Below are positions 1 to 64,000 of a stretch of DNA of 64,000 nt, in pieces. The position numbers were made by a program, and so were the translations under genes. Source of the DNA: Candidatus Iainarchaeum sp. Its GTDB lineage: Archaea > Iainarchaeota > Iainarchaeia > Iainarchaeales > GCA-2688035. The notes below the pieces were generated by a model. It did no database searches. It was given only the letters and a program-made list of their open reading frames with translations, and was not told the DNA's origin. The stretch is taken from contig JAFCCL010000001.1 in NCBI GenBank assembly GCA_017610205.1, positions 122,805-186,804 of the forward strand, in the 5' to 3' direction. Within the stretch, counting starts at the first letter, position 1. Each line of letters begins with the position of its first letter.

Positions 1-464
1 AGCATTGTGTCATGAAAAGCCATTATTCCCTGCTCCCTGACTTTTGGAAACCATAATTCAAAATCCTGCTTTGCATGCTTGTAAGAATGGTCCCCGTCAA
101 TGAAAATAAGTGCAATTTCTTTTCCAAATTCTTTTGCGGCATCTTCAGAGGTTTTAACAACAGGCTTTACTAAATCAAATGCCTTTGCTGCCTTAAGGTT
201 TTGCTTAAATTCCTTAAAGCTGTTTCCCTGCGGCATCTCCGGCGAGCTTGTATGGGGGTCAATTGCAACAATCTTTTTTCTCTGTCCATCCTTGCTTCCT
301 TTTGCAAGCCATATGGTTGAACGGCCTTTCCAGCTTCCAATTTCTACAATTTCTCCATTTCCACTGCATTCCCTGGCAAGCCTGTACAAAAGAATTCCCT
401 CTGGCTTTGAAAGAAAACCAGGTGCCTTCATTGCCCATTTTTCAGCTTCCTTTAATGACATCAT
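1..464 (-). CDS. Class I SAM-dependent methyltransferase (Methyltransf_24-like), 3' end beyond the window
   Basis: Not in the ORF track. Manual translation gives MMSLKEAEKWAMKAPGFLSKPEG...EIVEIGSWKGRST...VAIDPH...IFIDGDHSYKHAKQDF...MAFHD. GTGAT RBS-like motif lies before the ATG. Confidence 0.85.
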   Translation of the reverse strand, partial: MMSLKEAEKWAMKAPGFLSKPEGILLYRLARECSGNGEIVEIGSWKGRSTIWLAKGSKDGQRKKIVAIDPHTSSPEMPQGNSFKEFKQNLKAAKAFDLVKPVVKTSEDAAKEFGKEIALIFIDGDHSYKHAKQDFELWFPKVREQGIMAFHDTM

Positions 465-540
465 ATCACTTTCATTAATTTTTTCATTAATTTAAAACAA
501 TTTTTCCTTCCTTTTTTTCCAATCAGTTTTGCTTTCTTAT

Positions 541-1467
541 TTAGAACAATTTTGCCTTCCTTTTCTTTCTTTGTTTCAAAACTTCCTGCCAGTTTGCAAT
601 ATTTTCCGCATATGTTCCAAGCAAGTGCATTGTCATTCCCTGTTCAAAACTGTTTAAAAAAATAAGTCCCAATCCAGGTACGTGTTTTGCCATATCACCC
701 AGGCTTAAATTGTAAAGCATTACTCTAATCCTATTTCTTTCAAGCAATTTGTACCTTGCAATTGCCTTGATGCTTTTTGTTGTGTCCTGCCCGCCAATAT
801 GGTAAACTCTGCTTGCATTTGTTTCAACTACCTTAAACCCGGCATTTCTTGCCCTGTAGCACCAGTCCTGTTCCTCTCCATAAATGGGTGACCAAAGCCT
901 TGCGTCAAGGTTTCCAACCCTCTTCAATGCTTTTTTCGAGTACATCATTGCCGCTCCGCACACAGCAAGCCTTTCCCTTACAACTTCCTGCCCTTTAAGT
1001 CCTTTCCCATAATTTTTTTTGCCAACAATAAGGCTTCCAACAGCACCAACCATTCCCTTTAGGTCTTCAGCTGCTTCAACAGCCTTTGAAAGCCATTTTT
1101 TTTCAACAAGGGTATCATTATCCAAATGGTAAATATACTTTCCCCTGCTTTCCTTAAACCCCTGGTTTACTCCGTTGCTATAGCCAACATTTTTTTTGTT
1201 CAAAACAAGCTTTTTTACAATTCTCCTGCGCTTCATTTCCTTTAACATCTTCACGCTTCCATCAGTACTTCCGTTGTCTACAACAATAATTTCATAATTT
1301 GGATAGCTTGTGTTTTTTTGAACAGACTTAATACAATCAGCAGTAAGCTTTTTTCCATTCATGTTCAAAAGCATTACGCTTACAAGCGTATTTGCAACCC
1401 TGCTTGAGTTTTTTGAACCCTTGCTTGTTTTTTTTGTACTTTTGCTTGATTTTTTTGCAGCACTCAT
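541..1467 (-). CDS. Family 2 glycosyltransferase
   Basis: IIVVDNGSTDGS, HLDND (DxD) and EEQDWCYR motifs; K/S-rich N-terminal extension. Confidence 0.92.
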   Translation of the reverse strand: MSAAKKSSKSTKKTSKGSKNSSRVANTLVSVMLLNMNGKKLTADCIKSVQKNTSYPNYEIIVVDNGSTDGSVKMLKEMKRRRIVKKLVLNKKNVGYSNGVNQGFKESRGKYIYHLDNDTLVEKKWLSKAVEAAEDLKGMVGAVGSLIVGKKNYGKGLKGQEVVRERLAVCGAAMMYSKKALKRVGNLDARLWSPIYGEEQDWCYRARNAGFKVVETNASRVYHIGGQDTTKSIKAIARYKLLERNRIRVMLYNLSLGDMAKHVPGLGLIFLNSFEQGMTMHLLGTYAENIANWQEVLKQRKKRKAKLF

Positions 1468-1964
1468 GTTTCTTCCTCCAAAAAGAGGGAAATTCTTTTT
1501 ATCAAGTTTTCCTTGTCTGACGAAAGCTCTGGCTTGAATGAAAAAGCCTGCAAAATTTGTTTCTCCAATTCCCTCGTGTCAAAAACTGTTTTTGCTTTGT
1601 TCTTTTTTTCAAGGGCTTTTGCAAGGTCAAGCTGGTGGTCGTTTGTGTGCTCTCCAAACTTTTTCAAACGAGGCACTATAATCAACGGCTTTTTGTTCAA
1701 AAATGCATTTATTATTGTGCCTGCTCCGCCATGGCTTAGCACTATGTCAGCCCACTGCATTTTTTCATCAAATTCTTTTCCTTTAACAAATTTTTTAAAA
1801 GCAAAATTCTTTGGCTTGTAATTTGAATTGCCTGTTTGTCCAAAAATTTTCCACTCGCTGTGCTTTGCTGCAACAATGTCAAGTTCTTTAAGTAAACGGT
1901 CAAAGGGCTGTGAATGTGTTCCGACGCTTGCAAATATTTTTTTCACACCATTTCCAATCGCCAT
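1464..1964 (-). CDS. Alg13/PssE-like glycosyltransferase catalytic subunit (GT28 C-terminal domain)
   Basis: FASVGTHSQPFDRL, LSHGGAGTI, VPRLKKFGEHTNDHQ. Confidence 0.9.
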   Translation of the reverse strand: MAIGNGVKKIFASVGTHSQPFDRLLKELDIVAAKHSEWKIFGQTGNSNYKPKNFAFKKFVKGKEFDEKMQWADIVLSHGGAGTIINAFLNKKPLIIVPRLKKFGEHTNDHQLDLAKALEKKNKAKTVFDTRELEKQILQAFSFKPELSSDKENLIKRISLFLEEET

Positions 1965-2416
1965 TAAAACACACCTCCTTCATATTCTGCTTTTGGAAAA
2001 AACTTTTTGTTCTCAGGCCATTGAACAAGAAACAGGTCGGCCTTTCCGTACATTAATTTTCCGCTGAGGCTTGGCTTTTTTATTCTGCAAAAGGACTCAA
2101 TAAACACAATTTTTTTTCCGAAAAATTTTGCAATAAGGCATGTTGGAATTGCGGTGTCTGCCCCTGTGCTTATAACTACTGTTGGTTTTTTCCAAAGGAA
2201 AAGCCACAGTGACTGTACAAAGTTTATTGCCAGATTGATTGGATTTCTTTTAGGGCATGAAACAAAAAATACTTTTTCTTTTTTTGCCAGGTCAATTGCA
2301 TTAAGCCTTTTGTCCGAAACAAAATAATGCGGTTTGCCCTGCCATGCTTTTTTAAGCTGAAGCAGCTCTGTCAAATGCCCTCCTGCACTGCAGGCAAGGC
2401 AGATTTTTTCCTGCAT
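1964..2416 (-). CDS. Alg14/PssD-like glycosyltransferase acceptor-binding subunit
   Basis: CSAGGHLTEL, ISTGAD, FIESFCR, FLVQW; ATG at 2416 follows an AGGTG RBS. Confidence 0.9.
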   Translation of the reverse strand: MQEKICLACSAGGHLTELLQLKKAWQGKPHYFVSDKRLNAIDLAKKEKVFFVSCPKRNPINLAINFVQSLWLFLWKKPTVVISTGADTAIPTCLIAKFFGKKIVFIESFCRIKKPSLSGKLMYGKADLFLVQWPENKKFFPKAEYEGGVF

Positions 2417-2425
2417 TAAAAACAC

Positions 2426-3463
2426 CTAAAAAAGCCTGAAGTATGAAATTGAAAATACTATTATGCTTAGTATTGCTTGTGCAAGCAAAATTATTTCAAC
2501 AACCTTTTTTTCAGTAAAGCGCCCTATTCCCATAATAATATGTGTTACGCTTGCAGTATATTTTGGAGCCTTTAAAATTCCTGATTTTGTTGGAATTCCA
2601 AAACTTTGCCTTTGCATTCTGTATCTTGCCTTAAGCACTAGCTCAATAAAGTAAATTCCTAAAAGCAATATTCCTATTTTTTCCATGTTTCCCAAAATTG
2701 CTGTTGTTGCAATACTTGCCCCAATCATCAAAGTAAGCGAGTCGCCTCCAAACACTTTTGCCGGGAACCAATTAAATCGAAGGAATGCTATTAGTGCACC
2801 AAGCATTGCAATTGAAACAATCGCTGCCTCCATTTGTCCCTGAGTTAAGGCAACTGCGAGCATTGTGGTAGAAATTATTGCACCAAGTCCTGCTTCAAGC
2901 CCGTTTAAACCAGCAAGCATGTTTGTTGCATTGCTTGCTCCGGTAACTCCTATTGGGACAAAAATAAGGCTGTAAATTAACCCAAAGCTTACCACTCCAA
3001 TAAAAGGTATTACAATTTCTGCTGGTGCAAAGCCAAAAAACGGAATTGATATTGGAGGATTGCTTATTTCTATTGCCATAAGTGGCAATGCTGCAAAGAC
3101 AGGTATGAGAGCATGCTGCCATTGTCTTATGCCCTTTCTCCATCCTATAAGGTCGTCAATTACTCCCAAAAATCCAACCATTACAATTGTGCTAAATCCT
3201 GCAAGCAAAAAGGTCAGGTTTATTTCAATCCATTCAAGGTATGAAAACATAAAAATGCTTACAATAATTCCCGCACTAAAGCCAAGCCAGACACATATTC
3301 CGCCCATTTCCGAAATTTTGGGCTTGTTAAACTTGTTCATGTCAATGCCGGTAATATGCCTTGCCTTCATTCTTGCAATTAAAAACGGCAAAAATTTGTT
3401 TGTTACAATAAATGCTACAAAAAAACACAAAAGCAGTGTTGCAATAACAGCAGGCATAGGCAT
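2426..3463 (-). CDS. aglH: UDP-GlcNAc:dolichyl-phosphate GlcNAc-1-phosphotransferase (AglH/Alg7, MraY-like)
   Basis: Multi-TM protein; EMGG, GVIDD, NATNMLAGLNGLEAG and FPAKVFGGDS motifs. Confidence 0.88.
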   Translation of the reverse strand: MPMPAVIATLLLCFFVAFIVTNKFLPFLIARMKARHITGIDMNKFNKPKISEMGGICVWLGFSAGIIVSIFMFSYLEWIEINLTFLLAGFSTIVMVGFLGVIDDLIGWRKGIRQWQHALIPVFAALPLMAIEISNPPISIPFFGFAPAEIVIPFIGVVSFGLIYSLIFVPIGVTGASNATNMLAGLNGLEAGLGAIISTTMLAVALTQGQMEAAIVSIAMLGALIAFLRFNWFPAKVFGGDSLTLMIGASIATTAILGNMEKIGILLLGIYFIELVLKARYRMQRQSFGIPTKSGILKAPKYTASVTHIIMGIGRFTEKKVVEIILLAQAILSIIVFSISYFRLF

Positions 3464-3549
3464 AATTAATCAGCTTTAAGGATTTAAAAAGAAACCATTC
3501 TATTTTTGTAACAACCCAAAGCACATTTTTTCAGCAAAAAAGCCATTGC

Positions 3550-5682
3550 CTAATTTGCATAAAGTGCTTCTTTGTTTACCTTGAATATTCTCATTCCGGC
3601 TGCATTAAAAACTTCGCCAAAGTATTTCATTGTCTCATCTTCGTGGAACCAAAGCTTTGAAAGCATGCTTTCGTTTACAGCAGGATTTGTAATATAAAGC
3701 TCTGAATTGTCCTCTGCTCTATAAACATACAATGGAACAACTCCCTCATACATCTGGTTTGAAACACTTGTCCATTTTGCAGGAATAGTTCCCATTTGAT
3801 CTGCAGGAATATTATTTGTTCCACATGCAAACCCTGCTTCGCTTTGACTGCAAGGCATTGCAGCATGCGGTGCAACAAGGAATTGTATTATGCGAGGGTC
3901 GCTGCTGTCCATTGTATCATACCCATAATTTCCAAAAGACCCGATTTTGAGGAATGTATCACTGTCAAGTACGATATAATCAAAATCATAGTCTCTTGCA
4001 ATTTTTAACGCATTTTCAAGGCTGCTTTCAATAACAAAAAGTGAAAAGTCGCGGTTTCCCTCAAAACTCATATTCCTGTTATCAGCAGAAACCGCCCTTT
4101 CTCCAATAAAACTAATCCAATGCCCTTCATCCCACCAGTTGAAAAATTTTGCATCCTCAGGAGTGTTTGCAGGGTCCTGCATCCAGTGCAGTGTTGCCTT
4201 CCAGTCAGGATAACCGCCTTCAATGTGCGGAACCTTGTCTGGCACAAAAATTGTAGCAGAAGCAATTCCAACCAAAAGCATAAAGCCAAGGCAAAGCACA
4301 ACAAGCTTTTGCTCAAGGTCTGTTCTTCCTTTAAGGTAATAAAACATTTCTGCAGCAATCACACCAGCAGCTGCCGCTATTGGCAGGCCAAAAGTGTAAG
4401 TGAATTTGAGCTTGTACCACGCCATAAAAAAAGTAATCATTATCCAAAAGAAAATCAAGACACTAAGATGGTCTTTTTTGTTCCTGTAAAACATTATTGG
4501 AATCAAAATCATTGCAAGCCATGGGAAAATAATTAATGCATTATATTTTATTCCAAAAAACTGGTGGCCGGTGTTTTCCTCCCCAACAGTCATTCCAAGA
4601 ACCGAGTTTTCCTCAAACAATTTCGGGGTTGTCATAAAAGTAAGAGCCAGTGAAATTACTGCAATATAAAGCAAAACAACTGCAATAATATTAATTGTTT
4701 TATTTCCTGATTTTCTTTTGCCAACCTCCCTGTTTGCATAAGCAAGATACACTATAAATGCTCCGATTGCAAGAACAACTGCGACTGCTGCCGAAAAACC
4801 CATTGCTTCAGGCATTCCAAAAGCCGCTGCCGCCTTTGAAACAGAATTTGTTGCATAACTCAAAGCACTAGTATGCCAGTTTGCGCCATAATTTAATGCA
4901 GCAATTACCCAAAAAATAACAAAAGAAATTGCAAAAAGCTTAACAAAATCAACAAGCTTTTTGAAACCCATTTTTGTATAAATCCCAATCACACCAAAGA
5001 AAACATAAAGCCCTAATACCAGAGGGATAAGCAAGTACATATCCCAGGTTATTGCCATTAATCCAAAGAAAATTCCAGAAAGCACTGCATTAATTATTCC
5101 CTTTTTATTAAACACAGGATTCTTAACTGCTCTTGCAAAGAAAACCAATCCAATCACAAGCCACAAAAACCCAAGGCTGTCTTCTTCAAAAAAACCTGCA
5201 AGCGTTCTGTAAACATAGCTTGGAATAACAGCCGCAATCAAGGCCATTACATAGCCTGCTTTTTTGTTGTAAAGTTCCTTTCCAAAGAAAAACATTGCAG
5301 CAACAGTTAATGCCCCAAAAAGAGCCGGCAAAATTTTAACAAACAATATCCAGGTGTCCTTATCATAAGGCGCTCCCAAAGTTGCAACCTTATAAATGCC
5401 TGCAGTAAACTGCCAAAAGAACTGGTTTCTTGGAGGAGCAACTCCTCCTTCAACAAAATAATATGCAGTTGGATCAACAGCAGGAACAACCCCTGTTTGC
5501 AAAAGCTCTCCAGTCATCCTTGCATGGTAATAGGAATCAAAACCAAACATATACTCATACTTTAAAAGATGCCCTCTTACGCCAAAAGCAAGAGCAAAAA
5601 TCAAAAAAAGCAGAAAAAGCTGTTTTCTGTCAACATTCTTTATTTTGCCAACAATGTCAGATGCATTAACAAGCTCAGGCAT
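3550..5682 (-). CDS. aglB: Oligosaccharyltransferase AglB (STT3 family)
   Basis: FDSYYHAR, EED, TVGEE and WWDEG (WWDYG variant) motifs; multi-TM N-terminal half; likely start MPELVN. Confidence 0.93.
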   Translation of the reverse strand: MPELVNASDIVGKIKNVDRKQLFLLFLIFALAFGVRGHLLKYEYMFGFDSYYHARMTGELLQTGVVPAVDPTAYYFVEGGVAPPRNQFFWQFTAGIYKVATLGAPYDKDTWILFVKILPALFGALTVAAMFFFGKELYNKKAGYVMALIAAVIPSYVYRTLAGFFEEDSLGFLWLVIGLVFFARAVKNPVFNKKGIINAVLSGIFFGLMAITWDMYLLIPLVLGLYVFFGVIGIYTKMGFKKLVDFVKLFAISFVIFWVIAALNYGANWHTSALSYATNSVSKAAAAFGMPEAMGFSAAVAVVLAIGAFIVYLAYANREVGKRKSGNKTINIIAVVLLYIAVISLALTFMTTPKLFEENSVLGMTVGEENTGHQFFGIKYNALIIFPWLAMILIPIMFYRNKKDHLSVLIFFWIMITFFMAWYKLKFTYTFGLPIAAAAGVIAAEMFYYLKGRTDLEQKLVVLCLGFMLLVGIASATIFVPDKVPHIEGGYPDWKATLHWMQDPANTPEDAKFFNWWDEGHWISFIGERAVSADNRNMSFEGNRDFSLFVIESSLENALKIARDYDFDYIVLDSDTFLKIGSFGNYGYDTMDSSDPRIIQFLVAPHAAMPCSQSEAGFACGTNNIPADQMGTIPAKWTSVSNQMYEGVVPLYVYRAEDNSELYITNPAVNESMLSKLWFHEDETMKYFGEVFNAAGMRIFKVNKEALYAN

Positions 5683-5762
5683 TCTAGGTTCCCTCAATAA
5701 AAAAAAGAGCAATAACTTTAAATAAGAAACTAAAAACTAGCATTTGCTTTAAACAGTATTAA

Positions 5763-6530
5763 TTATTTCTTCTTTGCGTCTTTGCCGGCATCTTTTCCTT
5801 TCTCTTCCTTTCCAGCTTCCTTCTTGCCGTCTTCTTTTCCTGTATCCTTTCCTTCTTCTTTCTTGCCAGCGTCCTTACCTTTGCCTTCGCCTTCCTTGCC
5901 TTTTGCGTCCTTGTCTTCGCTTTCTTTACCCTTGGCTTCTTCTGCTGCCTTCTTCTCTTCCTTAATCATATCCCTTGTTTTCTTAGGTCTTGTTCCAATG
6001 CTTTTGACATCTGTGCCAACACTAATGCTTACTCCAAGGCCCAGTTTTGAATTAGCCCTTCTCAAAGCAGTTTTTGCAACTTCAATGTGTTCCTTGTCAA
6101 CCAAAACAGAAATAATCTTTTGACCAGGCCTTACTCTAACAGCCCTGCCAATATTTTTTCCAAAAGCGTGGCTCATTCCCTGCGAAACACGGTCTGCTCC
6201 AGCACCCTGTGCAAGCTTGTTTTCCCTCAAAACCTGAAATGGATAAACCCTAATTTTCATAAAATAGCCATCCTTGCCAACATTTTTGTTCAAAACCCTG
6301 TTAATTGCCATTCTAATACTTTCAATTGCATTGTCCCTAATCTGACCATGGGCTTCTACTTTAAGGTCAAGAATGTGCGAAAATTCTTTTACTCCATTTC
6401 CCATATTAAACTGCCTGGTTCTAATTCCAGGAATTGCACCAACAAAACTCTTCCTATGATTCTTAACCGCGTAACGCGTAAACGCCCTGTCTTCCTTGCT
6501 GTTATAGCAGTGCCCTGGCCTCAAACCCAT
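5763..6530 (-). CDS. rpl10e: 50S ribosomal protein uL16 (L10e) with a long K/E/G/D C-terminal tail
   Basis: MGLRPGHCY, IRVYPFQVLRENK, AGADRVSQGMSHAFGK. Confidence 0.95.
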   Translation of the reverse strand: MGLRPGHCYNSKEDRAFTRYAVKNHRKSFVGAIPGIRTRQFNMGNGVKEFSHILDLKVEAHGQIRDNAIESIRMAINRVLNKNVGKDGYFMKIRVYPFQVLRENKLAQGAGADRVSQGMSHAFGKNIGRAVRVRPGQKIISVLVDKEHIEVAKTALRRANSKLGLGVSISVGTDVKSIGTRPKKTRDMIKEEKKAAEEAKGKESEDKDAKGKEGEGKGKDAGKKEEGKDTGKEDGKKEAGKEEKGKDAGKDAKKK

Positions 6531-6731
6531 TCAAATCACTTTTAAAAAAAAATAACAAAATCCAAAAAAATAGGATTTCAACACAAATAATAGCCCAAGA
6601 AAAGCTTTAAAAAGCTTGAGTGAACACCCTCAAGCAAAATCTTACCCAAACATAAAAGATTTATCCAACTATAGAATAATTTTGCCCCCAATAAAACATT
6701 TATTAAACAATTAAAAGAATAATACAATTAT

Positions 6732-7895
6732 ATGCAATACATTTTCATTACCGGCAGAAACCCAGAACTTGCCCTTGCAGAAGCACTTTCATTGCTTGAA
6801 AAACAAAACATTAACGCAATTCCCTCAACCCCCAAAACAAACGCATTCCTTCTTGACACCAGTAAAGGAATTGACACAAAACAAATTCTTCCAATGCTTG
6901 GAGGAACAATTGCAATAGGAAAAATTTTGTGCACAGGAAACCTTTCCAAAATAAAAAATTTCATTGAAACAGAAGAAGTATACTTTGGGCAAAAAAACAA
7001 ATTCCTATATTCCTGCCTTAACTTTGCCAGCGAAGACAGCCTTAACACAATACTTGGCGCACTCAAGCAAAAATTCAGAAAAGAAAAAACCAAGGCAAGA
7101 TTCAAGTCCGCAAGAGGCACAATCTTAATGCAGTCAGGCAAAGTTGTAGCAGGCACTCCCTCAAAAATTTCAGCAGCAGACACAACCTATTTTCTCTTCA
7201 AAAACAACAACTATTCATTCGGCTTTGTTCAGGCATTCTCGGATTCAAAAGAAACCGAAGCAAGGGACATGGGCAAGCCAGTAAGACGGGAACAATTTGC
7301 AATCTCCCCACGGCTTGCAAAAATCCTTGTAAATCTTTCCCAAACAAACCAAGGGAAAACACTGCTTGACCCATTCTGTGGAATTGGAGTAATCCTGCAA
7401 GAGGCAATACTGCAAGGAATTAACGTTGTTGGAGTTGACTTAAATTTAACAGCCACAACCGGTGCCAAAAAAAACATTGAGTGGATTAAGAAAAAATATC
7501 ATGCAAAAGCAACGTCTGAAATTTTTACAGGAGATTCGCGCAAAACATCTCTGCAAAACATTGCCGGAATTGCAACAGAACCATCTCTTGGAAAACTTCT
7601 TAAAAAAATTCCCTCAAAAAAACAGGCAATACAAATGCAGTTTCGCTTTGAAAACCTAATGATTGAAGTTCTAAACAATACAAAAAATTCGCTTGTTTCA
7701 AACGCAAAAATTGCTTTTACCGCCCCATACATTAACACCGGCAAAAGCAGGTTTGGCTGCAGCATTCAAAAAATCTGCAACAGCACAGGCCTTCAAATCC
7801 ACGCACTTAAAACCCAAAAGTCAAAGTTTCCTGTTTGCGACTTTCGGCCAAATCAAATAGTCGGAAGGGAAATCTTTGTGCTGGAAAAAAAGTAA
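6732..7895 (+). CDS. Trm11/UPF0020-like RNA methyltransferase
   Basis: RDMGKP...ISPRLAKILVNL, LLDPFCGIGVIL, ATEP. Confidence 0.75.
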   Translation: MQYIFITGRNPELALAEALSLLEKQNINAIPSTPKTNAFLLDTSKGIDTKQILPMLGGTIAIGKILCTGNLSKIKNFIETEEVYFGQKNKFLYSCLNFASEDSLNTILGALKQKFRKEKTKARFKSARGTILMQSGKVVAGTPSKISAADTTYFLFKNNNYSFGFVQAFSDSKETEARDMGKPVRREQFAISPRLAKILVNLSQTNQGKTLLDPFCGIGVILQEAILQGINVVGVDLNLTATTGAKKNIEWIKKKYHAKATSEIFTGDSRKTSLQNIAGIATEPSLGKLLKKIPSKKQAIQMQFRFENLMIEVLNNTKNSLVSNAKIAFTAPYINTGKSRFGCSIQKICNSTGLQIHALKTQKSKFPVCDFRPNQIVGREIFVLEKK

Positions 7896-7909
7896 AAGAA
7901 ATTGAAAAC

Positions 7910-8028
7910 GATTAGCAGCTTTAAGACCGCTCCAAGCAAAAACTCAGTGCAAAACCTTTTCCCCGCAGGTCTTAACTTCCGGGTTCGAGATGGGACCGGG
8001 TGTTTCCCCTGTAGCATGGCCGCTAATC
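7910..8028 (-). rRNA. rrf: 5S rRNA (solitary)
   Basis: Minus strand reads GAUUAGCGGCCAU...GAAACACCCGGUCCCAUCUCGAACCCGGAAGUUAAG...GCUGCUAAUC with complementary ends, about 119 nt; TTTAAA box about 25 nt upstream. Confidence 0.9.
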
Positions 8029-8073
8029 AATTAGTATTGGGTTTGCTAAGCTTTAAATAGCTTGCTTTTTGCT

Positions 8074-8493
8074 TTAAAACTCTCTGTAGCGGGCATTTCC
8101 AGCGTGGCCAAAAACATCCAGCAAAAGGCTTTTGTTTGAGCCAAAATGTGATCTTTTAACATTTACTTTTTCTTTTCCGAGATTGGCTTCAATCCTATTT
8201 AAGGCAGATAATCCTTTCTCAGAGCCAGCTATCTTGTTTGACAAGTGTGCAAAAGGCACAAGCACTACATTTTCACTTCCGACTTCTTTGCACATTTTGA
8301 TAATTTCTTCAGCAAGACCTTTTGCAACAAGAATTGGCTCGTCTTTTTTTTCAACGGTTACAAATGCAACAATGCAATCATTGCATTCCTGCTTTTGGTC
8401 TTTCAAAGCCTCTGGTTTTATTTTAGCTGGCCTGTTGGAGAATGAATCAAACTCGGTCATATAGTGCTTGCAGTGAAAGAGAAGGGTTCTCAC
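8074..8493 (-). CDS. Stand-alone archaeal threonyl-tRNA synthetase editing domain
   Basis: GTG start then RTLLFHC...AFVTVEKKD...VPFAHLS...SHFG...GH; GTGAT RBS overlaps the TBP stop. Confidence 0.8.
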   Translation of the reverse strand: MRTLLFHCKHYMTEFDSFSNRPAKIKPEALKDQKQECNDCIVAFVTVEKKDEPILVAKGLAEEIIKMCKEVGSENVVLVPFAHLSNKIAGSEKGLSALNRIEANLGKEKVNVKRSHFGSNKSLLLDVFGHAGNARYREF

Positions 8494-8497
8494 AAAA

Positions 8498-9103
8498 TCA
8501 CTTATTTTTTTTCTTTCCTGGCTTTTTTGCTGCAGATTTTTTTTTTGCTGGCTTTTTTGCAACCTTTTTCTTCTTGCCAATAACTAATTCCTCTGCAACC
8601 TTTAGGCCCTTTCTCAAAAGGCTTTCCCTTTTTGCACCTGCACAAATCATTTTGCCGTTTTTGAACAGCAAGAGCGTGAGCTTTGGGTCGGCAATTCTTA
8701 GGATTGCTCCTGGAAACTGTTCTGGCTCATACTCTACGTTGTCCAAATCCATTGCTGTTTGAAACAAGTCAAGGTTTTGGTTCAGGTTTGCTGTTGCAAC
8801 CAAATTCACAACATTGTACTTTACAGTTTTTTGAATCTTTACCTGTTTTTGAATTCCGTGAATTAGCTTGCTTGCCTTTCTAATAGCCTGTGCAATCTGC
8901 TTTTCGCTGCTTGCACCGCTGCAAATAACCTTTCCGTTTTTGAACAAAAGCATTGAAACTTTTGGCTCCTTCAGTTTCAAAATTGCTCCAGGAAACTGCT
9001 CTGGCTCATACTCAATATTTGGAATGCTCACAGCTAAATTATATAAGTCAAGTGTGGCATTCAAATTGGATGAGGCAACCAAATTCACAATAGTATACTT
9101 CAT
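8498..9103 (-). CDS. tbp: TATA-binding protein
   Basis: Two direct repeats of VNLVA...EYEPEQFPGAIL...LLFKNGKxICxGA. Confidence 0.97.
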   Translation of the reverse strand: MKYTIVNLVASSNLNATLDLYNLAVSIPNIEYEPEQFPGAILKLKEPKVSMLLFKNGKVICSGASSEKQIAQAIRKASKLIHGIQKQVKIQKTVKYNVVNLVATANLNQNLDLFQTAMDLDNVEYEPEQFPGAILRIADPKLTLLLFKNGKMICAGAKRESLLRKGLKVAEELVIGKKKKVAKKPAKKKSAAKKPGKKKNK

Positions 9104-9176
9104 AAGGCATCAACTCCAGTGGTTCCAACCCAAAAAAAGGCCTTTATAAACCATTAATAAAAGGGTTTCGGAAGGT

Positions 9177-9845
9177 TTAAAAAGGCAAGCAAAAGCCACG
9201 AGGCGGTTTTGTCTTTGCTATTTTTTTGCTTGCGACTACAATTATTCCTTCGCTTAGTCTGCGTGGCATTGGAATGTTTTTGCTGATTTCCCTGCCGTTG
9301 TAACCCAAAATTGTTTCTACTTTGAATCCTGCCTGTTCAACTTCTTTGGCGATTGTTTTTGGGTTGAAGAAGCGAATGTGGGCCTTGTCTCCGCTGAGGA
9401 ATATGTCGTTGCCGAACAAAAGGCGAATTCTGTTTGAATAGTTTATTACATTTGGTGTTGTGAGAAACAGAATGCCTCCTTTGTTTAGTGCATTGGAGCA
9501 GTTTTTGAGAAATGTTTGGGTGTCAAAAACGTGTTCAATTATTTCTGTTGCAAAAATTGAATTGTATTTTTTTCCGGTTTTAATTTTCTTTTTTCCAAAA
9601 TCGCATTGGAAAAAACTTAGTTTTGGATTGTTTTTTTTTGCTCTTGCAATCGCTGCCTTGCTTATGTCGCATCCGTCAACTTTGTCAAAATGTTTTGCCA
9701 GCCACTTTGTTTTTTGACCATAGTAACATCCAAGGTCTAAAACAGGGCTTTTAAGGAATTTTAGTGCAATCTTGTTTACTTTTTTTGAATTGACCTGCAC
9801 AAAGCCCTTTTCTGCATAGTCTTCGTAGAATTCTTCAAGACTCAT
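9177..9845 (-). CDS. Class I SAM-dependent methyltransferase
   Basis: VLDLGCYYG, GCDIS, EIIEHV, LNKGGILFLTTPN. Confidence 0.88.
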   Translation of the reverse strand: MSLEEFYEDYAEKGFVQVNSKKVNKIALKFLKSPVLDLGCYYGQKTKWLAKHFDKVDGCDISKAAIARAKKNNPKLSFFQCDFGKKKIKTGKKYNSIFATEIIEHVFDTQTFLKNCSNALNKGGILFLTTPNVINYSNRIRLLFGNDIFLSGDKAHIRFFNPKTIAKEVEQAGFKVETILGYNGREISKNIPMPRRLSEGIIVVASKKIAKTKPPRGFCLPF

Positions 9846-10067
9846 AAAACGTACACCACTTTATTCATTTTAAATTACATCTTTCATACTTTTTAATGTT
9901 CTGGTGAATGTTTAAATTGAATTTGTTTTGTTTAACTTGAATTAATTTTTGTTTCAAAAAAGCTTTTTTGGGCTTTAATGTCAGCTATTTAAAGCTTTCT
10001 TTGCTTATATTTTTAATTCAGTGTCTTAATTTAAGTAGTTACATTTCTGAAAAAATGGTGATTTAAA

Positions 10068-10367
10068 ATGGTAAACAAAAAAGCAAAGGGAAAAAGGGCC
10101 AAAACAAGGTCAAAGCTCAAAAACAAGGCGGGTAAAGCCTCTGTTAATGAAATTCTAAGACCTTTTGGGAAAGGAGCAAAGGTTCAGATAAACATAAGGC
10201 CTGACATGCACAGCGGAATGCCGCCTGCAATCTACCAAGGTAGTTTTGGTATTGTAAAAGGAATGCAGGGCACTGCATACAATGTTTCGGTTAAAAAAGG
10301 CAACCTTAAAAATACTCTTATAGTTCGTGGAATTCACCTAAAAGAACAGGAGGGGAAATTCAAATGA
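10068..10367 (+). CDS. rpl21e: 50S ribosomal protein eL21
   Basis: GKRAKTRSKL, GMP...G..G.V.G, HLK; conserved rpl21e-rpoF-DUF655-ksgA synteny. Confidence 0.92.
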   Translation: MVNKKAKGKRAKTRSKLKNKAGKASVNEILRPFGKGAKVQINIRPDMHSGMPPAIYQGSFGIVKGMQGTAYNVSVKKGNLKNTLIVRGIHLKEQEGKFK

Positions 10368-10699
10368 TTGGAGAAAAATTCATTAACCAAAAGCCGGTTA
10401 GCCTGGCTGAAGTAAAGCAATTGCTTGCTGACAGAAAAAAAGAAAAAGACTTAACTTACGAACAGGATATTACTCTAAAGTTTGCAAAAAAGTTTTCAAA
10501 GCTTAGTTTGGCAAACGCAAAAAAGTTGCAGGCAGAGCTTGAAAAAATTGAAGAGCTTGATTCGGAAACAGTAACAAAGATCATTGACATTTTGCCGGAG
10601 AAAAAGGAAAAATTGCAGCTTCTTTTTATTAAGGAAACTGTGTTAAACGAGGTTGACTTGCAAAAAATCCTTTCCCTATGCAAAAAGTACAGGAAATAA
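10364..10699 (+). CDS. rpo4: RNA polymerase subunit Rpo4 (RpoF)
   Basis: LTYEQ...KFSKL...KIIDILP; synteny. Confidence 0.9.
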   Translation: MIGEKFINQKPVSLAEVKQLLADRKKEKDLTYEQDITLKFAKKFSKLSLANAKKLQAELEKIEELDSETVTKIIDILPEKKEKLQLLFIKETVLNEVDLQKILSLCKKYRK

Positions 10700-10729
10700 C
10701 TGATTTTTTTTTAAAAGCGGTGATATCCT

Positions 10730-11299
10730 ATGCCAAACGAAGAAGAAGCACTTGTATTAGATTACATGTCAAAAGGAAAGCCAAACAGCTTTAAGCCAGA
10801 GCCAATTGCCCAAATTTTGGGAAAGCAATTTTTTTCATTGCTTGAAGTGGTTCCAAAAGAAGACCTTAAGATAATGGAAACTGTTTATGTAGGCAAGGAC
10901 GAAAGGGCAAAAATTGATTTTATTAAGCGAAGAATAAACTTTAACATGCTTACAAGTACGGCAATTGCAGAACTTCAAAAGGCTGTTGAAAAAATTGTAA
11001 CCGATGACAAAAAAAGGTTTCTTGACTTTTTCAACAACGCACGTTCCATTACTCTTAGAAGGCACCAGCTTGAGCTTTTGCCAGGAATGGGAAAAAAGCA
11101 CATGCTTGACATTCTAAAAGAACGTGAAAAAAAGCCATTTGAGTCATTTGAAGACCTGATTGCAAGAGTAAAGCTTTTGCCAGATCCTTCAAAAACAATT
11201 GTAAAAAGAATAATGCTTGAACTGGAGGACGAAACACTCAACCATTATATTTTTGCCAGACCACCTGTAAAAGAAAAAACTTTTGGCAAAAGATTCTAA
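10730..11299 (+). CDS. DUF655 family RNA-binding protein
   Basis: VLDY, FSLLEV, HQLELLPGMGKK HhH motif; synteny. Confidence 0.9.
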   Translation: MPNEEEALVLDYMSKGKPNSFKPEPIAQILGKQFFSLLEVVPKEDLKIMETVYVGKDERAKIDFIKRRINFNMLTSTAIAELQKAVEKIVTDDKKRFLDFFNNARSITLRRHQLELLPGMGKKHMLDILKEREKKPFESFEDLIARVKLLPDPSKTIVKRIMLELEDETLNHYIFARPPVKEKTFGKRF

Positions 11300-11304
11300 A
11301 TTTT

Positions 11305-12123
11305 ATGAGCCTTTTTAACGAACTGCAAAACCTAATGGTAAAATACCGATTTAGGGCAAACAGAAAACTTTCACAAAATTTTGCAATAAACGAACAACTT
11401 ATTGAAAAAATTGTTGAACTTGCAGACTTAAAAGAAAGCGACACAGTTCTTGAAATTGGAGCAGGAACCGGTTTTCTTACAAGAGTTCTTTTGAAAAAAA
11501 GCAAAGTTGTAGCTGTTGAAAAAGATAACGGGCTTTGCGCATTGCTTGAAGAAGAGCTTTCCAAAAAAAACCTCGCCCTTGTATGCGGTGATTTCTTAAA
11601 AGCAAAGCTTCCAAAATACAACAAAGTTGTATCGCTTCCGCCCTACTCGCAAAGTTCAGCCATAATCTACAAGCTTTTGGAAAATCCATTTGAATTAGGA
11701 GTTCTTGTTTTTCAAAAAGAGTTTGCAGAAAAGCTTGTTGCCTGGCCTGGTTTTGATGAATACTGTGCTTTAACTGTTTTAACCCAATGCTATTTTGATC
11801 CAAAAATTGTGCAAACAGTGTCATCAGGCTTATTTTTTCCAAAACCAAAAAGCGAAAGCGTAATTATTGTGCTCAAGCAATGTTCAGAACCTCCAAAAAT
11901 CAAAGACAAAAAAAAGTTTGTTCTTTTTGTAAAAACTCTTTTCAGGTTCAGAAACAAAAATCTTGCAAATGCCTTAAACAAAAGCAGGCAATTTTTACTA
12001 CCCTCGTTTGGAATTAGTGCGGAAAAGTTCAACAAAAGAGTCGCCTCTATTGAACTGTCGGAAGAAAAGGTTGACCTGCTTCCAGTTGAATACTTTGTCG
12101 AAATATTTAATGAACTGGCTTAA
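11305..12123 (+). CDS. rsmA: 16S rRNA dimethyladenosine transferase KsgA/RsmA
   Basis: LSQNF, VLEIGAGTGFLT, QKEFAEKL, FFPKPKSES. Confidence 0.93.
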   Translation: MSLFNELQNLMVKYRFRANRKLSQNFAINEQLIEKIVELADLKESDTVLEIGAGTGFLTRVLLKKSKVVAVEKDNGLCALLEEELSKKNLALVCGDFLKAKLPKYNKVVSLPPYSQSSAIIYKLLENPFELGVLVFQKEFAEKLVAWPGFDEYCALTVLTQCYFDPKIVQTVSSGLFFPKPKSESVIIVLKQCSEPPKIKDKKKFVLFVKTLFRFRNKNLANALNKSRQFLLPSFGISAEKFNKRVASIELSEEKVDLLPVEYFVEIFNELA

Positions 12124-12129
12124 AAAGTT

Positions 12130-13662
12130 TCACGGCATTATTTCAATTATGTTGCGTTCCAATGCAACAATTTCGTTCTTTTTTGCATAGTCCAAAGCAA
12201 GCTTGAGCTTTCTCTTGTTTTTGCTAAAAATTCTAAACAACGGCTGCTTTTTTTTAAGAATGTTGCCTTCTTCAACATAAAGATACAGTCCTGCTTCCTT
12301 GTCGGCAGGAGCTCCGGCAATTCTTGCAACCGTATTGCATTTTCTTACATTAATCTTGTCAATTGTTCCGGATCCTGTTGAAAGCACATCCTTTCCAAGC
12401 TTTAACTTTGGCATTTTACTGCTTTTAAGGTAATGTCTGCCCTGTGCTTTTATTATTTGCTGCATTTTTTTCAAAGCCCTTCCGCTTTCAAGAATTTCCT
12501 TTGCAATCGTATAACCCTTTCCTTTTTTTGCCTTGCCGCACAATTCCAAAAGAATTCCAGCAAGCTCACAGCTTTTTTGTGCAAGATCATCAAAAAACTC
12601 ACCTTCCAAAATCTGCATTACATACTTTGCTTCAAGTGCTGGCCCAAAAACCTTTCCGCATGGATGCGTTCCGTCAGTCAAAACAGCCTGAACTTTTATT
12701 CCAAGGTGCTTTCCAACAGCAATAAATTTTCTTGCCATATCCTCTGCTTTTTCCTTTGTATGAATTTTTACATCTGGTCCAACAGGCAAATCAATTACAA
12801 CAAACCTGCTTCCAACACTTGCTTTTTTTGCCATTACTGAAGCAATAACCTGCCCAGGTGGGTCAAGAGAAAAAGGGTGCTCTATTTTGATTATTTCGTC
12901 GTCAACAGGAGCAAGGTCTAATGCGCCACCCCATGCAATCACTCCTCCAATATTTTCAGTAATGCTTTTTATCTTGTTCATTGAAAGCGAAACATCTGCA
13001 AGCACTTCCATTACGTCGGCTGTTCCTGCAGCGCTGGTAATGCTTCTGCTGCTTGTTTTTGGAATAAAACATCCTGCCGAGGCAACAATTGGAACAACAA
13101 TCATTGTAGTCCTGCCATTTGTTCCGCCAATGCAGTGCTTGTCAACAACCGGCTTTTTTGAAATTTTTATTTCCTTTCCATTTTCCGCCAATGCCTTTGT
13201 CATTGCAACCGTTTCATCCAAAGTGTATCCATGAACAAATACCGCGCTTACAAAAGCGCTTGTTTCAATTTCACTCAAAGCATTTTTGCCCATGTCGCTT
13301 ATAATTTCTCTAATTTCTTTTTCTCGCAATTCCTCTCCGTTAAGCTTTTTTTTAATGTAAACAAGCGAAACAAGTTTTGGAACAGGGGTAACTCTTATCC
13401 TGCTTTTTCCATCAAGCGAAAGCTTTTCCTTAACGCTTTTGAATACTCCAAGTTGGTTTGGCTTTACCATTGAATCAGTAACATCCACAACTGTTACAAT
13501 TTTTCTGCTGCTTCCAACTGCCTTTAATTCAACCCTGTCAAGTGGAAAAAGCCCAAGCTCGCCTGCATCAATTCTGTTCATTATGCAAATCATGCGCTGG
13601 GCTTCAATGTCAAAAGACTTCACAGACATTATCTGACTATATGCACTCTTGCTTTTTTTCAT
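12130..13662 (-). CDS. AMP phosphorylase (thymidine phosphorylase family, archaeal long form)
   Basis: DKHCIGG, IPKTSSRSITSAAGTADVMEVL, ASVMAKK; N-terminal extra domain. Confidence 0.92.
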   Translation of the reverse strand: MKKSKSAYSQIMSVKSFDIEAQRMICIMNRIDAGELGLFPLDRVELKAVGSSRKIVTVVDVTDSMVKPNQLGVFKSVKEKLSLDGKSRIRVTPVPKLVSLVYIKKKLNGEELREKEIREIISDMGKNALSEIETSAFVSAVFVHGYTLDETVAMTKALAENGKEIKISKKPVVDKHCIGGTNGRTTMIVVPIVASAGCFIPKTSSRSITSAAGTADVMEVLADVSLSMNKIKSITENIGGVIAWGGALDLAPVDDEIIKIEHPFSLDPPGQVIASVMAKKASVGSRFVVIDLPVGPDVKIHTKEKAEDMARKFIAVGKHLGIKVQAVLTDGTHPCGKVFGPALEAKYVMQILEGEFFDDLAQKSCELAGILLELCGKAKKGKGYTIAKEILESGRALKKMQQIIKAQGRHYLKSSKMPKLKLGKDVLSTGSGTIDKINVRKCNTVARIAGAPADKEAGLYLYVEEGNILKKKQPLFRIFSKNKRKLKLALDYAKKNEIVALERNIIEIMP

Positions 13663-13751
13663 GCTAACTAGTAAAGTGAAAAGAGGTATTTAATTCTATC
13701 CTGCCTTTGTGGCTTACAGCTTGCTTGTCAGTTCTTCCGTTACACTGGTTT

Positions 13752-14456
13752 TTATAATTTGCTTGTCAGTTCTTTTGCTGCCTTTGTTTTGTCTTCTGCA
13801 TTGTAAATGCCTCTTCCAACAATAGCATGCCATCTTTTGCCTGCTGCCTTTCCGCTTTCACTGATTTCTCCACCTTGTGCTACAAGACCTGGGCTGTACA
13901 AAACAGGTTCAATTCCCTTGCTTTCAAAAAGTTCCTTGTAAGAAGCAATCTTCTCCGGTTTGTTTCCTGGAACAACAAAGTCTGTTACCCCTTCTTCAAT
14001 TGCAATCTCGTACATTCTTTTTGGAGAAGAGTTGTCAATAAAACCACCGTTTTCTTTCAAGTAGGTTGGGTGGGTCATCTCTCCCCCAACGATTACTCCA
14101 AGACCTTTGGCTTTTGCTGCTTCAATCCATGCCTTTTCTGTTTGAGGGCCGGCTTGTGGAAAAAATATCACTGCGTCAATTCCTGCTTCACTGCAAACGC
14201 TTGCAAACTTTTCCCCCATTGGCGGAATGTCTGTTCCTGCCTTTTGATGGTCGTAAATAATTGGCTTGTCGCTGTACTCTCTTATTGTGCTTACAACCTT
14301 TCCCAAACCAAATCCAAGGCCCAAAGAAAAGCCAACTTTGTAGGCACCAATCTTTTTCACACCAGCAGTTGCTTTTACAAGTTCATCAAGTTCTTGCAAT
14401 GTTGCAACATCACAGGCAGGAATAATGCTTTTGTTTATTGGAATTATTTTGTTCAT
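13752..14456 (-). CDS. pyrF: Orotidine-5'-phosphate decarboxylase
   Basis: IPACD, YKVG, YDHQKAGTDIP, SPG..QGG, IVGRGIY. Confidence 0.93.
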   Translation of the reverse strand: MNKIIPINKSIIPACDVATLQELDELVKATAGVKKIGAYKVGFSLGLGFGLGKVVSTIREYSDKPIIYDHQKAGTDIPPMGEKFASVCSEAGIDAVIFFPQAGPQTEKAWIEAAKAKGLGVIVGGEMTHPTYLKENGGFIDNSSPKRMYEIAIEEGVTDFVVPGNKPEKIASYKELFESKGIEPVLYSPGLVAQGGEISESGKAAGKRWHAIVGRGIYNAEDKTKAAKELTSKL

Positions 14457-14457
14457 T

Positions 14458-15093
14458 TTAGTTTACCTCCTTGTCAGCCATCTTTTTACTCCATTCTTCT
14501 GAATTTGAAAGATAGTCTTTAATTGAATCAAATTGTTTCTGAGAAATTTTTCCTGTTTCAACCAGGTATTGTAGCAATTCAGAAACCTTCAAAACAGCGT
14601 GCAACTCATAGCCCTTTTCCTTCAATTCTTCTGGACCGCCTTGCTCTCTGTCAATTAGCACAACAATGTCCTTTACTTTCAATCCTGCTTCTTCTAAGGG
14701 CTTTACTGCCTCAAACTTGCTTGTTCCTCTGGTAATCAAATCGTCTATTACCAGAACTGTTTCCCCATCCTTGAAAACTCCTTCAATTGAGTTCTTTGTG
14801 CCGTGTGCCTTTATGTCCTTTCTGGGGTAAATCATTGACCATCCTGATTCTAAAGAAACGGCTGTGGCAATTGGCATTGCAGCATAGGGGATTCCTGCAA
14901 TCCTGTCAAATTCCAAGCCTTTTCCAATTTCAACCAGTTTACTGGAAACCATTTTTAATGCATCTGGATACGAGGCCAACAGCCTTAAATCAATGTAGAT
15001 TGGACTAAGCAACCCGCTCTTTAGCGTAAACTTTCCAAACTTCACTGCTCCAATCTCAAACAGCTTTTCGCACAATTCCTGTTTTGAAGTCAT
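14458..15093 (-). CDS. pyrE: Orotate phosphoribosyltransferase
   Basis: FTLKSGLLSPIYIDLR, VIDDLITRGTS. Confidence 0.96.
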   Translation of the reverse strand: MTSKQELCEKLFEIGAVKFGKFTLKSGLLSPIYIDLRLLASYPDALKMVSSKLVEIGKGLEFDRIAGIPYAAMPIATAVSLESGWSMIYPRKDIKAHGTKNSIEGVFKDGETVLVIDDLITRGTSKFEAVKPLEEAGLKVKDIVVLIDREQGGPEELKEKGYELHAVLKVSELLQYLVETGKISQKQFDSIKDYLSNSEEWSKKMADKEVN

Positions 15094-15218
15094 TTCAATT
15101 TTTCCTCCTGTCTTTTTTTAATATTACCCATACGTTTCACCTATAAATCTTAATCTTCTTTTCATTTTTAACACCTTTTCTGCAATTATAAGCAAATTAG
15201 AAACTCTTTTTTTAACTA

Positions 15219-15437
15219 CTAACTAATGTTTGTGCGGTTTCCATCAGTTTCGCCTTTTCCAATGTTATTTCTTCGTTTGGCCTCATTTTGCATTAACTTT
15301 TTTGCCAAAGGGTTTGTTTCCCTTTTAGCTTCATTAGCAACTCTTTCGGTTTCCCTTCTAAACAGCCTGTTTAACATTCTTCCAAATCTTCCACCAGGGC
15401 TAGGAGTTCTGCCAATTTTTTTTGGGAGCCTTCTCAT
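15219..15437 (-). CDS. Small, highly basic orphan protein (72 aa)
   Basis: ATG preceded by GGTGAT RBS; R/K-rich; fills the gap between pyrC and pyrE. Confidence 0.6.
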   Translation of the reverse strand: MRRLPKKIGRTPSPGGRFGRMLNRLFRRETERVANEAKRETNPLAKKLMQNEAKRRNNIGKGETDGNRTNIS

Positions 15438-15465
15438 AATTTATCACCATCCATTAATTATAATG

Positions 15466-16755
15466 TCAAGAAATGTTTCCATTGCTAAAAACAACTTTCC
15501 CCTTAACAATTGTATAAACAGCCTTTCCCTTTAACTTCATTCCTGCAAAGGGTGTGTTTCTTCCCTTTGATTCAAATTTTTCAGGGTCAACTTTTTCTTC
15601 TTTGTTCAAGTCAATTATTGTAATATCTGCGTTCGCTCCCTTTGAAAGCGTGCCCTTGTCAAGACCAAGAACCTTTGCTGGGTTGATTGACATTTTTGCA
15701 ATTGCATCCTCCAAAGAAAGAATCTTTTCGTTCACAAGCTTTGTTAAAACCAATGGCAGTGTTGTCTCAAGTCCAACCATTCCATTTTCGCACAAGTCAA
15801 ACTCTCTAAACTTTTCAACAAGAGTGTGTGGTGCGTGGTCTGAGGCAATAACCTCAATTGTTCCATCCTTCAACCCTTCCTTTACTGCTTCAACATGTTC
15901 TTTGCTTCTCAAAGGAGGGTTAACCTTTGCGTTCACATTATAGCCTCTAACATCCTTGTCTGAGAGGGCAAAATAGTGCGGGCATGTTTCGGCTGAAACC
16001 TTTTGCTCAGCTTTCTTTGCTGTTCTAACAAGCTCAACGCTTCCCTTTGTGGAAACATGGCAGAAGTGAATTGGCCATTGCACCATCTTGCTCAAAATTA
16101 TTTCCCTTGCAACCATTACTTCTTCGGCTGCAGCTGGCTTTCCAGCCAAACCAAGTTCTGTACTAACAAGACCCTCGTGCATTACTCCGCCTGCAGCCAA
16201 TCTGATGTCCTCTGAGTGCGACAAAACAGGCATATTCCACATCCTGCAATACTCTAAAGCTTTTCTCATAAGGTTTGCATCCTGGACATCAGAGCCATCA
16301 TCGCTTACTGCAACAGCGCCTGTTTTCTTTAGCTCTCCAATTTCTGCCAATTCCTTTCCCTTCCTGCCCTTTGTAATTGCTCCAACAGGCAGAACGTTTA
16401 CAATTGCCTCCTTTGCTGCCTTGCTTTTCACAAACTCAATAACTGTCTGGTTGTCTGCATCAGGGGTTGTGTTCGGCATTCCAACAATTGTTGCAAAACC
16501 TCCTTTTGCAGCAGCCTTTGAAGCAGTCCTAATTGTTTCCTTGTCTTCTCTGCCTGGTTCCCTTAAATGAACATGCATGTCAATTAAGCCTGGAACAACA
16601 ATTAATCCCTCTGCGCTAATTGTTTCATCAGCCTTTGCATCAATTCCTTTTCCAACCTCTTTTATTTTGCCGTTTTCAACCAAAATGTCAAGTTTCTTGT
16701 CTATCTTGTTTGCCGGGTCAATTACTCTTCCTCCTTTTATTAGCAGGCTTGTCAT
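15466..16755 (-). CDS. pyrC: Dihydroorotase (type I, multifunctional-complex type)
   Basis: DMHVHLREPG, MPNT, HSED, KVNPPLR, ASDHAPH. Confidence 0.96.
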   Translation of the reverse strand: MTSLLIKGGRVIDPANKIDKKLDILVENGKIKEVGKGIDAKADETISAEGLIVVPGLIDMHVHLREPGREDKETIRTASKAAAKGGFATIVGMPNTTPDADNQTVIEFVKSKAAKEAIVNVLPVGAITKGRKGKELAEIGELKKTGAVAVSDDGSDVQDANLMRKALEYCRMWNMPVLSHSEDIRLAAGGVMHEGLVSTELGLAGKPAAAEEVMVAREIILSKMVQWPIHFCHVSTKGSVELVRTAKKAEQKVSAETCPHYFALSDKDVRGYNVNAKVNPPLRSKEHVEAVKEGLKDGTIEVIASDHAPHTLVEKFREFDLCENGMVGLETTLPLVLTKLVNEKILSLEDAIAKMSINPAKVLGLDKGTLSKGANADITIIDLNKEEKVDPEKFESKGRNTPFAGMKLKGKAVYTIVKGKVVFSNGNIS

Positions 16756-17771
16756 CTTCTATCGCCTCCCAATAGCAGGTAAAGCAATGCAAGCCTTAGG
16801 GCAAAACCGTTTTCGACCTGGGCTTCTACAGCACTTCTATCAGATTCCATTATCTCAGTTTTTAAATCAACCTCTCTGTTGATTGGACCAGGGTGCATGA
16901 CAATTGCGTCAAATTTGGCAAGTGCAAGCCTTTCCTGATTAACACAATAACTTTTGCTGTATTCCCTTACTGAGGGAATGTCTCCGCCTGCAGCCCTCTC
17001 TAATTGAATTCTCAAAGCATAAATTATGTCAACTCCCTTAACTGCTTCGTCCAGGTGGTTAAAGACCTTGCATTTGAATACTTTTTCCATTCCGTACGGC
17101 ATCAGGGTTGGTGGTCCAACAATGTGTGGCTTTACTCCAAACTTGTTTAAGGCTCTAATCAGCGAGCCTGCTACTCTGCTGTGTTTTATGTCTCCAACAA
17201 GAGCTACTTTTAATCCCTCAATTTGCCCTCTTTTATCAAGCATTGTATAAAGGTCAAGCATTGCCTGTGTTGGGTGCTCGTGCCACCCGTCTCCTGCATT
17301 GATAACAGGTGCATTAATCTGCCCTGCAATCATTTCGGGAGAACCAGCTTTTGCGTGCCTTAGAATAATTATATCCGCGTGCATTGCATTCAATGTTCTA
17401 ACAACGTCGTTTAGTGTTTCGCCCTTTTTGTCAATAGTGCTTCCTGAACCAGAAACATTTATTGTGTCAATGCTTAGGTTTTTTCCAGCCAGTTCAAAGG
17501 AAACCCTTGTTCTGGTGCTTGCTTCAAAGAAAAAGTTTATTTGGCTCATTCCCTTCAAGAGATTAATTTTTTTGTCTGGCTTGATAATAAATTCTTTAAA
17601 AAGTTTTGTGCAGTCAAAAACAAGTTCCATATCTTCCTTGCTTAATTCATCAATGCTGATAATGTTTTTGCCTGGAAGTTTTCTGTTACCAATTACCTTA
17701 ATTAATCTGTCTTCAAAGTCTTCCTGCCACTTTCCAATTTCTTCCCAGAGCTTTTGTCTTCTTGGATGCAA
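16752..17771 (-). CDS. pyrB: Aspartate carbamoyltransferase catalytic subunit
   Basis: FFEASTRTRVSF, INAGDG.HEHPTQ, HSRVA, MHPGPINR. Confidence 0.96.
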   Translation of the reverse strand: MHPRRQKLWEEIGKWQEDFEDRLIKVIGNRKLPGKNIISIDELSKEDMELVFDCTKLFKEFIIKPDKKINLLKGMSQINFFFEASTRTRVSFELAGKNLSIDTINVSGSGSTIDKKGETLNDVVRTLNAMHADIIILRHAKAGSPEMIAGQINAPVINAGDGWHEHPTQAMLDLYTMLDKRGQIEGLKVALVGDIKHSRVAGSLIRALNKFGVKPHIVGPPTLMPYGMEKVFKCKVFNHLDEAVKGVDIIYALRIQLERAAGGDIPSVREYSKSYCVNQERLALAKFDAIVMHPGPINREVDLKTEIMESDRSAVEAQVENGFALRLALLYLLLGGDRR

Positions 17772-17898
17772 CTATCTCCCACCTAAAATTACTTCCTCAA
17801 TTACCCTTTTAAAACAATGCAGGGTTTTAGTCAAAACATCTTTTTTTATTAATTTTCAACTTTATTCTTCTTTTTGTCAACTACAAAATTTCTCCTAT

Positions 17899-18519
17899 TT
17901 ACTTAATGTTTATACTTAAATCCAATATAAAAGCAGTAATCTTTTTTTCCTTTGTGTCAATTAAGAATTCCCATGCATCATTAAGATCCAAACCCAATTC
18001 CTTTGCGCCATTTGTTTCTTTTTCAACATATTGCTTTACTTCTTCAATTGCATTTCCTTCAATGCCAAACTTTTCAGCAATCCTTTTAGCCAAAGAAAAT
18101 GACTTTGCTCTTAAATCTCCAATTTTTGTCAAATCTGTTAGCGCAACATGCTTTTCTCCATTAATTTCAGCAATCCTTATTGTTGATGGTACATGAAAGC
18201 CATTCTTTTTAAGTTTTTGAAATGTTTTGAATTCCTTTTCTGCAATGGTGCTTTGGGTTTCGCCCTTTGAGAATTGCCGAAGATTATACTTTTTCACAAC
18301 AAGCCTTCTTACCCTAGGCCCCTCGAAAACAATTAAATCAAAGGCCTTGCCATGTCTGCCTCTTGCTGGAGTGGTATATCGTTTTAGAATCTTTCTTCCA
18401 TCTGGAACAGCGGTTGTACTCATTGATTTAACTCTCTTCACATTTCTGTCCACAGCCAAAGCACTTGCAGCAAAATCCCTTTTTCCGCCCTTTAAAACAG
18501 TTGATTTCTTTGCCTTCAT
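17899..18519 (-). CDS. Basic orphan protein with putative minimal protein-kinase-like fold
   Basis: ATG overlaps the pyrK stop (ATGA); ordered motifs RGRHGKA / VVKK / EKEF / GFHVP / LTDL / NDAW / ILDL. Confidence 0.6.
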   Translation of the reverse strand: MKAKKSTVLKGGKRDFAASALAVDRNVKRVKSMSTTAVPDGRKILKRYTTPARGRHGKAFDLIVFEGPRVRRLVVKKYNLRQFSKGETQSTIAEKEFKTFQKLKKNGFHVPSTIRIAEINGEKHVALTDLTKIGDLRAKSFSLAKRIAEKFGIEGNAIEEVKQYVEKETNGAKELGLDLNDAWEFLIDTKEKKITAFILDLSINIK

Positions 18520-19325
18520 TGCCTCCACTCCGCAAACTCCTTCAAAGAAACTTCCTTTCCTGATTTTAATAATGCCTTTTCTCCAAACTCGGGCATTTCA
18601 CGCAATTGCTCGCTTTTGAAGACAGGTCCGTCCTTGCAAACAAGCCACTTGCCCAAAGCACAGGCTCCACAAACTCCAAACCCGCATCGCATATATCTCT
18701 CCAAATTCAGCTGGCATTCAATTCCTTTCCTTTCACAAATTTCAAAAGCCTTCTTCATCATTGGCTCTGGTCCGCAGCCAAATACAATGTCAAACTTTTG
18801 TTTGGCAAGCAGTTTTTCCAGCATGCTTGTGGCATAACCCTTTTCTCCAAGAGAACCATCATCAGTTGTTATGTATAAGTTCTTAGTGGTTTTGCCTAGT
18901 CTTTCCTTAAACAGGCATTCCTTGCCTGTTTTTGCGCCAAGGATTACACTCAAGTCAATGCCTTTTTTCTTAAACTGCTCTGCCAGAAGAAGAACTGGTG
19001 CAGCCCCGCATCCTCCTGCAATAATGCAGACTTTCTTCACTTCCTCTGTACTGAATCCGTTTCCGTATGGACCGCGAATTCCAATCTTGCCTCCTTCTTT
19101 CAAATCACACATTGCTTTTGTAAATTTTCCCTTGCATTGCACTGTTACAGCGCACTCTTTTCCTTTGGCAGTAAGGGTAAATGGCTTTTCGTCAATGTCA
19201 GGAAGCCAGAGCATTGCAAATTGGCCTGGCTTTGCATTCATTTTGTGTTCAAGGTAGTATGTTTTGATGTTTGGGGTTTCCTGGACAATTCTCTTAATGG
19301 AAACCATTTTTGGCAGCTTGGTCAT
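18516..19325 (-). CDS. pyrK: Dihydroorotate dehydrogenase electron transfer subunit
   Basis: RGPYGNGF, AGGCGAAP, GCGPEPMM, MRCGFGVCGAC...VCKDGPVF. Confidence 0.95.
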   Translation of the reverse strand: MTKLPKMVSIKRIVQETPNIKTYYLEHKMNAKPGQFAMLWLPDIDEKPFTLTAKGKECAVTVQCKGKFTKAMCDLKEGGKIGIRGPYGNGFSTEEVKKVCIIAGGCGAAPVLLLAEQFKKKGIDLSVILGAKTGKECLFKERLGKTTKNLYITTDDGSLGEKGYATSMLEKLLAKQKFDIVFGCGPEPMMKKAFEICERKGIECQLNLERYMRCGFGVCGACALGKWLVCKDGPVFKSEQLREMPEFGEKALLKSGKEVSLKEFAEWRQ

Positions 19326-19957
19326 TCTTTTGCCTCCAGTTTTTCAATCAATTCAGGTAATTCTCCAATGTCTTGAATAATAAAATCTGGTTTTGCCTTT
19401 TCTAGTTTCTTTTTGGAGTCATAGCCACATAAGACCGCAACACTTCTAATGCCTTCTTGTTGTGCTGTTTCCACATCGTGAACCATATCTCCAACATATA
19501 GCGTGCTTTCTTTTTCTATTTTGTGCCTTAAAACAATGGCTTCAATTTTTTTCCGCTTGTCTTCGTGGCTTGTATCCACACAGTCAATTAATTCCTTCAT
19601 TCCATAGTTTTCTATTTCTTTTTCCAGCAATGTTTGATTATGTGCGCTGAAAATTAGAATCTTTTTGTTGTGTTGTTTCAACCACTCCATTGCTTTTTTT
19701 GCAAACGGAAATGCTTTTACTAGGGGGTAGTATTTTGGAAACAGTCTTTCCCATTTATCATATTCTTCTTGAACTACTATTTTTATGCCAAGTTTTTTGT
19801 AGAATCGCATCCAGGGCATTTCGTACAGTTCCCTGAACTTTTCTTCTGAAAGTCTTGGGTGGCCCCTTTCTTCAAGCACATCATTTGAAGTAGCAAAGGT
19901 TGCTTCCCAGTCATTGCTTACTACTCCTGACCAGTCAAGTATTACAGCCTTAATCAT
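19322..19957 (-). CDS. HAD-family phosphatase
   Basis: ILDWSGVV (motif I variant), YVGDMVHD. Confidence 0.85.
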   Translation of the reverse strand: MIKAVILDWSGVVSNDWEATFATSNDVLEERGHPRLSEEKFRELYEMPWMRFYKKLGIKIVVQEEYDKWERLFPKYYPLVKAFPFAKKAMEWLKQHNKKILIFSAHNQTLLEKEIENYGMKELIDCVDTSHEDKRKKIEAIVLRHKIEKESTLYVGDMVHDVETAQQEGIRSVAVLCGYDSKKKLEKAKPDFIIQDIGELPELIEKLEAKE

Positions 19958-20622
19958 TATCTCATCGTTCCAAGTTTTCTGTCAACAATTTCTTCAATTA
20001 CCTCAAAACCAGTCTGTGTTAATTCAGGCAGTTGGTTTGAAAGCTCTTGAATGCATTTTTCTCCTGTTTCAATGGCTGCACAAAGCCTTGCCCTGTTGAA
20101 GAGAACTTCTTTTTCTCCCTTTTCAGTGATTTCTGCCAGGTTGTTCCTTGCTTTTTTTGCTTCTTTTTTGTAATAATTGTCAATGCCATTTTTCTCGCTT
20201 TTAAAAATTGAATTGCCTGCTTCCATTATTTTTGCAATTGACTCATACATTTTTTGGGCGTTTTTAACGCTAAGCCTGCCGTATTTGTTTTCAATGAGAA
20301 TTTTTTGAATAACCCAAGCACTGTTTGCAATGGCAATGCATTCCCTTTCAGCATTAAGTTTTTTTCCCATTCTGGTTGAAAACTTTTCCAAAACAAGCCT
20401 TTGCAGCAAAAGCCTCAGTATCTTTTTGCCCATTGGCCTGGTATATAATTCGTATTTTTCAACTAGTCCTCCAGCCATTTCTTTCATTCCAAGCTTATTA
20501 ATCTGTTTTCTGTAAGCGGTTTTTCTTTCATATCTCATAATCGCTTTTTTCTGTTTTTCCTTCAAATGCTTGGCAGTTTTAGTGCCCAGTGCCTTACTCC
20601 TTCTGTTAATCCATTTAGCCAT
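19957..20622 (-). CDS. Basic, helical orphan protein
   Basis: ATG overlaps the pyrD 3' end and its TAA overlaps the HAD ATG; K/R-rich N-terminus. Confidence 0.7.
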   Translation of the reverse strand: MAKWINRRSKALGTKTAKHLKEKQKKAIMRYERKTAYRKQINKLGMKEMAGGLVEKYELYTRPMGKKILRLLLQRLVLEKFSTRMGKKLNAERECIAIANSAWVIQKILIENKYGRLSVKNAQKMYESIAKIMEAGNSIFKSEKNGIDNYYKKEAKKARNNLAEITEKGEKEVLFNRARLCAAIETGEKCIQELSNQLPELTQTGFEVIEEIVDRKLGTMR

Positions 20623-21529
20623 GCGCACAGCCCCTAATTTCTTCCAAGGACTTTACTTCATTTTCCTTTATCCATTCTTTCATTTCCCTGCAGACCTTTT
20701 CAAAAACTCCAATTCCCTGATAGTAAACTCCTGAACCAATTCCTACAGCTGTTGCCCCTGCCTGAATGTATTCAATTGCGTCTCTTCCGGAGGAAATTCC
20801 TCCCATTCCAAGAATTGGAATCTTCACTGCTTTGAAAATTTGGTAAACGCACTTTATTCCAACAGGCTTTATTGCCGGGCCTGATATGCCTCCAAACTTG
20901 TTGCACAAAATTGGCTTTCTTGCGTCAATATCTATTGCCATTCCTGCAACTGTATTAATTGCACAAATTGCGTTTGCTTCTGCTTTCTCACAGGCGCTTG
21001 CAATTGCTGCAATGTTTGGAGCCTGCGGAGTAAGCTTTGCAATTAGTGGAATTTTTCCAATTTCTTTTTTTACAGAGGACACTACTTCTGCACTTGCTGT
21101 TTCATTTACTCCAAAAATCTGTCCGTGTTCCTGAGTATTGGGGCAACTGATGTTTACTTCAATTGCATCTGGCTTTTTTTCTGCAACAAATTTTGAAACC
21201 TCAACAAATTCTTCAACAGAGGCGCCGTAAATAGAGGCAATTAGTGGAAATTTTCTTTCCTCCAATTCGTTCCATTCCTCCTCCATATTTTTGTAGCCAG
21301 GGGACGGCAGGCCAACAGCATTTAGCAAACCATGCTCCAACTCCAAAACGCTTGGATTTGCATGCCCTGCTCTTTCCTCCGGGCCAATGCTTTTCATTGT
21401 TATTGCACCAGCGCCTCCTTCTTCAAAAACGCGTTTCATTAAGGCAGCGCTTGTTCCAAGCACGCCTGAAGCCAGAACAGTTGGATTTTTCAATTTCAAA
21501 CCAGCAAAATCGATTTCAAGAGACAACAA
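20615..21529 (-). CDS. pyrD: Dihydroorotate dehydrogenase family 1B catalytic subunit
   Basis: NPTVLASG, NAVGLPSPG, EVNISCPN, AKLTP, INT, GGISGPAIKP. Confidence 0.96.
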   Translation of the reverse strand: MLSLEIDFAGLKLKNPTVLASGVLGTSAALMKRVFEEGGAGAITMKSIGPEERAGHANPSVLELEHGLLNAVGLPSPGYKNMEEEWNELEERKFPLIASIYGASVEEFVEVSKFVAEKKPDAIEVNISCPNTQEHGQIFGVNETASAEVVSSVKKEIGKIPLIAKLTPQAPNIAAIASACEKAEANAICAINTVAGMAIDIDARKPILCNKFGGISGPAIKPVGIKCVYQIFKAVKIPILGMGGISSGRDAIEYIQAGATAVGIGSGVYYQGIGVFEKVCREMKEWIKENEVKSLEEIRGCAHG

Positions 21530-21589
21530 AAACCCGCTAATATTAGATTTGGTTGTTTTTTTAAATTTAGTGCCCTTTCCTTTTTTTGA

Positions 21590-22246
21590 ATGAAAAAGAT
21601 TGCTCCCTCAATTCTATCCTCTGACATCTGTGACCTTGCCAAGCTTTTGCCTTCTTTGGAGAAGGAAGCAGAGTGGCTTCACCTTGATGTAATGGATGGG
21701 CATTTTGTGCAAAACATTACCTTTGGATTTCCTATAATAAAGTCTTTGAGACCAAAGACAAAAATGTTTTTTGACACCCATTCTATGATTTCAAAGCCAG
21801 AGCGCTATTTTGAAAGGTTTGCAGAAGCCGGTTCAAACGCAATTACCTTTCACTTGGAAACCGTTGAAAAGCCCTTGAATGCCATAAAGCAAATTCGTGC
21901 GCTTGGCTGCAAGGCAGGAATTGCTTTGAATAATCAAACAAGTGCAAAAAAGGCAATTCCTTTCTTGCACGAGGTGGATTTGGTGCTTGTAATGGGAATT
22001 GAAGCGGGCTTTGGTGGCCAAAAGCTTATCCCAAAAGACCTTGAGAAGGTTAGGTTATTTAGGAAGGAAATTGATTCCCGGAAACTTTCAACACTAATTT
22101 CCTTTGATGGCGGAGTAAACAGGCAAACTCTCCCGGATGTAATTGAGGCAGGGGCTGACATTTTTGCAATGGGAAGCGCAATCTTTGGAAAGGAAAATCC
22201 TGCTGAGGAATTAAAGCTGTTGAAGAAAGAATTTGGATTTTGCTAA
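21590..22246 (+). CDS. rpe: Ribulose-phosphate 3-epimerase
   Basis: IAPSILS, HLDVMDGHFVQN, GFGGQ, FDGGVN. Confidence 0.96.
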   Translation: MKKIAPSILSSDICDLAKLLPSLEKEAEWLHLDVMDGHFVQNITFGFPIIKSLRPKTKMFFDTHSMISKPERYFERFAEAGSNAITFHLETVEKPLNAIKQIRALGCKAGIALNNQTSAKKAIPFLHEVDLVLVMGIEAGFGGQKLIPKDLEKVRLFRKEIDSRKLSTLISFDGGVNRQTLPDVIEAGADIFAMGSAIFGKENPAEELKLLKKEFGFC

Positions 22247-23202
22247 CGCTTTTTCTTCAGCATGTCAATAAGTCCTAGGAATGGTTCCTGTCTTGTTCCA
22301 AGTTCTAGTTTGTGGTACATTTCCAGTGCAAAGTTTTCCGGGTCAAAGACTCCTATTTCGGAAATTATTGCGTGAATGTAGAATGCGTCAACAATGTCAA
22401 AACCCGGGTTTTTTATTTTGACTTTTTTTGGCGGGTTTTTCCAAACCTCCTCAATGTCCCTTTCCTCTATTTCTTCTTCAAATCCAAAGTATGTTGCTGG
22501 GTCAAAGCAATGTGAAGAAGTGCAGACAAAGAACGGGTTGTGGTGCTTTTTTGCAGCGTGTGCAATGTGGGTTGTACCAATTTTGTTTACAATTTCGCCG
22601 TTGCTTAAAACTGCGTCACATCCAATAAATATTTTGTCAACTGGATGCATATATTTGTCTGCTGCAGAGTCAACAATTAGTGTAACCGGAATGCCTGCCT
22701 TTGCCAAATTTGCTGCAGTGATTCTTCCCTGAAACCTGGGTCTTGTTTCAGTGCAGTAAACCATCTTAATCTTCTTTTTTGCTTTTTTTAAAATTTCTTC
22801 AACTGTGTGGGAATGGCAGTGGGTCATTATTGTGTCGCCTTTTTCAATTAGCCTGCTTCCGTACAATGCTATTTTTTCCATTGCCTTTTTTCGATTTGCT
22901 TCATATTGCTTAATAGTTTGAATTGTGTTTTCTTTTACTTCCTGCAAATTCCTTGAATGAAGCGAAGCGGCTTTGAGAATTATTCTTATGGCAGTTCTTG
23001 TCTCAGGTTCTGTTGGCCTGGTTTTTAAAAGCGCAAGGCAGTGTCTTTGAACTTCTCGCCTGAAGGCAGGCAGTGTTTTTGCACGGCTTTTTGAAACACT
23101 TTTTCTTAAAGCTGCAACAGCTTCTTTTCTTACCTTGCTGCTTCCCTGAATTTTTAATGTTTTGATGTCCTTTATTGTTTTGTTAAAAGATTTTGCTGCC
23201 AT
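22243..23202 (-). CDS. Ribose-1,5-bisphosphate isomerase (eIF-2B family)
   Basis: KIQGS, RPTEP, THCHS (catalytic Cys), ETRPRFQG, GCDAV (catalytic Asp), NKIGT; AMP phosphorylase nearby. Confidence 0.85.
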   Translation of the reverse strand: MAAKSFNKTIKDIKTLKIQGSSKVRKEAVAALRKSVSKSRAKTLPAFRREVQRHCLALLKTRPTEPETRTAIRIILKAASLHSRNLQEVKENTIQTIKQYEANRKKAMEKIALYGSRLIEKGDTIMTHCHSHTVEEILKKAKKKIKMVYCTETRPRFQGRITAANLAKAGIPVTLIVDSAADKYMHPVDKIFIGCDAVLSNGEIVNKIGTTHIAHAAKKHHNPFFVCTSSHCFDPATYFGFEEEIEERDIEEVWKNPPKKVKIKNPGFDIVDAFYIHAIISEIGVFDPENFALEMYHKLELGTRQEPFLGLIDMLKKKR

Positions 23203-23252
23203 TCAAATCACTTTGTTAAAGATAAGTTCAAACTCATATTTGTGCTTTTTGG

Positions 23253-24137
23253 TCACCTTCGCTTTTTTCGCTGGTTTTGACTTTTCAGTTTTGCCAGTTC
23301 TCTTGCCTGCTTCTCCTGCATGCGCATATGATAAAGCCATTCTCTTTTGCTCTTTTTTTCTTTAATATTTCTTTTTACATTGCGGAGTCTTGTTGCTATT
23401 TGTTTTCTGGTTTCCAGGTAACTTTCTATAATTCTCAGGTCTTTTCCTATGTATCCTGGTTTGTGTTTTGCTTCTGCCTTCCTTCCAAGAGTGAATTTTG
23501 CATTTGCGAACTCTGCCTTTGGAATGAATGTATTTAGGGCTGTTTCAAGACCATATCCTGTTGAACAAATTGCATCCCACTTTTTTTTGTTCCTTTTCAA
23601 AGCCTGCAGTGAACGCAGTCTTATAGCCCGCTCTCCGTTAAAAGGGCTGTAACTCAAAAGTTCACCTGACCTTACTCTTGTTCCAATTACCATGTTTACC
23701 CATTTTCTTCTTGTTTTTTCCTTGCTTGGCAGTTTCAGCAGGGGCTTTACAAGCTTTGCTATATGCTCTGGCTTAATATTTTTTATGTCAGCATCAATGG
23801 AGACTACTATTGTTTTGTCCATTTTTTGCATCCAACGGTCGGCAGTCTTGAAGTTTTGTCTTAGTGCATACTTGTTGGAAAAATATTCAACAGCTTTGGC
23901 GTAAGCCATTGCCTTTCCTTGATTTTCTTTTAGAGTTATTACTTTGTCTGCTCCTGCCTTTTTTGCAAGCTCTGCTGTCTTGTCAGTGCTGCCGTCACTG
24001 ACCACTACAATTTCTGCCAACAGTCCCTGTCTTTTGCATTCGCGCAGTTCTTCTACAACCTGTTTAATGGATTCTGCCTCGTTCCAGGCAGGCACTACTG
24101 CTACAACCTGAAAACCCTTTGGCCACTTCTTTGCCAT
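23253..24137 (-). CDS. Family 2 glycosyltransferase with basic C-terminal extension
   Basis: VVPAWNEA, VVSDGSTDKT, SIDAD; ends RKKRR. Confidence 0.85.
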   Translation of the reverse strand: MAKKWPKGFQVVAVVPAWNEAESIKQVVEELRECKRQGLLAEIVVVSDGSTDKTAELAKKAGADKVITLKENQGKAMAYAKAVEYFSNKYALRQNFKTADRWMQKMDKTIVVSIDADIKNIKPEHIAKLVKPLLKLPSKEKTRRKWVNMVIGTRVRSGELLSYSPFNGERAIRLRSLQALKRNKKKWDAICSTGYGLETALNTFIPKAEFANAKFTLGRKAEAKHKPGYIGKDLRIIESYLETRKQIATRLRNVKRNIKEKKSKREWLYHMRMQEKQARELAKLKSQNQRKKRR

Positions 24138-24271
24138 AAGTTAAATAGCTTTTTCTTTGAATAAAATGGTTTGCTTTTTTTGTAACCTGCTTGACTTTAC
24201 TTTTTTTTGAATTGATTAGAATGTTTTTTTTTGCTGTTGCAAAGGCTTAAAAGTATTGGTGCGTTTTATTA

Positions 24272-24760
24272 TTGCAGATGAAACTGGCTGAACATATTAG
24301 GTCTGGAATCGGCTTTGGATTGACTTCAAGCATTATTACAACTATTGGATTAATGGTTGGGTTGTTTTCCGGAACTCACCTGCGAATTGCTGTTATTGGC
24401 GGGGTTATTACAATTGCAATTGTTGATGCATTGTCTGATGCGTTTGCAATGCACATTTCGCAGGAATCAACAGGGAATGAAAGCGCAAGGGATATTTGGG
24501 CCTCAACCTTTTCAACATTTGGCGCAAAGTTTTTCTTTGCAATAATTTTTATTGTTCCAGTGCTGTTTTTGGAGCTTTCAACAGCAATAATTGTCAGCAT
24601 TGCATTTGGTCTTTTTCTTATAGCTGTTTTTAGTGTATGGATTGCCAGGTCTCAAAACAAAAATTTGGCAAATGTTGCAGGAGAGCATCTTCTTATTGCA
24701 ATTGCTGTAATTGTTCTCGCTTATCTTGCTGGCGTGTGGATTGCCGGAATTTTTGGGTGA
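24272..24760 (+). CDS. VIT1/CCC1-like membrane protein
   Basis: FGLTSSIITTIGL, DALSDAFAMHISQES; about 5 TM segments. Confidence 0.75.
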   Translation: MQMKLAEHIRSGIGFGLTSSIITTIGLMVGLFSGTHLRIAVIGGVITIAIVDALSDAFAMHISQESTGNESARDIWASTFSTFGAKFFFAIIFIVPVLFLELSTAIIVSIAFGLFLIAVFSVWIARSQNKNLANVAGEHLLIAIAVIVLAYLAGVWIAGIFG

Positions 24761-24825
24761 ATTTTTTCGGCGAGTAATTTTTTTCGGCGAGTAATTTTTT
24801 TCGGCAAGTAATTTTTTCGGCGAGT
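24760..24825. repeat. Four tandem copies of a 16-17 bp unit AATTTTTT(T)CGGCGAGT
   Basis: Copies at 24760, 24776, 24793 (one G>A) and 24810; followed by about 180 bp of very T-rich DNA. Confidence 0.9.
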
Positions 24826-25076
24826 GATTTTTTGAATGGCGCACAATTTTTTTTTTTAAGAAATTTTTTTTCCCAGAAATTTTCTTTTAATGAATTTTTA
24901 TTTTTTGTTTTTCTTTTTTTTTAATAATTTTTTGTTTCCTTTGAGGATTTTTTCTTTTTTTGAGGATTTTTACAAAAAATGCGATTATGTATATTTGCTT
25001 TTATTATGTTTAATTCGCAGGCAATTGCTTTAAATTTGTTTTCAATAAGAATTATCTCTAATCTTATAATTCGGGG

Positions 25077-26207
25077 GTGCCTTATTTGGAGAGTGTGGTA
25101 AAGAAAGCTATTAAGCGGGCAAAAAAAAGGCCTGTTAAGGTCAAGACATCAGCTAAAGCAGCGCATGATAATGAAGATCTTATTAAATTGCTTGAAACAG
25201 CCAGAGCAAAAATTAGTGTGGTAGGAATTGGCGGCGGCGGATGCAATACAATTGAAAGAATGACTGAAGTAGGAATTACTGGTGCTGAAACCTTTGCTGT
25301 TAATACAGATGCACAGGATCTTTTGAATGCTATTGCTGACAAAAAGCTTTTGATTGGAAGGGAATTGACAAGGGGTCTTGGTTCTGGTTCTGACCCCAGC
25401 GTTGGAGAAAGCGCTGCAAGGGAATCCATTGAAGAGCTTGAAGATGTTTTGCACGATTCAGACCTTATTTTTATTACCTGTGGAATGGGTGGTGGAACTG
25501 GAACAGGTGCTGCTCCAATGATTGCAGAACTTGGCAAAGGAATGAAGGCTTTGACTATTGGTGTTGTAACACTTCCTTTTACTGTTGAGGGAAGGAAGAG
25601 AATGGAGAATGCTTTGACTGGATTGGCTACTTTAAGAAAGTATACTGACACAGTGATAGTAATTCCAAATGATAAAATTTTGGAAATTGCACCTGACTTG
25701 CCTGTGAATGCTGCCTTTAAGGTTGCTGATGAGGTTTTAACAAATGCTGTAAAGGGAATTACTGAAATGGTTACAAAGCCAGGTTTGATTAATTTGGATT
25801 ATGCTGACCTTAGAACAATTTTAAGCAGGGGTGGTGCAGCAATGATTGGATTGGGTGAATCTCATACAGATGAAAAGGGAGAAGCTCGTGCTTTGGAAGC
25901 TGTTGAAAATGCCTTAACAAGTCCTTTGCTTGATGTTGATATTACCGGGTCCAACAGGGCTTTGGTTAATGTAATTGGCGGAGCAGATATGACTTTGAGG
26001 GAAGCTGAAATGATTGTTGAAACTGTTTCAAGCAAAATTCATGCAAATGCACATATTATTTGGGGTGCAATGATTGATGAAAATCTGCCAAGAAACCAAA
26101 TTCAGGCAATGGTTGTTATTGCAGGCGGAAAGTTTCCCTACTTGCAGGACCTTGACAAAATTGACTTGTCTGAACCAATTGATTTGGGAATAGACTTTAC
26201 TGGCTGA
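25077..26207 (+). CDS. ftsZ: Cell division protein FtsZ (FtsZ1 locus)
   Basis: GGGGCN, GMGGGTGTG, NLDYADL; ftsZ-secE-spt5 synteny. Confidence 0.97.
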   Translation: MPYLESVVKKAIKRAKKRPVKVKTSAKAAHDNEDLIKLLETARAKISVVGIGGGGCNTIERMTEVGITGAETFAVNTDAQDLLNAIADKKLLIGRELTRGLGSGSDPSVGESAARESIEELEDVLHDSDLIFITCGMGGGTGTGAAPMIAELGKGMKALTIGVVTLPFTVEGRKRMENALTGLATLRKYTDTVIVIPNDKILEIAPDLPVNAAFKVADEVLTNAVKGITEMVTKPGLINLDYADLRTILSRGGAAMIGLGESHTDEKGEARALEAVENALTSPLLDVDITGSNRALVNVIGGADMTLREAEMIVETVSSKIHANAHIIWGAMIDENLPRNQIQAMVVIAGGKFPYLQDLDKIDLSEPIDLGIDFTG

Positions 26208-26277
26208 AAAAAGCCAGATTTCTTTTCTTTTTAATACTTTCTTCTTCTAATTTTTCTTAATACAAAAGGTTTTTTTT

Positions 26278-26466
26278 ATGGAACTGCATTTGATGGAAAA
26301 TTTGAGGGCATTTATTGCAAGCAGCAAGCGTGTTTTTGTTATTGCAAAAAAGCCTGACTGGAAAGAATTTGAAACAATGGCAAAAGTAACAGGCGTTGGA
26401 ATACTTATAATTGCCTTAATTGCCTACGTGATTTTCCTGTTTTTTGCCTTTGTTTCGGTTGTGTAA
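26278..26466 (+). CDS. secE: Protein translocase subunit SecE (Sec61 gamma)
   Basis: RVFVIAKKPDWKEF followed by one TM helix. Confidence 0.92.
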   Translation: MELHLMENLRAFIASSKRVFVIAKKPDWKEFETMAKVTGVGILIIALIAYVIFLFFAFVSVV

Positions 26467-26634
26467 CTGCCTTTTTGGGCTTTACAAAAACCTTTTTAAT
26501 TGTTACCAGATTAAAGATATTCACTGAGATAGGGCTATTAGGTTCTAATTCGCCCTCTTCAGAGTTTATTTGTTTGTGTTGAAAGATGTAAAAAAATATT
26601 GAAAAATGTTGAGAAAAAAAAAGGTGAACGAAAA

Positions 26635-27075
26635 ATGATTTTTCCGGTTAGAACAACTGTTGGACAGGAATCCCTTGTGGTAGACATAATTACAAACAGG
26701 TCAAAGCACGAAGAAATTCCTGTTTACAGCATTAGCGTAATTCCAGGACTTAAGGGCTATGTGCTAATTGAAGCAAAGGACGAGCTTTCGGTTAGAAGAA
26801 GCATTACAAACACACCACATATTAAGGGACAGGGAATTGTTAAGGGCGCAGTAAAAATTGAGGAATTAAGCAGCTTGCTTGAATCAAAACCTTTAATGCA
26901 GTCAATTGTTGTAGGTGCAAAAATTGAACTAATTGCCGGGCCATTCAAGGGCGAAAGAGCCAGTGTTTTAAGGGTTAATCCAACAAAGGAAGAGGTAACA
27001 GTTGAACTGCAGGAAGCGGCAGTAAAAATTCCTGTTACAATAAAAGCAGAGCATATTAGAATTATTAAGGAATAA
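26635..27075 (+). CDS. spt5: Transcription elongation factor Spt5
   Basis: RTTVGQE, KGYVLIEA, KOW GPFKGERA; ATG follows AGGTGA RBS. Confidence 0.95.
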   Translation: MIFPVRTTVGQESLVVDIITNRSKHEEIPVYSISVIPGLKGYVLIEAKDELSVRRSITNTPHIKGQGIVKGAVKIEELSSLLESKPLMQSIVVGAKIELIAGPFKGERASVLRVNPTKEEVTVELQEAAVKIPVTIKAEHIRIIKE

Positions 27076-27114
27076 ATGAACTAGTAAAATACATTGAAAT
27101 TATTTAGGGTGTGA

Positions 27115-27597
27115 ATGAAAATGACAGAGATTAAGGTTTTGGTTGAAGGCGGAAAAGCATCTGCTGGTGCACCACTAGGCCCTGCTTTGGGTCCTTTGGG
27201 TGTAAACATTGGCGACGTTGTTGCCCAAATTAATGAAAAAACCAAAAGCTATGCAGGAATGAAGGTTCCTGTAATAGTTGAAGTTGACGCCGGCACAAAA
27301 ACCTTTGAAATTTCTGTTGGAAGCCCTCCGACAAGTGCTCTTATAAAAAAAGAAATCGGGCTTGACAAAGGAAGTTCAAATCCAAAGGCTGAAATTAAGG
27401 GAAACATTTCAATGGAACAGGTAAAAAAGGTTACTGAAATGAAAATTGAAAAGCTTGCATCCTACAAAATGAAAAGTGCAGCAAAAGAGGTTATTGGCGT
27501 TTGCAACAGCATGGGCATTACAGTTGAAGGAAAGCCTGCAAGGCAGGTAATTAAGGAAATTGACGAAGGAAAGTTTGACGAACAGTTAAAAGACTAA
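27115..27597 (+). CDS. rpl11: 50S ribosomal protein uL11
   Basis: GGKASAGAPLGPALGPLG, GVCNSMGITVEG. Confidence 0.97.
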   Translation: MKMTEIKVLVEGGKASAGAPLGPALGPLGVNIGDVVAQINEKTKSYAGMKVPVIVEVDAGTKTFEISVGSPPTSALIKKEIGLDKGSSNPKAEIKGNISMEQVKKVTEMKIEKLASYKMKSAAKEVIGVCNSMGITVEGKPARQVIKEIDEGKFDEQLKD

Positions 27598-27735
27598 AAA
27601 AAAGGGCAAAGAATTGTTTTTTAAAGCTTTCAGTGGAATTTTCTTTATAGCATTTAATTGGTTTAGAGAGTCTAATTTTGACTCCGATTACCACATCCTT
27701 TTTTTCGAAAAAGGCACTGTGGGAGGTTTTAAGAA

Positions 27736-28413
27736 ATGCAGAAAAAAGATATAATGCAAGCTTTAAAGACAATGCGCGAAAAAAGCAAGGAAAGAAAGTT
27801 TACACAATCAATTGAGCTAATTATAAATTTCAAAGACCTTGACACAAAAAAGCCAATAAACCAAGTTGACGTAAAGGTTACAATGCCAAACCCAACCGGA
27901 AAAAAAGGCAGTGGAAAAACACTTCTTTTTGCAAAAACAAAAGACTTTATTGAATCAGTAAAAGGCCAATTTGACCGAATCATAGAAGAGCCTGAAATTG
28001 CAAAACTTAAGAAAAAAAACATTGCGCTTATTGCAACAGAATTTGACATTCTTTTAGCAGAAGGACAGGTAATGATTGCCGTTGGAAAATATTTGGGACA
28101 ACAGCTTGCTCCAAAAGGCAAAATGCCAAAACCTGTTCAGCCAAACAAAGCAATAGTTGAACAAACCCTTAAAACAATGGGAAACGTTACAAGAGTTACA
28201 AACAAAAAAGGAAAATTTATGCCACTGGTGCAAACAGTAATTGGAAACGAAAAAATGGACGATGAACAACTTGCTCAAAATGCAATAGCTATATCAGACG
28301 CAGTTACAAAAGAACTTCCAAGAAAGCACCAAAACATCAAATCCATTTATGTAAAAGAATCAATGAGCCCCTGCGTAAAGCTTGGAGCAACAGTAGAGGC
28401 TGAAAAAAGATGA
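27736..28413 (+). CDS. rpl1: 50S ribosomal protein uL1
   Basis: RKFTQSIELIIN, LAPKGKMPKP, IGNEKM. Confidence 0.95.
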   Translation: MQKKDIMQALKTMREKSKERKFTQSIELIINFKDLDTKKPINQVDVKVTMPNPTGKKGSGKTLLFAKTKDFIESVKGQFDRIIEEPEIAKLKKKNIALIATEFDILLAEGQVMIAVGKYLGQQLAPKGKMPKPVQPNKAIVEQTLKTMGNVTRVTNKKGKFMPLVQTVIGNEKMDDEQLAQNAIAISDAVTKELPRKHQNIKSIYVKESMSPCVKLGATVEAEKR

Positions 28414-29519
28414 CCTCTCACACAAAAAAATGGAAAGCAGAGCAAGTTTTGCAGCTACAACAGCTTGCAGATCAGTATTCAATAATTGCAATTGCTTCAC
28501 TGCAAAATTTCCCAGGCGCACTTGCAAAAGAGCTTAGGAAAAAATTGCAAGGAAAAGCAATAATAAAAGTTACAAAGACAAGAATTATAAAAAAAGCACT
28601 TGAAAATTCAAAACACGACATTTCTTCACTGAATGAACACCTCAAAGGAAGTGTTGCAGTAATATTCAGCGAAATAAACCCATTTGAACTTTATTCGCTT
28701 CTTAAAAAGAACTCTGTAAACATGCCTGCCAAAGCAGGACTTATTGCACCAAACGACATAGAAGTTCTGGCAGGAGACACCGGAATACCTCCTGGTCCGG
28801 CTTTGTCTGACTTAAAGGCAGCAGGGCTTAAAACAGTAATGCAAGGAGCAACAATTTCAATTGCAGAAAACAAAATTGTGGCCAAAAAAGGAGAAGTTAT
28901 TTCAAAAGGAGTTTCAGGAGCCCTTTCAAAACTTGGCATAAAACCAATAAAAGTAAGCCTTTCAATAACAAGCGCGCTTGAAAACGGTCAACTCTACCTA
29001 GGCGAAGTTCTCAATATTGACATTGATGCAACAAGACAAAATTTTGCAAAAGCAGCAAAAACAGCATTCAACATCGCAATTGAAACAGTATACTTTACAA
29101 ACCAAACAATGGCTGTTCTTATAACAAAGGGCTACAAGAACGCAAAAGCGGTTGCACTTGAAGCAAACATTCTTAACCCGGCAACAGTTGAAGACGTACT
29201 TGCAAAAGCAAACGCACAAGCGTCTGTTCTAAAAGCAAAAATTCCAAACACCATGCCGGAAAAAACTGCAAAAGAAGAAAAAGCTGGTGAAGAAAAGAAA
29301 ACCGAGGAAAAACCAGCAGAAGAAAAAGCTGAGAAAAAACCAGCAGAGAAAGAACCAGTAAAAGAAGAAAAAGCTGGTGAAAAAACCGAGGAAAAACCAG
29401 CAGAAGAAAAAGCTGAGAAAAAACCAGCAGAGAAAGAACCAGTAAAAGAAGAAAAAGCTGGTGAAAAAACCGAGGAAAAACCAGCAGAAGAAAAGAAAAC
29501 CGAAGAAAAAAAGGAGTAA
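28410..29519 (+). CDS. rpl10: 50S ribosomal protein uL10 (P0) with repetitive K/E tail
   Basis: AKAGLIAPNDIEV..GDTGIPPGP, LSKLGIKP. Confidence 0.95.
   Translation: MTSHTKKWKAEQVLQLQQLADQYSIIAIASLQNFPGALAKELRKKLQGKAIIKVTKTRIIKKALENSKHDISSLNEHLKGSVAVIFSEINPFELYSLLKKNSVNMPAKAGLIAPNDIEVLAGDTGIPPGPALSDLKAAGLKTVMQGATISIAENKIVAKKGEVISKGVSGALSKLGIKPIKVSLSITSALENGQLYLGEVLNIDIDATRQNFAKAAKTAFNIAIETVYFTNQTMAVLITKGYKNAKAVALEANILNPATVEDVLAKANAQASVLKAKIPNTMPEKTAKEEKAGEEKKTEEKPAEEKAEKKPAEKEPVKEEKAGEKTEEKPAEEKAEKKPAEKEPVKEEKAGEKTEEKPAEEKKTEEKKE
29271..29516 (+). repeat. 84-bp tandem duplication in the uL10 tail (KEEKAGEKTEEKPAEEKAEKKPAEKEPV)
   Basis: Unit starts at 29271 (with a 6-nt insertion), 29361 and 29445; near-identical at DNA level. 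Confidence 0.88.
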
Positions 29520-29557
29520 TTATTTTTTTATTAAAAAAATAAAACGGAGGGAATAAT

Positions 29558-29860
29558 ATGGAATATGTCTACACTGCGCTTTTGTTGCATGCTGCCGGAA
29601 AAGAAGTTTCTGAAGCAGCCGTAACCAAGATTTTAGAAGCAGCTGGAACAAAGCCTGATAGCGCAAGGGTCAAAGCACTAATTGCTTCATTGAAAGACGT
29701 AAACATTGAAGAAGCAATAAAAAACGCTGCGACAGTGCAGGCAGTTGCTGCAGCACCAGCTGCGGCAGGCCAAGCACAGCCAGAAGCAAAGGCAGAAAAA
29801 CAAGAAAAAAAGAAAACAGAGGAAGAAGCAGCAGAAGGCTTGGCAGGATTGTTTGGCTAA
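29558..29860 (+). CDS. rpl12: Ribosomal stalk protein P1 (aL12)
   Basis: MEYVYTALLLH...EEEAAEGLAGLFG. Confidence 0.97.
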   Translation: MEYVYTALLLHAAGKEVSEAAVTKILEAAGTKPDSARVKALIASLKDVNIEEAIKNAATVQAVAAAPAAAGQAQPEAKAEKQEKKKTEEEAAEGLAGLFG

Positions 29861-29975
29861 AAGCCTTCACTTTTTTCTCTTTTTTCTTCACTTTTTCAGT
29901 GATGGATAACTGTCTAAGGCAGTTGTCTGCAAACAAAAACCTATTTAAATCACATTATCCTTACTATTAATTGCT

Positions 29976-32354
29976 ATGAAGAAAGCATTAATCTTTTTTT
30001 TAATACTATTACTGTCAACAAACTGCCTTGCTGTAATTGAATCAGATTCCCTGAAAGTTTTTGCTGTAACAGACCAGGGAAATGCAATGGTATCAGAACT
30101 TATTCTAACAATCAAACCAGGCACTGGAATGATTTGGACCGATATTGAACCATTTGTCGGCACAAGTACACAGTCAACCGCCAAAATTGCTGTTGAAACA
30201 GCACGCGATTACAGTAACGCTGTTGAAAAATATGACTATTTTTTTGACATAAAAAGCGATGCATCACTTGTAGAAGGTCCAAGTGCCGGAGCTGCAATGG
30301 CCCTGCTTGTTATCTCAATGCTGCAAGACAAAGTCATACCAGAAGAAGTAGCATTAACCGGTACAATTACTGCTGAAGGAGGTGTTGGTTCTGTAGGAGG
30401 TGTTTTTGAAAAGTCAAAAGAAGCGGCAAAAGTTGGAATAAAGCTTTTTATGATTCCTCCAGGTGATTCAAGACAAACTGTTAAAGAAGGCGGAGAAGTA
30501 AAATCAATAAACCTAATAGACCATGCAAATAAAAACTGGGGCATTAAAATTATTGAAGTAAACAACATTGATGAAGTATTGTTTTATGCCTTTACTGAAA
30601 TAGAGTCAATTGATGTAAACACACAGCAAGTTCCCCAAATAGATTTTATTCCTGACAAAATTAACTTAAATAAAAATTTGAATTCAATGAAAATTCTTAC
30701 TGAAAAATATCTTTTTGAAGCAAAAGATTCAGTAAGATCAGCAAAAACCGCCTTAAGCGGAACAATGCTTAACGATCCATTACTTATTGATGCAATGCTT
30801 TCCTACCTGAATGAAAGTGAAAAATCTCTTGCAATAGGAGAAATTCTCTACGAGCAAAATTACATTTATAGTGCAGCAAACTATTCTTTTCTTGCAACAA
30901 TTAACAGCAATTTTGTAAAAGACATTTCTGAAAATCCAGCAATTATTTCAAGAACTTCCACTGCATTCAACGACAAAGTAAACAAACTTTCAAACAATAT
31001 TGATTCACTTGCATTTGATCTAAACAAGTTTATTCCTGTTAACGACTTTGAATGGCACATTGCCGCCAAAGAACGACTAAGTTGGGCAAAACTTAAAATA
31101 AATAACATAGAGGCCTCAGATAATATTGTTATAATTGTTGAACAAAACGGTCTTGACCTTGAAAGAGTTGGAGAAATAATGGATTACGAATATGCACTTG
31201 CGTGGTATTCTGTTTCAAAAGACTTTTTTGAAATGACAAAAGAATCAACAGTAGGGGTATTTCCAGATTCAGCTCTTAAAGAGCTTGCAGATTCATATAT
31301 TGCAAATGCAGAAAATAGCTTTGAAGCTTTGAATGGCCCAGAAGCCGAAGACATTAAAAGACGTCTTGACAGTGCAAAAATGATGCGTGGAGGAGGCTGG
31401 CTTTACGCAACCTTATTTGATTCTTCCTCAGCACTTGCCCTTTCAAATTCAAAAATATTTTCAAAAGACAAAGACCTTGGAGAGCTTCAAAACGCACTTC
31501 TTGGAAGACTTGTACTGCTTGACCAAAAAATAAACGAAAACGAAAACAACTTTGTCTGGGCAAGACTTTATCTTGACCATGCAAAATTCTACCTTGACAG
31601 CTCTGAATTCTACAGCCTGCAGGATCAACCTGCTCTTGCTATTGCAAGTGCAAAAAGCGGACTTGACCTGGTTTTTTTGGCTGAAGGCGTTTTTGATGCA
31701 GCAAATGCAAGTTATAACCACATAAACGAACTTCCGCCAGCTAATTTTGTTAAAATTTCTTCAGGATGGCAGGAAAAACCAGAATTTGAAGATTCATTAT
31801 ATGCTATAATTCTCCTATTAGTTCTTGTTGTAGCACTAATACTTTTTGGCATTATTACTTCTGAAAAAAAGTTCCATTTCCTAAAGCCATTTTCTTTTGA
31901 AGACAACCTTGATGACATTCTCAAACAACAAAGAAAGCTAAGGAAAAGATTTGAAAAAAGCTATATCAAAAAAGAACAATTTGAAATTCTCAACAAGCCT
32001 ATTCAAAACAAATTAAGTTCGTTGCTTGCAGAGCGAAGGGCAATAAGTGCAAACTATGTTGACCTGGATCTTAACAAAAGCAAGATTGCAGCATTTGAAA
32101 AAGTTTTAAGAGACCTTCGAATTCAGTTAAGGAAAAGAAAAATTACTGCAGAAGACTTTTCTTCAAACACAGCCTTTTACAGGAAAAGAATTGAACTTCT
32201 TAAGCAAATTGTAAAAGAAGATGAAAAAATGATAAAATCTGGCAAAAAAATCGCAGAAGAAAACTTTTCCAAAGAAAAGAAAAAAGAAAAAGCAGAAAAG
32301 AAAAGGGCAAAAGAGAATCAGAAAAAAACAAAACGAAAAAAGAAAAGAAGCTAA
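29976..32354 (+). CDS. Exported, membrane-anchored Lon-like (S16) Ser-Lys protease without AAA+ domain
   Basis: Signal peptide; EGPSAG (Ser), TGTI...VGGVFEK (Lys); TM helix near aa 610-630; basic coiled-coil C-terminus. Confidence 0.85.
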   Translation: MKKALIFFLILLLSTNCLAVIESDSLKVFAVTDQGNAMVSELILTIKPGTGMIWTDIEPFVGTSTQSTAKIAVETARDYSNAVEKYDYFFDIKSDASLVEGPSAGAAMALLVISMLQDKVIPEEVALTGTITAEGGVGSVGGVFEKSKEAAKVGIKLFMIPPGDSRQTVKEGGEVKSINLIDHANKNWGIKIIEVNNIDEVLFYAFTEIESIDVNTQQVPQIDFIPDKINLNKNLNSMKILTEKYLFEAKDSVRSAKTALSGTMLNDPLLIDAMLSYLNESEKSLAIGEILYEQNYIYSAANYSFLATINSNFVKDISENPAIISRTSTAFNDKVNKLSNNIDSLAFDLNKFIPVNDFEWHIAAKERLSWAKLKINNIEASDNIVIIVEQNGLDLERVGEIMDYEYALAWYSVSKDFFEMTKESTVGVFPDSALKELADSYIANAENSFEALNGPEAEDIKRRLDSAKMMRGGGWLYATLFDSSSALALSNSKIFSKDKDLGELQNALLGRLVLLDQKINENENNFVWARLYLDHAKFYLDSSEFYSLQDQPALAIASAKSGLDLVFLAEGVFDAANASYNHINELPPANFVKISSGWQEKPEFEDSLYAIILLLVLVVALILFGIITSEKKFHFLKPFSFEDNLDDILKQQRKLRKRFEKSYIKKEQFEILNKPIQNKLSSLLAERRAISANYVDLDLNKSKIAAFEKVLRDLRIQLRKRKITAEDFSSNTAFYRKRIELLKQIVKEDEKMIKSGKKIAEENFSKEKKKEKAEKKRAKENQKKTKRKKKRS

Positions 32355-32365
32355 TAATTTTTTTT

Positions 32366-35341
32366 TTAATCTGCCTTCAATTTGTCTCTAAGTTTTAATC
32401 CAATTACACTGCTTTTTTGTTTGTTAACAGCAACGCCAATAATTTGGTTGGCTTCCTGCACCAAAGGATCGTTGTGAGTTATTGCAATAAACTGGCTTTG
32501 GTGGCTTATTTTTTTTATTATAGTGGCCATTTTTACACTGTTTTCCTTGTCAAGTGCAGAGTCTGCTTCGTCAAACACATAAAATGGAGCAGGTTCATAA
32601 ATCTGTATTGCAAAAAGGAACGCAAGTGCAGTCATTGTCTTTTCTCCCCCGCTCATTGAATCAATGTTTTTAATGTTGTCGCCCTTGTGCTTTGCCTGAA
32701 TCAAAAGCCCTGCCTCCAAAGGGTTTTCCCGATTGCTTAACTCAAGTGCCCCTTCACCATTAAACAATGTATTAAACATTTTTGAAAAGTTTTTGCTTAA
32801 TTCATCAAAACATTTCATAAAAACACTTGTTCTCTTCACATCAATTCTTTCAATCATTTCAATAACAGCAATTTTTTCCTCATCAAGCTTTTCAACCTTT
32901 TTTCTTACATCTTTAACCTCTGCTTCAAGCTGATTGTACGATTCTAATGCCTTCATATTAATTGCACCAAGCTCTTTGACTCTTTTTTCAATTGCTTCAA
33001 GCCGTTGGTTTAATTTTGCCGGTTCAAAGTCTGGAATTGTTTCAACTCCCTTAAATTCTTTGGTCTCTTCATTCAAATCAGCGGCTCTTACTTCACGCTT
33101 GCTTTTTTCAATAAGCAGGGTGTTTACCTGTTGAACAATGCTTTTAAGCCTTGTATGGATTTTTCCAATTACAGATTCAAATTTTGCAATACCCCTGTCT
33201 GCCTTTTCCTTTTCTTCAACCATCTTTTGACCGTGTCTTTCAGACTCGCTTACTTTTGCCTCCAAAGCAGAAGTCTTTTCTACCAATGCCAGCAGTTCCT
33301 TTTCACCGAAACCAATTTCAGAAGAAATCTTTTCATTTTCTTCCTTTAACTCAACTATTTCGTTCAAAAGCACCTTCTTTTGTTTTTGCAGTTGCTCCGA
33401 AAAACGGTTTTGCAAATTTTCCTTTTCCTGCTTTAGTGAATGTTCCTGTTTTTCAAACTCTGAAAGCTTGTCGCTTACAACTGTAAAAGTGCTTAATCCA
33501 ACCCCTTCACTAAATGCCTTAATTTTTTCTTTTTGAGCCAAAAGCCCTGTTCTTTTTTCAGATTCTTTTCCTTCACCAATACCAATTTTTTTCAAAAGGT
33601 CGCTATAATCATTTTCAATAAGCCATTGTTTTAGCAAAGCAAGCTTTTCTCGTTTTTTTGTAAAATCTTCCCTTAATTCTTTTAAATCAGCTGTTTCGAC
33701 TGCAAGTGCTTTTTCTTTTTCTGAGGACTCTCTTAGTAATGCAAGTCTTGAATCAAGGTCTTTCCTTCTCTGCTTTAAGGTCTGTTCTTTAATCAAAATT
33801 TTCTTAAGCAATCCCTCTTTTTTTACCTTTAAATTTTCACTTTTTCTTTTTTCAAGCTGTGAATCACATACAGGGCATTGGGCAAAATTTTTTCCAAGCA
33901 TTTCAATGCTTTCGACAACACCTTTCTTTTCGGCTTCTGTTTCCTTCAAAACCTCCAATGCACGCTCGCCCTCCCTTTGTGTTTTTGCAAGAGTTTCAGA
34001 AATATTTCCAAACTTTTTTCTCAATTGTGCAAGAAGCCCTGCCTTTTTTTCCCTTTCCAGAACTTTTGCCTCTGCTGATTCAATTGCCTGAATTGTTTCC
34101 CTCATAACCTGCTTTTTGAATTCTGTTTTCTGTTTTATTCCATTAAGCAGGACTTTTTTTTCAAAAAGTTCTTCATTCAAAGAAGCAAGTTCTGAAGTGG
34201 TTCTTTCCATAACTGCATTCATTTCAGTAAGTTTTCTTTCCTTTTGTTCTGCATCGCTTTGAAGCAGGTTCTTTTTTTCAGCAGTTTCTTTGATTTTTTT
34301 TCCAAGTACTTCAAGTTCGGCATTTATTTCGCTAACCCTTTTCTTTTGAATTACTGCCTCTTCTTCAATTATCAAGGTCTTCTTTTCAAGTACTTCAACA
34401 GTTGTTTTATTGCGTTCAAACAACCGGTTTTTGTTCTCCAGTCTTTCCGCAGCCAGTGCCTTTCCTGTTCTGGCCTCTTCAAGCTGTGCTCCAACTGTTG
34501 CATAGGTTTCTTTTCTTTGAGAAAGAATAAGCTTGTTTAATCTTTCTGATTCGTCTTTTAGTTTTTTCTTTTCTAAAGAATCTTTATCTGTTTTGGATTC
34601 AAGCTCTTTTTTTTCAGCCTCAAGCACTTCAAGTTTTTCAGAACACTCTTTTTCACTTTTTTCAAGCTTTTCAATTTCTGAAAAAATAATTGTTGCCTTT
34701 ATTTTTCTGTTTTCGTCCTGCAAGCTTTCAAATTCTGCAGCAGAATCCTTGTCTTTTCTCATTTGTTCAAGATAATTTTCTCTCTCCTGCAAAACAATGC
34801 CTGCATCCCTTAGCTTGTTGTCAACTTTTTGCAATTCCTTCAAAGCCTCGTCCTTTTTTGCATCAAATTCCTGAAGCCCTGCAAGCTCGTCAATTATTTG
34901 CCTTCTTTCAATTGGGCTCATTTCAATAACTCTTGTGGTATCGCCCTGTACAACAATGTTGTGCCCATCTGGCTTTATGCCAAGTTCAAGGAGCAATGAT
35001 ACAATTTCGTTTCTTGTCTTTCTTTTGCCGTCGAGTCTGAAAACACTTTTGCCCTTTTTGTCAATCATTCTTTGCACAAGGTATGTTTTGTCACCTTCCT
35101 TAATGGACAATTCTACTTTGGCGTAGTTTTCAACAGCATTATTGTTTACAAGCTCGTCAATTCTGCTTACCCTGAGCATTTTCATGCTTGAAGTGCCAAG
35201 TACAAAAAGCAATGCGTCCAAAATATTTGTTTTGCCTGAACCATTGCTTCCAACAATTGCAGTAAAACCATTGCTTAACGGAATGTCAGCCTTCTTAAAA
35301 GACTTAAAATTTCTTAAAACAAGCTTTTGCAATTTAACCAT
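32366..35341 (-). CDS. smc: Condensin-type Smc ATPase with central CPVC zinc hook and no recognisable hinge
   Basis: NFKSF, GSNGSGKTN, VVQGD, ERRQIIDELAG, GAINMKALESY, MSGGEK, FDEADSALD; CPVC at aa 489-492 of 991. Confidence 0.88.
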   Translation of the reverse strand: MVKLQKLVLRNFKSFKKADIPLSNGFTAIVGSNGSGKTNILDALLFVLGTSSMKMLRVSRIDELVNNNAVENYAKVELSIKEGDKTYLVQRMIDKKGKSVFRLDGKRKTRNEIVSLLLELGIKPDGHNIVVQGDTTRVIEMSPIERRQIIDELAGLQEFDAKKDEALKELQKVDNKLRDAGIVLQERENYLEQMRKDKDSAAEFESLQDENRKIKATIIFSEIEKLEKSEKECSEKLEVLEAEKKELESKTDKDSLEKKKLKDESERLNKLILSQRKETYATVGAQLEEARTGKALAAERLENKNRLFERNKTTVEVLEKKTLIIEEEAVIQKKRVSEINAELEVLGKKIKETAEKKNLLQSDAEQKERKLTEMNAVMERTTSELASLNEELFEKKVLLNGIKQKTEFKKQVMRETIQAIESAEAKVLEREKKAGLLAQLRKKFGNISETLAKTQREGERALEVLKETEAEKKGVVESIEMLGKNFAQCPVCDSQLEKRKSENLKVKKEGLLKKILIKEQTLKQRRKDLDSRLALLRESSEKEKALAVETADLKELREDFTKKREKLALLKQWLIENDYSDLLKKIGIGEGKESEKRTGLLAQKEKIKAFSEGVGLSTFTVVSDKLSEFEKQEHSLKQEKENLQNRFSEQLQKQKKVLLNEIVELKEENEKISSEIGFGEKELLALVEKTSALEAKVSESERHGQKMVEEKEKADRGIAKFESVIGKIHTRLKSIVQQVNTLLIEKSKREVRAADLNEETKEFKGVETIPDFEPAKLNQRLEAIEKRVKELGAINMKALESYNQLEAEVKDVRKKVEKLDEEKIAVIEMIERIDVKRTSVFMKCFDELSKNFSKMFNTLFNGEGALELSNRENPLEAGLLIQAKHKGDNIKNIDSMSGGEKTMTALAFLFAIQIYEPAPFYVFDEADSALDKENSVKMATIIKKISHQSQFIAITHNDPLVQEANQIIGVAVNKQKSSVIGLKLRDKLKAD

Positions 35342-35405
35342 AAAAAATCCCCTTTAAGCAAAAAAGGTTTGTTATATAAAAAAAGGTGAATTACTTTAAA
35401 TTCTT

Positions 35406-36197
35406 TTACTTGGATTTTTTGCCATAATAAACTGCAAGAGCAAGCCCTGAAAAGGCCAAAAACAGTGCCCAAAACAATGCAAAAACAATCGCTGACTCAA
35501 TTTCCCCCTCAAAAAAGTCCGAGGCCATACTTCCAACACTCATAAGAATTCCGTAAATTGCAGTAACAATAATTACAAAAAGCAACACTTGCCAAAATCT
35601 GCTCTGGGAAAACATCCATGATTTCTCCAAAGCCTTTCTTACATTGCTTTTATCAAAAGCAAGCGCCTGCAAAACAAAAACAAATTTTACCGCAACATAA
35701 AAGCCAGCAAGTACAAACAATACAAACAACACAAGTCCAGCCAGCTCAAAAAGCAATGTTACTATTAGTGAAAACCAAAGCAGAATTGCAAGCAAAAACC
35801 CAAAAATTGTTATAAAAACCGCAAAAGAAATAATTTGTCCAATTGCACGAAGTGTTTCACTGCAAGCCATTCCAATGCCTGCCTTTCCCTTAACTTCAAG
35901 CCTTTCATAGGCAGCATACCAATAATTTAAAGCCGCAAAAAGAATTCCTGAAAGCACAACAAAAACAAGCACTGCTGCTATTTGCAAACCATACAATCCA
36001 ATCAACTGAAAAGGCAATACATTAAGTGCTGTATCCGGAACATTTTCTAAAATCATTATTTCTACTACAAGTTCTATCAAAAAAGGCGAAAAAATGTAGG
36101 CTAGAATAAAAAAGATTGCAATTGATGCCAAAGCAGGCAGCAAAACCAAGGGATTTTTTACAAGCCTTTTTGCAGTATTCAAAAGTGCGTTAATCAA
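35406..36197 (-). CDS. Multi-pass membrane protein of unknown function
   Basis: About 6 hydrophobic segments; ALEKSW motif typical of DUF7544/GDPD-membrane-like proteins. Confidence 0.75.
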   Translation of the reverse strand: MINALLNTAKRLVKNPLVLLPALASIAIFFILAYIFSPFLIELVVEIMILENVPDTALNVLPFQLIGLYGLQIAAVLVFVVLSGILFAALNYWYAAYERLEVKGKAGIGMACSETLRAIGQIISFAVFITIFGFLLAILLWFSLIVTLLFELAGLVLFVLFVLAGFYVAVKFVFVLQALAFDKSNVRKALEKSWMFSQSRFWQVLLFVIIVTAIYGILMSVGSMASDFFEGEIESAIVFALFWALFLAFSGLALAVYYGKKSK

Positions 36198-36371
36198 TTT
36201 AATTCACTGTTCTCCAATTATATCCACTATTATTATCTTCTTCTTATTTTTAATGCTTTTCTTTGACAATTTATGCCCTAGAGTAAGACATTTAAAGCTT
36301 GCTAAGCACAATTAATTCACTGGAGAAGACCTATTTTTCCTGCTTTTAAGAAGCTAAAATTAGGTGTTTTT

Positions 36372-36428
36372 TTTGAATTAAAAAGTGTTATTTGAATTAA
36401 AAAGTGTTATTTGAATTAAAAAGTGTTA
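36372..36428. repeat. Three exact tandem copies of TTTGAATTAAAAAGTGTTA (19 bp)
   Basis: Copies at 36372, 36391 and 36410, ending 5 nt before the eL42 ATG. Confidence 0.92.
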
Positions 36429-36433
36429 TTTTT

Positions 36434-36721
36434 ATGAATGTTCCAAAGGTAACCAAGGATTACTGCAAGAAGTGCAACAAGCACACAGAGCACAAGCTAA
36501 AACTCTTTAAAGCAGGTTCATCCAGGGGTTTGGCTGAAGGAAACAGGAAAAACATTGAAAAAAAGAAGGGTTACAAGGGAAAATACCAGTTTCCAGCAAC
36601 AATAAAAAAGCAAAACAAAAAGCCAACCTTTGTTGCAGAATGCGAAGTTTGCAAGGCAAAACACTACTACGTTATTCCAAAGAGAATGAAGAAAGTAGAG
36701 CTTGTGGCAAAAGCAGCTTAA
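36434..36721 (+). CDS. rpl44e: 50S ribosomal protein eL42 (L44e)
   Basis: MNVPK...YCKKCNKHTEHK...ECEVCK zinc ribbon. Confidence 0.9.
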   Translation: MNVPKVTKDYCKKCNKHTEHKLKLFKAGSSRGLAEGNRKNIEKKKGYKGKYQFPATIKKQNKKPTFVAECEVCKAKHYYVIPKRMKKVELVAKAA

Positions 36722-36762
36722 TTTTTCCAAATTCTATTTTATTTTCTAAATTCTTTTTGTTT

Positions 36763-37161
36763 TCAAAATTTTTTTATTAACTTTTCTTTGTAAATTTTAA
36801 CTAATTGGTCTAAAGATTTAGCTTCTCTTTCCAAATCAAGTATTTTTATTTGAGTTTGGGTTATTGGAATTCCAGCAACTTTTAGCAGGACATAGCTCAT
36901 TGCATCAGGTCTCTTTTTCTCAGAAACCCAAATTATTTTCCCACCTAACATTTCTCCAACTATTATTTCAGCAAATCCTCTTCTTTTTTTTTCATTCAGT
37001 TTACTAAACGCTTCCATTTCCAATTCATTTAACTCTAGCCATTTTTCGCGACGGTTTTGAATTTCTTTAGCAACTAGCTTTTCCCGTCGCTTTTTTGCAA
37101 ATTTTGTACTAAATTTGCTTTCAATAATAGAACAAACAGTTCTAATTTTTCTAAATCACAT
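36763..37161 (-). pseudogene. Basic orphan ORF; frame open upstream to an ATG-TGA at 37161-37156
   Basis: The track ORF 36763-37023 extends without stops to ATG TGA TTT AGA AAA... Confidence 0.4.
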
Positions 37162-37212
37162 AAATTATTTTTGGTTATATCTTTTTAAAAACAAACCTGC
37201 TATTTTGTTAAC

Positions 37213-38037
37213 ATGACTGCCCGAAACAGTATTTTGTTAATAATAAAGCAGCAGCCTGGAATTGAATACAATTCTCTTTTGAACAAAATTGTAGGAAGCT
37301 ATGGCAGCATTGAGTCTGCAAGAGCTGCCTTAAGCAGAAGCATTCGTTACCTTTCGGCCCTTGGTCTTGTTGCAAGGCGTGGCAACAAGCTTTTTGCCAC
37401 CGGAAAAGGAATGGCTCTTTTGAGTAATGAAATGCAAAACAAGCTTCTTTTGAAACTAAATGATTTAATAGGAAAAAAGGATGCCTCAATTCGTTTTGAA
37501 ACAGTTGTTGAATTGCTTCAAACACTTATTGAAAGAAGCAAGCAAGACAAGGACCTTTTGCTTGCGGCAAAGGGAAGCGTTGACTTTTACATTTCAAACC
37601 TTGCTTTTTTGGAAAAAGACGTTGAGAAAAGAATCCACCGCATGCAATACCTGCACAAGATTTTTAAACAACAGGTTTCTTCCCTAAAAGAACTGGGCTT
37701 TTCTGACTTCAGGGAACTGGTTTGGAATCCTGCTTCAAAAAAAACCCTTAAAGCAATTGCAAAAAAATCAAAAGCCAGGGCTTTTACTGTTGAATGCCTG
37801 GACAACGGGTTTAGAAAAAAGGCAGCAGAACATTTTTCGGCAAAGGGAAGACAAAACGATTTGTTTCTTGAAGCAAAACAGTTTGGTTCTTTTCTGAACT
37901 TTGTTGAAAACAATTCAAAAATTGAAAGAAACACAGTAAACCTTTTTCTCGGAGGCATTAAAATTAAAATAGATTTCCCACACATTTTTGTAACAGCTCC
38001 CTGCAAGCAACTGCAGGAACTGCTTGAAGAAAAATAA
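37213..38037 (+). CDS. Hypothetical protein with N-terminal winged-helix domain
   Basis: ILLIIKQQPGIEYNSLL...ALSRSIRYLSALGLVARRGNKLFATGKG. Confidence 0.7.
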   Translation: MTARNSILLIIKQQPGIEYNSLLNKIVGSYGSIESARAALSRSIRYLSALGLVARRGNKLFATGKGMALLSNEMQNKLLLKLNDLIGKKDASIRFETVVELLQTLIERSKQDKDLLLAAKGSVDFYISNLAFLEKDVEKRIHRMQYLHKIFKQQVSSLKELGFSDFRELVWNPASKKTLKAIAKKSKARAFTVECLDNGFRKKAAEHFSAKGRQNDLFLEAKQFGSFLNFVENNSKIERNTVNLFLGGIKIKIDFPHIFVTAPCKQLQELLEEK

Positions 38038-38040
38038 AAC

Positions 38041-38112
38041 GCGTCCGTGGTCTAGTGGTTAGGATTCAAGCTTCCCAAGCTTGCTACCCGGGTTCGAGTC
38101 CCGGCGGACGCA
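38041..38112 (+). tRNA. tRNA-Gly(CCC)
   Basis: GCGTCCG/CGGACGC acceptor; CAAGC-TTCCCAA-GCTTG anticodon arm; GTTCGAGTC T-loop. Confidence 0.96.
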
Positions 38113-38123
38113 ATTATTTTTTT

Positions 38124-39374
38124 TTAAACTATTTTTAATCTATTTGTTTTTGGTTGCTGTTTTCTTTTTCTCCTTATTCCACTTCTGATTACTTTGGCAT
38201 ATTCCCTTGCTCTTTTCTTTAATGTTATTCCTTTTGCTGTTTCCAATGCGCCTTGGTAAAGTTTTGTTCTTACACTTTTTCCTGACATCAAAGCCATCCT
38301 GTTAGCTAACTGAGAAATATTTCCTGGTTCCACAAGAAGTCCATTTCTGCCATTTTTAACGATTTCTGGTATTCCGCCAACATTGCTTGCAATTACCGGT
38401 TTCCCGCAGGCAAAAGATTCAAGAATGACAAGAGGCATTCCTTCTCTTTGTGAAGGGAGAAGCAGTGCATTGGAAGCATTCAAGTATAAGTTTACCTGCT
38501 TTTGGCTTACCATGCCTGTAAAAGTAAACTTTTTGGCAATACCCAGCTCTTTTAGCCTGTTAATCATAACAGGCTTTAGTGGACCGTTTCCAACTATTAA
38601 AAAGTGAAGATTTGGTGCTTTTTGTAAGGCTATTGCAGCGGCTTCAACTATATCCATTGGTCTTTTTATAGGCCTTAAGGTTGAAACATGAGTAAGCAGA
38701 ACTGCTTCTTTTGGTATGCCCAGCTTGACTTTTGTCCTTACTCTGCGGGAAAGGGAACCTGGCTTAAAAGTGGACATATCTATGGCATTTGGAATCACAG
38801 TTACTCCGTTAACTCCCATTTTTTGAAGGGTATTCTTTAAATAATTGGATACTGATATCTTTGCATCAGGATTATGGTATGATCTGATAATTGTTTTTTT
38901 TACAGTTGCAAATTCAGATGTGGTAAGGTTGTGAACATCACTTCCATGAAATACTGAGACTAAAGCAATGTTATTTTTTTTTGCAAGATTTTGCACAAAA
39001 GAAAGGTAAGGAACATTAAAATTCACCATTATTGCATCTGGCTTGCTTTTTTTGAGTTCCTTTGATATAGCATCAGTAAAAGGCTTTCTTGCTATGCCTC
39101 CGCCAAGACCAACAATCTGCCTCAATGGCTTTGCAAGCTTGTAGGTTTCAAGGTTTGGAACACTTAACATCCTTTTTACCGGAATTTGAATAACCTTCAA
39201 ATTCTTTGGCTCTCTCAAAGTTTTTCCAGGAACGGCTTCCGTAAAAATAGTTATTTTGTGACCAAGCCTTGCCAGTTGTTTTGCAATATTCCAGCCGGCT
39301 TGTTGACCTCCGCCAAATCTTGGTGGATAAGCGCCAACCGCAAATATATTCATATTTCTTAAACTTTTTGACAT
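38124..39374 (-). CDS. Family 4 glycosyltransferase (GT-B), unusually basic
   Basis: YPPRFGGGQ, FHGSDV, IPNAID, PSQREGMPLVILESFACGKPVIASNVGGIPE. Confidence 0.92.
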   Translation of the reverse strand: MSKSLRNMNIFAVGAYPPRFGGGQQAGWNIAKQLARLGHKITIFTEAVPGKTLREPKNLKVIQIPVKRMLSVPNLETYKLAKPLRQIVGLGGGIARKPFTDAISKELKKSKPDAIMVNFNVPYLSFVQNLAKKNNIALVSVFHGSDVHNLTTSEFATVKKTIIRSYHNPDAKISVSNYLKNTLQKMGVNGVTVIPNAIDMSTFKPGSLSRRVRTKVKLGIPKEAVLLTHVSTLRPIKRPMDIVEAAAIALQKAPNLHFLIVGNGPLKPVMINRLKELGIAKKFTFTGMVSQKQVNLYLNASNALLLPSQREGMPLVILESFACGKPVIASNVGGIPEIVKNGRNGLLVEPGNISQLANRMALMSGKSVRTKLYQGALETAKGITLKKRAREYAKVIRSGIRRKRKQQPKTNRLKIV

Positions 39375-39416
39375 TAGCCAAATTAGGTTTAAAGAAGAAT
39401 TTAAACCTTGCTGTTT

Positions 39417-39866
39417 TTAAACTTCTTCAATTTCAACCATTTCTTTTTTTATTGCAAGTTCTTTTTCAAGCCTTTTTTGGAGGGCTTGGTTGAATGTTGT
39501 GGTTCCTGCAATTATGAAAAAGAATTCTTGTTCGTTGTCCAGGTGTCTTTTAATCATTTTTCTGTCAACAAAGCCTGATTCACCCTGCCACTTTTCCTTT
39601 TCCTCTTGGTTAAGGTTTGTGAGCACGTGCACTATTTGCAGTTTTGGATTTTGCTCTGCAAGCAATTCAAGTTCTTCCTTGAACAGAATTTTTTCCTGGT
39701 TTTTGCAGCAGTAAAAAACAATTATTTCAAGCTCTTTTAGCTTTTTTTCCTTTGCAAGTTCTTCCAAAAGGCTTTTGACTTGTTCAATTGCCTTGCTTTT
39801 TACAAGGAATGCAATTTTGTCGCTTTTCCTTTTGTCAAATTTCTTGCCTAAATTTGTTTCGAACAT
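39417..39866 (-). CDS. Degenerate stand-alone FNR-type NAD(P)-binding domain
   Basis: ILFKEELELL..., HVLT..., WQGESGFVD, FFIIAG; lacks the FAD domain and the GGxGxxP motif. Confidence 0.65.
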   Translation of the reverse strand: MFETNLGKKFDKRKSDKIAFLVKSKAIEQVKSLLEELAKEKKLKELEIIVFYCCKNQEKILFKEELELLAEQNPKLQIVHVLTNLNQEEKEKWQGESGFVDRKMIKRHLDNEQEFFFIIAGTTTFNQALQKRLEKELAIKKEMVEIEEV

Positions 39867-39946
39867 TGATAAAATAATGAAGCAAACCCTATTTATTAAG
39901 GTTTTTCCCCTCTTTTTTTGAAAGAACGTACACGGAGTTTTTTTCA

Positions 39947-41650
39947 ATGGCTAAAATTAAGGCTGTTTTTTTTGATTTGGATGACACATTGTTTGACTGC
40001 AGCGGTTCGCTTATTGACAATGCAAGAAAAAGAGCTGCTAAGGCAATGGTTAAAGCAGGATTGCCTTGTTCTTCAAAAAAGGCTTACAGCCTGCAGGTTG
40101 AGCTTTTTAAACAGCTTGGTCCAATGGAAAACATTTTTGACAGAATGTGCAACCTGTTTAATTGTCCAAAGGATGAAAGGCGAAAGTTTGTAAAAGCCGG
40201 CTTTAAAGCCTACAACAGTGACGACGTTGAAAAAATAAAGCCCTTTCCTGATGCAATTCCCACTTTGAAAAAACTTAGAAAAAAGGGCTTAAAGCTTGTT
40301 TTGATTACAAGCGGAATTTATGAAAGACAGTCAAAAAAAATAAAGATTCTTGGCTTGAAAAAAATGTTTGACTTGATTTTAATACACGATTTTGAAAAGG
40401 ATGTTAGCAAGTTTAAGAAATTTGAAAAAGCTATGAAGGAACTTAACCTTAGTTCAAGAAAAGTTATTGCTGTTGGTGATAAGGTTTCAAGTGAGATAAG
40501 AATGGCAAACAGGCTTGGAATGATTAGTGTAAGAGTTTTAAGGGGTCGTTTTAGTAAAATTAAGCCAAGGAACGAATTGGAGGAACCTGATTACTCAATT
40601 AAAAATATTGAATTGCTGCTTCCCTTGCTTAAAAAAGTTGAAAAAAGGCTTCCGAAAGAAAACGGGCTTAAGGTTGTTGCAATAGGTGGTGGAACTGGCT
40701 TGCCAAGCGTTCTTGAAGGACTTAAACAGTATACTAGGAATATCACTGCAATTGTTACAGTAACTGATTCAGGACGAAGCACTGGTGAGCTAAGGAAAGA
40801 ATTTGGAATTCCTGCACCTGGTGATTTAAGAAACTGTCTTGTTGCATTAAGCGAATCAGAAAAACTAATGCTTGATTTGTTCAATTACCGGTTTGAAGGG
40901 CATTTGCTTAAAGATATGAGCTTTGGCAATCTTTTAATAGTTGCTTTGGCAAAAAGCACTGGAAGTTTTATGAAGGGGATTAGAGCTGCAAGCAAAATTC
41001 TTGCAATTAAAGGAAAGGTACTGCCTTCAACAGCTCAAAGCGTGCATGTTTGCACAGAACTAACCAATGGAACGCTTTTTACAAACGAAGACGCTCTTAT
41101 CCAGCGTGATGTTTTGCCTGAAAAGATTGCCAAAAGACCTCCAATTAAAAGGGTTTTTTTAAAACCTGAGGCAAAAATTTTGCCAGAGGCAAAAAAGGCA
41201 ATTTTGGAAGCCGACTTGATTGTTTTGGGACCAGGAAGCCTTTACACAAGTATTGTAACAAATTTGCTGGTTAATGGAATGAAGGAAACAATCAAAAAAA
41301 GCAGTGGGAAAAAGGTTTACATTGCAAATGTCATGACTCAGGTAAATCAAACTCATGGTTTTACTCTTTCAAAACACGTGGAAGAAATTGAAAAATATTT
41401 GGGCAAAAGAGTTTTAGACTTTGTTGTCTTTAATAGCAAAAAGCCTTCTAAGAAAATTCTTGAAAAATATTTTGCAGAACAAAGTTTTTTTGTAAAAAAT
41501 GATGTTAGTTTAAATACAAAAAAGCCAAGGGCAGTTGGGGCTGATATTCTTGAAAAGCCTGTTTTTTCAAATAAGAATTTAACCAAACAGCAGCTGTTAA
41601 GGCATGATTCGAAAAAGCTTGGCGCGGTTTTAATACGGCTTATAACCTAG
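39947..41650 (+). CDS. Fusion of HAD hydrolase and YvcK/GlmR (UPF0052, CofD-like) domain
   Basis: N-terminal FDLDDTL...VGDKVSSEI; C-terminal VAIGGGTGL, DSGRSTGELR, PGDLRNCL, GPGSLYTS, RHD. Confidence 0.88.
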   Translation: MAKIKAVFFDLDDTLFDCSGSLIDNARKRAAKAMVKAGLPCSSKKAYSLQVELFKQLGPMENIFDRMCNLFNCPKDERRKFVKAGFKAYNSDDVEKIKPFPDAIPTLKKLRKKGLKLVLITSGIYERQSKKIKILGLKKMFDLILIHDFEKDVSKFKKFEKAMKELNLSSRKVIAVGDKVSSEIRMANRLGMISVRVLRGRFSKIKPRNELEEPDYSIKNIELLLPLLKKVEKRLPKENGLKVVAIGGGTGLPSVLEGLKQYTRNITAIVTVTDSGRSTGELRKEFGIPAPGDLRNCLVALSESEKLMLDLFNYRFEGHLLKDMSFGNLLIVALAKSTGSFMKGIRAASKILAIKGKVLPSTAQSVHVCTELTNGTLFTNEDALIQRDVLPEKIAKRPPIKRVFLKPEAKILPEAKKAILEADLIVLGPGSLYTSIVTNLLVNGMKETIKKSSGKKVYIANVMTQVNQTHGFTLSKHVEEIEKYLGKRVLDFVVFNSKKPSKKILEKYFAEQSFFVKNDVSLNTKKPRAVGADILEKPVFSNKNLTKQQLLRHDSKKLGAVLIRLIT

Positions 41651-41705
41651 TTGGGTTAAAAGAAAGGCATTGGTGTTTGTTTCATAACTAGTTGAAAGAA
41701 AGGCT

Positions 41706-44700
41706 TTAGTGCTTGTTTCCTAATTTTATTAAATTTCCTGTTACTCCTTCAATAAAAATCTTTCTTACACTGCCGTTCTTTTTTCTCAAAAATGTTTCGT
41801 AAACAGGAAGATAAACAAGATCCATTTTTTTAACAACAATATTTTCCCAAAGCTTTTGCATAATCTTTCCAAGTTTTTCCCTGTTAATTCCTTCCCTCAT
41901 AAGACTCATAGCCTCAATGTTTAAAACAGGAATTTGTTCCAAAGATGAAAGCATTGGATGTGTTGGAGCAGGCGGAAGTTCAAGGGCTCTTGCAAGACTA
42001 TAAAAGTCTGTTCCGTTTATTTTTTCTTTTAATACAAAACCCTTTTCTTCAAGGCTTTGCAGAATTCTTTTTACAAGCGAATTGCTTTCACCAAGCCCTT
42101 CAACAATTGCTGCAAATTCTTTTTTTCTGTCAAGCAACATCAAAAGCTTTAATTCATTTTTGCTTAAATTTTCAATCAATGCAAGACCATTGCTTTCAAT
42201 AAACCCATTTTTTTTCCCGCTGAAATGAATAAATTCTCCGGTAATGCTGTTGACAAAGGCAACCAATTTCCTAAAAGTCTTTTTTGTATCAAATGCATTG
42301 TATTCAACCCTGTAAATTGGCATATACCGCAACTGCATGTTTTCAATAGCTTCCTCGCTTCCAAAAATTCCCAAAAGCCGTTTTTTCCTTACCTTGTTGA
42401 ACATTTGCATTGCTTTCTCTTCATTAACTGAAGCAGGAAAGGCAAGCAATTCAATGCTTTCCTCAGGAAAAACAGCTTTGGCTTCTTTTTCAACCTCTTT
42501 TTCTGCTTCGCCAACAAGTTCTTCCGCAAGGGCTTCATCCTGTAATTCTCCAGGAATGCTTACAGTGCTGTTTTCATCATCCATTACTGCCCCTATTTCC
42601 TCAAGCTTTTCAAGAACTTTTCCAAGTTCAACGCCTGATTTGTATTTTGCATTCAGGGTTTCAACAACCTGATTAATTGTAGAAGTTGGCAGGCTTCCAA
42701 CCTGGTCAAGCTTGCTTTTTGACATTTCAACCGCCAGCAATAAAACTTTTTCGTCGTCAAGCTTTAAATTTCTTTCAACTGTTTCAGCTTCCCGTCCCTC
42801 ATGCTGTGACATTCTGGGCCTTATTCTTAGTACAAATGCTCTGGTTGTTTCTTCCCTTCGGTCTCCTGTTAGGGCAATTCCCACAGGCAGTGTTTTGATA
42901 AAATTGCTTTTTTTGTACTGTTTTGGAACCATTGTCGGAACCCTTTTGTAAAATGCTTTGACGTCATCATCAAAAACAAGCTTGTGTGATATTACTATAT
43001 CAAGCTGGCTCAGAACCTTTGTATTAATTGCACTTGGTTGCTGTGTTGCAAAAACAAGAGAACATCCTGGCCGCCTTCCCTGTTTTACATACTCAATAAG
43101 GGAATTGCTTGCAGGCGTCATCACATTTCCGCTTGGAATAAGGGTGTGGGCTTCATCAATAAAAAGCCAGGTTGGAGGAACTCCAAATTCAAGCAAGTTG
43201 TCAACATTTTTCTCTTTTCCAAATCGTCCGGCACTCTCTCTTCTTGTGCTAACCTTTCTTGCAGCCAAAATCCTTCTTGCAAGAATTCCAATAACCAATG
43301 CTGAAACATTGTCTTCAAGGAAAGAGGTGTCAATTACTGTCATTTGTCCTTCCCTGCTTAGTTCCACAAGAGGCGTTCCAAGGCTGTTAAAAACACCCCA
43401 GTTTTTTGCAGCATCAAACCTGCTTACAAGCGCTCTGATGCTGTCAGGCTTGTAGCCTCTTTCACCACTATTGATCTCTTCGTCTGTTTGCAGGCATCTA
43501 ATAAAGTCTTCTAATGAAAACAAATCTTTTTTTGCCCTGATTTTTTTGCCGTCCTTGTTTGTATATCCTTTTTTGACCTTTTCAAGACCTTTTTCCATCA
43601 ACAAACCGCTTGGACTAAATCTTTCAATTCCAAAAGTAAGACACCAATCCTCTGTTGTCAAAAGAGAAGGAGGCATGCTAAAGGTTGCGTCATAAGTTGA
43701 TTTTGGAACCTGGTCTGCAACCCCTTCAGGAATAAACACTCTTAAATTTTCAAGACCCTGCGGCAACAAATCCCATTTTGCAAGCGACTCAAGTTCCCTT
43801 GTTTCCCTGTTTGGATATCGCATTCCCCAAAAAACACCAACCGGGTCAACCACAATTACTCCTACGTTTTTGTTTTTTACTGCAAGCTCTTCTGCAATTA
43901 CTCCAAGGACATAGCTGTTGTGTACAATTATATCATTTGCAACAAAGTTGTGCACATTCGGTATTTCAATATCATAAACATCTGTTTCGCCTATTATTTC
44001 TTCCACTAAAGTTATTTCGTCCCAGAAAATTTCTGATTGTGCAAGCATTTGGATGCCCTTGTTTTCATCTACTAATGCAATTTTAAGTAGTTTTTCTCTT
44101 GAGGGAGCATAGCTTATACTGCTGTGAACCCAGTTTGACTTATACTCTAAAGCTCTCGATGTCGCTTTAGCATTTTTTGGCCTATAGCAGTCCCAAACTT
44201 CTTTTGGGATTGTGTCAATGTTTGGATTTCTATTCACGCTAAAAGCTTCCTCAATCGCTTTCTCTTGCCTTAGCTCTTTTGTTCCAAAAAAGCCAATTTC
44301 TGAAATAAATTTGATTACATTTTCCCCATATAACACAACTTCGAATGTATCAAATTTCTTGCCTCTGCATTTTACTTTTTTTTCTCTCATTCTAGACATT
44401 ATCCCAAATCTTAAAAGTAAATGCTGGACTTGTTTTGCCAGTTTTTTGGAAGACGAAGCATAGCAAGCTCCCCATGTTTTGCCTTTACTAATCCTATAAA
44501 TGCTTCCATCACAGCTGAACATTCTGTTCAAAAACAATGCAATCTGATGCTTTTCCAGCTGCAGTACTTCTTTTGGAATAAACTTTTCTTTTGATAACTT
44601 ATTGTAGAGTCCAAGCGATTCAACAAACTGCATCAGACTGCTTTTTTGTGCAACAACAAAACCCCTGTTTGTAAACTGTCCTTTTTCATTTCTTACAACA

Positions 44701-46052
44701 TGACTTGTATCAATTTTTTTCTTTTGTTGAATTATTCTAAAACAGTCTGGATGGCTGTGAGATTTTATTTTGAGGTCCTGATCAAATTCCATAACACTTT
44801 TTTTAAAATCTTTAACTATTTTTGGATCCTTGTTACTAAACAATACAAACTGATTGCCTAAATGTCCTTCTGCAATTAAATATGCAAGCAGCTTCACATC
44901 GCATTCTTTCATTTTTGTTTTTCCAAAATTGTTTAAAATTCGAGGAGTGGCTATTCTACTTCCTAAGCCTAATTCACCAGCCTGTTTCCATCCATTGACG
45001 GTAAGCAAAGGGTGTTCAGGAGTAAGCTTTATTTCCTTACCTGTTCCCAGTTTAATGTTAAGTATTTTATTCACTTTCCTTTTTGAAAAAGCAATTTTAT
45101 CAACCTGTTTCACTTTGAGATTGTGGTCTAAAGCGCAAACTTTTGCACTCTCTTCTTTCAATTCCTTTATAGGAACAACACGTCCATCGCCAAGCGGAAT
45201 TAATGTATCTCCATGAAGGCATTTTCCACTTCCCCTTGCACCACATACAAAAACAACGTGGGGATTAAGACTGTCAAGGTAAATATCCTTGTCATACAAA
45301 TCTTTTTCTCCAATCCTTCCAATAAAAAGCGAGGCCTCATCACCATATTTTTGAAAAACACTTTTCTTTCTTCCAATAAACGCCTTTCCGTTTTCATTCT
45401 GCAAAAACTTCAATTCAGGCTTTACAAAAGGACCATGTGGGAGCTCTTTAGCAACCTCTCCTTCTGCCATTTTTTCTCCTTCTTTTACTCCAATTTCCTT
45501 TGTTCCAGTCTCTTTTTCAACCAAAACACTGTCCTTTTCAGGAGGAGTAATGTCCTTTTTAGCGGCTTTTACTGCCTTTGCAAACACGATTTTTTTTATT
45601 TTTTCCTTCAAAGGTCTTTCTTCAACAGCCCTAATTTTTGACCTTTTTCGGCTTTTACCTGCTGTTTTTTTGCTATCTTGCCCTGTTTTTGCCTCTTTTT
45701 TGGCATCTTTTACTGGCTTTTCCTCTTCTTTTGGCTTTTCTTCCAGTTCCTCAGGCATTTTGGGCGGAGGCGCAGGTTCCAGAGGATCGTCTTCCTCAGA
45801 ATCCTCTTCTTTTGGCTTTTCTTTCCCATTTTCCTCAGAATCGCTTACTTTGTCAGAATCTGTTTCTTCTTCCGAATCTGTTTCTTTTTCAGAATCAGAC
45901 TCTTCCTCTCCTTTCACTTTGTTTTGCCCTCCAAATACTTTTGCCGGCTTTTTCTCATTCTCTGCTTTCTCAGCATCCACTGCCTTTTCAGAATCTGCTT
46001 TTTTTGGGTCTTCTCCAAAAGCATCGTCAAACAGGTCTTTTTCTTCAGCCAT
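41706..46052 (-). CDS. HerA/DUF87-like P-loop ATPase with intein, acidic disordered N-terminus and C-terminal wHTH-like region
   Basis: GARGSGK|intein|SY, VVDPVG, FIDEAH, QGRRPG, ATQQP. Confidence 0.88.
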   Translation of the reverse strand: MAEEKDLFDDAFGEDPKKADSEKAVDAEKAENEKKPAKVFGGQNKVKGEEESDSEKETDSEEETDSDKVSDSEENGKEKPKEEDSEEDDPLEPAPPPKMPEELEEKPKEEEKPVKDAKKEAKTGQDSKKTAGKSRKRSKIRAVEERPLKEKIKKIVFAKAVKAAKKDITPPEKDSVLVEKETGTKEIGVKEGEKMAEGEVAKELPHGPFVKPELKFLQNENGKAFIGRKKSVFQKYGDEASLFIGRIGEKDLYDKDIYLDSLNPHVVFVCGARGSGKCLHGDTLIPLGDGRVVPIKELKEESAKVCALDHNLKVKQVDKIAFSKRKVNKILNIKLGTGKEIKLTPEHPLLTVNGWKQAGELGLGSRIATPRILNNFGKTKMKECDVKLLAYLIAEGHLGNQFVLFSNKDPKIVKDFKKSVMEFDQDLKIKSHSHPDCFRIIQQKKKIDTSHVVRNEKGQFTNRGFVVAQKSSLMQFVESLGLYNKLSKEKFIPKEVLQLEKHQIALFLNRMFSCDGSIYRISKGKTWGACYASSSKKLAKQVQHLLLRFGIMSRMREKKVKCRGKKFDTFEVVLYGENVIKFISEIGFFGTKELRQEKAIEEAFSVNRNPNIDTIPKEVWDCYRPKNAKATSRALEYKSNWVHSSISYAPSREKLLKIALVDENKGIQMLAQSEIFWDEITLVEEIIGETDVYDIEIPNVHNFVANDIIVHNSYVLGVIAEELAVKNKNVGVIVVDPVGVFWGMRYPNRETRELESLAKWDLLPQGLENLRVFIPEGVADQVPKSTYDATFSMPPSLLTTEDWCLTFGIERFSPSGLLMEKGLEKVKKGYTNKDGKKIRAKKDLFSLEDFIRCLQTDEEINSGERGYKPDSIRALVSRFDAAKNWGVFNSLGTPLVELSREGQMTVIDTSFLEDNVSALVIGILARRILAARKVSTRRESAGRFGKEKNVDNLLEFGVPPTWLFIDEAHTLIPSGNVMTPASNSLIEYVKQGRRPGCSLVFATQQPSAINTKVLSQLDIVISHKLVFDDDVKAFYKRVPTMVPKQYKKSNFIKTLPVGIALTGDRREETTRAFVLRIRPRMSQHEGREAETVERNLKLDDEKVLLLAVEMSKSKLDQVGSLPTSTINQVVETLNAKYKSGVELGKVLEKLEEIGAVMDDENSTVSIPGELQDEALAEELVGEAEKEVEKEAKAVFPEESIELLAFPASVNEEKAMQMFNKVRKKRLLGIFGSEEAIENMQLRYMPIYRVEYNAFDTKKTFRKLVAFVNSITGEFIHFSGKKNGFIESNGLALIENLSKNELKLLMLLDRKKEFAAIVEGLGESNSLVKRILQSLEEKGFVLKEKINGTDFYSLARALELPPAPTHPMLSSLEQIPVLNIEAMSLMREGINREKLGKIMQKLWENIVVKKMDLVYLPVYETFLRKKNGSVRKIFIEGVTGNLIKLGNKH
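43917..45221 (-). mobile_element. Intein (435 aa) with LAGLIDADG homing endonuclease inserted in the Walker A motif
   Basis: Begins CLHGDT; block B TPEHPL; LAYLIAEG and MFSCDGS; ends VYDIEIPNVHNFVANDIIVHN followed by Ser. Confidence 0.95.
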
Positions 46053-46201
46053 TTAAAATCACTTAATTAAATAACGCAATTCAAGTATTTTAAGGTAATG
46101 TTCTTAAATTAATTTGCATCCACTCTAAAAAACCAAGCCAATGTTTTAAATTCTAATCATTCACCTATATTTAAAAGAGCCTTAATAAAATTCTCTTAAA
46201 A

Positions 46202-46274
46202 GGGGTTATAGCATAATCTGGTAGTGCAGTTGGCTCCAGACCTTCTGATCAGGGTTCAAATCCCTGTAACCCCA
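46202..46274 (+). tRNA. tRNA-Trp(CCA), intron-less, with two U-U mismatches in the anticodon stem
   Basis: GGGGTTA/TAACCCC acceptor; GTTGG-CTCCAGA-CCTTC; CAGGG-TTCAAAT-CCCTG. Confidence 0.88.
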
Positions 46275-46301
46275 TTTTTTTAATTCAAAAAAGTGAAAAA
46301 A

Positions 46302-46630
46302 ATGCGCAAAAAACGATGTGTAATTCTTGCAAACGAAGCTAAAAAAAATACAAGACCAAATTGTACAATTGGCATAGAATTACCCTGCAAGTCTGTAAAA
46401 TGCAGGCAAACAGAAGGCAAAACAAAACTTACACAAATGATGCTGAACCAAGGAATTCCAGTTGGAAAGCACGAAATGAATGTAATAAGACAGGCGGCAG
46501 AGCACTATTTTTGCTCAACTGCCCTGGGAAAAAACCAAGGAACTTTGGCTTTTTCAAAATAAAAGAAATTGAAAATGGAAAGTTTGAAATAAAATTCAAA
46601 AAAGAAAAATATGAACTAATGCTTTTGTAG
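46302..46630 (+). pseudogene. Small Cys-containing protein split over two overlapping frames (-1 shift at GGGAAAAAAC)
   Basis: ORFs 46293-46562 and 46361-46630 join as ...STALGKK|PRNFGFFKIKE... Confidence 0.5.
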
Positions 46631-46702
46631 GGGCCCTTCGTCTAGTGGCAGGATAATTCCTTCGCAAGGAATAGATCGCGAGTTCGATTCTCGCAGGGTC
46701 CA
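46631..46702 (+). tRNA. tRNA-Ala(CGC)
   Basis: GGGCCCT/AGGGTCC acceptor with G3-U70; ATTCC-TTCGCAA-GGAAT. Confidence 0.95.
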
Positions 46703-46714
46703 CTTTTTAATTAC

Positions 46715-47257
46715 TTAAACTTGCAAACCTCTTTTTCTAAGTTCTTTAGTTTTTTTAATTGAACAGGATTCACATCTGAATTCTGGAGATTTTTCTTTTC
46801 GCCTGTTATAGTTTAAAGCAAGTACTAATCTATATCCTCTTACTGATTTTTTTTTACAATCAACACAAACAATATCTTCAGAAACTTCCCACAATGGCGG
46901 AAGTGTTTTGCCTGTAAAAATCCACCTGTCTACCCAGAAAAATATCAATCCGCCTATTAGGTTAGCTAATAAAACTCCAATTAATCCTGGCCCAAAAAGT
47001 TGAATTACTGAATAAAGGGTAATGCTTGTTAGTTGCCATCTTCCAAGATACATTAAATACTTTTTGACAAGTTTGTCTTGTTTTTCTTCAAGAATTATTC
47101 GATCTACCCAAAAGAAAACAAGTCCTCCAATAAGGTTTGCAGTAACAACTGCAATAATACTGTCGCCAAGAAAAAAGAATACAAACGCAAGAAGCGGGGT
47201 TGACAATTGCTACCTAATCAGGTATAATAAATATTTTGTACTAAATCGCTGAAGCAT
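46715..47257 (-). pseudogene. Membrane protein with duplicated N-terminal module and C-terminal Zn finger; in-frame TAG at codon 16
   Basis: MLQRFSTKYLLYLIR*QLSTP aligns with the internal repeat KYLMYLGRWQLTSI; ANLIGGLxFFWVDR occurs twice; CVDC...CESC. Confidence 0.75.
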
Positions 47258-47300
47258 AGAAAAAAATAGGGTGAGTCTTTTTTTATATTTATTGCAATTT

Positions 47301-47825
47301 TTAATGCTTTGTTAGTGCCTTTGCTATTACTTCACCAAATTGTTTTGCTGCATCAGGACCGTTTGCAGTAATTATTTTTCCATCAATTGTGACATTCTTT
47401 CCAGTATAATTTGCGCCTTTTTCATGCAGGTTTTCTGCCTGACTGCTAAAAGCGGTTGCCTTTTTTCCCTTAAGCAATCCAGCGTTTGCAAGAATGCTTG
47501 GCGCAATGCATATTGCTGCAACAACTTTTTTTTCTTCAACAGCCTGTTTTGCAATCTGCCTTGCTTTTGCGTCATCAAAATAAGCCGCTGCTCCAAGGCC
47601 TCCAACAAAAACAATTGCATCATAGTCCTTGATTTTAAGATTGTTAAGTGTAATGCTTGCCTTTGCAGTTTCTCCCCCTATTCCCATAATTGTTCCGGCT
47701 TTCCTACTTGCTATAAATGTTTCAGCACCTGCTTTTTCAAGCACTTCCTTTGGTTCAAAAAGCTCTTCTTCTCTAAAATTTTTTGGAGCAATTACAAACA
47801 ACACTTTTTTTTTCTTAAGCACCAT
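47301..47825 (-). CDS. DJ-1/PfpI family protein
   Basis: FREEE, FVGGLGA, AAICIAP, ITANGP. Confidence 0.93.
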   Translation of the reverse strand: MVLKKKKVLFVIAPKNFREEELFEPKEVLEKAGAETFIASRKAGTIMGIGGETAKASITLNNLKIKDYDAIVFVGGLGAAAYFDDAKARQIAKQAVEEKKVVAAICIAPSILANAGLLKGKKATAFSSQAENLHEKGANYTGKNVTIDGKIITANGPDAAKQFGEVIAKALTKH

Positions 47826-47895
47826 GGTTAAGTTTAATGCAGAACTTTTTTAATGAGTTTCGGCTAAATAAATATCATTTTGAAGGTTTTCAATC

Positions 47896-48222
47896 ATGCT
47901 TGTAGCAACATCTGAACATCTTAAAGGGCGAGAAATTGTAGAAACATTTGGACTTGTAATTGGAAGTACTACCAGAGCTCAATGGGTTGGCGAAGAAGTA
48001 GTTTCAAATATTAGAAAATTTATCGGCGGAGAAGCAATTGAATATACTGATGCTATTGCAAACGCAAGGGAAGAGGCAGTTGAACGCATGATAAAAGAGG
48101 CAAAGCAATTGAAAGCAAATGCAATTGTTGGCATGCGCTTTTTTACAATGCCTGTTACGCCAACCGTTCTTGAAATAGTAGCATATGGCACAGCAGTTAA
48201 TGCAAAAAAGTCAAAAAAATAA
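47896..48222 (+). CDS. YbjQ/UPF0145 family protein
   Basis: GGE...Y...AREEAVERM...ANAIVGMRF...AYGTAV. Confidence 0.92.
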   Translation: MLVATSEHLKGREIVETFGLVIGSTTRAQWVGEEVVSNIRKFIGGEAIEYTDAIANAREEAVERMIKEAKQLKANAIVGMRFFTMPVTPTVLEIVAYGTAVNAKKSKK

Positions 48223-48230
48223 TTTTTGTT

Positions 48231-49100
48231 TTAGGTCTTTAATATAAAATGAATCAAGCCGCGTATTGAAAACTTTTTACCATACATTAAAACTTCGGCT
48301 CTGAAAATTTTTGCAGTTATATAAATTAAGGCAGCGGTAGTAATGCACAAAATTCCAAGGCACAGTGCTATTTCTAAAGGAGATATTGTTCCGAGGAAAA
48401 TTCTAATCATTGCAGTTATTGGCGCAGTTAGGGGAAAATATGTAATTATTTGTGAAAAAAGATCTGTTGAGTTGGTTGTAAGAAACATACTGCTCAGTGC
48501 AGGAATCAATACAAATCCTGTAAGAAGGGTTCCAATTTGCTGAGCTTGACTTCTTGTTTCTGTAAGCACTCCAATTGCAGCCAAAAGCGAGGCATAAAGA
48601 AGATAACCTAGTATAAAAAACAAAAAATATAGCACTATTATCTGAGTTCCCAAAAATGATGAAAAGATTTCTAAAAATATTTCCGGAGCAATCAAAAAAA
48701 TAGTAATCACGCCCACAATAACCCATGTAAAGAACTGTATTAATCCAAGCATTGAAAGCCCAAGTATTTTGCCTGTTAAAAGTTGTTTAAATGAAACAGA
48801 CGAAACAAGTATTTCGAGAATTTTGTTTTCTTTTTCTTTTGCAATTCCCTGGAGCATAAAATTTGCAGAGAGGAATATTGCAAGCGAAAACACCATTGCA
48901 ATTGTGGAGGGGAATGCAAAAAAGTAAAAGCTTTTTTCCATTAATTTGAATTGCATTAAGCTAAATTGCAGACCAAAAAAAGACATGGCTATTGTAATTA
49001 TTAAAAGAAGTCCAGGCAGGGCAAATGCAAAAAACTTGTATTCCAATCTTGCAAAATTCATCTTGAATTCCTGCAATGCCACCCTTATTGTTTTATCCAT
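48231..49100 (-). CDS. ABC-2 exporter permease (NatB/YhaP-like)
   Basis: EKENKILEILVSSV...LLTGKILG; coupled to the ATPase. Confidence 0.9.
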   Translation of the reverse strand: MDKTIRVALQEFKMNFARLEYKFFAFALPGLLLIITIAMSFFGLQFSLMQFKLMEKSFYFFAFPSTIAMVFSLAIFLSANFMLQGIAKEKENKILEILVSSVSFKQLLTGKILGLSMLGLIQFFTWVIVGVITIFLIAPEIFLEIFSSFLGTQIIVLYFLFFILGYLLYASLLAAIGVLTETRSQAQQIGTLLTGFVLIPALSSMFLTTNSTDLFSQIITYFPLTAPITAMIRIFLGTISPLEIALCLGILCITTAALIYITAKIFRAEVLMYGKKFSIRGLIHFILKT

Positions 49101-49990
49101 TTTTCACCCTCCGCAACCTTAATAAAAATTTGATTCAATGAAAGTTCTTTGACAGCAAATCTTGTAAGATCCAAGTCTGCATTAACAAGCTGCTTTAAAA
49201 TCTTTTTTGGTGTAGAATCAACCCTTAAAAAGAGTTGAGCAGAATTGTTTGTAACACTTGACCGCTCAATACCATCAAGCTTTGGCAAAACGCCTTCAAA
49301 TCCAACAAAAACACAATTGCTTGCATACCGCTTTTTAATATCATCAATTCTACCATACAAAACTCTCTTGCCATGGTTTATCATTAAGCACCTGTCACAC
49401 AACTCTTCAACTTCATTCATCATATGTGTACTTAGAATTATTGTTTTGCCTTCCTTTTTTTCTTCAAGAATAATGCTCTTAACAAGTTCCCTGTTTGTTG
49501 GATCAAGACCTGAAAAGGGTTCGTCAAGGATTAAAAGTGTTGGATGATGAATAAGGGTTACGCACAATTGCACAAGCTGCCTTTGCCCCTTGCTTAATTT
49601 ACTAACCTTTACATTTGCCTTTTTAATTAAACCAACTCGATTGAGAAGTGCTAGTCCCTCCATATTTGCCTCTTTTACGGCTGAACCCTTAAGCGTTGCA
49701 AGATAGCAAAGGTTATCCATTACACTTAAATTGTCATAAAGGCCTCTTTCTTCAGGAAGATATCCAAGTATTTCCTTTGTTTTTTCACTAAACAATTTTC
49801 CAAAAATAGTTATTGTTCCCTTATCCGGTTTTATAAAATCCAAAAGCATCCTTATTATAGAACTTTTTCCAGCACCGTTTGGCCCAAGCAAGCCAAAAAT
49901 TTTGCCTTCTGACACTTTGAAGCTTACTCCATCCACTGCTTCAACTTGATTATACGATTTGAAAATATTATCAACAAAAATGCAATCCAT
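49085..49990 (-). CDS. ABC exporter ATP-binding subunit
   Basis: GPNGAGKS, YLPEERGLY, LSKGQ, ILDEPFSGLD, STH. Confidence 0.95.
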   Translation of the reverse strand: MDCIFVDNIFKSYNQVEAVDGVSFKVSEGKIFGLLGPNGAGKSSIIRMLLDFIKPDKGTITIFGKLFSEKTKEILGYLPEERGLYDNLSVMDNLCYLATLKGSAVKEANMEGLALLNRVGLIKKANVKVSKLSKGQRQLVQLCVTLIHHPTLLILDEPFSGLDPTNRELVKSIILEEKKEGKTIILSTHMMNEVEELCDRCLMINHGKRVLYGRIDDIKKRYASNCVFVGFEGVLPKLDGIERSSVTNNSAQLFLRVDSTPKKILKQLVNADLDLTRFAVKELSLNQIFIKVAEGEKWIKQ

Positions 49991-50041
49991 TTCAGGTAAT
50001 TTAAAGAGTTAAACTTATTTAAAAGCGCTTTGGTGACTGGC

Positions 50042-51142
50042 CTATTTTGCCTTAAGCTCATTTGCTGCCCTAATAAAAAAGCCAGCTGTCCAGGAAAAAG
50101 GCCTTTCGCTTTTCAAAAACAAGCCGTTTACTGGTTTTCCTTTTTCGTTAAAAACCTCGTGGGCTATGCCGTTTTGATTTATTAAAAACGCAACATCCCT
50201 TAGTGCATGCTTTGCATCCTTTTTCCACCCAACTTTCTGCAATGCAATTGCATTTAGGCAACCAAGCCAGGGCCAACTAAAACCATTATGATAATGGTAT
50301 TCAAGCAACGGTAGCAAAGTTGGAGGAATTCTCCACACAGGGTAAGTTGGGTAATTTGTTTTCAGAGGAATTTTGTTAAGCTGGTGCTGTTTTATTTTGT
50401 TTAAAATCATTTGACCCTGGGCCTTGTCAGCTATTCCAAAATCTATTGCAAGCAAATTTCCGTCGCTTGAAAAAAAATCGTGCCTTCTAAAATCAATCCA
50501 GTCAATGTAGTAGTTTCCATCCCAAAACAATTGGTTTATTTTGTTCTTGGTTTTTTTTGCAAACCCTTCAAACTTTTTTTGCAGTTTTTCGTTTTTTTGC
50601 AGAGATGCAAGCCAGGAAAATTCCTTTAATGCCTTGTAAAAGCAGCAATTTGTGTAAAGGACGTTTCCAAATTTTAGCACGGTTTCAGCCCAGTTTGCAA
50701 AAACCCTTTCTTCAATTAAGGCATTGTTGTCCCGGTCTTTGCTTAAAAGAAAATCAACTGCTTTTTTTGCCTTTGGAAACATTTTTGCAGCAAAGGCTTT
50801 GTCGTTTGTTTTCTTAACATATTCTGAAAGTGAAATAACAAACAAAGCAGTTGAGTCAATTACAGACCCGACCAAAAGCCTGTACCTTGGCTTTAAATCA
50901 AGGCTTATTTGGTTGGGAATTACTCCGTTCCTTTTCTGCAATGAGGCAAAGAGTTCAAGGTTTTGCTTTACCTGCTGTGTATCTCCTAATACAAGTGCTC
51001 CAACTGACGCAAAAAAACTGTGCCTTGCCCAATACTGGTTAAATCGCTTGCTTTTTCTTCCGGCAACAATTCCCCTGTTTGTATAACATCTCCTCAAATC
51101 ATTTAAGGAAATCTCATAAGCAGACTTAACACCCGGATGCAT
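50042..51142 (-). CDS. (alpha/alpha)6 glycoside hydrolase (amylo-alpha-1,6-glucosidase/invertase-like)
   Basis: YWARHS, DSTALF, YHNGFSWPW, FSWTAG. Confidence 0.78.
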   Translation of the reverse strand: MHPGVKSAYEISLNDLRRCYTNRGIVAGRKSKRFNQYWARHSFFASVGALVLGDTQQVKQNLELFASLQKRNGVIPNQISLDLKPRYRLLVGSVIDSTALFVISLSEYVKKTNDKAFAAKMFPKAKKAVDFLLSKDRDNNALIEERVFANWAETVLKFGNVLYTNCCFYKALKEFSWLASLQKNEKLQKKFEGFAKKTKNKINQLFWDGNYYIDWIDFRRHDFFSSDGNLLAIDFGIADKAQGQMILNKIKQHQLNKIPLKTNYPTYPVWRIPPTLLPLLEYHYHNGFSWPWLGCLNAIALQKVGWKKDAKHALRDVAFLINQNGIAHEVFNEKGKPVNGLFLKSERPFSWTAGFFIRAANELKAK

Positions 51143-51217
51143 TTACTCCTACCTTAAATAATAAGGCATTCCAGGAATATTAAGTTATTGGTTTTTTTGC
51201 TTCCTTAAACAGGAAAT

Positions 51218-51661
51218 TTACAGGTTTTGCGCTTCTACTATCAATTTTCTTAATTTCTCTGCCAGTTTCCGCATTTTTGGATGGCTTAAGGCATGCCCTT
51301 TAACAGACAAAATTTGCATCTCAACTTTTGCCAGATTTTGGTCCAGCCCATTTAAAGTGCCAGCTTCTTCCCTTGAAAAATTTTCCTGTTTGGTTCTTCC
51401 CTTGCACAATTTAATTCTTTTATTTTTTAGGTCCTTTTTTCTTGACGGCAACATAACCAAAAGCTCTTTTTTAGCAGATGCCCTCAAAGCAGGGGTTCCA
51501 GAACGCATTGTTTCAAAAAGCCGAGGAATTCTTTCAGACGGTTCTACTCGTTGGTCTCTAACCTTTGAACCTATTTTAGGTGGACACGAAAACCTTCTGA
51601 CACGCGTTGAACTAGGTCCCCTTCCTCTTGCCTGTCGGTTTGAGCCCTTGTATTTGGTCAT
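51218..51661 (-). CDS. Basic orphan protein
   Basis: R/K-rich N-terminus; TTTAAA box about 25 nt upstream of the ATG. Confidence 0.6.
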   Translation of the reverse strand: MTKYKGSNRQARGRGPSSTRVRRFSCPPKIGSKVRDQRVEPSERIPRLFETMRSGTPALRASAKKELLVMLPSRKKDLKNKRIKLCKGRTKQENFSREEAGTLNGLDQNLAKVEMQILSVKGHALSHPKMRKLAEKLRKLIVEAQNL

Positions 51662-51724
51662 AACTTGTAATAAATTAGAGCCTTTAAAGAATTTAAATAT
51701 TATGCCTTTGACTCTGCAATTGAA

Positions 51725-52368
51725 TTAATTTTTCACACTATTGTTTTGGCTTTTTTCAAAGAATTCCAATAGTATTTGACCTGCCTCTTTAAGGTTTTTT
51801 CCAAAAGATATTACACCTTCTTCATGCCCTGGCATTACAAGTATTTTCTTCTTTTTAACATCTGTTTCCTTAAACAATCTGATTACTTCTTCTGCCATTT
51901 CAGGCGTGCCATATTTTGCATCTTTTTTGCAGTTGGCACTTTTTCCAGTAGCCTTTTCCAAAAATCAAGGTTGTGAACATGAATTACTCCATTAATACTT
52001 TTATCAGCTTGATAAATTACCGCATGAGTCATTGACTCTGAAGAAGCCTTAATTGGTCCTTTACATTCAACATAGTTTTTTTCAATATCGTAATCTGTTA
52101 CAACCGTATAATGTTCAACACCTAATAAAGCAATCCCTCCTGTTGCCGTGCCAGAAATAATAAATTGGTTTTTTTTAGGACCTCTTACACTAATATTTCC
52201 AAAACCAATTCCATTTTCAAAAACTCCTATCAGTCCACGCTGGAACATTTTGTCACGCCAAGAATTAATTTCAATTAAATCACTTTCAGAAACAGGTTCT
52301 GCTTTAATCCAGTCACAATTAAACGTTACATAGCCTTCTTCAGTTATCAGATTCACTTTTTCATTCAT
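51725..52368 (-). pseudogene. Class II aldolase/adducin family protein split by a -1 frameshift at A_AAA_AAG
   Basis: 5' ORF has GNISVR, ASSESMTH, IHVH; the -1 frame continues DAKYGTPEMAEE...GHEEGVISFG. Confidence 0.85.
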
Positions 52369-52440
52369 TTCAATAAAAATTTATTGCGAAAATCTTAAAA
52401 GCTAAAACTTTTGCATAAATTTTTTCTTGAAAGTGGATTT

Positions 52441-52773
52441 TTATTCTCTAATTATTGAGCAGACTTTTTCAGCCACTTGCTTTGTTTTTGCTTCTTTCAG
52501 CGAACCAATTTTGTAGTCAATGATTGAATTGTCTGAAGTAAAAATCTTGTTTGGCCTAATGTTGCTGTCTTGTTTTAATGTCCCTTTCTTGAATTCTTTT
52601 CCAAGAAGAGGGATAGAGTATCTGTCACTTGTGCCCTTGCTTGTAATCTGGCAAAGAATTAAATCTTCTCCCCGCAATTTTGTTAAAACCATCGCAGGCC
52701 TTCTCTTTGCTTTGCTCAAATCAGAGAAAGGAAAAGGAATTACTACAATGTCACCCTTTACAAATTTTTCTAT
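52441..52773 (-). CDS. MazF/PemK toxin whose start codon reads ATA
   Basis: (I)EKFVKGDIVVIPFPFSDLSKAKRRPAMV...ILCQITS...SNIRPNKIFT. Confidence 0.85.
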   Translation of the reverse strand: MEKFVKGDIVVIPFPFSDLSKAKRRPAMVLTKLRGEDLILCQITSKGTSDRYSIPLLGKEFKKGTLKQDSNIRPNKIFTSDNSIIDYKIGSLKEAKTKQVAEKVCSIIRE

Positions 52774-53003
52774 GCTTCTTCCTCTTCCTTTGAAAGCCAG
52801 TCTTTTGCCAACGATTTTTCGGAAGCAAGCATTGTAGAAAACTCTTCCTCAAGCAATTGGTCAACCTTGGTTAAAATTATTTTTCCACTCTTTTCAACTA
52901 ACAGCAATTTGCTTCCCTGTTCAATAGCCATTTCTTCCCTTGTTTTCTTTGGCAAAACAACCTGTCCCTTCTTGCTTACAGTTATTATTTCCACTTGTGT
53001 CAT
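52770..53003 (-). CDS. AbrB/MazE-type antitoxin
   Basis: VSKKGQVVLPKKTRE; C-terminal ASEKSLAKDWLSKEEEEA*(KNL). Confidence 0.88.
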   Translation of the reverse strand: MTQVEIITVSKKGQVVLPKKTREEMAIEQGSKLLLVEKSGKIILTKVDQLLEEEFSTMLASEKSLAKDWLSKEEEEA

Positions 53004-53130
53004 ACTACTATTACCCCAACAAACAATTTATAAATGTAAGTCCAAACTTACTTGTAAGCCTCCTTCTTATTCTTAGAATATATTCTCTGAAATTTTTCTC
53101 CTTATATTTTATACAATTTTTGACTTTTTT

Positions 53131-54429
53131 TTATACTCTCCCTTCAAGTAACTTATTAAGTTTTGGAAAAATTTCTTTTCTGAATTGCTGGTATGAAAGG
53201 CGACTATTTTTTAGTACCAATTTTCTTATCCTCTCTTGTATAATATCACTAGTTATTGTTGGAAGAACATCCTCTAGCCAATACTCTATTTCCTCCTTCA
53301 TTTGGTTTTTAGCAAAATTTTTTCCAGCAGCAGCTCTTTGTTTTCTTGTACGTTGTTTGATTTTTGGTAGCTTACCGCCCCTTTCTTCAAATCGCTTCCT
53401 AGCTATGACCGCATCGGCTTTAGGAACATAGGTGTTTTGTCCAATTCTAGTTCTAGGCACTTGTCTTCTATACAAATAAGAAACTGTTACCCCAAGTTCT
53501 TTTGCTAATTGAGAAAATGGAATAAGCTCACCTTTTTTTAGTAAGTCTGGAACTTTTTTTCTGAGTCTTGCTTCCTTAAGCATTAAATTTGCAAATTCTT
53601 GTGGGTAAATCCACTGGTGCTTGCGATTAACAATGTCTCTTGCAAGGCCTTTAATTGGCGGATTATAACTATACCACTTGCCTTCAATTCTATTTCTGCC
53701 TTGTTTTTTTGCTAATTCTTCGTTATGCCACATATAATCTATTTTTTTCCGAATCTGTATTGCTGTTATCTTCAAACCCTGTTTTTTGGCAAGACTCATT
53801 AAGTCCTTCGCAGTAAAGTAACCTCTGGGTGTAATAAGTGTTGCGCTGGAATCAGCAATAATTCTATGCAATTTTTCCTCAGGGAACAGCCATCCTTTTG
53901 GTCTATTTGGGTTTCTTTCTTTATCACGTATTTGTTCCAGTTTCCCTCGGTTAATTAAGTAACCTTTTTCCTTTGCTCTTTCAATGAGTTGGCTGGTACT
54001 TAAATAACCTGTTTCAGCTGAACTCCTTGTTTTAACCACTGGGGCTGTTGGCTTTACCCTTTTTGCACTTTTAGCAGTTGCTTTCAGTCTCTCAATTCTT
54101 GCTTCCCTTTTTTCCAATGCTTTAAACGCAATTAAATCCCGGCCTTTAAGTGATAATTTTGCTTTGCCGCCTAACAGTTCCATTTTAGCTGCTTTAATTG
54201 CCCTTTTTTCACCAGCTACTAATCTAAATAATGTATTTCTAGCAGTATTTTTTAAAGCAACTTGTTCTGGACCAGCTTCCGAAATAGTTTTCAAAAGCCT
54301 GGGCGCTCTTACAAAAAAGGATTCTTCTTTATCACGAATATTTCTCTGAATATTATCACCCATGACAAACCAGCCCTTAGGCCTTAGGTCTATATCGTGT
54401 CTAGTACTCCTCCTTTTTTTTGTAGCCAT
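53131..54429 (-). CDS. Large, very basic orphan protein with repeated HTH-like segments
   Basis: GYLSTSQLIERAKEKG, GYFTAKDLMSLAKKQG, IPFSQLAKELGVTVSYLYRR. Confidence 0.75.
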   Translation of the reverse strand: MATKKRRSTRHDIDLRPKGWFVMGDNIQRNIRDKEESFFVRAPRLLKTISEAGPEQVALKNTARNTLFRLVAGEKRAIKAAKMELLGGKAKLSLKGRDLIAFKALEKREARIERLKATAKSAKRVKPTAPVVKTRSSAETGYLSTSQLIERAKEKGYLINRGKLEQIRDKERNPNRPKGWLFPEEKLHRIIADSSATLITPRGYFTAKDLMSLAKKQGLKITAIQIRKKIDYMWHNEELAKKQGRNRIEGKWYSYNPPIKGLARDIVNRKHQWIYPQEFANLMLKEARLRKKVPDLLKKGELIPFSQLAKELGVTVSYLYRRQVPRTRIGQNTYVPKADAVIARKRFEERGGKLPKIKQRTRKQRAAAGKNFAKNQMKEEIEYWLEDVLPTITSDIIQERIRKLVLKNSRLSYQQFRKEIFPKLNKLLEGRV

Positions 54430-54610
54430 AATAAAAATAAGCTCTTTGGGGAATTTAATTGTTTTCTTTTTTTAAGTGTTAATAAAATTATTAGTTAAAT
54501 TACATTTTTTTCCAAGAGTTTATCCTAATTGTTGAATTAGTTTGGGGGTTGTTACACTTATGTTATTATTCCTGTCATTCCCACTCAATTGTTCCTGGTT
54601 GGTTTTCAAC

Positions 54611-55549
54611 TTAAATATACTCAATTGTTGCAGGGGGCTTTCCTGTTATCTCGTACAAGACACGCGTAACAGAGGGGATCTCAGCAACGATTCTTTCAGA
54701 AATCTTTTTCAAAACAGGCATTGGAACATCTGTTGCCGTTCCTTCCATTGCATCTTTGGAGTCAATAACCCTTACTGCAATTATGTTGCCAAAATTCCTG
54801 TTTCCTTCTTTGTCAATCCCTGTCCCCCTGTCCTCAAACAGGACGGCAAATGCCTGAAATGGCTTAAGTCTGGCATTTTTTATTTCTTCTTCTACAACAA
54901 TGTGTGCTTTTCTTAAAATGTCTGCCTTTTCAGGGGTTACCTCTCCAATGCACCTTGCCATAAGGCCTGGTCCGGGAAACGGCATTCTTTCGCTTATTTC
55001 TTCCGGCAATCCCAGAGCCCTTCCAACTTCTCTTACGCCTGGCTTAAACAGCTCAGCGACAGGTTCAAGGATTGTAAGCTTGTACTTGCCTGGATCCAGT
55101 CCAACCTGTTCCAGTGGATTGTGGTGTGTTTTTACCCCTTTATTGGTTTCAAGGATGTCAGGCTTTATTGTTCCCTGAATCATAAACTTTGCATTGCTTT
55201 CCTTTACTGCGTCCCTCAAAGTCTTAAAAAAAGTGTCTCTAAATGCCTTTCTTTTTTCTTCAGGGTCAGTCAAACCCTTTAATGCATCAAAAAATTCTTT
55301 TCTAACATCCCTTATCTTTAAATCAATTTCAACCTTTGCAAAAATTTCCTTAAGATCTGGGCCTTCATTTTCCCTCATTACACCTGTGTCCAAAAAAACA
55401 CATTCAAGCCTGTTTCCAATAGCCTTGTAGCCAAGCATGGCACAAACACTTGAGTCAACCCCACCGCTTAATGCAACAATTGCCTTTTCTTCCCCGATTG
55501 CTTCCTTTAGCTTTTTTGTTTCTTCTTCAATAAATGTATTGGCATCCAT
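54611..55549 (-). CDS. guaAB: GMP synthase subunit B (ATP pyrophosphatase)
   Basis: ALSGGVDSSV, DPEEKRK, QGTI, KTHHN, PFPGPGL, KPPATIEY. Confidence 0.96.
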   Translation of the reverse strand: MDANTFIEEETKKLKEAIGEEKAIVALSGGVDSSVCAMLGYKAIGNRLECVFLDTGVMRENEGPDLKEIFAKVEIDLKIRDVRKEFFDALKGLTDPEEKRKAFRDTFFKTLRDAVKESNAKFMIQGTIKPDILETNKGVKTHHNPLEQVGLDPGKYKLTILEPVAELFKPGVREVGRALGLPEEISERMPFPGPGLMARCIGEVTPEKADILRKAHIVVEEEIKNARLKPFQAFAVLFEDRGTGIDKEGNRNFGNIIAVRVIDSKDAMEGTATDVPMPVLKKISERIVAEIPSVTRVLYEITGKPPATIEYI

Positions 55550-55787
55550 TTCAAACTACCCCCTAATGTAAATTTAAAAAAAAGAAAGAAATTCTTTTAA
55601 ACTGCCCCAGTGCTATTTTATGTAGCAAATTTCGCGAAAGATATTTAATAAGAAAACAAGTATTTGAATACGTGTTGGGAGTTAAGGAGGCAAGCTAAAC
55701 TGTTTAAACAGTTCCCTAGCTTGCTTTCCTTACACTTATTTTTTGGCAATTCAAAAGTATTTTAAACATCAAATGCAATATATTTTT

Positions 55788-56081
55788 ATGACTCCAGCAA
55801 AAGCTGTAAGGAATTTGGCAAAGCGTTACACCATTACTCACAAAAAAACGCAGGGTGACTTTAATGATGTACTCCAACGCGGTAGGTTGCAAAAACATAG
55901 GGTTGCAAAAGACGCGCAAGGCAAGGAATTTTTTCCTGACAGGCGCAGGATGAAACCATCAACTGCAGGTTCTCTTGGCAAAAGTAAGGAAATAACTGGT
56001 ACAGCCAAGAAACTTTATGTTAACCATGGTGTTGAAGCAAGGGGCCTTGGTGGCAGAGGTCGAAGAAGAAGCAAGCACTAA
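55788..56081 (+). CDS. Small basic orphan protein
   Basis: MTPAKAVRNLAKRY...GGRGRRRSKH; TTTAAA box about 25 nt upstream. Confidence 0.55.
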   Translation: MTPAKAVRNLAKRYTITHKKTQGDFNDVLQRGRLQKHRVAKDAQGKEFFPDRRRMKPSTAGSLGKSKEITGTAKKLYVNHGVEARGLGGRGRRRSKH

Positions 56082-56209
56082 AATAGTTAAAAAAACCGCT
56101 TGGAAATAGTTTAAATACATTCCATTCCAGCTAATCTTATAGAACATTTTTTTTCCTCGAAAAATAAAGCGGCAAAAAGCAAACGCTATCTTGTCGCAAA
56201 AAAAATTAT

Positions 56210-56293
56210 GCCAACGTGGCGGAGTGGTCAAACGCGCTCGCCTTGAGAGCGAGAGTCCGAGAGGGCACGCAGGTTCAAATCCTGTCGTTGGCG
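56210..56293 (+). tRNA. tRNA-Ser(TGA)
   Basis: GCCAACG/CGTTGGC acceptor, G73, CTCGC-CTTGAGA-GCGAG, long variable arm. Confidence 0.93.
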
Positions 56294-56352
56294 TCTTTCT
56301 CCAATTCAATCGCCCTTGCCCCCTGCATTTAAATGGGTTTCGGTTGAGGGAG

Positions 56353-57558
56353 ATGAAAAGTATGAGGGAATACATTCACCCCTACAAGAAAAACCTTGAA
56401 AGGGAAATTCAACGAATAAAGGAATCTGAGCTGCTTGGGGATAACAAGCAGTTGATTCTGAAATTCTATCAGCACAACATGGCTCAAGAGCACAGCCTTC
56501 CGAGAATGGAACGGCAAGCCTGTGTTCTAAGAAAGGTTGCCGAGTGGCAGAAAAAGGATTTCAGGCAGTTAACCAAAGAAGACTATGTGGCTTTCATTGC
56601 CTGGATGCGCGAAAAAGAATACAAAGACGGAACCATCTGGACATACAAACAAATACTTATGGTCTTTCACAAATGGCTCAACAACGGAGTAAAGCCAGAG
56701 TGCATTGCATGGTTCAAGCTCAAAAAGCTGTTCAATAATACCTTGCCAGAGAACCTAATTACGCCGGAAGAAGCCAAAAGGCTGATTAAAGGAGCGGATA
56801 AAAAGCGTGACAAGGCATTGATTGCCTCTCTTTGGGAAACAGGAGCGCGTATCGGTGAGCTTGGGTGCCTGAAAATAAGGGACGTTACCTTTGATGAATT
56901 TGGTGGAAGAGTTCTCCTAAACGGCAAAACAGGTATGAGAAAAGTCAGAATTGTTCACAGCGCACCATACATTTTGGACTGGCTTAACGAACACCCTTTT
57001 AGCAAGGACGTTGATGCCCCACTTTGGATTTGCTTTGGGCAAAAGACCTGTGAAAGGGTTTGCTACAACACAATAGTCAAAGTGCTTTTGATGGCAAAGG
57101 CAAGAGCAGGAATAAGCAAGCCTGTCAACCCACATCATTTCAGGCACAGCAGGGCAACATACATGGCTCAGCATCTAACAGAAGCCCAGATGAAAGAATA
57201 CTTTGGATGGGGGCAGGATAGTAGAATGGCTGCACGATATGTTCACCTTTCAGGCAAGCAGGTTGACGACGCAGTTCTGAGAATGTGCGGCCTGAAGAAA
57301 AGAGAGGAAGAAAAGGATATCCTAAAGCGCGAACCTTGTCCCAGATGCAAATTCCTGAACGAAATTAACTCAGATTACTGCCAAAAATGCTGGATTCCTC
57401 TAAGTCCACAAGCTACAAATGAAATTCAGGAAACAGAAGACAAAAGCCAAGAAAGCGTAATCAGCCTAATGAAATTGCTTGAATTAGTTGGAAACAACCC
57501 GGGAAAAGTGCGGCAGGCACTCACAATCCTGCAACAAGACACTACAAGGAGGTTTTAG
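56353..57558 (+). CDS. Tyrosine recombinase/integrase with C-terminal zinc ribbon
   Basis: ETGARIGE, GKTG, HHFRHS, FGW, ARYVH; CPRC...CQKC. The track start at 56191 lies upstream of the tRNA and is spurious. Confidence 0.93.
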   Translation: MKSMREYIHPYKKNLEREIQRIKESELLGDNKQLILKFYQHNMAQEHSLPRMERQACVLRKVAEWQKKDFRQLTKEDYVAFIAWMREKEYKDGTIWTYKQILMVFHKWLNNGVKPECIAWFKLKKLFNNTLPENLITPEEAKRLIKGADKKRDKALIASLWETGARIGELGCLKIRDVTFDEFGGRVLLNGKTGMRKVRIVHSAPYILDWLNEHPFSKDVDAPLWICFGQKTCERVCYNTIVKVLLMAKARAGISKPVNPHHFRHSRATYMAQHLTEAQMKEYFGWGQDSRMAARYVHLSGKQVDDAVLRMCGLKKREEEKDILKREPCPRCKFLNEINSDYCQKCWIPLSPQATNEIQETEDKSQESVISLMKLLELVGNNPGKVRQALTILQQDTTRRF

Positions 57559-57559
57559 A

Positions 57560-57685
57560 ATGGGAATGGGAACATTTTTACAGCAAAATAAGACAAAAAA
57601 CCAATTGGTAGAAACAAACAGATTATTGAAAGAGCAAAACCAATTGCTAAAAGAAATCAAGGAATTACTGGAAAGAAGACAATAG
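57560..57685 (+). CDS. Small coiled-coil protein (41 aa)
   Basis: GGAGG RBS within the integrase 3' end; heptad-like LLKEQNQLLKEIKELLE. Confidence 0.5.
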   Translation: MGMGTFLQQNKTKNQLVETNRLLKEQNQLLKEIKELLERRQ

Positions 57686-57727
57686 AATTTTAATAGGGTT
57701 TTTGAGTATTCAACTAGTAGGCACACT

Positions 57728-58468
57728 GTGGCGAATATGGTTAGAGGTAATGAGGCAATGGAAAGCAAGCAAAAACCCGACAAAGCAGAACATAATGATG
57801 GTCTTTGTATAGACTGGTCTAAATGCAAGTATAAGTCTGTGAGGAGTTGCTCACTTTCGTTTTATGCAAGAAATTTAGAGATTAAACTAAGCGAAAATCA
57901 TTTTTTGTCTTTTAGCGAAGAACTAAAAAAATTTTATCAGAGTTATTTAGAAGAAATGAAAAAGTCAATCAAGCAGTGTTGTAAAAATGACAAGCCGCCT
58001 TCACCCGGTGACCGAAAGAAAAATACTCAAATATTTACCAAGGCCCTGATAGGTCTAATATCGGATGTTATTGACGTTCCAAAAGACGAGATAATATCAG
58101 AAAAGCGCGTAACATTTATGGATAAGAGAAAACTAGAGAAACCAATAGACCTCTACATACCTAAAATAAATACTTTTATTGAAATAAAATATGTCTTAGA
58201 CTTCAATCATGTTGGTTCGGCTCTATTTGAAGCAATTCTCTGCAAAAAGTTGAAAAATATAAGGTTCCTAGTAGTCGGATGGTATGATTCCGCGCAAGAA
58301 AGAAAAGATTGCTTTGCTTATAACGAAATACTAGATAACGAAAAACTACCGGAGCTAAAGAACTACATAGACGGAATATTTGCACTAAACCCGAAATATG
58401 GAACAAAGCAAGCTGAAAAGTTTGTATCCAAACTAAAGGAGTATGCCAAGGGCCAAGCAGTTGTCTAA
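57728..58468 (+). CDS. Putative PD-(D/E)xK nuclease
   Basis: E...PIDLYIPKINTFIEIKY. Confidence 0.6.
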   Translation: MANMVRGNEAMESKQKPDKAEHNDGLCIDWSKCKYKSVRSCSLSFYARNLEIKLSENHFLSFSEELKKFYQSYLEEMKKSIKQCCKNDKPPSPGDRKKNTQIFTKALIGLISDVIDVPKDEIISEKRVTFMDKRKLEKPIDLYIPKINTFIEIKYVLDFNHVGSALFEAILCKKLKNIRFLVVGWYDSAQERKDCFAYNEILDNEKLPELKNYIDGIFALNPKYGTKQAEKFVSKLKEYAKGQAVV

Positions 58469-58470
58469 TC

Positions 58471-58626
58471 TTATAACTGAATTTTGTTCAACCTGACGAT
58501 TGCTTCAATCAACCCTTGCTCCAGCTTATTCAATTTACCTTCAAGGTTTTCAATTCGCTCACTCAAATTGTAAAAGCTTCTCTGCGGTGAATTAGTGCTA
58601 AACCCTATCTTTGTCAAGTCCCTCAT
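58471..58626 (-). CDS. Small coiled-coil protein
   Basis: ATG at 58626 after GGAGGG; SERIENLEGKLNKLEQGL. Confidence 0.45.
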   Translation of the reverse strand: MRDLTKIGFSTNSPQRSFYNLSERIENLEGKLNKLEQGLIEAIVRLNKIQL

Positions 58627-58998
58627 CCTTCCTTCCCTCCAAAATTTTTTCCAACTGCTGTAGCGCAAAAACAAAGGCTTTCCCGTGCACCTGTTCAAAG
58701 TGCCGCAAGTTTCGATAACGCACAACTAACAGCACCCCCTTCTCCTTTCTTGCCCTTTTCTTTCAATTCCTTCCACTGCTTATATTTTTCAAGCAGATAA
58801 CACAGTGGGGCAGCGTTGTCCTTTTTGAACTCCTCAAGCTTTGGAGCACACCCTACCTGCAAAATTGTCTGGATTCCATCCACAATCAACCACCTCAAAC
58901 AGAAACCTGTTCCCAGCGTTTAAATAGGTTTTGTGAAAAAATTAAGCAGAAAGCATTGCAAGCTTTATTTAAAAATAGTTTCAAATAGGCTTATTCTT

Positions 58999-60381
58999 AT
59001 GGCTAAGGAAGAAAGAAACTGGCATCCAAATTTCAAAAAATACATGGAAAAAATAATACAACATCCTAACTACACAGGAATGCCCGAAATTCACAAAAAA
59101 GATGGTTCTATCCTATGGATTACTGCAGGCAAAGGCAGAATAGGCAAAGAACGCACTAAATGGTGGGACAAAAAAAGAGAAGAGCTAGGAATAGATAAAA
59201 AAATCAAATGGATATCAGAAACAGCAAAAAAAAATCATCCAACCGGGAGAAAACCTTGCCAAATCTGTGGCGAGGAAATGGAATTGGCTTATGTTTATCC
59301 ATACGTAGGCGTTCTCGCAAAAATTAATGCAATTCCAAAAATAAATGGTTTTTTTGATGTATATTATTCCATTAATGATATAATCAAAGAAGGTGCAAAG
59401 CTTGGAGGAGAAGAATTCTTCAAGGAACTGAGGAAAATATTTAAAATTCCTGCAAAAGTTAAGGATTCTGTTGAAGCATTTCAATCTTATATAACCGAAA
59501 ATTGTAAAACCAAGCTCAGTCCAGGTGCAATGAGCAACGCTCCAGACAGGCTTGATGGCTTTCACACTTACAATAAATGTTGCAGAGCAACGCATGACAC
59601 TGGAAGACATAAGTCTAACCTGCAACGTTATGTCCAAGACAGAAGAGCATATGAAAACTGGGCCGAAGGAGATTGGAAAGCCGCTGAAAGGCTGATGGGA
59701 GAATTCCATAAACATGGTTTAAGCGCTGACCATATAGGGCCCATATCGCTTGGCTTCTGTCACCGAGCAAAGTTCCAGCCTATGAGTAGAGAAGCAAACT
59801 CTGCTAAAAACAATCGCATGTCATTGAACGATGTTCAAATCCTTCTTGCAGACGAAGCAAAAGGCCAAAAGGTTGTTTCATGGCACTCCAAATTCGTTTG
59901 GGATGCATTGAAAAGTAGAGTGAAAACAGATGCGCAAGCCAAACTTGTGAGCAGGCTAATGAGAAAAAATCTTCATCACGTGCTCAGCATTTTTGCAAAA
60001 ATAAATGCCGAGGACGGGAAAGAATTCCTAATTAGGAACTTTCTACACCCAGAACATTCCTATTATGATGTAAAGTTCACTGGATTTAATCCAGAAACAG
60101 GCGGGTTTGAAAAGATGAAAAAAATCGAGGGCGATAAGAAGCAATACAAAAATAATGTTCAACGGTACATTCGCATATCGTTTGAATCACTGGGCCATTA
60201 TATTGACAAAGACAATCGTGTCGTTAGCAGCTGGAACAATCTTAAAGTGGATGAGGTGCTTTCAAAAGCAGTGGCTTCATTGAAAGCAGGGAATGAAGAT
60301 ACTTGCAAGGAAAACCTTTCAAATACACTGAAACTATTAGCGGAAGATGCAGTGAAAGAATTTGAATCAGAACAAGTATGA
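58999..60381 (+). CDS. Type IIS restriction endonuclease, Alw26I/Eco31I/Esp3I family (HNH)
   Basis: WHPNFKKYME.I..HPNY.GMP, SPGAMSNAPDRLDGFHTYN.CCR, ADHIGPISLGF.H...NSAKNN. Confidence 0.92.
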   Translation: MAKEERNWHPNFKKYMEKIIQHPNYTGMPEIHKKDGSILWITAGKGRIGKERTKWWDKKREELGIDKKIKWISETAKKNHPTGRKPCQICGEEMELAYVYPYVGVLAKINAIPKINGFFDVYYSINDIIKEGAKLGGEEFFKELRKIFKIPAKVKDSVEAFQSYITENCKTKLSPGAMSNAPDRLDGFHTYNKCCRATHDTGRHKSNLQRYVQDRRAYENWAEGDWKAAERLMGEFHKHGLSADHIGPISLGFCHRAKFQPMSREANSAKNNRMSLNDVQILLADEAKGQKVVSWHSKFVWDALKSRVKTDAQAKLVSRLMRKNLHHVLSIFAKINAEDGKEFLIRNFLHPEHSYYDVKFTGFNPETGGFEKMKKIEGDKKQYKNNVQRYIRISFESLGHYIDKDNRVVSSWNNLKVDEVLSKAVASLKAGNEDTCKENLSNTLKLLAEDAVKEFESEQV

Positions 60382-61542
60382 GGGCAGCTTCTTTTTAATA
60401 CACACTTCATAAAATTGAGCAAACGTCTTTTTTCCCATCAGAAATTCTTGGTAAGGAGAATAAAGCTCGCCGTCAAACAAAACTTCCATTTCGCCACTGT
60501 TTGGCTTTAAAGCAGGCAAGCCGTAAATAGCATCCTTGACTGTTATAAATGAAGGCAAACCATCAGAGCCATCAGAAAATAGTGGCTTAGGTGAAGCCAA
60601 CTTTGTTTCAGTTCTAAACCCAGTAATGAAAACTCTTCTCCTCCTCTGAGGAACACCATATTCTTCAGCCTTAAGTTTCCAAGGCTCATTAACATGATAA
60701 CCAATGCCCTCAAAAGCCTCAACTATTTCTTTAAGAGCTGCTCCTTTTCTCATAGAAAGTATGCCTGGAACATTTTCCATCACAAAAGCTTCAGGTTTTA
60801 TTTTTTTGACTAAGTCAACAAAGTGAACAAAAAGGTCATTGCGTGCATCCTTTGGATTCCTCCAACCAGCATGAGAAAATCCTTGGCAGGGTGGACCTCC
60901 AACCACTACACCAATTTTGTATTTTTTTGCTAGACTGGAAAGTCTTTCTTTATTTTTATTTTCGCGAATATCGCCTAGTATACAGAAAGCAGGATCTATT
61001 TCAGGATTGTTTTTGAGGAATGTTTCAAAAAAGCGTTTTTCTATTTCAATGGCTCCAACAACATCAAAGCCCGCTAGTTTAAATCCTTCAGAAAAACCAC
61101 CTGCACCGGAAAAAAGGTCGATTGTTTTGTCGCTATTAACATGCTTCTTGACTTCTGTTGCAACTGCTCTTGCTAAGAGTGGAGGAACAGCATTGCCTAT
61201 TTGTTTAAACTGTGAAGTTTTTGCGCCATGAAAAATGAAATTGTCTTTGAATGATTGCAGTCTTGCACCTTCTCTTAGAGAAATAAGTCTGTTTTGGGAA
61301 GGGTGTATATGGCAACCGTTTCCAATTCTGTTAAAGTATGTTGAAATAGTGTAACTTGGTTTGTCATATCGTAAACGACCATAATAAGTGGTTCTGCCAC
61401 CGCTTTCTCTTATTTGCTTTAAACGTTGTGAAGGAATGTGCGGAGGGATGCTTGCCCAATTTCCCCCCGGCGGGATGTGGTTAACCATCTGCATTTCTAA
61501 TTGGCTAAAGCCGGGCGTTATATGGTTATGTAGTTTTCTCAT
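60367..61542 (-). CDS. Circularly permuted DNA (cytosine-5) methyltransferase
   Basis: Motifs IX-X (REGARLQSF, QIGNAVPP) precede I (DLFSGAGG), IV (GPPCQGFS), VI (ENV) and VIII (PQRRRR). Confidence 0.93.
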   Translation of the reverse strand: MRKLHNHITPGFSQLEMQMVNHIPPGGNWASIPPHIPSQRLKQIRESGGRTTYYGRLRYDKPSYTISTYFNRIGNGCHIHPSQNRLISLREGARLQSFKDNFIFHGAKTSQFKQIGNAVPPLLARAVATEVKKHVNSDKTIDLFSGAGGFSEGFKLAGFDVVGAIEIEKRFFETFLKNNPEIDPAFCILGDIRENKNKERLSSLAKKYKIGVVVGGPPCQGFSHAGWRNPKDARNDLFVHFVDLVKKIKPEAFVMENVPGILSMRKGAALKEIVEAFEGIGYHVNEPWKLKAEEYGVPQRRRRVFITGFRTETKLASPKPLFSDGSDGLPSFITVKDAIYGLPALKPNSGEMEVLFDGELYSPYQEFLMGKKTFAQFYEVCIKKKLPSYLF

Positions 61543-63493
61543 TGTAAAACAGCCTAATATAGTTAATTTCTCTAGAATTTAAACCATACTGTTTGAAAAT
61601 CTCTTCCTCAAGTTTTTCATTATTTTTTGCATCTAAAAGCCCTTTTTGCGGGAGGATGATGGGCAATTCTCCTAGTTCGTAGTTACTTATATGATTGTTG
61701 TAGTTTGATATTTTGAATCGCCAGTTCAATAATTTTGAGTTCAACAGCTTTACGAGAACCTCGTTAGAGATTCTTTTATCTTCACTCAAAAGGTAATTGC
61801 AAGAATTTGCAACAATAGTACTTTCTGGCACCATTCTAAAATTTAGTTTTTTAACTAAATCCACGTTAGCAATTTGCTGGCCGGCAATTCTCTCCTTTTG
61901 GATGTCCTCTATTTTGTTTGAACTGACTTTAGTTAGAAAGTTTTTTTGAACGAAAGCTTTTTTCGCAGTGCTTTTTATATCTTTTCCTCTAACCAAAGAC
62001 AGGAGCGTTTCTCTCTCCGTTATATACTTTTTGTCCTGAGTTAGGTCTAATTCGCCTCGTTTGTTTCTGATTAGCGTAAATTCTTTTAGTTTTTTGAAAG
62101 AGTTGAGCTTTTTTAGAACAGACCATCCAACTGAATCTAACAACGGTATTTCTAATTTTGAGAAATTTTCTTTTATGTCGTTTATGTCAATCAGAACCTT
62201 TTCATCGTTTTTATTATGAAGTATTGATTCCATTTTACTTGTTTTCTCACCCTTTTTTACTTGAATTATCACTAATGATTGATTAACATTTTGAAAAAGC
62301 TGATTCTGTTCTTTGAAAAAATGCACTTTACTCAAATTACATTCAAGCAAAAGAGCTTTTCTTAAATCATAGGCACTGGAATCCCCTAGTAAAGTTGAAG
62401 GTATTATGGCTCCAATTGAACCTTGACTATTTGTTATCTTCAAGGCAATTTCTAAAAACAAACGATAATAGTTCAACATTCCTTTAGCTGAAAGAGGATA
62501 TAGCTTTGAATTGTGAATAAAATTCTTTTCCTCTTCTACTCTATCCTTTTCCTGTTGATAAATTTCATTCAAGATTTTGGGCGAAATTTCTTTTGTTGAT
62601 GCCGTGAAAAAATCACTTCTGTTTATTTTCAAAACTTTGTAAGGAGGATTCATAACAACCGCGTCAAATCCGCCTTGATTTTCAAAAACGTTTTTGAACG
62701 CGCTAAAGAAAGAGAATCGCTTTTTAGGGGATTTGCTTAAACCATAAATAGCGTTCCCAACAACTATCTGCTTCTGCAACTTCTTTATAGCCTCTAATCT
62801 TTGTTCTTTGGGAAATTCGTTTGCAAGTCTTAGGATTGTTATATCAACGGAAATAGAATCAATATCAGTACCATACAAGTTATTCAAAGCTTTGTCTTTA
62901 TCTTTTGCTAAAGCCAGACAGGAAAGGAGGAAACGGCCAGTACCACAACCTAAGTCAATCACTTTGTTGTTCTCCACATCCTCCACAGTTTCACTACAAA
63001 TAAGATTAGAAATTTCTTTTGGAGTAAAAAATAGACCTTTTCCTTTTAGTCCTGTTTTCTTTTTCTTAATCTTTCCATTCTCAAAAAACTTTGAGTTAAA
63101 CCATTGCTGTTGTTCAACCAGCGTATCCAAAACATTAGAAAAGTGGTTTTTAGTTTTTTTCTCAAGTTTATCTACAAGGAGTGAAGTAGAAGAAGAATCA
63201 AAGGTATTGAAGAGCCCTTCCTTTTTAACAAAATTCTCAAACTCAGAATATGTTTTAAATTCCATATTCCAGCTATTAAACCACCGATAAATCAAAAATT
63301 TTACAATAGTTTCATGCACCCTTCTATGCGATTCCTTAAATTTTGCTAGAATAGGCTCTTGTAAAAGCTCTTCCTGTTCCAGAGATTCTAATAACTGCAA
63401 ATCCTCAACCACCGTATTATAGATGGAAATACCGCTTTTAAATCTATCAAGAGAGAGGGTTTCCGGTGAAATATTAAAAAGTGCGGCAGTCAT
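61526..63493 (-). CDS. DNA N6-adenine methyltransferase of the Alw26I/Eco31I/Esp3I system
   Basis: FFTPKE, DLGCGTGRFL, MNPPY, SNYNNHISNYEL; ATG at 63493 overlaps the upstream TGA. Confidence 0.9.
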   Translation of the reverse strand: MTAALFNISPETLSLDRFKSGISIYNTVVEDLQLLESLEQEELLQEPILAKFKESHRRVHETIVKFLIYRWFNSWNMEFKTYSEFENFVKKEGLFNTFDSSSTSLLVDKLEKKTKNHFSNVLDTLVEQQQWFNSKFFENGKIKKKKTGLKGKGLFFTPKEISNLICSETVEDVENNKVIDLGCGTGRFLLSCLALAKDKDKALNNLYGTDIDSISVDITILRLANEFPKEQRLEAIKKLQKQIVVGNAIYGLSKSPKKRFSFFSAFKNVFENQGGFDAVVMNPPYKVLKINRSDFFTASTKEISPKILNEIYQQEKDRVEEEKNFIHNSKLYPLSAKGMLNYYRLFLEIALKITNSQGSIGAIIPSTLLGDSSAYDLRKALLLECNLSKVHFFKEQNQLFQNVNQSLVIIQVKKGEKTSKMESILHNKNDEKVLIDINDIKENFSKLEIPLLDSVGWSVLKKLNSFKKLKEFTLIRNKRGELDLTQDKKYITERETLLSLVRGKDIKSTAKKAFVQKNFLTKVSSNKIEDIQKERIAGQQIANVDLVKKLNFRMVPESTIVANSCNYLLSEDKRISNEVLVKLLNSKLLNWRFKISNYNNHISNYELGELPIILPQKGLLDAKNNEKLEEEIFKQYGLNSREINYIRLFYNEKTT

Positions 63494-63699
63494 CTGACCA
63501 CCGCTAAAATCTTTGTTTTTTCCCTGTTTACTTCTTCTTCGAGAAGTTGATTGAGTTTGGCTGCAAGCTCTGCCTTGCATTCAACTAAGTCGTCTGACTC
63601 GTCAAGCTCAACAGAAGCTCCGAGGCAGATACCTTTAGTTTCGTAGTTCCCAAGATTCACTTTCTGGGAAAGGTTCATGGAAAGGCTTCTCACATTCAT
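63490..63699 (-). CDS. Small virus/plasmid-type protein (KVNLGNYE motif)
   Basis: ATGA overlaps on both sides. Confidence 0.7.
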   Translation of the reverse strand: MNVRSLSMNLSQKVNLGNYETKGICLGASVELDESDDLVECKAELAAKLNQLLEEEVNREKTKILAVVR

Positions 63700-63803
63700 C
63701 TTTTCATCCCCTTCAAAATCTGGTCAAAGGTAAAACCCTGACTAAAAGGGTTACCTTTGTTGGACACCTGTGTATCCGAATGACTAATTCTTGAAAACCT
63801 CAT
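63696..63803 (-). CDS. 35-aa leader protein MRFSRISHSDTQVSNKGNPFSQGFTFDQILKGMKR
   Basis: Not in the track; strong GGAGGTGA RBS; TGA overlaps the next ATG. Confidence 0.55.
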   Translation of the reverse strand: MRFSRISHSDTQVSNKGNPFSQGFTFDQILKGMKR

Positions 63804-64000
63804 TTGCAAATCACCTCCAGCGTTTAAACGAAGTTTTTTCTGAAAGCGTCTTGCGGGTTTTGAACGTATTAAAACCCTAAAGGCAACAGCCGTCCCTCTA
63901 ACAAGAGGGTTAGGGTTTAAACGGGCAAAAACCGAGCTGTAAGAAAAAACTGAGTAAGCTGGAGGTGTGGGAAAATGAAGGGGAAAAATTTCGGAATTAA

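Follow-up and report, generated by a model that had tools for sequence, protein, structure and literature searches.

The window analysed here, a stretch of 64,000 nucleotides from a Candidatus Iainarchaeum sp. contig, carries on its minus strand (32366..35341) a gene for what we read as the organism's single Smc, the ATPase of an Smc-ScpAB condensin, with the globular hinge replaced in frame by a zinc hook of the Rad50 type; the probability of this reading is put at roughly four in five. A hinge-less, Zn-hook condensin had been proposed in a first-pass annotation, and the proposal is supported by the present analysis: no hinge domain is detected, the heads do not cluster with Rad50 and the CxxC is conserved in orthologues. 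In the ORF list the smc gene is an ATG-to-stop frame whose translation gives 991 aa, with the stop codon at 32366-32368, and the plus-strand frame over 32366-35341 has many stops. The 991-aa protein and all of the motifs quoted at first pass were recovered, on a strand which had then been left unnamed. The 64-nt intergenic region upstream (35342..35405, minus strand), read by eye, appears to hold a putative TTTATATA box at 35373-35380, 32-39 nt before the smc ATG, as well as a GGGG run at 35349-35352.

The Walker A, Q-loop, signature, Walker B, D-loop and H-loop of an SMC-type ABC head can all be located. The N-terminal half of the head (aa 1-156; 34874..35341, minus strand) contains Walker A GSNGSGKT (31-38), the Q-loop VVQGD (130-134) and the Smc motif ERRQIIDELAG (145-155), and its K37 and Q132 are the same in each of 22 orthologues. 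The C-terminal half (aa 792-991; 32369..32968, minus strand) contains the Smc motif GAINMKALESY (792-802), the signature motif MSGGEK (896-901), Walker B and the D-loop as FDEADSALD (923-931) and the H-loop residue H956, with S897, D924, E925, D931 and H956 invariant in the 22 orthologues. Between the two halves, an AlphaFold2 model (mean pLDDT 77.4, from a 22-row alignment) predicts an ascending arm helix at aa 157-482 (33896..34873, minus strand) with one break at 445-446, a loop at aa 483-497 (33851..33895, minus strand), and a descending arm at aa 498-791 (32969..33850, minus strand) made up of two helices (498-763 and 774-791) and broken at 551-552, 577-579 and 614-616.

Pfam SMC_N covers aa 4-976 (154.6 bits, E 3.4e-45). 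The best stretch of TIGR02169 places aa 4-480, the head and ascending arm, on profile positions 2-494 of 1165, while that of TIGR02168 places aa 498-974, the descending arm and C-terminal head, on positions 678-1170 of 1181. Taken with the predicted helices, these alignments point to an antiparallel arm of canonical length; on the SMC profiles the entire canonical Smc arm is represented, up to position 494 and again from 678, its fold being predicted, and the SMC models skip only the ~183 hinge positions in between. The globular hinge is missing from the protein, as had been claimed at first pass: SMC_hinge (PF06470) gave no match to it at E<=1 in the Pfam scan, and the best hinge match anywhere in the genome (92% complete, 24 contigs) had E 0.125, in a search that recovered a hinge above cut-off in 10 of 14 positive control genomes. 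The score of 502 bits is below the TIGR02169 equivalog cut-off of 729.4 bits, a shortfall that is consistent with the missing hinge positions and that, taken alone, fits hinge loss and general divergence alike.

Where the hinge would lie, the apex is a Rad50-type CPxC hook with flanks matching those of solved Rad50 hooks, and it is a predicted zinc site. The single CPVC reported near the midpoint at first pass (aa 489-492; nt 33866-33877, minus strand) is borne out, and since the protein has four cysteines only (233, 489, 492 and 844), this CxxC is both unique and central in the 991 aa. In the AlphaFold2 model it belongs to the sole non-helical turn at the apex (aa 483-497). A family profile of the apex region (A2) matched the P. 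furiosus Rad50 zinc hook 1L8D (E 1.7e-12), 6ZFF (7e-12) and human RAD50 5GOX (0.006) in the PDB, the next match being at E 0.059; together with the CPVC, this profile identifies the central CxxC zinc hook of Rad50/SbcC. When the apex was compared with the clade's own Rad50 by hhalign, CPxC fell on CPxC with a probability of 97% and E 1e-10, and with the CxxC columns deleted the same register was still best (score 33.5 vs 15.5). Of the two Pfam models suggested at first pass as a check, SMC_hinge was absent as anticipated, and Rad50_zn_hook (PF04423) had no match to the 991-aa protein itself even at E<=1, while it exceeded the Pfam cut-off on two orthologues (L054, 25.5 bits; L179, 33.6 bits) and reached E<=0.1 in 16 of 22 A1 members. 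The hook assignment is drawn from the family profile and the orthologues. The modelled hook fragment (pLDDT 89.3) retrieved two 1L8D chains as the top two Foldseek ranks (TM 0.85, rmsd 2.1 Å), with an E-value of 0.07 that is not significant because helical hairpins are common.

Conservation of the CxxC, on which the earlier proposal had been made to depend, is evident across the relatives. C489, P490 and C492 do not vary among 22 full-length orthologues with identity down to 35%, all 30 orthologue loci, that of the window among them, carry a single CPxC, and CPxC is present in 118 of the 120 best database clusters. Both SMC models match all 22 aligned orthologues. In the 96 of the 120 best proteins in which arm distances were measured, Walker A lies 455-460 aa from the hook and the hook 404-409 aa from SGGE, the arm lengths varying by only ~3 aa. 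Across the lineage, strong purifying selection acts on the hook as well as on the lengths of the arms.

It is improbable, in the light of these data, that the protein is an Smc orthologue whose CPxC loop serves as a structural turn or a redox/disulphide element, with dimerisation left to arm-arm and head-kleisin contacts. The match of the family profile to Zn-bound Rad50 hooks extends over 89 columns at E 1e-12, its register is unchanged by cysteine deletion, and not only CPxC but also a Leu 7 residues before the first Cys is invariant in the 22 orthologues, a Leu 4 residues after the second Cys being kept in at least 90% of them (a Lys pair beyond the second Cys is the majority residue only). 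What speaks for such a turn is that close relatives of the same architecture (L056, L174, L176 and L177) have neither hinge nor cysteines and show an 'ELG/ELS'-type turn instead. In addition, a natural 'hinge-less' SMC clade, Actinobacteria-like and published from ocean metagenome data in 2025, is described in the available part of that report as having heads and arms and no CXXC (PMC12153180); it has lost the hinge as here, and on that description it resembles the cysteine-free relatives rather than the hook form. Since relatives with neither hinge nor cysteines exist, the metal site is not indispensable in the lineage, and the case for an essential hook is the weaker for it.

In its heads and in both arms the protein is an orthologue of canonical archaeal Smc. 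The protein scored 502 bits with SMC_prok_A and 387 bits with SMC_prok_B, compared with 92.3 bits for the ASRP model, at most 77 for the Rad50 models and 53 for arcadin-4. Smc heads in the PDB were matched with E-values from 1e-95 (5XEI) to 1e-39, against 5e-15 for Rad50 heads; the matches cover aa 743-989 (5XEI), aa 805-989 (5XNS) and aa 4-171 (4I99). A head tree (87 rows, 371 columns) sets Rad50 apart from every Smc on a branch of length 3.18 that has 100% support, and the hook proteins nest inside Smc, beside the hinged Smc of the same class (L144, L146). The window protein falls within well-supported clades of hook Smc, among hinged Smc. The first-pass view that the heads are Smc and not Rad50 is thus upheld by score and tree alike; the phylogeny then outlined was carried out for Smc and Rad50 and places the protein inside Smc, whereas ASRP, ClsN and Sph sequences were left out of the tree and judged by HMM scores only.

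These results make it very unlikely that the protein is a Rad50-like or ASRP/ClsN-like protein, not a condensin Smc, with an ancestral hook and heads that are merely Smc-like. A central CxxC hook in a protein of ~1000 aa is indeed found in hook-bearing SMC-related proteins, and the ASRP (92 bits) and Rad50 (up to 77 bits) models do match. The ASRP family (ClsN/coalescin, Sph1/2) comprises archaeal members of the SMC superfamily with a zinc hook instead of a hinge, as far as the accessible parts of two reports describe it (PMC9389158; PMC9764264), and most ASRPs carry zinc hooks according to the first of them (PMC9389158). ClsN is ~68 kDa with ~350 aa of coiled coil (PMC9764264), unlike the present protein, which is of Smc length once the hinge is subtracted. 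The Smc models nevertheless score 5 to 6 times higher and align both arms; the Rad50 models stay at or below 77 bits against cut-offs of 700-1087 bits, and the ASRP score is far from the 300 bits of NF045487, an exclusion made by HMM scores only. With the genuine Rad50 of this genome the scores run the other way (Rad50 176 bits, SMC 70 bits), and this Rad50 is also the one match of the ASRP model at E<=0.001, with nothing further in the genome. The nearest outgroups in the tree of Smc and Rad50 heads are hinged Smc of sister orders. Reading the protein as something other than Smc would also leave ScpA and ScpB without an Smc partner, and we know of no report of ASRPs pairing with ScpAB.

The genomic context fits a single Smc-ScpAB condensin in this organism. 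Its genome encodes ScpA (47.7 bits, cut-off 24.6) and ScpB (104.9 bits, cut-off 27.4), and across the class each of the two was found in 60 of 61 genomes that are at least 85% complete. Rad50 is a separate gene of 687 aa on contig C1 and a Mre11-like gene lies on contig C9. The Pfam scan of the five ORFs neighbouring smc identified a Lon_C-domain protein, a GPDPase_memb-like membrane protein, ribosomal protein L44e, an ORF without a Pfam hit and a GT4 glycosyltransferase; neither Mre11/SbcD, the nuclease partner that Rad50 commonly has next to it, nor ScpA or ScpB is among them, in agreement with the first-pass observation that mre11, scpA and scpB are not adjacent, and no recognisable defence gene was seen there. 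The partners sought at first pass are present, and a second, hinged Smc was not found in the genome; the hook Smc is the only Smc-type gene found there, with the formal proviso that at 92% completeness a gene may have been missed by the assembly in this one genome.

At the level of the phylum, a hinge was found in 19 of 201 genomes, 17 of the 19 belonging to five 'same class' families (17 of the 19 genomes searched there). The other 30 families yielded a hinge in 2 of 181 genomes, and one of these two hinges sits on a 1.6-kb contig whose genome encodes a hook Smc of its own as well. The families of two genomes of one or two contigs, each 97-99% complete, had no hinge matches (G037, f16, 0/1; G038, f17, 0/4). 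The least credible reading is an accessory paralogue of Smc, such as a Lamassu- or MADS-type defence ATPase, with the true hinged Smc missing from a 92% complete assembly of 24 contigs. The PADLOC scores that would favour it (mad3 170 and LmuB 72 bits), like the 24.5 bits of JetC, are far under the 502 bits of the SMC model, the five neighbouring ORFs scanned with Pfam include no recognisable defence gene, the families of the two near-complete genomes show no hinge, and ScpAB co-occurs throughout the class. The hook Smc has a match in 39 of the 41 related genomes, including all 13 that are at least 90% complete, with no second full-length copy in one genome among the matches listed.

Compared with canonical prokaryotic Smc (5XEI, 5XNS, 4I99 and the B. 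subtilis head 3ZGX), the head motifs, neck and both arms align over their full length, and the difference is a ~15-aa CPxC loop where the ~183-position hinge is absent. The protein has 991 aa, whereas the hinged Smc sampled are mostly 1100-1300 aa long, apart from short-arm forms (810-861 aa) and a few at 1009-1060 aa; it also falls below the NCBIfam SMC cut-offs, and its relatives are named 'AAA family ATPase' by NCBI. A close known counterpart is Smc(Zh), a B. subtilis Smc engineered to carry the P. furiosus Rad50 zinc hook instead of its hinge; according to the available text, its arms associate in a near-normal way and it supports growth at the normal level (Buermann et al. 2017, PMC5344682). 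Both proteins combine Smc heads and arms with a Rad50 hook, here as read from sequence alone; the junctions of the natural protein lie near the hinge boundaries, as placed by SMC-model profile positions and not by B. subtilis residue numbers, and the best PDB match of the natural hook profile is that same P. furiosus hook. Unlike Smc(Zh), the present form occurs naturally, in archaea, and is fixed throughout an entire order, with arm length held within ~3 aa. In the literature, only the engineered B. subtilis protein was found as an Smc with a Rad50 hook, and the archaeal protein is a natural counterpart of a chimera so far built only in the laboratory, its activity and zinc binding being predicted. 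With the hook of Rad50/SbcC (PF04423; 1L8D, 6ZFF, 5GOX) it shares CPxC and the two flanking leucines, while differing from these proteins in its heads, in having no Mre11-like neighbour among five ORFs, and in length, the organism's own Rad50 being shorter. The C-terminal hook flank is somewhat more basic than in Rad50 (mean net charge +1.9 vs +0.6 over 25 aa; 31 Smc and 13 Rad50 sequences).

For the SMC hinge, roles in dimerisation, in DNA binding and as a gate for DNA have been proposed, and the importance of its specific fold is still debated. In the hook Smc, two protomers would each contribute two cysteines to one tetrahedral Zn2+ ion, and the site may form a constitutive apex dimer that takes over the dimerisation role of the hinge. 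The helices of ~320 and ~295 aa would pair into a rod, the heads would be engaged by ATP, and ScpA, carrying ScpB, would link one head at its neck to the other head at its cap. The chromosome would then be organised as by hinged Smc-ScpAB, probably without a hinge-specific DNA contact.

The most likely source of the hook is Rad50, through a domain swap in an ancestor of this Iainarchaeota order, hinged Smc persisting in other orders of the same class. A single clade for all 38 hinge-less rows was not rejected by the AU test (p 0.51; the group was named after seeing the tree). The question of whether the hinge fold is needed, on which the protein was suggested at first pass to bear, has in part been answered by the engineered B. 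subtilis Smc, as far as the available text of that study goes (PMC5344682). The same swap was here made by evolution and kept across many DPANN families together with ScpA and ScpB, with arms almost invariant, in support of the view that constraint falls on the geometry of the arms rather than on the fold used for dimerisation. Hook forms (with long arms, 985-1025 aa, or short arms, 795-831 aa), cysteine-free forms and the hinged forms of other orders of the class all occur among the sampled Iainarchaeota, and provide naturally co-adapted proteins for biochemical and single-molecule studies of how Smc functions independently of a hinge. Surveys that recognise Smc by its hinge or by an equivalog cut-off would wrongly score these archaea as condensin-less. 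Whether the whole order runs its sole condensin on a Rad50-derived hook, acquired in a single in-frame hinge replacement, is finely balanced in our judgement. If so, hinge-specific functions such as hinge DNA binding, DNA gating by hinge opening and contact between hinge and head would be dispensable in nature, selection would fix arm length and phase to ~3 aa across divergence to 37% identity, and some daughter lineages would later have lost the cysteines, leaving Smc-ScpAB there to work without a dedicated apex dimerisation module.

The smc gene is an open reading frame running from ATG to stop at 32366..35341 on the minus strand, identified from the ORF list and its translation, and it encodes a protein of 991 aa (P0001); on the plus strand the same interval is full of stops. 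A TTTATATA box, read by eye, lies on the minus strand 32-39 nt before the ATG. All of the motifs reported in the first-pass annotation were found, and the single midpoint CPVC was located as it had stated at aa 489-492 (nt 33866-33877, minus strand) in a protein with just four cysteines. The Pfam SMC_N model covers aa 4-976 (3.4e-45). The earlier statement that no hinge is visible was borne out, as SMC_hinge (PF06470) gave no match even at E<=1, and Rad50_zn_hook (PF04423) likewise gave none on this protein itself at that threshold. Amongst the NCBIfam models, SMC_prok_A (TIGR02169) ranked top with 502 bits (E 3e-150) and SMC_prok_B (TIGR02168) second with 387 bits, followed at lower scores by the model for ASRP, the archaeal SMC-superfamily proteins with a zinc hook (92 bits), the Rad50 models (77 bits or less) and arcadin-4 (53 bits). 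The best TIGR02169 stretch aligns profile positions 2-494 with aa 4-480 and the best TIGR02168 stretch aligns positions 678-1170 with aa 498-974; the protein thus has its heads and its arms at full length and lacks around 183 hinge positions. The AlphaFold2 model of the whole protein (pLDDT 77.4) predicts a single long helical hairpin whose sole turn falls at residues 483-497, encoded by nt 33851-33895.

When a profile built from 31 sequences of this apex and its 45-aa flanks was run against every PDB chain, the top match was the zinc hook of Pyrococcus furiosus Rad50 (1L8D, E 1.7e-12), followed by the rod form of the same hook (6ZFF, 7e-12) and human RAD50 (5GOX, 0.006), with the next match at E 0.059. 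When aligned with the clade's own Rad50 by hhalign, CPxC fell on CPxC (probability 97%, E 1e-10), and with the four CxxC columns deleted on both sides the same register still came first with a score of 33.5 (E 7e-5), the runner-up scoring 15.5. The Pfam hook model exceeded its cut-off on two orthologues (L054, 25.5 bits; L179, 33.6 bits) and matched 16 of the 22 aligned full-length orthologues at E<=0.1. A predicted structure of the 94-aa hook fragment (pLDDT 89.3) placed two 1L8D chains at Foldseek ranks 1-2 (TM 0.85, rmsd 2.1 A); at E 0.07-0.14 these chains, like every other Foldseek match, missed the E<=0.001 threshold, and this ranking of a predicted model lends the hook weak support. A predicted dimer of two copies of aa 420-560 with one Zn, based on the full-length alignment, scored 0.15 and 0.13, where the mark is 0.42, and counts neither for nor against the hook.

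The hook is widely retained. Matches to the window protein were found in 39 of 41 genomes sampled from the genus, family and order, the two genomes lacking one being 84% and 81% complete. Conservation of the CxxC in orthologues, which the first-pass annotation had made decisive, was seen in all 30 returned loci, each with a central CPxC as its only C..C motif (CPVC in 23, CPTC in 4 and CPIC in 3). In the 22 full-length orthologues (82-35% identity), C489, P490, C492 and L482 are invariant and the coiled coil around the hook is otherwise barely conserved. From 5.8 billion clustered proteins, 8000 candidates were scored and 578 of them had E<=1e-30. A central CPxC occurs in 118 of the top 120 and is lacking in the other two; PF06470 is listed for none of the 120 and PF04423 for five, and in their sources the proteins go by 'chromosome segregation protein' or 'AAA family ATPase'. 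Pattern matching located all three motifs in 96 of these 120 proteins: 455-460 aa separate Walker A from the hook and 404-409 aa separate the hook from SGGE, a very tight constraint on arm length in these proteins.

Short-armed hook Smc also exist: L054 (795 aa) and L057/L175 (831 aa) have CPxC at aa 385 or 416, and their arms are approximately 70-105 aa shorter per strand than those of the 991-aa form, the majority length class staying within about 3 aa. The 25 aa following the hook have a mean net charge of +1.9 in 31 Smc sequences compared with +0.6 in 13 Rad50 sequences of the clade, the 22-sequence consensus reading CPVCDSxLxxxKKxxLLxKK with K the majority residue at four positions; one could speculate that this stretch, more basic in the Smc hooks, is a substitute DNA-contact patch. 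A record named 'Candidatus Falkowbacteria bacterium' (L050, JAFCBY010000019.1) also contains a hook Smc, with 61% identity to the window protein, and the bin or contig is probably mislabelled.

The best PDB matches of the protein are Smc heads (5XEI at 1e-95, then 5XNS, 4I99 and 3ZGX), with Rad50 heads at 5e-15. A head-domain tree of 87 rows and 371 columns was built ('quick' IQ-TREE, LG+C20, with SH-aLRT support only). As the first-pass annotation had supposed, the heads group with Smc and not with Rad50: seven Rad50 rows, representing 7 of 14 loci (L160, L161, L163, L165, L169, L170 and L173), split off on a branch of length 3.18 (support 100%). The Rad50 C-terminal heads did not attain the E<=1e-3 threshold on the Smc C-head HMM and were brought into the alignment under looser settings, their best domains scoring 18-30 bits. 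The hook proteins nest within Smc, and their neighbours there are hinged Smc of the same class (L144, L146). The tree excludes truncated, fused, duplicate or intein-bearing loci (L017, L021, L022, L034, L041-L044, L050, L051, L059, L072, L143, L148), archaeal-type or short loci (L057, L069, L074, L075, L081, L104), most cyanobacterial rows, in which an insertion interrupts the N-head, and L090, whose longest ORF has no HMM match. Long branches were seen for L178, L179, L076 and L106, and seven rows have unusual amino-acid composition.

The identity of the window protein as a Rad50 or an ASRP was rejected on the HMM scores together with the tree, which contains no ASRP, ClsN or Sph sequence. 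The protein lacks the hinge that defines Smc and lies under the curated Smc score cut-off; it has the hook of Rad50, with neither the head nor the partner expected of one; and its score is too low for an ASRP. A defence-ATPase identity was rejected as PADLOC matches were too weak beside the SMC score. By its heads, arms, phylogeny and partners, the window protein is an Smc.

The source assembly (1.37 Mb in 24 contigs, 92% complete), in which the window occupies C3:122805-186804, contains no credible SMC_hinge match, the best being E 0.125 and under the cut-off; the same search exceeded the cut-off for 10 of the 14 genomes used as controls. ScpA is encoded on contig C16 (Pfam 47.7 bits, cut-off 24.6) and ScpB on C10 (104.9 bits). 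The observation that no mre11, scpA or scpB adjoins smc held, the five scanned neighbours being a Lon_C-domain protein, a membrane protein, L44e, an ORF without Pfam match and a glycosyltransferase. There is a separate rad50 (G000:C1:9464-11524, 687 aa) with its own CPTC hook, scoring 176 bits with Rad50 models against 70 bits with SMC_prok_A, and it is the sole match to the ASRP model across the genome at E<=0.001. A 410-aa Mre11-like protein is encoded at G000:C9:752-1981 (Mre11_Sulfo, 92 bits, under the model's cut-off). This Rad50 is short, and the Mre11-like gene lies on another contig and not adjacent to it; no Mre11-sized ORF flanks rad50.

Across the phylum, a hinge was present in 19 of 201 sampled genomes. 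Seventeen of these belong to five families of the same class, in which 17 of 19 genomes searched have one, with Smc of 1009-1182 aa. In the other 30 families a hinge occurs in just two of 181 genomes. One of these (G197) has a hinge fragment (40.7 bits) on a 1633-nt contig (C241) and its own CPVC Smc on C47; the fragment is likely contamination because the bin is rated at 3% contamination. The other (G029, of the same order, 78% complete) encodes a hinged Smc with short arms which at full length is nearest the Aenigmatarchaeota-type short Smc (around 30% identity) and in its N-head shares 45-48% identity with hook Smc; it may be an ancestral relic, a transfer or a binning error. Within the class, Rad50 was found in 40 of 41 genomes, and ScpA and ScpB each in 60 of 61 genomes of at least 85% completeness. 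The simplest reading is that an ancestral hinge was replaced by a Rad50-derived hook in the ancestor of this order. On the tree the hook label requires three changes, just two of them forced by well-supported branches, and the AU test did not reject (p 0.51) the placing of all 38 hinge-less rows in one clade, a group named only after the tree had been seen.

A third kind of Smc (901-954 aa), without Pfam hinge or any central cysteine, occurs in the same order: L174 (G023:C4), L056, L176 (G027:C77) and L177 (G039:C74), with proteins P0095 and P0099. Its apex aligns to the hook position with an 'ELS/ELG'-type turn. In the head tree they fall within the hook clade or next to it, which suggests that their cysteines were lost secondarily. 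One genome with this form (G023, 99% complete) retains ScpA and ScpB. A further 1084-aa Smc (L178, G024:C1:501000-507000, in a one-contig genome 94% complete) sits on a long branch and has neither CxxC nor Pfam hinge (E<=0.1) in its middle, where a non-coiled stretch might be a degenerate hinge.

Some hook and hinged Smc genes (L051, L072, L143; proteins P0111, P0113, P0116) are interrupted immediately beyond the Walker A region by an insertion of around 525-610 aa, which splits the N-head HMM at about profile positions 36-46 in ORFs of 1379-1787 aa. Intein domains (PF14890, PF14528) are listed for three database relatives, and the insertions are probably inteins in the P-loop. Four short Smc scanned with Pfam (L058, L060, L064 and L067; 810-849 aa), from records titled Aenigmatarchaeota or uncultured archaeon, combine a complete hinge (110-129 bits) with arms of greatly reduced length. 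Six others (L061, L062, L065, L066, L068 and L071; 827-861 aa, no central CxxC) form one well-supported clade with them, and are likened to them by length and tree alone. The short hinged Smc are a different route of Smc shrinkage in DPANN.

By analogy with Rad50, one Zn2+ would be shared by two protomers through four cysteines, giving a constitutive apex dimer; the arms would form a rod, ATP would drive head engagement, and ScpA with ScpB would close the ring. Such a design has an engineered precedent and is known to work. Buermann et al. (PMC5344682) describe a Bacillus subtilis Smc whose hinge was swapped for the P. furiosus Rad50 hook, with near-normal arm association and normal growth, and conclude that for chromosome segregation in that bacterium it does not matter which fold the dimerisation domain has. 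The reverse swap is reported in Rad50 by Tatebe et al. (PMC6969161). Hinge-less SMC from ocean metagenomes were described in 2025, in a paper stating that they lack the CXXC motif (PMC12153180). No natural hook-bearing Smc was found in the literature searched, mostly main texts outside subscription journals; the word 'zinc' is absent from the text of Yoshinaga and Inagaki (2021). The natural hook Smc is of real interest for the SMC field, tempered by the engineered precedent and by a basis that is computational throughout.
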